Counted from the stretch's first letter, positions 1-33,233 are shown. The stretch: DNA of 33,233 nt from an uncultured Nitrospina sp. (GCA_964471995.1 CAYYIR010000001.1:1-33233); one strand, 5' to 3'. Numbers and translations: made by a program. The notes: a model not told the origin generated them from the sequence alone.

Positions 1-1888
1 AAGTGATATCCGGCTTATTATCTTTAAATTGAGCTATTGTAGTTTTTAACCATTTTACGTTGTTTTCTTCAAAACGTTTCATATAATCCAAATGGCCCGG
101 GGGAAATTTATTTTCGGAAATATCCCCATATTGTTTTTCTTCAAGGTAGTCAATATATTCATGCGGATCAAAATCTTTTGGCTGTTTCAGGTCGTATTCC
201 TGTTTATAATGACTACCACGAAATTCATCACGCTTTAAAGCCCCTTTTGTAATTATCTTTGAAAGGTGTACCATGCAGTATAACTGGTTTATAAAGCTAG
301 GGGAAGGGTTGGACCAATCAGTGGTGTCTGTACATTTTACATCTTGAAAACGGCCTTCAATATCTTCGATGGCGTGAAGCGCTTTCTCTAATGATTGGTT
401 GTCTCGCACGATGAGTACGTTAGCCAACATGATTTCTCCCAAACTCTGATGCAGTTGATAAGGATTTTCCTGGCCATTCATTTTCTTAATTTCTTTGAAC
501 CGGTTTTTCCAGTGATTACGTGCATCATCGAATACTGTGGAAGGAATGTCATCAACGGATTTCTCCAAAGAGTCAGTGTAGTTCATGATTCCTCGCGCCA
601 TCATCAAGCCGGTATAAATACAACTAAGTAGTGAATTAGCCCCCAGCCTGTTTGCACCGTGATATTGATAATCTGCTTCTCCTGCAGCAAAAAGGCCTTT
701 GATGGACGTCATTTGATTACGAGGAGAACCGTGGTCTATCAAGCCATGCTGGTCTGGGCCATAATCAGTCCAAAGCCCTCCCATGGAATAGTGCACTGCA
801 GGAAAAATTTTCATGGGTTGTTCACGGGGGTCAACTCCTGTGAATTTGGTGTAGATATCCATGATTCCACCTAAACGGTTATCTAAAAACTCTCTCGATT
901 TATGCGTCAGGTCAAGATAAACCATTGGTTCGCCACTGATGCCCATTTTCTGATTGTATACGATATCGTAAATTTCCCGACTTGCAACGTCTCTAGGAAC
1001 GAGGTTTTTAAATAAGGGATACTTTTCTTCAAGAAAATAGAATCTTTCGGACTCTGGGATTTTTTTTGGGTCGCGACTATCATTGGCCTTAAGTGGGACC
1101 CAGATTCTTCCTCCTTCACCGCGAGCCGATTCGCTCATTAGTCTTAATTTATCTTGGCCGGGAATAGCGGTGGGATGAATTTGAATAAATTCTCCATTGG
1201 CGTATTTAGCTCCCTGTAAATAAGCGGTGGTTGCAGCTGCTCCTGTGTTGACCACAGAGTTAGTAGATCGGCCATAAACTTGACCTGGGCCACCCGTTGC
1301 GAGCACCACGGCATCTGCTCGCAGAGTATATATTTCATCTGTTTTTAAATCATGGATTACTGCGCCACGACAAATTCCGTCCGAATCAATTGCAGCACCC
1401 AAATATTCATGCCATTCTAAGGCAGTTGCGTTCCCGTCATGAATGTTACGCCTAACCTGTTCGTCAAGAGCATACACTAATTGCTGTCCGGTAGTGGCTC
1501 CGGCAAAAGCGGTGCGATTATACAGGGTGCCGCCGAATCTTCGAAAATCCAAATGACCTTCACCGGTTCGATTGAAAGCTACACCCATGCGATCCATTAG
1601 GTGAATGATGGCTGGGGCCTGAAAACACATGTCGCGAACCAGAGGTTGATGAGCCAGAAAATCGCCGCCTTTGATAGTGTCGTAAAAATGCTTTTCTGGA
1701 GTATCTCCCTCGTTTTTAGCATCGATCGCAGCATTGATACCCCCCTGTGCACAAACAGAATGAGAACGTTTTAAGGATTGGTAGGAGACAATTGTCACTT
1801 CCCCATTTCGTTCACAAAACTTCATTGCTAGGGCTAATCCCGCCAACCCACCTCCAATGATTACTATTTTTTTCCTACGGTTCATCAT
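1..1888 (-). CDS. sdhA: Succinate dehydrogenase / fumarate reductase flavoprotein subunit (N-terminus complete, C-terminus runs off the left edge of the window)
   Basis: Hand translation of the minus strand from ATG at 1888..1886 stays open to position 1. It is absent from the ORF track because no stop lies in the window. N-terminus is MMNRRKKIVIIGGGLAGLALAM (FAD Rossmann GxGxxG). Also present: RSHSVCAQGGINAA (covalent-FAD His motif), IHPTAIPG, RLMSESARGEGG, HYSMGGLW and GANRLGANSLL. The start lies 5 nt after the stop of the upstream cytochrome b gene. Confidence 0.9.
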   Translation of the reverse strand, partial: MMNRRKKIVIIGGGLAGLALAMKFCERNGEVTIVSYQSLKRSHSVCAQGGINAAIDAKNEGDTPEKHFYDTIKGGDFLAHQPLVRDMCFQAPAIIHLMDRMGVAFNRTGEGHLDFRRFGGTLYNRTAFAGATTGQQLVYALDEQVRRNIHDGNATALEWHEYLGAAIDSDGICRGAVIHDLKTDEIYTLRADAVVLATGGPGQVYGRSTNSVVNTGAAATTAYLQGAKYANGEFIQIHPTAIPGQDKLRLMSESARGEGGRIWVPLKANDSRDPKKIPESERFYFLEEKYPLFKNLVPRDVASREIYDIVYNQKMGISGEPMVYLDLTHKSREFLDNRLGGIMDIYTKFTGVDPREQPMKIFPAVHYSMGGLWTDYGPDQHGLIDHGSPRNQMTSIKGLFAAGEADYQYHGANRLGANSLLSCIYTGLMMARGIMNYTDSLEKSVDDIPSTVFDDARNHWKNRFKEIKKMNGQENPYQLHQSLGEIMLANVLIVRDNQSLEKALHAIEDIEGRFQDVKCTDTTDWSNPSPSFINQLYCMVHLSKIITKGALKRDEFRGSHYKQEYDLKQPKDFDPHEYIDYLEEKQYGDISENKFPPGHLDYMKRFEENNVKWLKTTIAQFKDNKPDIT

Positions 1889-1892
1889 ATTG

Positions 1893-2570
1893 TTAACCTA
1901 CGACCGTCGCTTCCACTGGAATTGGATGCATATAGAATTCGAGCACAGTGGCCAACCCCAAGAATGTTAAGCCAACTCCAATAGCAGTAAATACGATGGC
2001 TCCATTTCGCTGGGCATTTTTACCAATTAGAATTCCCCAAGAGACACAAAAGCCCCAGAGTCCATTGCTAAAATGAAAAGTCGCCGAAACTATACCAATG
2101 GTATAAATCACGATTCCTTGTACTGTTTGGAATTCTCCATTAAGAATACCCATTAAAAAAGGCGCGGCTTCAAAATGATGCTTGCCTTCCCACATTTTGG
2201 CTCCAACCGTGGTGCCCATATGATAAATTAGGAAAATAAAAGTTATAGCTCCTGTTAAACGCTGTAGAGTATAAAGCCAGTTGCGTTGGTGTCGGTATCG
2301 AAACACATTGGTCTGACCGATGTGTACGACATAAAAACCCATAAGCGAATGAAAAAGGAGTGGAATATAAATAAAGCCAATTTCAATGAAAAGTAGAAAA
2401 GGCAAATTGTTGAGTACATCGATGCTCAACTGGTACGGTAAAACACCCACTGTTCTGAGAGAATTGATAGATAAATGAATAACAAGAAACGCCCCAATAG
2501 GAACGATTCCTGTTAGAGAATGAACCTTCAAGAGAAGATAGTGGATTTCGTCTTTAGTAGGTCTGAGCAT
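1893..2570 (-). CDS. sdhC: Succinate dehydrogenase / fumarate reductase dihaem cytochrome b membrane subunit (single-subunit, type-B-like anchor)
   Basis: 225 aa, ATG start. Roughly five hydrophobic segments with several His residues inside them (HLSINS, LFHSLMG, IYHMG, TFHFSNG). It sits immediately upstream of the flavoprotein gene and is co-directional with it. Confidence 0.75.
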   Translation of the reverse strand: MLRPTKDEIHYLLLKVHSLTGIVPIGAFLVIHLSINSLRTVGVLPYQLSIDVLNNLPFLLFIEIGFIYIPLLFHSLMGFYVVHIGQTNVFRYRHQRNWLYTLQRLTGAITFIFLIYHMGTTVGAKMWEGKHHFEAAPFLMGILNGEFQTVQGIVIYTIGIVSATFHFSNGLWGFCVSWGILIGKNAQRNGAIVFTAIGVGLTFLGLATVLEFYMHPIPVEATVVG

Positions 2571-2641
2571 AAGCAGATAATATTAGATCTATCCAGTTAA
2601 TGAAAGTTGCCATAAAACTAGTAAATCCAAATTCAGGTCGT

Positions 2642-2670
2642 ATTCTCACGCAGAATTTGGAATCGTACAA
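2642..2670 (-). promoter_or_regulatory. Candidate sigma70-type promoter for the sdhC-sdhA operon
   Basis: Minus strand reads TTGTAC (2670..2665), a 17 nt spacer, then GAGAAT (2647..2642), about 70 nt upstream of the sdhC ATG. The hexamers are weak and the DNA is AT-rich, so a chance match is possible. Confidence 0.25.
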
Positions 2671-2732
2671 GGTTAATCATTTAAAAAAAATTAAACTATT
2701 GTTTTTTGTATATTTTTAAGAGTAGGCAGTGC

Positions 2733-3008
2733 TTAGAAATCGGCCTCAAGTAGGGGTCGTTGTTTGAAATCTGGGTTGTTAGGCTTGTCTTCAGTAGAAA
2801 TTTTTAGATGCTCTGGGTCATTAACATGCAAGTCTACGAAGCCGCATCTGCCACATACACTGGGTTGTAAGGGTACATTTTTCTCTATTCCATGTTCATT
2901 TCGTACCACTACCACCAGATCCATTGTTTTACTATTTCTAAGACCGATGTCACCTTTAAGAATGCTTTTTTTCCCGCATTTGCTGCAGGTATCCCGGTTT
3001 TTTGACAT
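2733..3008 (-). CDS. Small zinc-ribbon protein (hypothetical)
   Basis: 91 aa with two CxxC pairs about 40 residues apart (CSKCG ... CGRCG), which is a zinc-ribbon signature. No other recognisable family. Confidence 0.5.
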   Translation of the reverse strand: MSKNRDTCSKCGKKSILKGDIGLRNSKTMDLVVVVRNEHGIEKNVPLQPSVCGRCGFVDLHVNDPEHLKISTEDKPNNPDFKQRPLLEADF

Positions 3009-3321
3009 GCCGGGTCTCCTTGTTTTTTGTGAACGGATTACTTTGTCTAAATAAAGATCATTCTAGCACAACAAAACAGAATCTAACAGTAGGTGGCCAG
3101 CTTTTACTGGAGTATCCCATTATATAATCTAAAAAAGGGGTAAGAAAAATTTCACATTCTTTTTAATGTGATCCATTTTGTTGGTTATGTCTAATCGTAT
3201 CTCAGTTCCTCTAAACTAGTAAGGAGATGAAGAATGTTATAATCATCAAAATCAAAAACCAAGCCAAATTTTTTTATTCATCAAGTTTCAGCCTTGTTTT
3301 TGGGAGAATAAATTTTTGCTT

Positions 3322-4284
3322 ATGATGCAAAATGGTACATATAAAAAAATTTTAGTTTATTTAACCCACGCACAAGTAGATGCTTGGAACTTTAAACCCG
3401 AGCACAAGGGACTTTTAGAATCACGTCTCTCTGGCACCACTGTTCAAATTTGTGCAAATCCCAACGAATTTAAGGACAATTTGCCCGGAGCTAATATAGC
3501 CATTGTCTGGTTTTTTAAAGAAGAATGGTTAGCAAGGGCACCAAGATTAAAACTTATTGCTACTCCTGCTGCAGGAAAAGACTGGATTACCTGGCAGCCT
3601 CCAGAAAACTTAAAGCTTTCGTTTGGTGGATTTCATGGGCCGATAATCTCAGAAAGTGTCCTTGGTGCAATGCTCCATTTTATAAAAGTTTTTCCCTTAT
3701 CAAAGGCGATGCAGCAAAAGAAAAAATGGGCCCGTGTAAAAATTTCTACTCAACAGCAATCACTTTATAAGTCAAGGGTTACTATTTTAGGTTTTGGCAA
3801 AATTGGTATTACTCTTGGGAGGTTCTTAAAACAATTTGGTTGTGGCATTACTGGAATTAAACGTACCGAAATGGATAATCCAGATTATTTTAACGCACAA
3901 GATAATATTCTTACTTTCGATGAATTGGAATCGATATTACCAGAAACAGACCATTTTATATGTGCATTACCTGGAGGAGAGGAAACAAAAGAAATCATAA
4001 GACCAAGGCATTTTAAAAAGCTTCCAAAAAGGTCCTTTTTGTATAATGTTGGGCGTGGAAATATATATAAAGAATCAGATCTTGTCCGTGCTTTACAAAG
4101 TGAGGAAATCGCAGGAGCCTATCTAGATGTATTTGGTGAGGAACCTTTGCCCAAGACCTCAACTCTTTGGGAATTAAATAACGTTCTAATTCAACCACAT
4201 ATATCCGCGGCTTCGCCGCAATATTTAGAGTTGTTTGTGGAAGAACTTGCTCAAAAAATTAAGGGTCAAACCCGATGGAAATAG
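3322..4284 (+). CDS. D-isomer-specific 2-hydroxyacid dehydrogenase family protein (NAD(P)-binding)
   Basis: Dinucleotide-binding loop ILGFGKIGITLGRFLKQFG. Catalytic-region motifs YNVGRGN, AGAYLDVFGEEPLP and IQPHISAAS (Arg/Glu/His triad pattern). The track ORF opens at TTG 3316; ATG at 3322 or 3325 is the more likely start. Confidence 0.85.
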   Translation: MMQNGTYKKILVYLTHAQVDAWNFKPEHKGLLESRLSGTTVQICANPNEFKDNLPGANIAIVWFFKEEWLARAPRLKLIATPAAGKDWITWQPPENLKLSFGGFHGPIISESVLGAMLHFIKVFPLSKAMQQKKKWARVKISTQQQSLYKSRVTILGFGKIGITLGRFLKQFGCGITGIKRTEMDNPDYFNAQDNILTFDELESILPETDHFICALPGGEETKEIIRPRHFKKLPKRSFLYNVGRGNIYKESDLVRALQSEEIAGAYLDVFGEEPLPKTSTLWELNNVLIQPHISAASPQYLELFVEELAQKIKGQTRWK

Positions 4285-4383
4285 TGGGGTTTTGATTAGA
4301 TAGAAATACTTTTATTTTTTCTAAACTTTACCTTTACAAAGGCAATATTAAATTGGAGTTTATTATCGAGAGTGAGTCGAACA

Positions 4384-4415
4384 TAAAAAAATGGGAGAGG
4401 CTTAAAGCCTCTCCC
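4384..4415 (-). terminator. Rho-independent terminator after pnp (possibly bidirectional, also closing the convergent dehydrogenase gene)
   Basis: Minus-strand RNA is GGGAGAGGC-UUUAA-GCCUCUCCC (9 bp GC-rich stem), then A and U7. It starts 20 nt downstream of the pnp stop. On the plus strand the same stem is followed by a looser T-rich tract. Confidence 0.8.
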
Positions 4416-4434
4416 AATTAGTGATTATTTTTTA

Positions 4435-6537
4435 TCAGGTAGAAGGGACTGTTTCTAATCCATCTTTCAAGGCTTCTTTCCTGCTAAGTTTTACTTTGCC
4501 CTGCTGATCGACATCGATGACTTTGACTTTGATTTCGTCGCCTTCCTGGATTTCATCACTTACATTTTTAATACGACGATCGCAAATCTGCGAGATGTGG
4601 ACGAGCCCATCGGTACCTGGAAAAATTTCTACAAAAGCACCAAAGTCTACGATCTTTTTTACTTTGCCCAAATAAATTTTTCCGACCTCTACTTCTTGGG
4701 TAAGGTTTTCAACGAACTCTACAGCTTTTGCTGCTGCTTGGGCATCCGCTGAGGCAATGGACACCAATCCTTCGTCGTTTATGTCGATCGAAACTCCAGT
4801 TTTGTCAATGATCTCACGAATGACTTTACCACCTGGTCCAATGACATCTCTAATCTTATCTTTCGCAATCGTTAGAGTGACTATTCTTGGCGCATGCTGG
4901 TTTATTTCATTACGTGGCTGTGAAAGTGCTTTGTCCATTTCACCAAGAATATGTAGACGCCCTTCTTTAGCTTGTTGAAGGGCTGTTTTCATTAGATCGC
5001 GATCCAACCCTGTTATTTTAATGTCCATTTGCAATGCGGTGATCCCGTTAGCTGTTCCCGCAACTTTAAAGTCCATATCTCCCAGATGATCTTCCGAACC
5101 TAGGATATCGGAAAGGATGGCAACACGATCATTGTCTTTTATGAGCCCCATCGCGATTCCAGCTACTGGTGCTTTAATGGGAATGCCGGCATCCATCATG
5201 GATAATGATCCTCCACATACGGAGGCCATGGATGAAGAGCCGTTCGATTCCAAAATCTCGGAAACAATTCGAATGGTATATGGAAAATCATCTTTGCTAG
5301 GAAGAATAGGGATTAAAGAGCGTTCGGCTAGCATACCGTGCCCAATCTCTCTTCGACCGGGTCCAGAAATAAATTTTACCTCGCCGGTACAGAATGCGGG
5401 AAAGTTATAATGCAGTAAAAATGACTTGGTGCCTTTAAATTCCAGGCTGTCCATTCTTTGTTCATCGGCAGATGTTCCTAGAGTGGCAGTAACCAGTGCC
5501 TGAGTTTCACCACGAGTAAAAACAGCAGAGCCATGCACCCTGGGCAAATAACTCGTCATAATACTTATAGGGCGAACGTCCGACAGCCCTCTGCCATCAA
5601 CACGATAATGTTTGTCGAGAATTAGGTTACGCACTGTGGTTTTCTCCAGATCATGGAATAGCTCTTTTATTTCTCCTTTGATACTTTCATCTTCATCTGG
5701 GTTTAGTTCGGTACAAAGATCCTCTTGGATTTGCTTAACAGCATCACCACGTTCATGTTTTCCGGGGATTTGGCATGCAGCATTAAGTTTTTCTGCGGCC
5801 TTATTATTAATGGTTTTCCTAAGTTCTTCATTAATTGGTGTAGACTCAACAACCAATTTATCTTTCCCAAGAAGTTGACGTAATTGCGTTTGGATGCCAA
5901 TGATTTTTTTAATTCGCTCATGCCCAAAATCTAAAGCCTCCATCATGTCATCCTCACTAACTTCGTTGGCTCCTGACTCAACCATTACGATTCCATCAGC
6001 AGTTCCAGCCATTATAAGGTTGAGATCGCTATTAGCGGTTTGTTCATAATTGGGGTTAAAAATAAGTTTTCCATCGACTCTTGAAATTCTGGCGCCTGCT
6101 ACCGGGTTTTCAAAAGGAATGTCTGAGATCATTAATGCTGCGGATGCTCCAGTAATGGCATTGACATCCGGTGGGTTTTCTCCGTCATGGGAAATAACCA
6201 TGGCAACAATTTGTGTTTCGTTTTTAAATTCCTTTGGGAATAGAGGGCGAATCGGTCGGTCGATCAATCTACAGATCAAGGTTTCCAACTCTCCCGGTCG
6301 GGCTTCTCGTTTAAAAAAGCTGCCGGGGATTTTACCTGCAGCGTAAGTTTTTTCGCGATAGTCCACAGTTAGAGGAAAAAAATCTATGCCCTCACGAGCA
6401 GAACCCGCCATGGTGGCAGCGACCAATACCATTGTATCGCCTTGGCGCACTATAACTGCTCCCCCTGCTTGCCGAGCTAGGTCACCCGCTTCTAACGAAA
6501 TTAATTTTCCATCAATATCTATTTCTACTTTTTCCAT
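4435..6537 (-). CDS. pnp: Polyribonucleotide nucleotidyltransferase (PNPase)
   Basis: Two RNase PH-like cores followed by KH (VIGPGGKVIREI) and S1 (GKVKKIVDFGAFVEI) domains. The track ORF starts at TTG 6651 and would overlap rpsO. ATG at 6537 (MEKVEIDIDGK...) has GGAG 8 nt upstream and gives a typical 700 aa protein. Confidence 0.95.
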   Translation of the reverse strand: MEKVEIDIDGKLISLEAGDLARQAGGAVIVRQGDTMVLVAATMAGSAREGIDFFPLTVDYREKTYAAGKIPGSFFKREARPGELETLICRLIDRPIRPLFPKEFKNETQIVAMVISHDGENPPDVNAITGASAALMISDIPFENPVAGARISRVDGKLIFNPNYEQTANSDLNLIMAGTADGIVMVESGANEVSEDDMMEALDFGHERIKKIIGIQTQLRQLLGKDKLVVESTPINEELRKTINNKAAEKLNAACQIPGKHERGDAVKQIQEDLCTELNPDEDESIKGEIKELFHDLEKTTVRNLILDKHYRVDGRGLSDVRPISIMTSYLPRVHGSAVFTRGETQALVTATLGTSADEQRMDSLEFKGTKSFLLHYNFPAFCTGEVKFISGPGRREIGHGMLAERSLIPILPSKDDFPYTIRIVSEILESNGSSSMASVCGGSLSMMDAGIPIKAPVAGIAMGLIKDNDRVAILSDILGSEDHLGDMDFKVAGTANGITALQMDIKITGLDRDLMKTALQQAKEGRLHILGEMDKALSQPRNEINQHAPRIVTLTIAKDKIRDVIGPGGKVIREIIDKTGVSIDINDEGLVSIASADAQAAAKAVEFVENLTQEVEVGKIYLGKVKKIVDFGAFVEIFPGTDGLVHISQICDRRIKNVSDEIQEGDEIKVKVIDVDQQGKVKLSRKEALKDGLETVPST

Positions 6538-6595
6538 TAATATTTCTCCAATATCTGATCCTAAACTTTTGTTAGGGTTGTGTGTTGTTGCGCGG

Positions 6596-6865
6596 TTATC
6601 TGCGGATGCCAAGTTTTGAAATGATTTTTTGGTATCGGCTAAGGTCTTCAATTTTCAAGTGATCAAGAAGCTTTCTTCTTTTGCTGACCAGTTTAAGCAG
6701 CCCGCGTCTGGAATGATGGTCTTTTGAATGGGTCTTAAAATGCTCTGTTAAGTAAGTTACCCGTTTTGATATAAGAGCGATTTGCACCTCAGAAGACCCG
6801 GTGTCTTTTTCATTTAACTTGTTATCTGTGATAATAGTCGCTTTTTGTTCAGCATTTAGTGCCAT
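6596..6865 (-). CDS. rpsO: 30S ribosomal protein S15
   Basis: 89 aa, including [52 protein letters not shown] lies 8 nt upstream of the ATG. Confidence 0.97.
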
Positions 6866-6899
6866 GTTTGTTTCTCCAACTTGTTAATTTTAGAAAATT

Positions 6900-6970
6900 G
6901 ATTGGAGAATGTTTTCGTAGAAAGATCCCTGATTTTGTTTGTGGGACACTCCTGCGAAAACATTCCAATC
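6900..6970 (-). promoter_or_regulatory. Long imperfect hairpin in the truB-rpsO spacer (candidate rpsO leader/S15 autoregulatory element or truB attenuator)
   Basis: 6900-6917 pairs with 6955-6970: 16 bp with one 2-nt bulge (A6906, G6907) around a 37-nt apical region. It lies between the truB stop (6988) and the rpsO SD/ATG (6877/6865). Confidence 0.4.
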
Positions 6971-6987
6971 TTTTTTCATTTAAATTA

Positions 6988-7968
6988 CTAATTAATTAAA
7001 ACACGCTTTGATTTAAAAGCGATGTCGTTTCCATCCATTTTGTCAAATTTCTCCTTATTTACCAAAGGCTCAACAATGGCCAATATTGCCTCACTTCCGT
7101 TTGATACCCTGAGGTTCATTCCTGGTTTAAAATTATCGGGAAATGACTTAAAGGATCTTTTTGTCAAAGGTTTGCCGTTTGCCAGAGCTTTGACATACAT
7201 ATCTTTAATGCAAAGTTCAGGAAGAAATGTCAGAACCTTTTCTATTGGAAAAAGCACCTCGTCCAGAAGGTTATTTTCACTGGCTTTTTTTAAATCATCC
7301 AGAGTGATGGATGATTTTAAATTAAATAATCCAATTCCATTTCTTACTAGATCGGACATATTTGCTCCACACCCCAATTTTTGTCCAATATCATGGCACA
7401 GGGTGCGTATATATGTCCCAGCTGAACAATGAACTTCGAATTTTACCTGATTGTTCTCCCTACTGACAAATTCTATGGAGAAAAAATTAATGGAAACAGC
7501 TTTTCTTTCGATAGTAATACCACTTCTGGCTAATTTGTAAAGGGGAATTCCTTTGTTTTTCTTAGCCGAATACATCGGGGGTACCTGTTTTTGCTCACCA
7601 CAAAACTCTTGCAATACTCCCTTAATCTGATCTGTGGTCACTCCTGTTGTATCTTTTTTGGATATTACTCTACCCATGGCATCCTGAGTATCAGTAGTTG
7701 TTCCCAGCTCCATAACACATTGATAATGCTTGGATAAGGGCGATAAAAACTGGATGATTCGGGTGGATTGACCGATGCAAATTGGAAGAATACCTTCTGC
7801 TATGGGATCCAGAGTGCCAATATGGCCTGCTTTTTTTATACCTAGTATCCTTTTTACCTGATTTACCATAGAAAAGGATGTGGGACCTTTAGGTTTGTAT
7901 AAGTTTACTATCCGATTCTGGATGCAAGTCATTGAGGATTCTGGTGATTTTTTCAACATGTTCGGCAT
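6988..7968 (-). CDS. truB: tRNA pseudouridine(55) synthase
   Basis: NLYKPKGPTSFSMVNQVKRILGIKKAGHIGTLDPIAEGILPICIG contains the catalytic Asp motif; a C-terminal PUA-like region follows. Start is uncertain (ATG at 7968, 7959 or 7932). Every candidate overlaps the 3' end of rbfA. Confidence 0.9.
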   Translation of the reverse strand: MPNMLKKSPESSMTCIQNRIVNLYKPKGPTSFSMVNQVKRILGIKKAGHIGTLDPIAEGILPICIGQSTRIIQFLSPLSKHYQCVMELGTTTDTQDAMGRVISKKDTTGVTTDQIKGVLQEFCGEQKQVPPMYSAKKNKGIPLYKLARSGITIERKAVSINFFSIEFVSRENNQVKFEVHCSAGTYIRTLCHDIGQKLGCGANMSDLVRNGIGLFNLKSSITLDDLKKASENNLLDEVLFPIEKVLTFLPELCIKDMYVKALANGKPLTKRSFKSFPDNFKPGMNLRVSNGSEAILAIVEPLVNKEKFDKMDGNDIAFKSKRVLIN

Positions 7969-8263
7969 TTTCGTCTTTTTTAAATTCTAGGTCAGGCAGA
8001 TATTTTAAATAAAGGTTTTTACCTAAAGTATTCTTTATAAACCCTTTGGCGCTTTTCAATGCATTCAGGGTATCGCTTTTTTCTTTTTCAGATCCCATCA
8101 CGCTTACAAAAATTTTTGCGTGTTTTAGATTATCTGAAACTTCAACTCGGGTAAGGGTTGCAAATCCGATTCGAGGATCTTTTAATCCATCTTGAAGAAG
8201 CTTTGAAATTTCTTCAAGAAGTAGCTCTTGGATTCTTTGGGAACGTTTGAATCTCATAGCCAC
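7889..8263 (-). CDS. rbfA: Ribosome-binding factor A
   Basis: 124 aa, including RSQRIQELLLEEISKLLQDGLKDPRIGFATLTRVEVSDNLKHAKIFVS, the typical RbfA KH-like core. Confidence 0.93.
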   Translation of the reverse strand: MAMRFKRSQRIQELLLEEISKLLQDGLKDPRIGFATLTRVEVSDNLKHAKIFVSVMGSEKEKSDTLNALKSAKGFIKNTLGKNLYLKYLPDLEFKKDENAEHVEKITRILNDLHPESDSKLIQT

Positions 8264-8302
8264 ACCTTTTATTTTTAATTAATCTATAAAGATATAAAGT
8301 TC

Positions 8303-8605
8303 TTAATAGTTTTCCGAACCTATGTTCAATATCTCTGTTTTGCAATCTACGATTTCAGCGAGATTCATTCTATCTATTGCATCAATTACTTTACTCAGTA
8401 AACCATCGATATATGGTTGGTTTACACCCACAGCGGAAATCCCTAAATTAATACTTTTCCAAACATCCTGATCACCAACTTCGGCAACGGAAACATTGAA
8501 ATCATTTTTCAAGCGATCTTTTATAGCCTTTACAACACGCCTTTTGCCTTTTAATGAGTTGTTGCCATGTAAGTAAAGCTTTACTAAACAGCAGCCAATA
8601 ACCAT
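8303..8605 (-). CDS. DUF503 (YlxP-like) protein
   Basis: 100 aa. SLKGKRRVVKAIKDRLKNDFNVSVAEVGDQDVWKSINLGISAVG resembles B. subtilis YlxP, and the gene occupies the same infB-rbfA slot. Confidence 0.75.
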   Translation of the reverse strand: MVIGCCLVKLYLHGNNSLKGKRRVVKAIKDRLKNDFNVSVAEVGDQDVWKSINLGISAVGVNQPYIDGLLSKVIDAIDRMNLAEIVDCKTEILNIGSENY

Positions 8606-8628
8606 TGCCCTTTTTCAGTTTTAACGGA

Positions 8629-10956
8629 TTAAGATGTTATTTGCTCCGTGACAAAGGGTTCAATAATATCCCCTTGTTTAATATCTTGAAACTTTTCTAT
8701 TGAAATCCCACATTCATATCCAGCGGTCACTTCTTTGACATCGTCTTTGAACCGTCGTATAGAAGCAATTTTACCTTGATAAACGACCACATTATCGCGA
8801 ATCAGTCTTGTTTCCAAATTGCGTTCAGCTTTTCCAGATAAAACATGACAGCCCGCTATGGTTCCCACTTTTGGGATAGCAAACACTTCTCGTACTTCTA
8901 TTCGACCAACAATACGTTCTTTGAATTTTGGTGCCAGCATGCCTTCCATAGCCGCCTTCATATCATTGATGGCATCGTAAATAATGCTGTAAAGGCGTAT
9001 ATCTACCCTTTCTCTTAAGCCGAGTTTGGATGCCTGATCAGTTGGTCGCACGTTGAAACCAATTATGATAGCGTTAGAGGCTGTCGCAAGTAATACATCG
9101 GATTCTGTTATACCACCTACGGCATCATGTATACATTTGATTCTAACTTTATCACTTCCAATTTTTTCGAATGCTTCTTGAACTGCATGGATGGATCCCT
9201 GCACATCTGCTTTAATGATGAGGTGTAGTTCTTTAATTTGTCCCTCGACGATCTGTTGATGTAAGTCATCCATGGTGATACGGGTCGATTTTGCCAATTC
9301 GGTCTCACGTTTTTGTTGAAGTCTAAGGTTGCTTAGCTGGCGGGCTTTTTTTTCATCTTGGACGACCATGAAATGATCACCTGGTTGTGGAATATCAGGC
9401 AGACCTACAATTTCAACCGGGGTAGAAGGAATAGCTTTCTTGATTTTTTTTCCAGAGTCACCAATCAATGCCCTAACCTTACCGAAATGGGGGCCAACTA
9501 TAAAGGGTTCGCCAACTTGCAGAGTACCGCTTTCCACTATAAGTGTTGCAATAGGGCCTCTGCCTTTATCCAACTTCGATTCAATGATGATTCCTTTGCC
9601 TCGCAATTTTGGATTGGCTTTCAATTCCATAATTTCAGCTTGAAGAATAAGGTTTTCCAATAAATCATCAATACCCACCCCTTTTAAAGCTGAAACCTCT
9701 ATGTATATGGTTTGTCCACCCCAGTCTTCAGGCAGAAGTCCTTGATCAGCTAATTGCTTTTTAACTTCATCGGGTTTAGCATCTGGTTTATCAATTTTAT
9801 TAATAGCGACAAGAATAGGTACGCCAGCTGCCTCCGCATGGTGGATCGCTTCCTTTGTTTGAGGTTTTATACCATCATCTGCTGCGACAACTAATACTAC
9901 AATGTCGGTTACCTGCGCACCCCGCGCTCGCATTGCCGTAAATGCTTCATGCCCCGGAGTATCCAAAAATGTAATTGCCGACCCCTTGACATGCGCCTGA
10001 TATGCGCCGATGTGCTGGGTGATACCCCCCGCCTCAACTTTAGTTATTTCTGTTTTGCGTATGGCGTCAAGCAATGAAGTTTTACCATGGTCTACGTGAC
10101 CCATAATGGTAACAATAGGGGCTCGAGTGATATGGTCTTCAGAGTTGTCCTCTTCATTTTCTATGAAATCTAGTTCAGATACTTTGACGAGAAGTTCAAC
10201 TTCGAATCCCATTTTATCTGCAACTTTACTTGCAAGATCATAGTTAAGAGTTTGGTTAATGTTTGCTAAAACACCAAAAACCATTAATTCCTTTATTACT
10301 TCATTAGGAGTTGATTTAAGGGTTTCTGCCAGGTCCCGAATGGGGACATTCTCTGGGATTTTTACTAGCTCGAAGGCTTGTTCTTCTTCGACAGGCTTAG
10401 GCTCGGTTACAAGGACTGATTCTTTGACTGTTTCAGGTTTTTTGGTTTCTGCTTCCAGAATTTTAGGTTTTTCCTTGGGTGGAGTTTTAGGTTTTTCTTT
10501 TTCTGGCGGCTTTTCTTCCTGTTTTATAATTTTCAGGCCGAGTTTTTTTCCCGGTTTTGCTCCAACCTTTTTTTTACTTTCTTCTTTTTTGGATTTAACG
10601 GTCTTAGCCTTAACCGTTTTTACTACTTTAATTTTTTTCTCAGGTTTTTCTTCTTTAGCCTCGATTTTTTTTACTTTAATCGACTTAGCTTGGGTTTTTG
10701 CTGTTGTAATTTTTACTTTTGAAGGAGCTTTTATTTTTATTTTCGTTTTTGATTTTGTTTTAACTTTAACTTCCTTTGGTTCAGCCTTAGAGGAGGTTTT
10801 CGGTGAGAAAAGGTCTCGGATATGTTGCGCGGCTTCCTCATCTACGGAACTCATATGATTTTTTACTGCGATCTTTTTCTTTTGCAAAGCTTCAATGATC
10901 TGGTCATTTTGCAAACCGAGTTCCAGAGCTAGTTTGTTTACGCGAATCTTAGCCAA
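8629..10956 (-). CDS. infB: Translation initiation factor IF-2
   Basis: GTPase motifs [17 protein letters not shown] and NKID. The N-terminal region is Lys/Glu/Pro-rich and low-complexity. The start is TTG at 10956..10954, preceded by a strong SD (AAGGAGGAG). Confidence 0.97.
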
Positions 10957-11072
10957 ATCTCCTCCTTTGGTTTAAGCCAGCCATTTTATTTTGACTACAG
11001 GATCGATCTTTTGTTGTGAACCTTAGCTCTAGATTCTGGTTTTGGAATTGTAAAAATATTTTCATAACAGGT

Positions 11073-12677
11073 CTATACATTTTCTGCATTACCCAACTGT
11101 TGTTTTACTTTTGCAAGTATTTCTGTTCCTAAGTTTTCATCTAGACCATCAATAGCAACCAACTCATCTAGGGGGGTAACTGAAAGCTCTGCCAGGGTTT
11201 CAAAGCCATTAGCTTTCAAAGTTTCTAGAATTTCTTGTGAAAAACCTGATAGATCGCTAATTGGGATTTCTTCATCTTCGAAGTCCCCATCCTTTGTCTC
11301 TGCTGTTGGGTTCTGATTTTCTTCTGGCTCGCATACGGCTTCTTCTTCGATAACATTTTCTTGAGATTCGGGCTTATCCCCTAATTTTAGAGCTTGTTTT
11401 GTTACTCTTTCCTTAATTTCTTCTGCTAACTCTATCAAGCCTTCTGCTTTTTTAGGACCTATCCCTGCAAATTCGACTAGTCCTTTAACTCCTTTGTCTA
11501 TAGCTTCTAGATAGGTGACAATATTATTATTAAATAATATCGTCATCACTTTTTCTCCCAGACCCTTGGTATTTTTTATATCATCAAGAAAGTCCACATC
11601 TGTGGCATTGGAAACGGACATAAAACCGGGTTGTTCTCCCAACTCTAGTGCTTCAGAGGGTCCTTTAATGTCTACTTTCCACTTCACGAGCTTTGCTGCC
11701 AGTCTTACATTCTGACCTTTTTTTCCAATAGCTAAGGACATTTGATCTTCTGCGACAATGATGGTCATTTGTTTTTCATCCCGATTAAGAATGATCTTGG
11801 AAACTTTGGCTGGGCTCAATGCGTTTTTAATATAAGTTTCAGCGTCATCAGAATACTCAACAATATCTATCTTTTCGCCTCTTAACTCTTGAACGATAGA
11901 TTGAACGCGCATTCCTCTCATGCCAACACACGCCCCTACTGCATCTATATCGCGGTCATTTGTTCTTACGGCAATTTTGGTTCGGCCATTGGGTTCACGA
12001 ACTACTCCCATAATTTCAACCATCCCCTCGCTGATTTCTGGGACTTCCATTTCGAATAATCTTTTAACCAAACCAATATGAGTTCTAGAAAGAATAACCA
12101 GAGCATTTTTGGGAGTTTTGCGAACATCCAAAACATATGCACGTATACGCTCGCCGCGGTTAAAACTTTCCCTAAATACTTGTTCCCTGCGTGGCAGAAT
12201 TCCTTCTGCATTTCCGAGATCAACAATCAGATCACCATGTTCCATACGGTGTACAATTCCGTTAAGCAGGTCTCCTTTTTTATCTTTATATTCGTTATGG
12301 ATAAGTTCTATTTCAGCCTCACGTACTTTCTGGACGATAACCTGTTTAGCTAGTTGAGCAGCAATACGACCGTAATTTTCCATAATTTGTTGAACAAGAA
12401 CTTGATTGCCAATTTGTACATCTTCGGAAAAGGAAGAGGCTTCCTTCAGACTAATTTCCTTATCTGCATGTTCAACTTTTTTAACCACTGTTTTTTCAAT
12501 ATAGATTTCGACTTCTCCTGTCGACTCATTAAATTCGCTTTGTAGTTCACTAGCTGCTGGATAACGTTTGCGAGCAGCGACTTCCACTGCTGCTTTGAGG
12601 GCATCAATTAAAACATCTTTTTCAATGCCTTTGTCTCGGCTGAGTTGTTCTAAAATACTGAGAGTTTCTAAGCTCAT
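11073..12677 (-). CDS. nusA: Transcription termination/antitermination factor NusA (long form with C-terminal acidic HhH repeats)
   Basis: N-terminal domain, S1 domain, two KH domains (GACVGMRGMRVQ, AIGKKGQNVRLA), then an acidic linker and two helix-hairpin-helix-like repeats. Confidence 0.96.
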   Translation of the reverse strand: MSLETLSILEQLSRDKGIEKDVLIDALKAAVEVAARKRYPAASELQSEFNESTGEVEIYIEKTVVKKVEHADKEISLKEASSFSEDVQIGNQVLVQQIMENYGRIAAQLAKQVIVQKVREAEIELIHNEYKDKKGDLLNGIVHRMEHGDLIVDLGNAEGILPRREQVFRESFNRGERIRAYVLDVRKTPKNALVILSRTHIGLVKRLFEMEVPEISEGMVEIMGVVREPNGRTKIAVRTNDRDIDAVGACVGMRGMRVQSIVQELRGEKIDIVEYSDDAETYIKNALSPAKVSKIILNRDEKQMTIIVAEDQMSLAIGKKGQNVRLAAKLVKWKVDIKGPSEALELGEQPGFMSVSNATDVDFLDDIKNTKGLGEKVMTILFNNNIVTYLEAIDKGVKGLVEFAGIGPKKAEGLIELAEEIKERVTKQALKLGDKPESQENVIEEEAVCEPEENQNPTAETKDGDFEDEEIPISDLSGFSQEILETLKANGFETLAELSVTPLDELVAIDGLDENLGTEILAKVKQQLGNAENV

Positions 12678-12685
12678 TTTCTTGC

Positions 12686-13147
12686 CTAAATTTCTATGAC
12701 TAAATTTGCTTTAGCGACTCGATTCAAAGGAATCGTATGGAGTTGTCCATCCACATCAAGGTGAATTGATTTATTTTTAAAACTTATCAGGAAACCTATA
12801 AACTTTTTTTTACCATTTAAAGGTGCGTGACATTGAACGAATATTTTTTTCCCACAAAATCTGATGAAATCCTTTTCTTTTTTCAGTACCCGGTTTAACC
12901 CAGGCGAAGATACTTCCAAGGTGTACTCAGGATCAATAACTTCTTCAACCTCTATTAAGTCTCCCGTAAGACCACTAACTTTTTGGCAATCAGCAAGAGT
13001 TACTCCACTTTCTTTATCGATATAAATCCGGAGGACCCAGCTTTTGCCCTCCTTTTTGAACTCGACATCGACCAACTCAAGTCCATTCGCCAAAAGAACG
13101 GGCTCGATCAACTCTATTACGGATTGAGTGACCGGAACTTTTCCCAT
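12686..13147 (-). CDS. rimP: Ribosome maturation factor RimP
   Basis: Contains LVDVEFKKEGKSWVLRIYIDK and LEVSSPGLNRVLKK. The track ORF opens at TTG 13159. ATG at 13147 follows a GAGGTG SD by 4 nt and is preferred. Confidence 0.9.
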   Translation of the reverse strand: MGKVPVTQSVIELIEPVLLANGLELVDVEFKKEGKSWVLRIYIDKESGVTLADCQKVSGLTGDLIEVEEVIDPEYTLEVSSPGLNRVLKKEKDFIRFCGKKIFVQCHAPLNGKKKFIGFLISFKNKSIHLDVDGQLHTIPLNRVAKANLVIEI

Positions 13148-13174
13148 TTTGCACCTCAATGTGTAAGAGAGAAT

Positions 13175-13196
13175 TTTCAGGTCTAGCTACCTGAAA
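13175..13196 (-). promoter_or_regulatory. Short hairpin in the rimP-nusA-infB leader
   Basis: UUUCAGGU-AGCUAG-ACCUGAAA (8 bp stem, 6 nt loop) sits 28-49 nt upstream of the rimP ATG and is followed by the pyrimidine-rich AUUCUCUCUU. Its function is not established. Confidence 0.3.
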
Positions 13197-13251
13197 TCAT
13201 TAAACCTACAAGGAGGAGGAAGTAATACAACTGACCTTTTTCAACGGGAAA

Positions 13252-13283
13252 AGCAAAAAAAAATGCGGGCTCAAAGCCCGCAT
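13252..13283 (-). terminator. Rho-independent terminator after proS
   Basis: Minus-strand RNA is UGCGGGC-UUUGA-GCCCGCA followed by U9, about 90 nt downstream of the proS stop. Confidence 0.85.
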
Positions 13284-13374
13284 TGCAGAGCCCGTATTTA
13301 ATTGGAGCAATTGTACTAAAATTTCGTGCATGATTTCAAGGGAAATCTGGTTGTTACAAGGGGCAGGCAATATT

Positions 13375-15084
13375 TTATAAGTTCTTTAAAATATTAGGGA
13401 TATCTTGTAAACACTGAGGATAAAGGTGCAGTTGAGAATCTTGTGTCTTGCGAATTTTCATTTCAATTTTTCCTTCTTCCAGGTTTTTGGGGCCAACTAT
13501 AATCTGGAGAGGAATCCCAATTAAATCAGCATCTTTAAGCTTGACTCCTAATCGATCCAGTCGATCATCTAATAGCACTTCGATTCCCATTTCCGATAGC
13601 TGGGTGTAAATAGATTGGCAGGCCTTTTTTAAATCATCATTTTTAAAATTTACGGGAATGATGATGACTTCGAAAGGAGCTAGGTTCAGAGGCCAGACCA
13701 TTCCTTTCTCGTCATGGTTTTGTTCTACCGAGGCAGCAGCAGTTCTTCCAACACCTATTCCGTAACAACCCATTACCATTAGATTTTCTTTTCCATTGTT
13801 ATCCAAGTAAATGGCGTTCATGAACTCACTGTATTTTTTTCCAAGGACAAAGATGTGTCCGACTTCTATTCCGCGTTTGATCTCATATTTTCCGTCGTCA
13901 CATTTAGGACAGGGGTCGCCAAATCGGATACGCCGCAAATCTCCAAGCTTTTGTATTTTAATATCACGTTGGGCTTGCACTCCCATGAAATGAGTGTCGG
14001 CTTTGTTAGCCCCTGTTACAAAATTATCTAAGGCGGCAACTTCTTCGTCAACGTATATGGGAATATTTAGGTCAACTGGCCCAATGTATCCACAAGGGAT
14101 ACCTAGTTTCTCGTCAATCATTTTTTCTTCGGCAGGTGATAACCATTCGCACCCAATCAGATTTTTCATTTTAACTGGATTGATTTCATGGTCACCACAA
14201 ATCAGTCCAGCTACTAAGCCATTTTCATTTTCCAATAATATGGTTTTGACAATTTGTTTGTTGGGCAACCCGAGAAACTCAGAAACTTCTTCAACTGATT
14301 TTTTTTTTGGAGTATGAACTTCTTTAAGTTGGTCAGCTCCTTTTGCAGAAGTTTTTACAGAATCTACACGAGCTTCTGCCAATTCAATATTAGATGCGTA
14401 TCCGCATGATTCACAATAGGCGATTTCATCTTCTCCAGAATCGGCGAGCACAGCAAATTCATGTGAAAAATTGCCTCCTATAGTTCCAGAATCTGCTTGA
14501 ACTTGTTTAAACTCAAGTCCACAACGTTTAAAGATTTTTGCATATGCTGTTGCCATTTGTGCGTACGTTTTTTGAGTATCTACCTCGTCTGTATGGAAGC
14601 TATAGGCATCTTTCATTAAAAATTCTCTACCTCTCATGATTCCAAAACGTGGTCGAACTTCATCGCGAAACTTAGTTTGTATTTGATAAAGAATTAAGGG
14701 GAGCTGGCGATAAGACTTTATCTCCTTGCGCACGATGTCAGTAATGACTTCTTCATGAGTAGGTCCATAGCAAAACTCGCGATCATGTCGGTCTTTAATT
14801 CTTAGTAGCTCTTTACCATAAAAATCCCAACGTTTGCTTTCCTTCCATAACTCTGCAGGTTGAATGCTTGGGAGAAAGACTTCCTGGCCACCAATCTGGT
14901 TCATTTCCTCGCGGATGATCTTTTCGACTTTTTTCAAAACCCGAAGCCCTAGCGGAAGGATAGAATATATACCAGCGGCAAGTTGCCGGATCATTCCCGC
15001 TCTCACCATTAGTTTATGGCTTATGACTTCAGCATCAGCCGGTGATTCTTTTAGGGTGGGAATTAATAGTTTTGAATAATACAT
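13375..15084 (-). CDS. proS: Proline--tRNA ligase (bacterial type with insertion/editing domain)
   Basis: 569 aa. Class II motifs (FRDEVRPRFGIMRGREFLMKDAYSF, GCYGIGVGR), a central INS-like segment and a C-terminal anticodon-binding domain. Confidence 0.96.
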   Translation of the reverse strand: MYYSKLLIPTLKESPADAEVISHKLMVRAGMIRQLAAGIYSILPLGLRVLKKVEKIIREEMNQIGGQEVFLPSIQPAELWKESKRWDFYGKELLRIKDRHDREFCYGPTHEEVITDIVRKEIKSYRQLPLILYQIQTKFRDEVRPRFGIMRGREFLMKDAYSFHTDEVDTQKTYAQMATAYAKIFKRCGLEFKQVQADSGTIGGNFSHEFAVLADSGEDEIAYCESCGYASNIELAEARVDSVKTSAKGADQLKEVHTPKKKSVEEVSEFLGLPNKQIVKTILLENENGLVAGLICGDHEINPVKMKNLIGCEWLSPAEEKMIDEKLGIPCGYIGPVDLNIPIYVDEEVAALDNFVTGANKADTHFMGVQAQRDIKIQKLGDLRRIRFGDPCPKCDDGKYEIKRGIEVGHIFVLGKKYSEFMNAIYLDNNGKENLMVMGCYGIGVGRTAAASVEQNHDEKGMVWPLNLAPFEVIIIPVNFKNDDLKKACQSIYTQLSEMGIEVLLDDRLDRLGVKLKDADLIGIPLQIIVGPKNLEEGKIEMKIRKTQDSQLHLYPQCLQDIPNILKNL

Positions 15085-15121
15085 TTACCTTATTGGAGAA
15101 CTATACTAGAGAAGTGGAATT

Positions 15122-16855
15122 CTATTCGCTAAAAGATTTTTCCGCAAGAGCAATATGCTCGGCATTATGGATTTCCAACCAGCCTTTATGTATTTCCAAA
15201 TAGTGGACTATAAAACCACGATCTATCATTTCTTGGATAAGGTCGGTGAGGTTTAGCTTAGAAATATCTTCAGACTCTTGAAAATGCCCCTGGTAGTTTT
15301 TTACGATATCATTATAAGTTTCGATTAATTGTTCTGCTCCAGTTTTACTGAATTTTGCTAATCCAATAAATTCATGACTAGCGGTTTCCGGATTTATTTT
15401 ACTACCTATTTTTGCGACTACATTTTCGCTAGCAAAACGTATTTCCCTTCGCACGCGTTTATGCTGATGTTTTCCGATGATAAAATCTAAAACGTTACCT
15501 TCTTGGGTTTCGTGATACTGGGTGGAGTTGTCTGCGACCAGAATGATATCTTCTCGTCGACCCATTAGATCCTTGATAATTTCATCTTTCATGAGGATAT
15601 CTGCATAAAGCATCACGAACCCATTTACCATTTTTTCTTTTCCAACAAACAGGGAATTTAGTACTGATCCATTTTTAAAATCCAGATTTTCAAGGACGGT
15701 GATTCCATCTGCCCGCATTTGGTCTCGACCGTATCCGGCAATAACAGTGATATCCTTTAGGTTACTATTATTTAAAGCATGAATTTGATGTTCGAGAAGG
15801 GTCTTTCCACAGATTTCTAGCATGGCCTTAGGTTTTCCATTCAGGATTTCTTTTAAGACCGGGTCTTCTCCTGCAGCAGGAATGATGACTGGGACATTTG
15901 TGGATTGTTCATTTTCTTGATCCTTTTCTTTAACATCTAGAAAGCCTACCGTTTTAAAAATTTCTCTTACCGTGCTGCATAGTGGATCTGCTTCTAAGGA
16001 TCGCTGATCACGGAGAATTGTTTTTGCGGTTTCTGTCATGGATTTGTATGCACTTCTTAGTAAATGATTTGCATAAATGATGATCTGGAATCCTGCATTG
16101 CTTAGTTCATCTTCAGTAATTTGATTGTAAGTGGTAGGCACGCAAACGAGAGTTTTATTCAAATGCATTTGCTTGGAAATTACTTTGTATTGCTGGGCAA
16201 ATTCGAGAATTTCATCAGCGGATTTTGATTTTGAGTGAATCATTATTCCGTCAACACCTGCCTGTAAATAAATTTTAGCTCTACTGACCGCATCTTCCAT
16301 GGGTTTGCCAGCGATGAGGCTTTCGAGCCTTGCAATTATCATAAACTCATCGGTTTTTTGGATTTGTTTTCCACGCCGAATTTTTTGAGCAAATACTTCA
16401 GGGTCCTCTAGGTTTTGTTGAACTCCTGCTTCGAGACTATTTCGTTTTGGGAATATTTTGTCTTCTATAATTATTGCTGAGACCCCAACTCTTTCCAGTT
16501 TAGATACAGTGTATTCAAATGCGTTTACATCTCCGCCCGTGTCTCCATCGACAATCATTGGTTTATTGGTAACGGAAAGAATCTCATTGATGGTTTGCAG
16601 CCTTGAATCAAAAGTTACTACTTCAATGTCAGGGTGTCCCTTTGATGCCGAATCTGTGAGACTACTCTCCCAGATAGCGTCGAACTCACGAACCAAAGAT
16701 TTGCCATCATGCTCGCCTTTAACTTGGGCGTTATTTGCGACAATTCCGCTTAATCCGTTATGAGCTTCTAAAACGCGAACGGTTTGGTTTTTTTCCAGAA
16801 GAGCTTTTAATTTTCCTCTTCGTTGTTCAGGCAGTATGTTATTTAGGAGGGTCAT
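15122..16855 (-). CDS. aepX: Phosphoenolpyruvate phosphomutase fused to a C-terminal nucleotidyltransferase (LicC/MobA-like) domain
   Basis: N-terminal ~300 aa are isocitrate-lyase/PEP-mutase fold, with AIWESSLTDSAS, IVDGDTGGD and IARLES. The PEP-mutase-diagnostic EDKxxxxxNS reads IIIEDKIFPKRNS (16436..16465). From about residue 320, VPVIIPAAGEDPVLKEILNGKPKAMLEICGKTLLEHQI plus ITVIAGYG indicates a nucleotidyltransferase fold. No in-frame start codon lies at the junction. Confidence 0.8.
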   Translation of the reverse strand: MTLLNNILPEQRRGKLKALLEKNQTVRVLEAHNGLSGIVANNAQVKGEHDGKSLVREFDAIWESSLTDSASKGHPDIEVVTFDSRLQTINEILSVTNKPMIVDGDTGGDVNAFEYTVSKLERVGVSAIIIEDKIFPKRNSLEAGVQQNLEDPEVFAQKIRRGKQIQKTDEFMIIARLESLIAGKPMEDAVSRAKIYLQAGVDGIMIHSKSKSADEILEFAQQYKVISKQMHLNKTLVCVPTTYNQITEDELSNAGFQIIIYANHLLRSAYKSMTETAKTILRDQRSLEADPLCSTVREIFKTVGFLDVKEKDQENEQSTNVPVIIPAAGEDPVLKEILNGKPKAMLEICGKTLLEHQIHALNNSNLKDITVIAGYGRDQMRADGITVLENLDFKNGSVLNSLFVGKEKMVNGFVMLYADILMKDEIIKDLMGRREDIILVADNSTQYHETQEGNVLDFIIGKHQHKRVRREIRFASENVVAKIGSKINPETASHEFIGLAKFSKTGAEQLIETYNDIVKNYQGHFQESEDISKLNLTDLIQEMIDRGFIVHYLEIHKGWLEIHNAEHIALAEKSFSE

Positions 16856-17126
16856 CTCTGCTACTTTCTATTTCAATAAGCTCTCGTATCCATGAGGCCA
16901 CATAGATACTATCAAGATCAAAATTTTTTAATGCTTGCAGTATGACCTCGGTTTGTTCTTGAAGCGAGAGGTTTTTATCTAAAAGGATAAGGTCTTTACC
17001 ATTTAATTTGCAATAACCGCTTTGTATATGGAAATCCTGATCATTTAGATTTGTGATCTGTATTTCGATTGCTAATTTTTCTACGACACTTGTCAGATCT
17101 TCTATTTTACTTTTTATATCCTGCAT
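16839..17126 (-). CDS. Hypothetical 95-aa protein
   Basis: ATG-initiated ORF that exactly fills the rseP-to-PEP-mutase gap. Its stop overlaps the PEP mutase start by 17 nt, which suggests translational coupling. No recognisable motif and no obvious SD. Confidence 0.45.
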   Translation of the reverse strand: MQDIKSKIEDLTSVVEKLAIEIQITNLNDQDFHIQSGYCKLNGKDLILLDKNLSLQEQTEVILQALKNFDLDSIYVASWIRELIEIESSRDDPPK

Positions 17127-17154
17127 GACAGGTAAGGTTTATGTGCAAAAAAGT

Positions 17155-18522
17155 TCAGCTAATGACTCTAATAATGTCGTTGTAAAAAGCAAATACCATG
17201 AGACCAATCAACATAAATAGGCCTACTTGGTTTGCCCTTTCCCTGTTTCTTTCACTGACGGGTTTTCCTTTTAAAATTTCAATAAGGAAAAAGAAAATAT
17301 GGCCTCCATCCAATACTGGAATAGGCAACAGATTTAACAGGCCTAAATTAATGCTAAGTAATGCGGTTAGTCGAATTAGTTCGTTAAATCCTTGTTCTGC
17401 CTGTTCTCCGTAAATCTGGAAAATCAGTATAGGGCCGCCAATGGAATCGGCTGGGATAGAACCCCATATCATTTTCTTAATACTTACTGCGATTAAAAAA
17501 ATTAGTTTTCCTGTTTCTTCCAAGGCTCTTTTAAATGCTCCGAGAAACCCATATTTTTCCTGAGTCATTTCTCCGCTCATTCCAATACCCAGCATACCTA
17601 TTTCAATTTCTTTTCCTTGAAGATCCTTGGTAATTTTTGCTTCGGGAGTGATTTTTAGGACCCTTTTAGTGCCATTTCTTAAAACATGAAAAGATAGCTC
17701 TTGTCTAGGTTTGTCTATTGCAGCGGTTTTGAGATTTCCCCATCCAAAAATTTCTGTTTCGTCAACCTTTAAAAGAATATCACCTTCCTGCATTCCAGCT
17801 TGAGCTGCGGGGGTATTGGCTTTGACTAAAGTAATATTATGGACCAGTGGGGTTATTCCTATAAGACCTACTAATTCTTTGTCTCCAAACAAGTCGGTTA
17901 TTTCCTCTGCGACGGGAACTATAGGAACATTTTCGATATTGCTGTTTCTTTCTAATTTGAAATTTAAAGGTTGGCCAGGTGACTCATGGACAATTTTTTG
18001 CAATTGTTCCCAGTAAAGAATTTCTTCATCTTCAATCGCCAGAATGCGATCTCCGGTTTGAAGTCCTGCCTCAAGAGCTGGGGAGTCATCATTCACTGTC
18101 CCCACAACGGGAGTCAAAGTGGGAACACCCATGAGGTAAACAAAATAATAAATGCTGATTGCAAAAAGAATATTGAAAAGTGGTCCTGCAAATGCAATAG
18201 CAAGACGATGTCCTACTGGTGCAGCTGCAAACGATCCTTTTTCATCTGTTCCTTCTTCACCAACTTCTTCTCCCTTCATTTTTACATAGCCACCAAGCGG
18301 AATAGCTGCAATCAGGTATTCTGTGCCACCCTTTGTAAAGCCGAATATCTTTGGCCCAAAACCAAGAGCAAACTTTTCTACTATGACACCAGCTTTTCTT
18401 GCAGCTAAAAAATGTCCCAGTTCGTGAACAAAAATAAGAGCAGCAAGTCCCGCTAAAAAAGCCAGCATTTTGGTGCTGAAATTCAGGATTGCATCAATGG
18501 GCAATATTGATAATTCAAACAT
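17155..18522 (-). CDS. rseP: RIP site-2 zinc metalloprotease RseP
   Basis: HELGHFLAARKAG (HExxH) in TM1, two PDZ-like segments, and NLLPIPVLDGGH (LDG motif) near the C-terminus. Confidence 0.93.
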   Translation of the reverse strand: MFELSILPIDAILNFSTKMLAFLAGLAALIFVHELGHFLAARKAGVIVEKFALGFGPKIFGFTKGGTEYLIAAIPLGGYVKMKGEEVGEEGTDEKGSFAAAPVGHRLAIAFAGPLFNILFAISIYYFVYLMGVPTLTPVVGTVNDDSPALEAGLQTGDRILAIEDEEILYWEQLQKIVHESPGQPLNFKLERNSNIENVPIVPVAEEITDLFGDKELVGLIGITPLVHNITLVKANTPAAQAGMQEGDILLKVDETEIFGWGNLKTAAIDKPRQELSFHVLRNGTKRVLKITPEAKITKDLQGKEIEIGMLGIGMSGEMTQEKYGFLGAFKRALEETGKLIFLIAVSIKKMIWGSIPADSIGGPILIFQIYGEQAEQGFNELIRLTALLSINLGLLNLLPIPVLDGGHIFFFLIEILKGKPVSERNRERANQVGLFMLIGLMVFAFYNDIIRVIS

Positions 18523-18527
18523 TTAAA

Positions 18528-19178
18528 TTATGGGCCTTTTGTGTAATCCAAGACTTCTGTATTAGGAGGTGCCTGGAATTGAAAGGTTCTTTCAGGAATG
18601 TTTATATTAATTTTTATATTACTAAAGCGAATTTCTGTTTTATTTCCTAATTTATCATACACGGTTGATCCCGTAATCTGGAAGTTTTTCTTGTCTGCGA
18701 ATAATTGCAATCGCTTTAACGCTTGATCTTCTTCCTTTGGACTGAGTGTGATACTAAGAGGATTTATATTTACATTTTCAATATTAAAAATATGAGTCAA
18801 TTTTTCTTGCCCGGCCAAAAAAAGTGCAGGAGTGTTTGCAGAATATATGCTTTCAATAGGTACCTTGGTAACTTGATTTTCTTCGGAAACATAATGCCAA
18901 AGTATTTTTCCATTGCTGATTAAGACTTGAGTGTCCGGTAAACCATAGACCCATTTCATCTTTCCTGGTTTTTTAATTTGAACTTTACCTTTTGTTTTAT
19001 GGGCTTTATCCATCATTTTAACGTAGGATCGTTGAGTGAAATCGGCTTCAAAGGTTAAGATGTTTTCGTACTTTTGCTGAACAGCATCCAAAGCTTGTTG
19101 CTCTGGAGTTTCTGCGTAGCCTAAATGCCCATTTAACAAGATAAGGATATATATTATAAGCTTGTTAATCTGAGTCAA
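18528..19178 (-). CDS. lolA: Outer-membrane lipoprotein carrier protein LolA family
   Basis: Contains FEADFTQRSY, KGKVQIKKPGKMKWVY and QVLISNGKILWHY. The track ORF opens at GTG 19208 inside purN. TTG at 19178, 1 nt after the purN stop, gives a clean signal peptide (TQINKLIIYILILLNGHLGYA/ETP). Confidence 0.8.
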   Translation of the reverse strand: MTQINKLIIYILILLNGHLGYAETPEQQALDAVQQKYENILTFEADFTQRSYVKMMDKAHKTKGKVQIKKPGKMKWVYGLPDTQVLISNGKILWHYVSEENQVTKVPIESIYSANTPALFLAGQEKLTHIFNIENVNINPLSITLSPKEEDQALKRLQLFADKKNFQITGSTVYDKLGNKTEIRFSNIKININIPERTFQFQAPPNTEVLDYTKGP

Positions 19179-19179
19179 T

Positions 19180-19803
19180 TTAACTTCCCTTTGTTTTATG
19201 TAAAACACGCCGGCCGGAAATCATAAGTTTTTTTTCTATTAAAAGTCGAATTGCCTTTGAATAAATGATGTGTTCTTGCTTGAGAATTCGCTCTGAAAGC
19301 GAATTGGCATCGTCTTCATCTAAAATGGGAACAGTGGATTGCAAAATTATTGGACCTCCATCTACTTCTTCATTCACGAAGTGAACCGTACAACCTGAAA
19401 ACTTTGCTCCATGTTCCAAGGCTTTTTTTTGTACGTTCAAACCAGGAAATGCAGGGAGTAATGAAGGGTGGATATTTATAATTTTCTTGGGAAAAGCTTG
19501 TATGAACTTTTTGCCAAGTATTTGCATAAAACCAGCTAGGCAGATTAAATCTATGGATTTAGACTGTAAAATCTCAATCATTTTAAGCTCATAATCATCT
19601 CGATTTGGAAAGATTTTGGGATCCAAAAAAACAGTATCCAAGCCATGTTTTTTTCCTCGATCCAATGCAAAAGCATTTTTTACATTGCTAAATACCAATG
19701 CTATATCTGCAGACAAAAGATTACTTTCTATATTGTCAATGATAGCTTGCAGATTGGATCCGTGGCCGGAGACTAAAACGGCAAGTTTAAATTTTTCTGG
19801 CAT
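19180..19803 (-). CDS. purN: Phosphoribosylglycinamide formyltransferase
   Basis: Contains LAVLVSGHGSNLQAIID, INIHPSLLPAFPG and GCTVHFVNEEVDGGPII. Confidence 0.93.
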   Translation of the reverse strand: MPEKFKLAVLVSGHGSNLQAIIDNIESNLLSADIALVFSNVKNAFALDRGKKHGLDTVFLDPKIFPNRDDYELKMIEILQSKSIDLICLAGFMQILGKKFIQAFPKKIINIHPSLLPAFPGLNVQKKALEHGAKFSGCTVHFVNEEVDGGPIILQSTVPILDEDDANSLSERILKQEHIIYSKAIRLLIEKKLMISGRRVLHKTKGS

Positions 19804-19881
19804 TTAAAAAAGTGGCAACTAAATTAAACAAAAAAGAAGTGGCTCACAAGCTAATATAAGCTAGGGCCAAAAAATATAGTG

Positions 19882-22089
19882 TTAGTTTTTTCCTATTAAA
19901 CTGTCGCGAATTATTTTAAGAAGGCCTACGTTTTGAGTGTGACCCGATTTGCTGGCTTTTATTTTTCCGCGGATGGGTTTTCCTAATAAATAAAAATCGC
20001 CCAAAATATCAAGAATTTTATGGCGAGCGAATTCATCTTCAAACCGCAATTTAGTGTTTAAAACCTTTTTGTCTCCTAACAAAATAAAATTATCGAGCTT
20101 TCCACCTGAGGCGTAACCCATTTTGGTTAATTGTGCGACTTCTTCCATAAACCCAAAAGTTCGAGCTGGGGCAATTTCTTTTTTAAAACTTTCATCACCT
20201 TGATATTCATAAGTAAAATCTTGGATTCCTATGGGTTCGGGATATTCCATATGGTAACTAACTGAAAAATTTTCGCTAGGTTCAATAGAAATATAGGGTT
20301 CACCTTTATCTTTATTTCCAAAGGAGTAACGTTTGTCTACAATTATTTCTTCGTAGAAATCGTCTTGGTCTTCAAATTCTCCATCTTCCAAAAGTTCGCA
20401 AAAATCCTTTGCGGAACCATCCATTACCGGGGCTTCATCGCCAATTTTTATGAGAAGATTGGTAACTCGGTACATGTGCAAAGTGGCCATAATATGTTCA
20501 ATAGTGCCCACTGAGTTAGCCCCTTTTTTTAGGCAAGTCGAATAATCTGTTGATTGGACATTTTCTAGTTGGGCAGGGATTGTTTTTCCCGACCCTATAT
20601 CACCAAAGATTATTCCACTTCCAGGCGGCATGGGTTGTAATATCAGCCCGGTTTTTATCCCAGAATGTAAACTGCTACCACAAAGAACAACACTTCGCCT
20701 TAAAGTTCTTTGTGGATATCTTTTCTGTGTAGGGGTGGTCTCGGCCTTTTTTATTTTAATGGAATGGTATTTAAGTTTTTCGTTAAATCGTTTCTTTTCT
20801 GTTTTTAAATTCTTACAGGTTTTATCTATGTCCCAATTATTCTGTTTTAAATTGTAGAGAATAAAGTGTTTTTCCCATATAGACTCTGCTTCCTCAAGGG
20901 AGCCTGCTTGATTGAAACTTCTAATATCTATAAGATTTTGTGGTTGCCAAATTTTTGAAGGCAAGTCCTGAATACTAATAGTATTTTGATTGGCACATAT
21001 GAGTACTAGTTTTTCCAAAACACTACGAAGTTCTTTGATGTTTCCAGGCCAGTTATATCTACGAAGTGCGGTCAAGGCTTCATCTTCAATATTTGGAACA
21101 TTGATATTTTGGCGGCGTCTTGTTTCTTTAAGGAATTCCTCTACAATTGCAGGAATGCTGGTTGAGTAATTTCTTAAGGGTTGAACGAGAAGACTAGTTT
21201 CTTTAAAACAATCAAGTAAAAGTTGGTTGAACTGGCCCTTAGCCGCTAGATCTTCAAGGTTTTCCGAAGAGGAAATAAATAAACGATCGGGTAAGAATTC
21301 AAAATTTAAATCTTTGATATTTGTACTCTGCAAAACTTCCGCTAATTTTTCCTGAAGACCCATGCTGAGAGATTCAATATTACTTAAAAAAACGACTTTT
21401 TTTCCTAGAGCCTGATTATTTTTAGTTTTACTGTTTTTTTCTTTTCGTTTGAAAAGCTGCGATTGAATAGCCTGTTTTTTTCGGAATAAGCAATTTAATT
21501 TTATAAAAGGCAAATCGCTTTTTTTACTTTGGGCATGAATAGTGCGGGCCACTGCTTCCTTGCCTGTCCCGTTTTCTCCTAGTAGAAAAACAGGTTTCAT
21601 GTGTTTAGAAAAAGACTTGATACCCTTTTTAACGTCTAGCATCGATTCAAAGCAGATAGGAAGTTCTTGCAAAGAATGAGAGTGGTTGAATTCTTTTGAG
21701 GTGTAAGAATTTCTTTCCTGAAGGACATTTTGAATTGACTCAGTAATGCGGTCGAGTGAAAAAGGTTTTTCAATGAAATCTTGGGCGCCTAGTTTAGTAG
21801 CCTTTACAGCAGTATCAATAGTGCCATGACCTGACATAATTAAAACTTCTACTCCGGAATTGTAAGTTTTTAAAGTTTTTAAAACTTCGATTCCATCCAT
21901 GCCGGGCAGCCATATATCTAGTAAAACTAGATCTGGGGGATCTTTTTGAATTATTTCTAATGCTTCCACCCCGTTACTTGTCGTAGAAATCTCATATCCT
22001 TCATCAGACAGGATTCCGATGAGGGAGCTGACAATATTTTTTTCATCATCAACAATAAGAATTCGTTCTTTAGGCAAATTTCGCTCCAA
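19882..22089 (-). CDS. lpxC: Four-module fusion: response-regulator receiver, degenerate NtrC-type AAA+ core, Fis-like HTH, and full-length UDP-3-O-acyl-N-acetylglucosamine deacetylase (LpxC)
   Basis: REC (about 21715..22065): ILIVDDE, LLDIWLPGMDG, IMSGHG, EKPF. AAA+ (about 20935..21640): Walker A GENGTGKE is kept. GAFTGA, Walker B (VFLSNI) and the Arg-finger stretch are lost. HTH: WEKHFILYNLKQNNWDIDKTCKNLKTEKKRFNEKLK. LpxC (residues 460-735, 19885..20712): QRTLRRSVVLCGSSLHSG, TIEHIMATL, PVMDGSA, ARTFGFMEE, GGKLDN, FARHKILDILGD, KSGHTQN. There is no ATG before the REC domain; the start is TTG at 22089, or TTG at 22077 which has GGAG 5 nt upstream. Confidence 0.85.
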   Translation of the reverse strand: MERNLPKERILIVDDEKNIVSSLIGILSDEGYEISTTSNGVEALEIIQKDPPDLVLLDIWLPGMDGIEVLKTLKTYNSGVEVLIMSGHGTIDTAVKATKLGAQDFIEKPFSLDRITESIQNVLQERNSYTSKEFNHSHSLQELPICFESMLDVKKGIKSFSKHMKPVFLLGENGTGKEAVARTIHAQSKKSDLPFIKLNCLFRKKQAIQSQLFKRKEKNSKTKNNQALGKKVVFLSNIESLSMGLQEKLAEVLQSTNIKDLNFEFLPDRLFISSSENLEDLAAKGQFNQLLLDCFKETSLLVQPLRNYSTSIPAIVEEFLKETRRRQNINVPNIEDEALTALRRYNWPGNIKELRSVLEKLVLICANQNTISIQDLPSKIWQPQNLIDIRSFNQAGSLEEAESIWEKHFILYNLKQNNWDIDKTCKNLKTEKKRFNEKLKYHSIKIKKAETTPTQKRYPQRTLRRSVVLCGSSLHSGIKTGLILQPMPPGSGIIFGDIGSGKTIPAQLENVQSTDYSTCLKKGANSVGTIEHIMATLHMYRVTNLLIKIGDEAPVMDGSAKDFCELLEDGEFEDQDDFYEEIIVDKRYSFGNKDKGEPYISIEPSENFSVSYHMEYPEPIGIQDFTYEYQGDESFKKEIAPARTFGFMEEVAQLTKMGYASGGKLDNFILLGDKKVLNTKLRFEDEFARHKILDILGDFYLLGKPIRGKIKASKSGHTQNVGLLKIIRDSLIGKN

Positions 22090-22094
22090 ATGTT

Positions 22095-22745
22095 TTAGGT
22101 GACCGAACTGACAGTTCCCAGTCGCATGTATTCTAGATAAAATATTTTTTCACCTGCATTGATAAAGTTTTTTTCGTACTTTGTTTTTGGCAGATCTATT
22201 CTCTCTTTTAGAAAGCCTTGTTGACTATCAATATTTTGAAATAATTTCTCTGCGTTAAAATATTCAAGTATTTCGAGCGCATAGCTTTCGTTATCTGTCG
22301 CTAAATAGGTTATTCCTTCTAAATTCAGTTTTTGTGCTAATTGCTTAATGAATTCGGGTTTAATAAGTCTTCTTTTGAAATGCCTTTTTTTCGGCCAAGG
22401 ATCCGGAAAATTTATGTAAACAGTGTTTAACTCTCTATCTTTAAAAAGCATGGGTATTTTACTTCTAATATCCCCATACACCACCCTTATATTTTCTAGT
22501 TGAAGCTTTTTAATGCGGGTCATCAATTTTCTTATCCCCTTATGATAAAAGTCTATCCCGATAAAATTACTGGCGGGCTCTTTGGCTGCCATTTCAATCA
22601 GAAAGTTTCCCATTCCAAAGCCAATTTCCAATTTAATAGGGTTTGTGTTTCCAAATTGGGATTGCCAATTTGGCCTTTTATCTACGTCCAAAAAATAAGG
22701 GTCTTCTTCTGCAATTTCTGAAAATGATATTAGAGGTTTTGCCAT
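22095..22745 (-). CDS. trmB: tRNA (guanine(46)-N7)-methyltransferase
   Basis: Contains LEIGFGMGNFLIEMA, IGIDFY and YINFPDPWPKKRHFKRRL. Confidence 0.9.
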   Translation of the reverse strand: MAKPLISFSEIAEEDPYFLDVDKRPNWQSQFGNTNPIKLEIGFGMGNFLIEMAAKEPASNFIGIDFYHKGIRKLMTRIKKLQLENIRVVYGDIRSKIPMLFKDRELNTVYINFPDPWPKKRHFKRRLIKPEFIKQLAQKLNLEGITYLATDNESYALEILEYFNAEKLFQNIDSQQGFLKERIDLPKTKYEKNFINAGEKIFYLEYMRLGTVSSVT

Positions 22746-22756
22746 TAGTCTTAAAC

Positions 22757-23242
22757 TTAATTCTCTCCATCTGGATCATCATGAATCGTTATCACTTTTA
22801 ACACTTCAAACTCCAATTTATTGTCGGGGAGCGGGATAATAACGTCATCTCCCTGCTGTTTGCCCACAAGAGCCCGACCTACAGGTGATGCTGCAGATAG
22901 TTTTCTTTCATCAGGATTGACCTCTTCTGGGAAAACCAGTTGAAACTTTTTTTCTTCGCCGGAGTTAAGGTCACGAAGAAAAAGAATGCTGCCAAGGCCG
23001 GAGCGGTCATTGGGGATTTTGCCTAGGTCAATTGAAGTGATATCACTAATTCTTTTTTGTAGAAGGGACACTCTTGACTCAAGGAACATTTGTCTTTCTT
23101 TGGCAGCTTTAAATTCTGCATTTTCGCTTAAGTCACCATGCTCGCGTGCGGTTTTTAAAGCTTTAGGTATATCTACTTGTAATTCTCTCTGGGATTCTTT
23201 TAATTCCTTATCCAGTTTGTCCAATATGGGAAGTCGCGTCAT
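22757..23242 (-). CDS. greA: Transcription elongation factor GreA
   Basis: 161 aa. N-terminal coiled coil includes AREHGDLSENAEFKAAKERQ. The C-terminal globular domain includes SPVGRALVGKQQGD. Confidence 0.92.
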   Translation of the reverse strand: MTRLPILDKLDKELKESQRELQVDIPKALKTAREHGDLSENAEFKAAKERQMFLESRVSLLQKRISDITSIDLGKIPNDRSGLGSILFLRDLNSGEEKKFQLVFPEEVNPDERKLSAASPVGRALVGKQQGDDVIIPLPDNKLEFEVLKVITIHDDPDGEN

Positions 23243-23447
23243 AGAAAATTTATCTCAAGAAAAATATTATTTTATTATTATTTACCCTTGGGCCTTTTAA
23301 CACTAAAATCATTTTTGGTTATTTTTTAAAAGTTTTTAAGGGGTGTAATTTAAGTATGCAGAGAATAGTATGTTGGATCTGGTATGCTAACCTTAAAAAT
23401 TTTCCTAAATCATTTAAATGAAACCCCTTAGATAGAAAAGGCAACTT

Positions 23448-23477
23448 ATTGTATGGGTTGAATTGCTTTTCGGTCAA
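23448..23477 (-). promoter_or_regulatory. Candidate sigma70-type promoter for greA and the downstream array
   Basis: Minus strand reads TTGACC (23477..23472), an 18 nt spacer, then TACAAT (23453..23448). This implies a greA leader of about 200 nt. Confidence 0.35.
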
Positions 23478-23524
23478 CATAAATTTCCACCTTTGAAATT
23501 TAAGGAGCAACTTGCCTTAAAATC

Positions 23525-23554
23525 TTGACTTATAAAAAAATAAATGGATAGAAT
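23525..23554 (+). promoter_or_regulatory. Candidate sigma70-type promoter facing the oxoprolinase gene
   Basis: TTGACT (23525..23530), an 18 nt spacer, then TAGAAT (23549..23554). It is back-to-back with the minus-strand candidate and implies a 5' leader of about 265 nt. Confidence 0.3.
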
Positions 23555-23826
23555 CCAAAATTATCTTAAGCAGCTCCTTAATTTTAACAACAGAGGTAGC
23601 AGAGAGCTTCGTTAGTTCTTGCTTTTGGATAATGGGTTAGAGAAATCCTTCTAAAACTTTAAAAAAACAATGGTTATTTATCGCTTTTGTCCGATGCTTT
23701 TTTAGGTCTTAAAAAGCTGAAAAAATTATACCAATAGTTCTAATGAGAGAAGCTAAGGATTTATTCAGACTGAGCAGGTATTAACAGATAAAATTAAAAG
23801 GTTTTTTAATAGCTTGACTTTTGGCG

Positions 23827-26800
23827 ATGATTGATCCTAATTCATTCCGGTTTTCCATAGACCGTGGCGGTACTTTCACCGATATTTATGCAGAAGTACC
23901 TGGTGAGCCTGGATTTAAAGTTTTAAAGCTCCTTTCAGAAAACCCGAAACGATATCTTGATGCGCCTATCGAGGGGATGCGTCAAATTATTCAAGAAGTT
24001 ACTGGTAAACCTATTTCTTCGGAAAACTTACCTTCCGAGTTAATCGAATGGGTTCGTATGGGTACCACCCTTGCGACCAACGCCTTCATTGAAAGAAAGG
24101 GAACGAGGACTGCGCTCGTTATTACAAAAGGCTTTCGTGATTTGCTTCAGATAGGAAAGCAAAATCGTCCTAAAATCTTTAAGTTAAAAATTGAAAAACC
24201 TTGTCCCATTTATGAAGCGGTTCTTGAAATAGATGAGAGAGTTCGTATTCTTCCTGCAAATGAAGTGGAGGTTTTGCGTGAACCAGATGTTGTAGATATA
24301 AAAGAGCAGCTATCCAAAATTCGACAATGCGGGGTCGAAAGTCTGGCGATTGTTTTCATGCATGCTTATGTCTTTCCAGATCATGAGAAAATTGTAAAAG
24401 CATTGGCGCAAGAATGTGGATTTAAAAATATTTCTCTTTCCAGTGAAGTTCTTTCCCAAATCAAATTTGTAGACCGTGGCCAAACCACTTGTCTTGATGC
24501 CTATTTAAACCTGCCTATACAAAATTATTTAAAAAATTTTAACCAGATATTTTCAAAAAAACCTTTGTTTGTTATGCAATCCGATGGAGGAATGGTGGAA
24601 CCTGATTCTGTTTTTGGTTGTCGCGTTTTACTATCAGGTCCTGCTGGAGGTGTTGTGGGCTATGCACAATCCGTTTACGAAAATTGTGGTAATCGCCCGA
24701 TTATTGGGTTTGACATGGGAGGAACTTCCACTGATGTTTCACGGTTTGGTGGGGAATATGAATGGAGTTATGAAAATGAAATTGCTGGAGTGCCGGTTCA
24801 AGTGCCGCAATTAAATATCGTTACCGTTGCGGCTGGTGGTGGGTCTCGATTATTTTTTGAAAATGGAATGTTTCAGGTGGGACCTGAATCTTCTGGTTCC
24901 TATCCTGGTCCTGTCTGTTACCGCAACGGGGGCCCTCTCTCCCTCACCGATGCCAACTTGGTTTTAGGTAGGTTGCCGAATTTTCCAAAAGTATTCGGAG
25001 AAAAAGGTGATCAAGCCCTTGATAAAGAAAAAGCGCTAAAATCGTTTAAAGAACTGTCAGAAGATATTTCCAAAGAAACCGGGCAAATAAAAACAATGGA
25101 AAAAACCGCTCTAGGTTTCATTGAAGTCGCTAATGGAAATATGATCCGTCCCATTCATGAAATCTCAACAGCTAGAGGCTTTGATATTCGTGATCATGTG
25201 CTCGCTTGTTTTGGTGGTGCAGGGGGACAGCATGCTTGTGCCATAGCAAAATCCCTTGGAATAAAACGAGTTTTTGTTCACCGATTTTCAGGAATCCTTT
25301 CTGCCTATGGGATGGGCCTTGCTAACACCACTGTCGAAAAACAAGAAACAGTTTTCTTTGAAATAAGTGAAGACATTCCTAATGAACTTATTTGCAAAAT
25401 TGAAGAGTTGGCTGAGTCAGTTCGTGAGGAAATGGACAGCAAGAACGAAATGGAAGTTGATGTGCAAAAGTTTTTAAACATAAGGTTGGAGGGCTCTGAT
25501 ACGACATTAATGGTTCGCCTGATACCAGAAAAAAACATAGTAGAAGAATTTAAAAGAAACTATCAAAGGGAGTTTGGGTTTAATCCAAGGGACAGAAAGA
25601 TTCAGGTACAAGACATTCGAGTTCGCGGGGAAGGAAAATTACCAAAACCCGTAAAAACAAAAATCAGTAAGAAATATAAACAGGTTCAGCCTGTTTCCAT
25701 TCATCAATGTTATTTTGAAGATAGTTGGCTAGACACTCCAGTTTATAAAGGCGAATTCCTGGGGGCAGGAAATATGCTTTTGGGCCCAGCAATAATTTTA
25801 CAAGAAACATCTACAATTTTGATAGAGCCTGATTGTAAGGCTAAAGTGAATAACTATGGTGATATTGAAATTGAAGTAGGGCAACTTAAAGAAAAAAGTA
25901 AGAGTGTGAATTTAGATCCCGTGCAACTTGCTTTATTTGGTTCGCGTTTCATGTCGATTGCAGAACAAATGGGGCGTGTCCTGCAAAGAACAGCTGTTTC
26001 TATCAATATCAAGGAAAGATTGGATTTTTCCTGCGCAATATTTGATCCCGAAGGTGGTCTGGTTGCTAATGCTCCTCATCAACCTGTGCATTTAGGGGCA
26101 ATGGGAGATGCCGTAAAAAAACAGGTTGAACTAAATGGCATAAATCCGGGGGAAGTTTGGATGACCAATCATCCGGAAGTTGGTGGTAGTCATTTGCCCG
26201 ATATAACGGTAATAACTCCTGTGTTAAAGGATGGCAGGCCAATTTTTTTTGTAGCAAATAGGGGGCACCATACAGACGTTGGTGGTATTACTCCTGGTTC
26301 CATGCCGTCCTTTTCAAAAACTTTGAAGGAAGAAGGTGCCTGTATAAAAACTTTTAAACTGGTTCAAGGTGAAGAGTTTCAGGAAGAGAAGATTAAAAGT
26401 ATTTTACAAAAGGCGGGTGCGCGTTCCCTTTCTGATAACATTTCTGATCTTAAAGCGCAGTTGGCTGCTAACCAAAAAGGAATTGTCCTTTTAAATGAAT
26501 TGATCGAATCGCATTCTTTAAGGGTAGTCCAGGCTTATATGCAGCATTTGCAAGATAACGCAAGTAATAGTGTTCGTGCGTTATTAAGATCACTATGCGG
26601 TGATAAAGATAAAATACAGTTTTGGGCAAAAGATTTTTTAGATAACGGTAGTGCGATTCATTTGAATTTGACGGTTAAAAAGAAAACAGGGGAATGCTTA
26701 TTTGATTTTTCTAAAACTTCGAAGCAATTGTCGGGAAATCTCAACGTTCCTAAAGCCGTGACGCGTTCTGCGATTCTTTATTGCCTGCGTTGCCTAATTG

Positions 26801-27435
26801 ATAGTGATATCCCCTTAAATCAGGGGTGTCTGAATCCCATTAAAATATTAATCGAAGAAGGATCCTTACTTTCACCGACTCAAGATGCAGCGGTGGTCGC
26901 AGGCAATGTGTTGACTTCACAACGTATTGTTGATGTGATTTTTAAAGCGTTGGGTAGTTGTGCAGCTTCACAAGGTTGTATGAACAACTTCACTTTTGGT
27001 AATGAAATGTTTGCCTATTATGAGACAATCGGCGGCGGTGCAGGGGCAGGCCCAGACTGGCATGGTCAGTCTGGTGTACACTCGCATATGACCAATACTA
27101 GAATCACCGATCCAGAAGTGTTCGAAAAACGCTACCCTGTTCTACTCCGCGAATTTTCAATACGCAAAAACTCTGGAGGCAAAGGAAAATTTACCGGTGG
27201 TGACGGACTCATAAGGGAAATAGAATTTCTTGAACCGTTAACCGTAACGATTCTTTCCGAGAGAAGAGTATTTGCTCCTTACGGATTAAACGGCGGTGAA
27301 CCTGGTGCAAGGGGAAAGAACCTTAAGATTACGAAAGATGGCACTGAAAGCGACCTAGGTGGTAAAAACACATTCCAAGCTGAACCCGGCGACCGCATCC
27401 GCATTTTAACTCCAGGCGCAGGTGGAGTGGGCTAA
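23827..27435 (+). CDS. ATP-dependent 5-oxoprolinase / hydantoinase A-B fusion (single-chain, OPLAH-like)
   Basis: About 1200 aa. The N-terminus [20 protein letters not shown] is hydantoinase_A/oxoprolinase-like. The C-terminal half ([44 protein letters not shown] ... [11 protein letters not shown]) is hydantoinase_B-like. The track ORF opens at TTG 23821; ATG 23827 is preferred. Confidence 0.88.
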
Positions 27436-27495
27436 AGGTTTTGATATTCTTTTTCCTTGGGCAAATCCAGTTGTGGGGCACGCGGCATAACAGGG

Positions 27496-28224
27496 TTAAC
27501 GGTTGCCCTTGCTTTTTTGCTTATCCCGCCAGAGGATGAGCCAGTGTTGTAATAGTTTGATAGGTTGTGTGCCACGAAACTTTCGGCGTTTGATTTTGGG
27601 TAATGCGTCGTGTTGGAGCTTAGCTATGACGGTTGAACCGACGGCTTCTTCTATGACTACTCCGCGTTGAGCGTGTTCCAGCTTTTTTGATTCGCAGACT
27701 CCTCGAAATGCGACTACCATTCGACAGTCTAGAGGTCGGTCTTCATATACCTGACAGGCTCCTTCATCATTTAGAAATGGGCAAGGTTGATTTATTACTA
27801 GTCGATGCCAGTCTACCTGATCAAGGTTTTTCCCTGACTGAATTACTTCATCCACCTTTTTAATAGTTCGATGCGACTTTTCAATAAGCTTATTAAGGTC
27901 AATACCTTTTTCTTCGGTATTTTTTAGGATGCCGTCCCATTCTATTTGCGTGCAGGTCACTCCAGTATGGCAGCAATTATCGCAACCACGGTGACATTGT
28001 AAAGGTGGAATTCCTTCGTGATACACTTTTTCAAGATGTTTCCAGAACATTCTTAGGGCGGAGGTTTTTTCCAGTTTTGCCCTGTCCTTAGAAAACTCGA
28101 CTAAGTTTTCATATGCCTGTTGAATTTGGTTTTCTGGAAATTTGTGTTGCAGAAATTTGCCTAGTTCATCGGTATGAGTCATACCGTAAATGAACATTCC
28201 ATTTTGATCAGTTTGCAGGGACAT
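27496..28224 (-). CDS. YkgJ-family (CxxCxxCC-type) cysteine-cluster protein
   Basis: Cys cluster CHRGCDNCCHTGVTC, plus a second group QPCPFLNDEGACQVYEDRPLDCRM typical of the putative Zn/Fe-chelating UPF0153 domain. Confidence 0.6.
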   Translation of the reverse strand: MSLQTDQNGMFIYGMTHTDELGKFLQHKFPENQIQQAYENLVEFSKDRAKLEKTSALRMFWKHLEKVYHEGIPPLQCHRGCDNCCHTGVTCTQIEWDGILKNTEEKGIDLNKLIEKSHRTIKKVDEVIQSGKNLDQVDWHRLVINQPCPFLNDEGACQVYEDRPLDCRMVVAFRGVCESKKLEHAQRGVVIEEAVGSTVIAKLQHDALPKIKRRKFRGTQPIKLLQHWLILWRDKQKSKGNR

Positions 28225-28244
28225 TTAAATAAACTGAAATATAT

Positions 28245-28652
28245 CTATTGCTGGCCGGTGCTTTTTGTTTTAGCAACGTATTTCATTTGCAGTTCATAGA
28301 TTAACTGTTCCAGCAGTTTGTTTTCCTCTGCATTGAGATTATTTTTCGTTTTTTCTCTTAACATAGTGAGCATATCAATGGTCTGATGAACGGCTGGTAG
28401 GTTAGTTTCTGTTTTACCTGTTTCCGGATCAGCGATGTCTCCTAAATGGTAAAATGCTGAGGAAGTTAACGACATTATAAATGTTGAAAAATCAATCTGA
28501 AAAGGTTCCTGGGGTTGGTTTTCCTTGCCTGTCTCAGTGGGGGATACGCTTTCTTGTGGGTCGTGGGTTTCAGCTTCTTCCTCTGAAAGTTGCGAAGACC
28601 GGCTGTCTTTAATTACGAATCCTTCTCCTTCAGCTTTATCGTCGTCACTCAT
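28245..28652 (-). CDS. DUF1844-like protein
   Basis: Acidic N-terminus, then FSTFIMSLTSSAFYHLGDIADPETGKTETNLPAVHQTIDMLTMLREKTKNNLNAEENKLLEQLIYELQMKYV. This matches my recollection of the DUF1844 pattern and was not verified by search. Confidence 0.55.
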   Translation of the reverse strand: MSDDDKAEGEGFVIKDSRSSQLSEEEAETHDPQESVSPTETGKENQPQEPFQIDFSTFIMSLTSSAFYHLGDIADPETGKTETNLPAVHQTIDMLTMLREKTKNNLNAEENKLLEQLIYELQMKYVAKTKSTGQQ

Positions 28653-28673
28653 AATTCGCCTTCTCTAAAAAAA

Positions 28674-28913
28674 TTAAGGATTTTTCTCATCACCCACCAG
28701 AAGCGTAACCGAAAAACCCAATACGAACATAATGAGCCCCAGCATTAAGGATAAATATCCTTTCCCTTCAATAAACTCCATGTAAGATTTCCCTAGTATT
28801 GGCCATTGCCGGATGATGCCAACAATTACAAAAATCAAGCCAAGACCAAACAAAACTTTTTTAGTCCATTGGACGCTTTGTGCCTTGTATTCAGAATCAA
28901 TTTCTTGTGACAT
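28674..28913 (-). CDS. Small membrane protein (two predicted TM helices)
   Basis: 79 aa with two hydrophobic stretches (VLFGLGLIFVIVGII and LSLMLGLIMFVLGFSVTLLV). Co-directional with the two preceding genes, 21 nt from the next one. Confidence 0.5.
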   Translation of the reverse strand: MSQEIDSEYKAQSVQWTKKVLFGLGLIFVIVGIIRQWPILGKSYMEFIEGKGYLSLMLGLIMFVLGFSVTLLVGDEKNP

Positions 28914-29087
28914 AAGGGTTAGGGCAAGTCTTTTGAGTATTGATTGCTAACTGTGGAGGGTTAGCCTTTGCAATGCAATGAGCTCGCTAGATGTTAGCAA
29001 ATGGCTGATTTCATGTCAAAATATTAGTGCTGTTTTCCCTATTTTGATAAAATTGCGGTATGAAATCCGGCCCTTTAACTTTTTCTA

Positions 29088-30125
29088 TCAAAAAAAAGTT
29101 TCAATACTTGCCGTTTGTTTGAGCTCTTCAATATAGCTCGCTACCTGTTTTTTAGCCTCTTCAAGAAATAAATGTTTTTGAATCCCCGGTTTCATTTCAT
29201 CAAAAGTTGCCAGTTCGGGTGGTTTCTTTTCTATCAGTTGAATTACATGAAACCCAAATTTAGTTTTTATTTTCTCTGAGATTTCACCTGGATTTAATTT
29301 TTCTGCCGCTTCATCGAAACTTTCATCAAAAATTCCTTTATAAATATAATCCAGATCTCCTCCTGTTTCTCTTGATGATTCATCGTCAGACTGATTTTTT
29401 GCAAGCTCTTTAAAGTCGGCACCTTTTTTAAGCTCTTCAATTACTTTGTCGATTTTTTCTTCTGCCATCCGCGCAAAAAACTCCTTGTTTTTTTTAAGTT
29501 CTTTTATGGTTTGGTTTCGTAATGCTTCGGGTGGAAAATATGCTGCGAGTATATGACGTGCGTGATAGGCTTCGGGTCTCTGAAATTTTGATTTGTTTTC
29601 CTCGTAATATTTTTTCACATCTTCATTAGAGATGTTGATCTTCCCTTTTATCTGTGCATTGAGAAGCTGACGAGCGTTCAAATCAATCTGCATTGACTTT
29701 TTAATATCCTCTAGGTTGATATTTCGGGTCTTTAGAGCATTATTAAACTCATCCCCAGAGGAATAGGCTGAACGAAGAGACTCAAGCTCTGTTTCTATCA
29801 TTTTATTATCTAATACTAATTTTTCTTTTTTTCCTTGTTGATTAATAAGTTCTCGCACAATTTCTTTTTCTATTAAGTCTTTTACTATGCTGGTTTTTTC
29901 TTTTATCGTAAGAGGGCGATTGATTTTTTTGATTATCTGGCTTAGTCGGAACTGAATGTATTTGGATTCAATGTCAACCCCATTGACGCGGGCAACCAAT
30001 TTAGGGATTTCGATATTAAGTTTTGATGTCGGGCGTGTTTGTGCCGAAATTGAACCTGTGAATGCTATTGAATAAATAAAGCTAAGAATTAGAACGTAAA
30101 AAAGAAAACTGAAACGGATTTTCAT
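29088..30125 (-). CDS. Periplasmic parvulin-type peptidyl-prolyl isomerase (SurA/PpiD-like chaperone)
   Basis: Signal peptide MKIRFSFLFYVLILSFIYSIAFTGSISAQ, a SurA-N-like helical region, and a PpiC domain (YHARHILAAY ... GGDLDYIYKGIFDESFDEAA ... TKFGFHVIQLIEK). The track ORF opens at GTG 30176; ATG 30125 is preferred. Confidence 0.8.
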   Translation of the reverse strand: MKIRFSFLFYVLILSFIYSIAFTGSISAQTRPTSKLNIEIPKLVARVNGVDIESKYIQFRLSQIIKKINRPLTIKEKTSIVKDLIEKEIVRELINQQGKKEKLVLDNKMIETELESLRSAYSSGDEFNNALKTRNINLEDIKKSMQIDLNARQLLNAQIKGKINISNEDVKKYYEENKSKFQRPEAYHARHILAAYFPPEALRNQTIKELKKNKEFFARMAEEKIDKVIEELKKGADFKELAKNQSDDESSRETGGDLDYIYKGIFDESFDEAAEKLNPGEISEKIKTKFGFHVIQLIEKKPPELATFDEMKPGIQKHLFLEEAKKQVASYIEELKQTASIETFF

Positions 30126-30243
30126 GGGTCTACTTACTGAAATGTTATTAAAATTAAATTTAAGTGAGAATATCACCCATAAATTTTAGTTGCAACACCT
30201 CAAATTGACTGCTTCTCAAGGCTATGGGAAAACTTAACGTTAT

Positions 30244-32862
30244 ATGACTTCAAAATTGAAAATTAATTTTATTGCCTACGCCTGCTTGTTTGCTTCAGGT
30301 ATGGCTACTTTGGTTTACGAACTTATTTGGTTTCGTTATTTAACTCTTGTTTTTGGAGCAAGTTTATATGCTTTAAGTGCAGTTTTATGTGCTTTTATGC
30401 TTGGTCTAGCATGTGGATCTTGGTTGATGGGGCGGTTTCTCGCAAGGGTTGGTGTGTCGAAGAAATTGATTTTATGGTATGGCCTTTTTGAGGGATTGAT
30501 CGGTTTATACGCTTGGTTTTTCCCATTTGGCTTGGAATTATTAGAGAAAATTTATCCTTTGGTATTACCTGCAGATGGTCAGACGGGGCTCGGACTTCAT
30601 GTCATGGAATTTGTTTTTGGCACTTTTTTGATGTTGCCCGCTACTTTATTAATGGGTGCTACGCTACCCTTATTAGGTTGCTGGGCGGTTGGTACTGACA
30701 AGGACCAGGTTTTTTCAAGGTTATCAAGTTTGTATGGGTGGAATACCATGGGCGCTGTTTTTGGTTGCCTGTTCACACAGTTTTTTGCAATACGTTTTTT
30801 GGGTGTTCAAGGTGCTATTTGGATTGGAATTTTATTAAATGCTTTGGTTTTTTTTGTGTGCTTTGTTGGAGTGCGATTTTTAAGTCAAGTAGAATTCCGC
30901 TCCAATATACGACAAAAATTAAAAACATCAGTTGTTCAAGAAAAACTTACACCAACAATAGTATTTTTGATTTTTATGATGTTTGCATATTCAGGGATGG
31001 CAGCTCTTTCGAGTGAAATTTTATGGACACGAATTTTAGTTTTTCCGATGGGAACAACGCTATTTTCTTTTGCGTTGATACTTGCCACCTTTTTATCGGG
31101 AATTGCATTTGGAAGTTTAATGGCAAGGAAACTATTGGGGGAATCAAATTGGGTTTTAAAATTTTTGTTGATCGAGATTGTTATTGGCTTGATTTGTATT
31201 GGAATTCTTCCTTTGCTTGAAAACTTGACAGAATGGACTGCGCTAGCGGACCAATTTTTTTATAGTTTAGAAAACTCGCCTGGAAAAACACTTTTTATAA
31301 GGTTTCTATTTGCCTTCGGATTGATGTTTGTTCCCACGTTTTGTTTTGGTTTGCTATTTCCTCTTGCTAACCATATTTATTCTCAGCATTTGGAAAGTGT
31401 AAGTAAAGCGATTGGCAATGCTTATTCAATAAATACATTTGGAGCAGTTGTGGGAACTATCCTGACGCCCTTTGTATTTATTCCCCTATTTGGTATTCGT
31501 TTGTCAATTTATCTGATCTATGCGGTGTTAATTTTATTTGGAATTTTTGTTTTGGCAATATATAGAAATCAAAAATTTACTTGGACTTCCATTGCTTTGA
31601 TTACTACTTTCATCTTTTTATTAATTGGAAAAACGTTAATTGTTCCTAGTATAGAAACCGGACAATCGGGGGTCCATAACTTAGCCCGACTGGAAATAAA
31701 TGTTCCTAAAGATAGATTAAGGCTTTTAGATTACAAAGAAGGAGAATTTTCTACAATCAGTGTCGTTGAAGACAGGAAATCAGGTGCGCGAACCATTTAT
31801 CTGGATGGTTTTAGTACAGCTACGGTTTCCAGATCTTTTTCAGGCAGTACTTATATGCAGGCTATGGGTTTTGTTCCCATGGCCATTCATCCCGCCCCTA
31901 AAAATGTTCTCGTTATAGGTTTTGGTACTGGAAATACATTGGGAATTGCTTCCCTTTTTCCAAACGCGAATGTTCACGGTGTGGAGATTGATAGAAATGT
32001 TTTGGAGTTTTCTAAATGGTTTTTGGATTGGAATCATGATGTGTTGCAGCGTCCTAATACAAAAATCTTTGTGCAGGATGGACGGGCTTTTTTGCGTTGG
32101 TCAAAAACTCGTTATGATGTGATTATCATAGAGCCAATGTCACCATTGCAGGCGGGTGTGGTTAATCTATACTCCAAAGAATTCTATGAATTGGCTCTAA
32201 ACCGTCTTGAAAATGATGGGATTCTGGTTCAATGGCTTCCCTTGCATTTAGTGGGGTCTGAGGATGCCAAATCAATTATTCATACTTTTAAAAATGTGTT
32301 TCCGAAATTTTCGGTCTGGAACAGTTTTTTAACTCGCATTGTTCTATTGGTAGGATCACGTGAACAGATGATTATTGATAAGAATTTGTTCGAGAAAAAA
32401 TTAGAAAACCCTGAGCTTAAAAAGGTGGCGGAAGAAATGAAGGTGATGTCTTTTCTGGATTTTGCAGATTTCTTTCTCACCGATGGAGGTTATTTGTCTG
32501 GTTTTTTGGAAAATGCTGAAGAGATATCCGATGACAAGCCTCTTCTCGAATTTTCCAAGGTATCTTTGTTACCACCAATGCAATGGGAAACAGATGAAAG
32601 CTTTTTAAATATTTTGCGTCACAGAGTTTATCAAAAGCCTCCTGTAAAAGGATTAAGTAGTACAGAGCAAGATGCTTTTGATCGTAATTTACAATTGAGA
32701 ACAGCGCAAAGGCTCGGTGTGTTTTCGCGACGATACCAAGGCCCAGGAGCACAATTGTTTGCAGCTAAAAATTATCTAGAGGGTTTGAAAGCTATGAATA
32801 TTTATTTTGAAAACCACAAGAAACCTTTAGTTCATTTGGATGATGCTAGGTGGCAAAGATGA
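30244..32862 (+). CDS. Polytopic membrane domain fused to a spermidine-synthase-like (class I methyltransferase-fold) domain with a C-terminal extension
   Basis: The first ~480 aa contain about 12 hydrophobic helices. Next comes VLVIGFGTGNTLG...HGVEIDRNVLEFSKWF...VQDGRAFL...YDVIIIEPMSP...LYSKEFYELALNRLENDGILV, which is colinear with SpeE. About 170 further residues follow. Confidence 0.75.
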   Translation: MTSKLKINFIAYACLFASGMATLVYELIWFRYLTLVFGASLYALSAVLCAFMLGLACGSWLMGRFLARVGVSKKLILWYGLFEGLIGLYAWFFPFGLELLEKIYPLVLPADGQTGLGLHVMEFVFGTFLMLPATLLMGATLPLLGCWAVGTDKDQVFSRLSSLYGWNTMGAVFGCLFTQFFAIRFLGVQGAIWIGILLNALVFFVCFVGVRFLSQVEFRSNIRQKLKTSVVQEKLTPTIVFLIFMMFAYSGMAALSSEILWTRILVFPMGTTLFSFALILATFLSGIAFGSLMARKLLGESNWVLKFLLIEIVIGLICIGILPLLENLTEWTALADQFFYSLENSPGKTLFIRFLFAFGLMFVPTFCFGLLFPLANHIYSQHLESVSKAIGNAYSINTFGAVVGTILTPFVFIPLFGIRLSIYLIYAVLILFGIFVLAIYRNQKFTWTSIALITTFIFLLIGKTLIVPSIETGQSGVHNLARLEINVPKDRLRLLDYKEGEFSTISVVEDRKSGARTIYLDGFSTATVSRSFSGSTYMQAMGFVPMAIHPAPKNVLVIGFGTGNTLGIASLFPNANVHGVEIDRNVLEFSKWFLDWNHDVLQRPNTKIFVQDGRAFLRWSKTRYDVIIIEPMSPLQAGVVNLYSKEFYELALNRLENDGILVQWLPLHLVGSEDAKSIIHTFKNVFPKFSVWNSFLTRIVLLVGSREQMIIDKNLFEKKLENPELKKVAEEMKVMSFLDFADFFLTDGGYLSGFLENAEEISDDKPLLEFSKVSLLPPMQWETDESFLNILRHRVYQKPPVKGLSSTEQDAFDRNLQLRTAQRLGVFSRRYQGPGAQLFAAKNYLEGLKAMNIYFENHKKPLVHLDDARWQR

Positions 32863-33233
32863 TAGGTCTTTTGAAACCCAGCCGTTTTTATAAAGTTTTT
32901 ATTTTATTGTGTTTTCTCTTGATTTTTATTGGGTCTTCAGCTTATGCCCTTGAACCCATTCATCACGAATTAAAGATCGCTTTTCAACCTTTGACCTCAA
33001 TGATTCGAGTTCAGGATAAGATTTCTATAAAGACAACCGATACCAATTGCGATTCTTATAGCTTTTATCTTCATGCAGGAATGAAAGTTGAGGAAGAAGA
33101 AACTTCGATTGGTTGGATGTTTTCTGTTGAAAGCTTGGTGTCAGGTAGTCCCTATCTTCAAAAAATTTTGATACAGAAAAAATCTGGAGAAAACTGTCCA
33201 GAAAAAATATTTGTTAAACTGCATTATTCAGGG
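32859..33233 (+). CDS. Secreted hypothetical protein, N-terminal fragment (runs off the right edge of the window)
   Basis: ATG at 32859 overlaps the upstream TGA stop (ATGA). Hand translation gives MIGLLKPSRFYKVFILLCFLLIFIGSSAYA/LEPIHHELKIAFQP..., a signal peptide followed by an open frame to the window end. There is a faint resemblance to N-terminal beta domains of M1-type peptidases, which is not established. Confidence 0.55.
   Translation, partial: MIGLLKPSRFYKVFILLCFLLIFIGSSAYALEPIHHELKIAFQPLTSMIRVQDKISIKTTDTNCDSYSFYLHAGMKVEEEETSIGWMFSVESLVSGSPYLQKILIQKKSGENCPEKIFVKLHYSG

Follow-up and report, generated by a model that had tools for sequence, protein, structure and literature searches.

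The window, a stretch of 33,233 nucleotides from an uncultured Nitrospina sp., carries on its minus strand a single uninterrupted ORF of 735 codons (19882..22089 in the ORF listing of the window) in which the receiver of a response regulator and the lipid A enzyme LpxC belong to one polypeptide. A first-pass annotation had read four modules in this ORF; the ORF listing, Pfam and NCBIfam bear out that anatomy, and all the motif strings quoted are present in the translation. The features of the locus are as follows.

19882..22089, minus strand: complete ORF of 735 codons counted from the first TTG, with receiver (REC), degenerate AAA+, lid, HTH-like module and LpxC
21733..22062, minus strand: receiver (REC), residues 10-119 (Pfam PF00072 Response_reg, E=3e-32)
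21175..21645, minus strand: degenerate NtrC/NtrX-type AAA+ core, residues 149-305 (PF00158)
20938..21174, minus strand: AAA+ lid, residues 306-384 (PF25601, E=2e-18; sensor II region)
20764..20898, minus strand: diverged Fis/NtrX-like three-helix module, residues 398-442 (NtrX 5m7n alignment, AF2)
20713..20763, minus strand: variable linker, residues 443-459, without an in-frame start codon
19885..20712, minus strand: LpxC (UDP-3-O-acyl-GlcNAc deacetylase), residues 460-735 (PF03331, TIGR00325)
22095..22745, minus strand: trmB (context), its stop 18 nt ahead of the fused gene's probable start
18528..19803, minus strand: purN and lolA (context), directly downstream of the fused gene

Translation probably begins at the second TTG (22077), which would give a product of 731 aa beginning MPKERIL. 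This start is preferred because it agrees with the consensus N-terminus of the family and has GGAG 6 nt upstream. At the other end of the regulator, codons 421-470 contain no ATG, GTG or TTG; the leucines are CTT or TTA and the valines GTT. The next in-frame methionine downstream of the junction, M487, is already within the LpxC fold. LpxC therefore cannot be expressed free-standing from this locus, as had been proposed. The linker is poorly constrained, with a mean identity of 24% across the family for residues 446-459, and the AF2 pLDDT is below 50 over residues 443-459.

The PF03331 match of the LpxC module runs over residues 460-727 and covers positions 1-266 of the 268 in the profile (E=1.5e-78; 264.5 bits, cutoff 27), and the ORF ends 8 residues beyond it. 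The TIGR00325 lpxC model scores 222.5 bits, over its cutoff of 187.25. The motifs TIEH (529-532), HKILDILGD (690-698) and SGHTQN (715-720) are present. When aligned to the P. aeruginosa enzyme, the zinc ligands H532, H690 and D694 correspond to H78, H237 and D241, the general base E531 to E77, and the second catalytic histidine H717 to H264. The active-site residues T644, K691 and D698 fall on T190, K238 and D245. With all zinc-binding and catalytic residues kept, the deacetylase looks competent, in agreement with the first reading. Across 82 LpxC sequences, fused and unfused, the zinc ligands and the acid/base residues are present almost without exception. The tail after the catalytic histidine has a median length of 16 aa in fused LpxCs versus 39 aa in the unfused sequences scored; in E. 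coli, the C-terminal tail region of LpxC bears the FtsH degron (PMC12444477). Pfam finds no FabZ or FabA domain in the translation, and the LpxC-FabZ model NF009667 is matched by its LpxC half alone (197 bits versus a cutoff of 465).

The receiver is intact, as stated earlier, with the motifs VDDE (13-16), LLDIWLPGMDG (56-66), IMSGHG (84-89) and EKPF (107-110). Column counts over 120 Nitrospinota homologues show that the acidic pocket (D14, D15), the phospho-acceptor D58, S86, the aromatic switch residue F105 and K108 are each kept in 119 or 120 of them; the departures are one gapped sequence and one S86T. By sequence comparison, the N-terminal part as a whole is NtrX-like. Brucella NtrX (5m7n) is the top PDB match and aligns end to end (query 10-440 against 6-450). 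NtrX is also the top NCBIfam regulator model (NF051870, residues 9-441 against positions 3-449 of 452), at 247 bits, far under the equivalog's 600-bit cutoff.

The AAA+ core has decayed. Sigma54_activat (PF00158) matches residues 149-291 with 69 bits (E=4e-19), versus 251 bits for an unfused sigma54 regulator from an lpxC-ntrY locus. Walker A reads GENGTGKE (171-178), and its residues G171, G174, G176 and K177 are invariant in the 120 Nitrospinota homologues. The segment at the sigma54-contact loop, residues 209-226, reads QSQLFKRKEKNSKTKNNQ; all 120 homologues have a variable loop rich in K, S and N in place of GAFTGA. Walker B has become VFLSNI (233-238), with serine at the position of the Asp in 94 of the 120 and aspartate in 21. 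The arginine-finger region reads FNQLLLDCF (287-295), and none of the 120 has an arginine at the finger position. The earlier calls on this module, Walker A kept and the other three elements lost, were thus right and hold family-wide. Since Walker A is invariant, the module probably still binds nucleotide; the substitutions suggest that it is probably unable to hydrolyse ATP or to contact sigma54. In the lid, AAA_lid_14 matches residues 311-384 (Pfam, E=2e-18), and WPGNIKEL (347-354) lies in the lid/sensor II region.

The module that follows had been described as a Fis/HTH_8-like skeleton. This description stands in part. Whereas PF00072, PF00158 and PF03331 all match the translation, HTH_8 (PF02954) gives no match in it even at E<=1. 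The region does align with the C-terminal HTH of NtrX, both in 5m7n and in the NCBIfam model, and AF2 predicts helices at 398-416, 421-428 and 432-442 with block-mean pLDDT of 73-87. The HTH assignment is thus weakly supported. Residues E402, W405, E406, L414, W419, T424, K438, H442 and I444 are invariant in 57 Nitrospinota sequences; because the module keeps several invariant residues within the Nitrospinaceae, it may have a residual DNA-binding role. From the AF2 model of the whole protein, built on 57 homologues of 59-89% identity, only the helices at 398-442 were used: the model is poor overall (pLDDT 68, pTM 0.41, LpxC partly below 50), and contacts between domains cannot be read from it.

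Conservation and spread of the fusion

The REC-AAA+-HTH-LpxC architecture is present in at least 120 Nitrospinota protein clusters of 59-100% identity, from independent assemblies that include contigs of 2.3-3.25 Mb. Mean identity is 84% for REC and 85% for LpxC, and 57% for AAA+, 52% for the lid and 59% for the HTH region. REC and LpxC thus appear to be the constrained pair, with the modules between them evolving faster. Related lineages have the shorter forms REC-HTH-LpxC and REC-linker-LpxC, in which all receiver and catalytic residues are retained; these forms indicate that the AAA+ and HTH modules are dispensable. AF2 gives a 426-aa REC-LpxC relative a pTM of 0.82, although its 21-residue linker is disordered, which hints at a fixed arrangement of the two domains in the short relative.

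In a neighbour-joining tree of 38 fused and 44 unfused LpxC sequences, the REC-fused domains are monophyletic in 100 of 100 bootstraps. The clade extends over Nitrospinota, Thermodesulfobacteriota, Binatia, Acidobacteriota and Thermodesulfovibrionia. Within the LpxC module, G481, K548, V468, T480, L546, C564 and Y616 are specific to the clade. The short forms are deepest in the tree and the long forms nested, a rooting inside the clade that is unreliable by this method. The most similar stand-alone LpxC in the sample has 42% identity, and 36 of 37 fused loci equal or exceed that value. Two sequences considered as close unfused relatives were set aside: P0164 is a fragment, its contig being 902 bp long, and P0168 is frameshifted in its central part. 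The fusion is intact at 35 of the 37 genome loci, across several phyla; a frameshift interrupts the other two (L005 and L027). At locus L018 the frame is open for 297 codons upstream of REC, a stretch in which no additional domain was found.

Gene neighbourhood and the candidate kinase

The order greA-trmB-fusion-purN-lolA-rseP is kept in a Nitrospinaceae contig of 3.25 Mb, where the fusion has 60% identity. The downstream position of purN-lolA is common to both Nitrospinota lineages. Upstream, the place of trmB is taken by DUF4390-ntrY in the sister Nitrospinota lineage, where the arrangement is DUF4390-NtrY-[REC-HTH-LpxC]-purN-lolA. In total, 14 of the 37 fused loci have an NtrY-type kinase (NtrY_N-HAMP-PAS-HisKA-HATPase_c) directly upstream on the same strand, often preceded by DUF4390/PlrP. 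Different kinases lie upstream at some fused loci: Desulfomonile has a hybrid kinase there and Holophagales an OmpR-type system. There is no kinase gene in the 33-kb window. In the 3.25-Mb contig, DUF4390-NtrY lies about 130 kb from the fusion and no response-regulator gene adjoins it. On the strength of synteny in relatives and this one related large contig, NtrY is probably the partner kinase of the fused protein.

A scan of 18400-23900 for promoters and terminators gave hits at the level of shuffled sequence (21 versus 15.9±4.2 and 5 versus 4.9±2.3, respectively), with no minus-strand terminator between greA and lolA. This result is compatible with co-transcription from greA to lolA and does not support it. 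Neither a protease nor an adaptor gene accompanies the locus in the window, the 3.25-Mb contig or the sister lineage.

Proposed control of LpxC by its receiver

Flux into lipid A is set by LpxC, a major target for antibiotics. We favour, with somewhat better than even confidence, the explanation that the NtrX-type response regulator of this lineage was fused to its target enzyme LpxC, bringing LpxC under control at the level of phosphorylation. NtrY and its periplasmic partner DUF4390/PlrP would be encoded elsewhere in the lineage's genome. This membrane kinase would phosphorylate D58 of the receiver, and a conformational or oligomeric change would pass to LpxC and alter its activity, by activation or by inhibition. 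The signal could travel directly, as it would in the REC-linker-LpxC relatives, or by way of the scaffold formed by the decayed AAA+ and the three helices. Lipid A flux would then be set post-translationally by an envelope sensor, and not by sigma54 transcription or FtsH proteolysis. The AAA+ and HTH-like modules would be vestiges of an NtrX/NtrC-type transcription factor that formerly regulated lpxC. That NtrY-(NtrX::LpxC) directly switches LpxC, the committed-step enzyme of the lipid A pathway, by phosphorylation is a proposal that we regard as evenly poised. We know of no earlier case of two-component phosphorylation gating LPS biosynthesis at the protein level.

The first-pass annotation had offered two readings, a phosphorylation-gated LpxC or an LpxC reused as the sensor domain of a DNA-binding regulator. 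The comparative evidence favours the former and disfavours the latter, since REC and LpxC are the conserved pair and AAA+ and HTH are dispensable. As a sensor, LpxC would bind a UDP-sugar or acyl chain for a transcription factor, and the true deacetylase would be made elsewhere; a second lpxC may exist elsewhere in the genome. However, the near-universal zinc ligands and acid/base residues of the 82 sequences, the score above the TIGR00325 equivalog cutoff, the standing of LpxC as the best-conserved part of the protein and the loss of the HTH in many relatives make this very improbable. We also give almost no credence to an assembly or frameshift artefact joining a response-regulator gene to lpxC, a worry raised at the outset. 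Such errors or pseudogenes do occur, as the two frameshift-split loci attest. The uninterrupted architecture in at least 120 clusters, drawn from assemblies made independently, on contigs of up to 3.25 Mb with conserved synteny in the largest, and the 35 intact loci of several phyla refute the artefact, and the linker holds no start codon.

Two further explanations accept the fusion as real. In one, it would serve co-expression only, uniting an NtrX-like, sigma54-independent DNA-binding part with a constitutively active LpxC. Alphaproteobacterial NtrX likewise has no GAFTGA in the aligned loop, yet is a DNA-binding regulator (PMC7240162), and the three helices predicted at 398-442, with nine invariant residues between E402 and I444, would suit such a role. 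We nevertheless consider it unlikely: Pfam detects no HTH_8, the rate of evolution is much higher in AAA+, lid and HTH than in REC and LpxC, many members of the clade without HTH and AAA+ still have REC, and the model of the REC-LpxC relative is confident as to its overall arrangement. In the other, phosphorylation would set the amount or location of LpxC and not its catalysis, with the receiver serving, in a phosphorylation-dependent manner, as degron, adaptor or switch for membrane targeting in place of the FtsH/LapB route. Proteolysis or localisation does control LpxC in other bacteria (PMC12444477). The fused clade has also lost most of the C-terminal tail, but no protease or adaptor gene was found linked to the locus, and the receiver-enzyme fusions known to us act through allostery or dimerisation. 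We judge this explanation, too, to have little probability. Phosphorylation-level control of catalysis remains our preferred reading.

A receiver attached covalently to LpxC would add a different logic, in which an envelope sensor kinase acts directly on the enzyme. LpxC regulation described so far comprises proteolysis (FtsH/LapB, Lon), activation by a binding partner, and transcription (PMC12444477). In the papers searched, neither a REC-LpxC nor an NtrX-LpxC fusion is described, nor is this control logic, and in a 2025 review of lipid A regulation the words 'fusion' and 'response regulator' are both absent. The REC-LpxC fusion is conserved in Nitrospinota, major nitrite oxidisers of the ocean, and also in Binatia, many Thermodesulfobacteriota and Acidobacteriota. 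NtrYX/PlrSR is pleiotropic and essential in some pathogens, and its core function is debated. The lpxC-DUF4390-ntrY-ntrX linkage and the ntrX::lpxC fusion both suggest that a central target of ancestral NtrYX was LpxC and the outer membrane. If our reading is right, the fused and unfused arrangements would show LpxC control to be an ancient core function of NtrYX/PlrSR in many phyla, and the decayed AAA+ and HTH modules would be snapshots of a transcription factor becoming an allosteric regulator of an enzyme. The full sigma54 activator, the decayed AAA+/HTH form, REC-HTH and REC-linker make a natural series for study, and the system is directly testable with purified protein and standard LpxC assays.

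Relation to known systems

A two-component system dedicated to lpxC is already known in which regulator and enzyme are separate proteins. In Desulfovibrio (DVU2931-2934/Dde_3000-3003), lpxC alone is targeted by the sigma54 regulator DVU2934/Dde_3003 and its kinase (PMC3333781, PMC4045070, PMC4641369). This linkage of lpxC, an NtrY-like kinase and an NtrC-type regulator was met in five unfused loci of the form lpxC-(DUF4390)-NtrY-REC/AAA+ regulator with GAFTGA intact, which match the Desulfovibrio system; in one of them (L077), Pfam confirms HTH_8 in the regulator. In Desulfovibrio the regulator acts on transcription, by means of an AAA+ ATPase with intact GAFTGA and a sigma54 promoter (PMC4045070, PMC4641369), whereas in the window regulator and enzyme are joined in a single chain whose sigma54 machinery is decayed.

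The NtrY/NtrX (PlrS/PlrR) family is tied to the envelope and to lpxC expression (PMC7240162, PMC12444477, PMC13001219); loss of NtrYX in R. sphaeroides raises lpxC mRNA 8.8-fold (PMC7240162; reviewed in PMC12444477). Brucella NtrX (5m7n) shares with the window protein the receiver, an AAA+ domain without GAFTGA and Fis-like C-terminal helices, and the family's periplasmic partner PlrP (DUF4390) adjoins the fused gene, as DUF4390-NtrY, in relatives. The differences are the complete LpxC at the C-terminus of the window protein, an HTH too diverged for Pfam, and an ntrY that does not adjoin the fusion in this lineage. Brucella NtrX also keeps Walker B (LYLDEV) and the Arg finger (FREDL), both of which the window protein has lost.

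LpxC-FabZ is the only widely cited LpxC fusion (bioRxiv 10.1101/2025.10.16.682753). Its LpxC part is alike (NF009667), but its partner is a C-terminal metabolic enzyme, whereas here the partner is an N-terminal signalling module. FtsH/LapB (YciM) control in enterobacteria is proteolytic; the fused clade is without the long C-terminal tail, and its input would instead be phosphorylation by a sensor kinase. CheB (REC-methylesterase), PleD and WspR (REC-GGDEF) and RpfG (REC-HD-GYP) have an N-terminal receiver, a flexible linker and a C-terminal enzyme. This is exactly the layout of the short REC-linker-LpxC relatives. The window protein differs in having a vestigial AAA+/HTH between receiver and enzyme, and the output here is not a signalling enzyme but a zinc amidase with a biosynthetic role in making lipid A.

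Module organisation of the fused protein

The ORF listing of the window contains one uninterrupted 735-codon frame at 19882–22089 (-), as the first-pass annotation had claimed, and every motif string quoted there was found in the translation at its given position. The second TTG, at 22077, is probably the true start (MPKERIL...); it lies 18 nt past the trmB stop, has GGAG 6 nt upstream and agrees with the family consensus N-terminus. Residue numbers here count from the first TTG. Codons 421–470 were inspected base by base and contain no ATG, GTG or TTG, confirming that no in-frame start precedes the LpxC module. The first in-frame Met beyond them, M487, lies within the LpxC fold; therefore, a free-standing LpxC cannot be made from this locus.

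Modules of the protein encoded at 19882–22089 (-)
Residues 10–119 (-): Response_reg (Pfam, 3e-32)
Residues 149–291 (-): Sigma54_activat (Pfam, 4e-19, only 69 bits)
Residues 311–384 (-): AAA_lid_14 (Pfam)
Residues 398–442 (-): HTH-like, three predicted helices (AF2, block-mean pLDDT 73–87, rest of model poor)
Residues 460–727 (-): complete LpxC (Pfam, 1.5e-78, profile positions 1–266 of 268)

Pfam thus supported the receiver (REC), AAA+ and LpxC parts of the proposed four-module anatomy; for the Fis/HTH_8-like part it gave no HTH_8 match in the protein even at E<=1. Residues 10–440 align over their full length with Brucella NtrX (PDB 5m7n, residues 6–450, E=3e-52), and the alignment takes in the C-terminal helix-turn-helix of NtrX. 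NtrX is the top-scoring NCBIfam regulator model, yet it falls far under its cutoff (247 vs 600 bits). Because the three-helix module retains invariant residues within the Nitrospinaceae, it may still bind DNA. Compared with the window protein, mean identity is 84% for REC and 85% for LpxC, 57% for AAA+, 52% for the lid, 59% for the HTH region and 24–37% for the linkers.

Among the 120 homologues listed, receiver residues D14, D15, D58, S86, F105 and K108 are kept in 119–120, the departures being one gapped sequence and a single S86T; the receiver is intact, as first read. Column counts over the same homologues bear out a degenerate AAA+ module with Walker A kept: G171, G174, G176 and K177 never vary, Ser replaces the Walker B Asp in 94 sequences while 21 have D, none of the 120 has the arginine finger, and the GAFTGA site is a variable K/S/N-rich stretch. 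The Sigma54_activat score is 69 bits, vs 251 bits in an unfused regulator with the same Pfam model. The LpxC part exceeds the TIGR00325 equivalog cutoff (NCBI; 222.5 vs 187 bits) and aligns with P. aeruginosa (Pa) LpxC at E=4e-48. E531/H532, T644, H690, K691, D694, D698 and H717 correspond to Pa E77/H78, T190, H237, K238, D241, D245 and H264, and are near-universal in an 82-sequence alignment. The LpxC motifs are thus intact, and the deacetylase is predicted to be competent.

Conservation and the wider family of fusions

Among 5.8 billion proteins searched, at least 120 clusters are 59–100% identical to the window protein. Nearly all measure 720–740 aa (a few are shorter, apparently truncated), all carry the same Pfam set, and the source labels, where given, are Nitrospina, Nitrospinaceae, Nitrospinota or Nitromaritima. 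Several sit on contigs of 2.3–3.25 Mb, and the 3.25-Mb contig repeats the window gene order (greA-trmB-fusion-purN-lolA-rseP-95 aa-PEP mutase-proS-rimP-nusA-infB). This recurrence of architecture and gene order excludes a frameshift artefact or merged ORF. Frameshift-split fused genes were seen at L005 (2178–4840) and L027 (3543–4819), where the REC (and AAA+) ORF overlaps the LpxC ORF; they represent assembly errors or else pseudogenes, and the NtrY gene upstream in L027 is likewise split.

In the window, greA-trmB-fusion-purN-lolA-rseP run close together along the same strand, and no terminator-like sites were seen between them. The end of purN (19180) and the start of lolA (GTG at 19208) share 29 nt (19180–19208).

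Other genes in the window
15122–16855 (-): 577-aa fusion of PEP mutase and a MobA-like nucleotidyltransferase domain
16839–17126 (-): 95-aa ORF ahead of the PEP mutase fusion, no Pfam match
23821–27435 (+): 1204-aa ORF
30244–32862 (+): 872-aa protein, sole Pfam match a spermine/spermidine synthase domain (residues 537–691), large flanking regions without Pfam match

The PEP mutase fusion and the 95-aa ORF are both conserved beside rseP in L001, a related Nitrospinaceae contig, and may represent phosphonate biosynthesis tied to the envelope. The 1204-aa ORF has a positional counterpart of 1282 aa in L001, and this L001 protein unites the Hydantoinase_A and Hydantoinase_B families.

Three architectures emerged when 1.84 billion 50%-identity representatives were searched exhaustively with HMMER and domains were mapped on the matches.

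Architectures of REC-LpxC fusions
REC-AAA+-lid-HTH-LpxC: ~700–736 aa
REC-HTH-LpxC: 491–505 aa
REC-linker-LpxC: ~420–460 aa

The short forms make up at least 120 additional clusters and retain all receiver and LpxC catalytic residues. Where a source label is given it is Candidatus Binatia, except for a Verrucomicrobiae MAG and an unclassified bacterium. GTDB species genomes were also scanned with an LpxC-domain alignment, yielding at least 80 loci, and each ORF was extended upstream. Among the matches listed, 37 of 80 loci are fused to REC (including the split L005 and L027), with 42–86% identity to the window LpxC module (exception L039, 38%); the 43 stand-alone LpxCs show 36–42%. By record title, the fused matches listed belong to Nitrospinota, Thermodesulfobacteriota (Syntrophobacter, Syntrophorhabdus, Desulfomonile, Desulfocapsaceae and Desulfopila sp. 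IMCC35006), Binatia, Thermodesulfovibrionia and Acidobacteriota (Thermoanaerobaculia, Holophagae and Terriglobia). The Desulfopila record, a RefSeq assembly, is the sole one among them not titled MAG. In a groundwater Nitrospinota MAG (L018:1058–3943), the receiver is preceded by 297 open codons in frame, with no recognisable domain in them.

In a neighbour-joining tree with P. aeruginosa as root, 100/100 bootstraps recover the 38 fused LpxC domains as a single clade. G481 is shared by all fused LpxCs and by no unfused one (100% vs 0%), and K548 occurs in 97% vs 0%, the unfused having mostly E or D there. The tail past the catalytic His has a median of 16 residues in fused vs 39 in unfused sequences scored. 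Residues 468, 480, 481, 546, 548, 564 and 616, nearly fixed in fused and rare in unfused LpxCs, may mark a surface for receiver contact or regulation.

Linkage to NtrY kinases

NtrY, a membrane histidine kinase, precedes some but not all fused genes. The 33-kb window encodes no kinase gene. At a Syntrophobacteraceae locus, NtrY_N-HAMP-PAS-HisKA-HATPase_c is encoded by a gene whose end lies 10 nt ahead of REC-LpxC. Among the matches listed, 14 of 37 fused loci have a homologue of this kinase immediately upstream in the same orientation, with long and short forms alike. Several of these 14 have a DUF4390 gene ahead of the kinase; DUF4390, also called PlrP, has lately been put forward as a third component of NtrYX-family systems (PMC13001219). 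In a Nitrospinota sister lineage whose fusion is a 505-aa REC-HTH-LpxC, the order is DUF4390-NtrY-fusion-purN-lolA. The window shares purN-lolA downstream and has trmB at the kinase position. NtrY is present in Nitrospinaceae, N. gracilis included; the 3.25-Mb contig carries DUF4390-NtrY ~130 kb from the fusion, with neither a response-regulator gene beside that kinase nor a kinase gene beside the fused regulator. Other kinases occur as well: a Desulfomonile long form (L020:2–2005) follows a hybrid kinase (PAS-HisKA-HATPase-REC-REC), and a Holophagales short form (L023:275–2709) follows an OmpR-type kinase/regulator pair.

Five stand-alone lpxC loci among the matches listed (Acidobacteriota, Rokuibacteriota and 'Deltaproteobacteria') have the order lpxC-(DUF4390)-NtrY-type kinase-REC/AAA+ regulator with GAFTGA intact; the regulator of one, L077, matches Sigma54_activat (251 bits) and HTH_8 in Pfam. 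In the unfused loci L059, L060, L068 and L072, a DUF4390/PlrP-like gene lies between lpxC and the kinase. DUF4390 thus also occurs beyond the beta, gamma, zeta and Magnetococcia proteobacterial lineages to which it was mapped (PMC13001219).

Proposed origin and relation to known systems

The simplest account is that an NtrY/NtrX-NtrC-type two-component system was already devoted to lpxC ahead of the fusion. In one LpxC lineage, regulator and target enzyme would then have been joined into a single polypeptide and control moved from transcription to the protein itself, after which the sigma54 machinery and DNA-binding module would have decayed. The window protein would be an intermediate at this stage of decay, the AAA+/DNA-binding modules having presumably been deleted in many lineages. 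Constant across the fused forms are the intact phospho-acceptor receiver, an LpxC competent by sequence and, where linkage is kept, the NtrY kinase.

For a 426-aa Binatia REC-LpxC, AF2 modelling (120-sequence alignment) gave pLDDT 86.5 and pTM 0.82 despite a disordered 21-residue linker, which hints at a fixed arrangement of receiver and enzyme, as in CheB-type regulators. Phosphorylation could activate or inhibit LpxC, by way of allostery, dimerisation or stability, and the invariant Walker A may serve regulatory nucleotide binding.

The unfused lpxC-NtrY-regulator loci agree with published systems. In Desulfovibrio vulgaris, the lpxC upstream region is the only binding site of DVU2934, a sigma54-dependent regulator with GAFTGA (PMC3333781, PMC4641369). 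In D. alaskensis, lpxC has a sigma54 promoter and loss of the Dde_3000 kinase alters essentially lpxC only (PMC4045070). R. sphaeroides without NtrYX shows lpxC mRNA up 8.8-fold and increased LPS (PMC7240162), and a 2025 review counts NtrYX as acting on lpxC transcription in two alphaproteobacteria (PMC12444477). Automatic database labels for the fused proteins read 'LpxC' or 'NtrX'. Searches of 8 million full texts found no description of a REC-LpxC or NtrX-LpxC fusion; the sole LpxC fusion to come up there was LpxC-FabZ/FabA. Response regulators whose output is an enzyme are known already, as is regulation of lpxC by NtrYX; the fusion combines the two.
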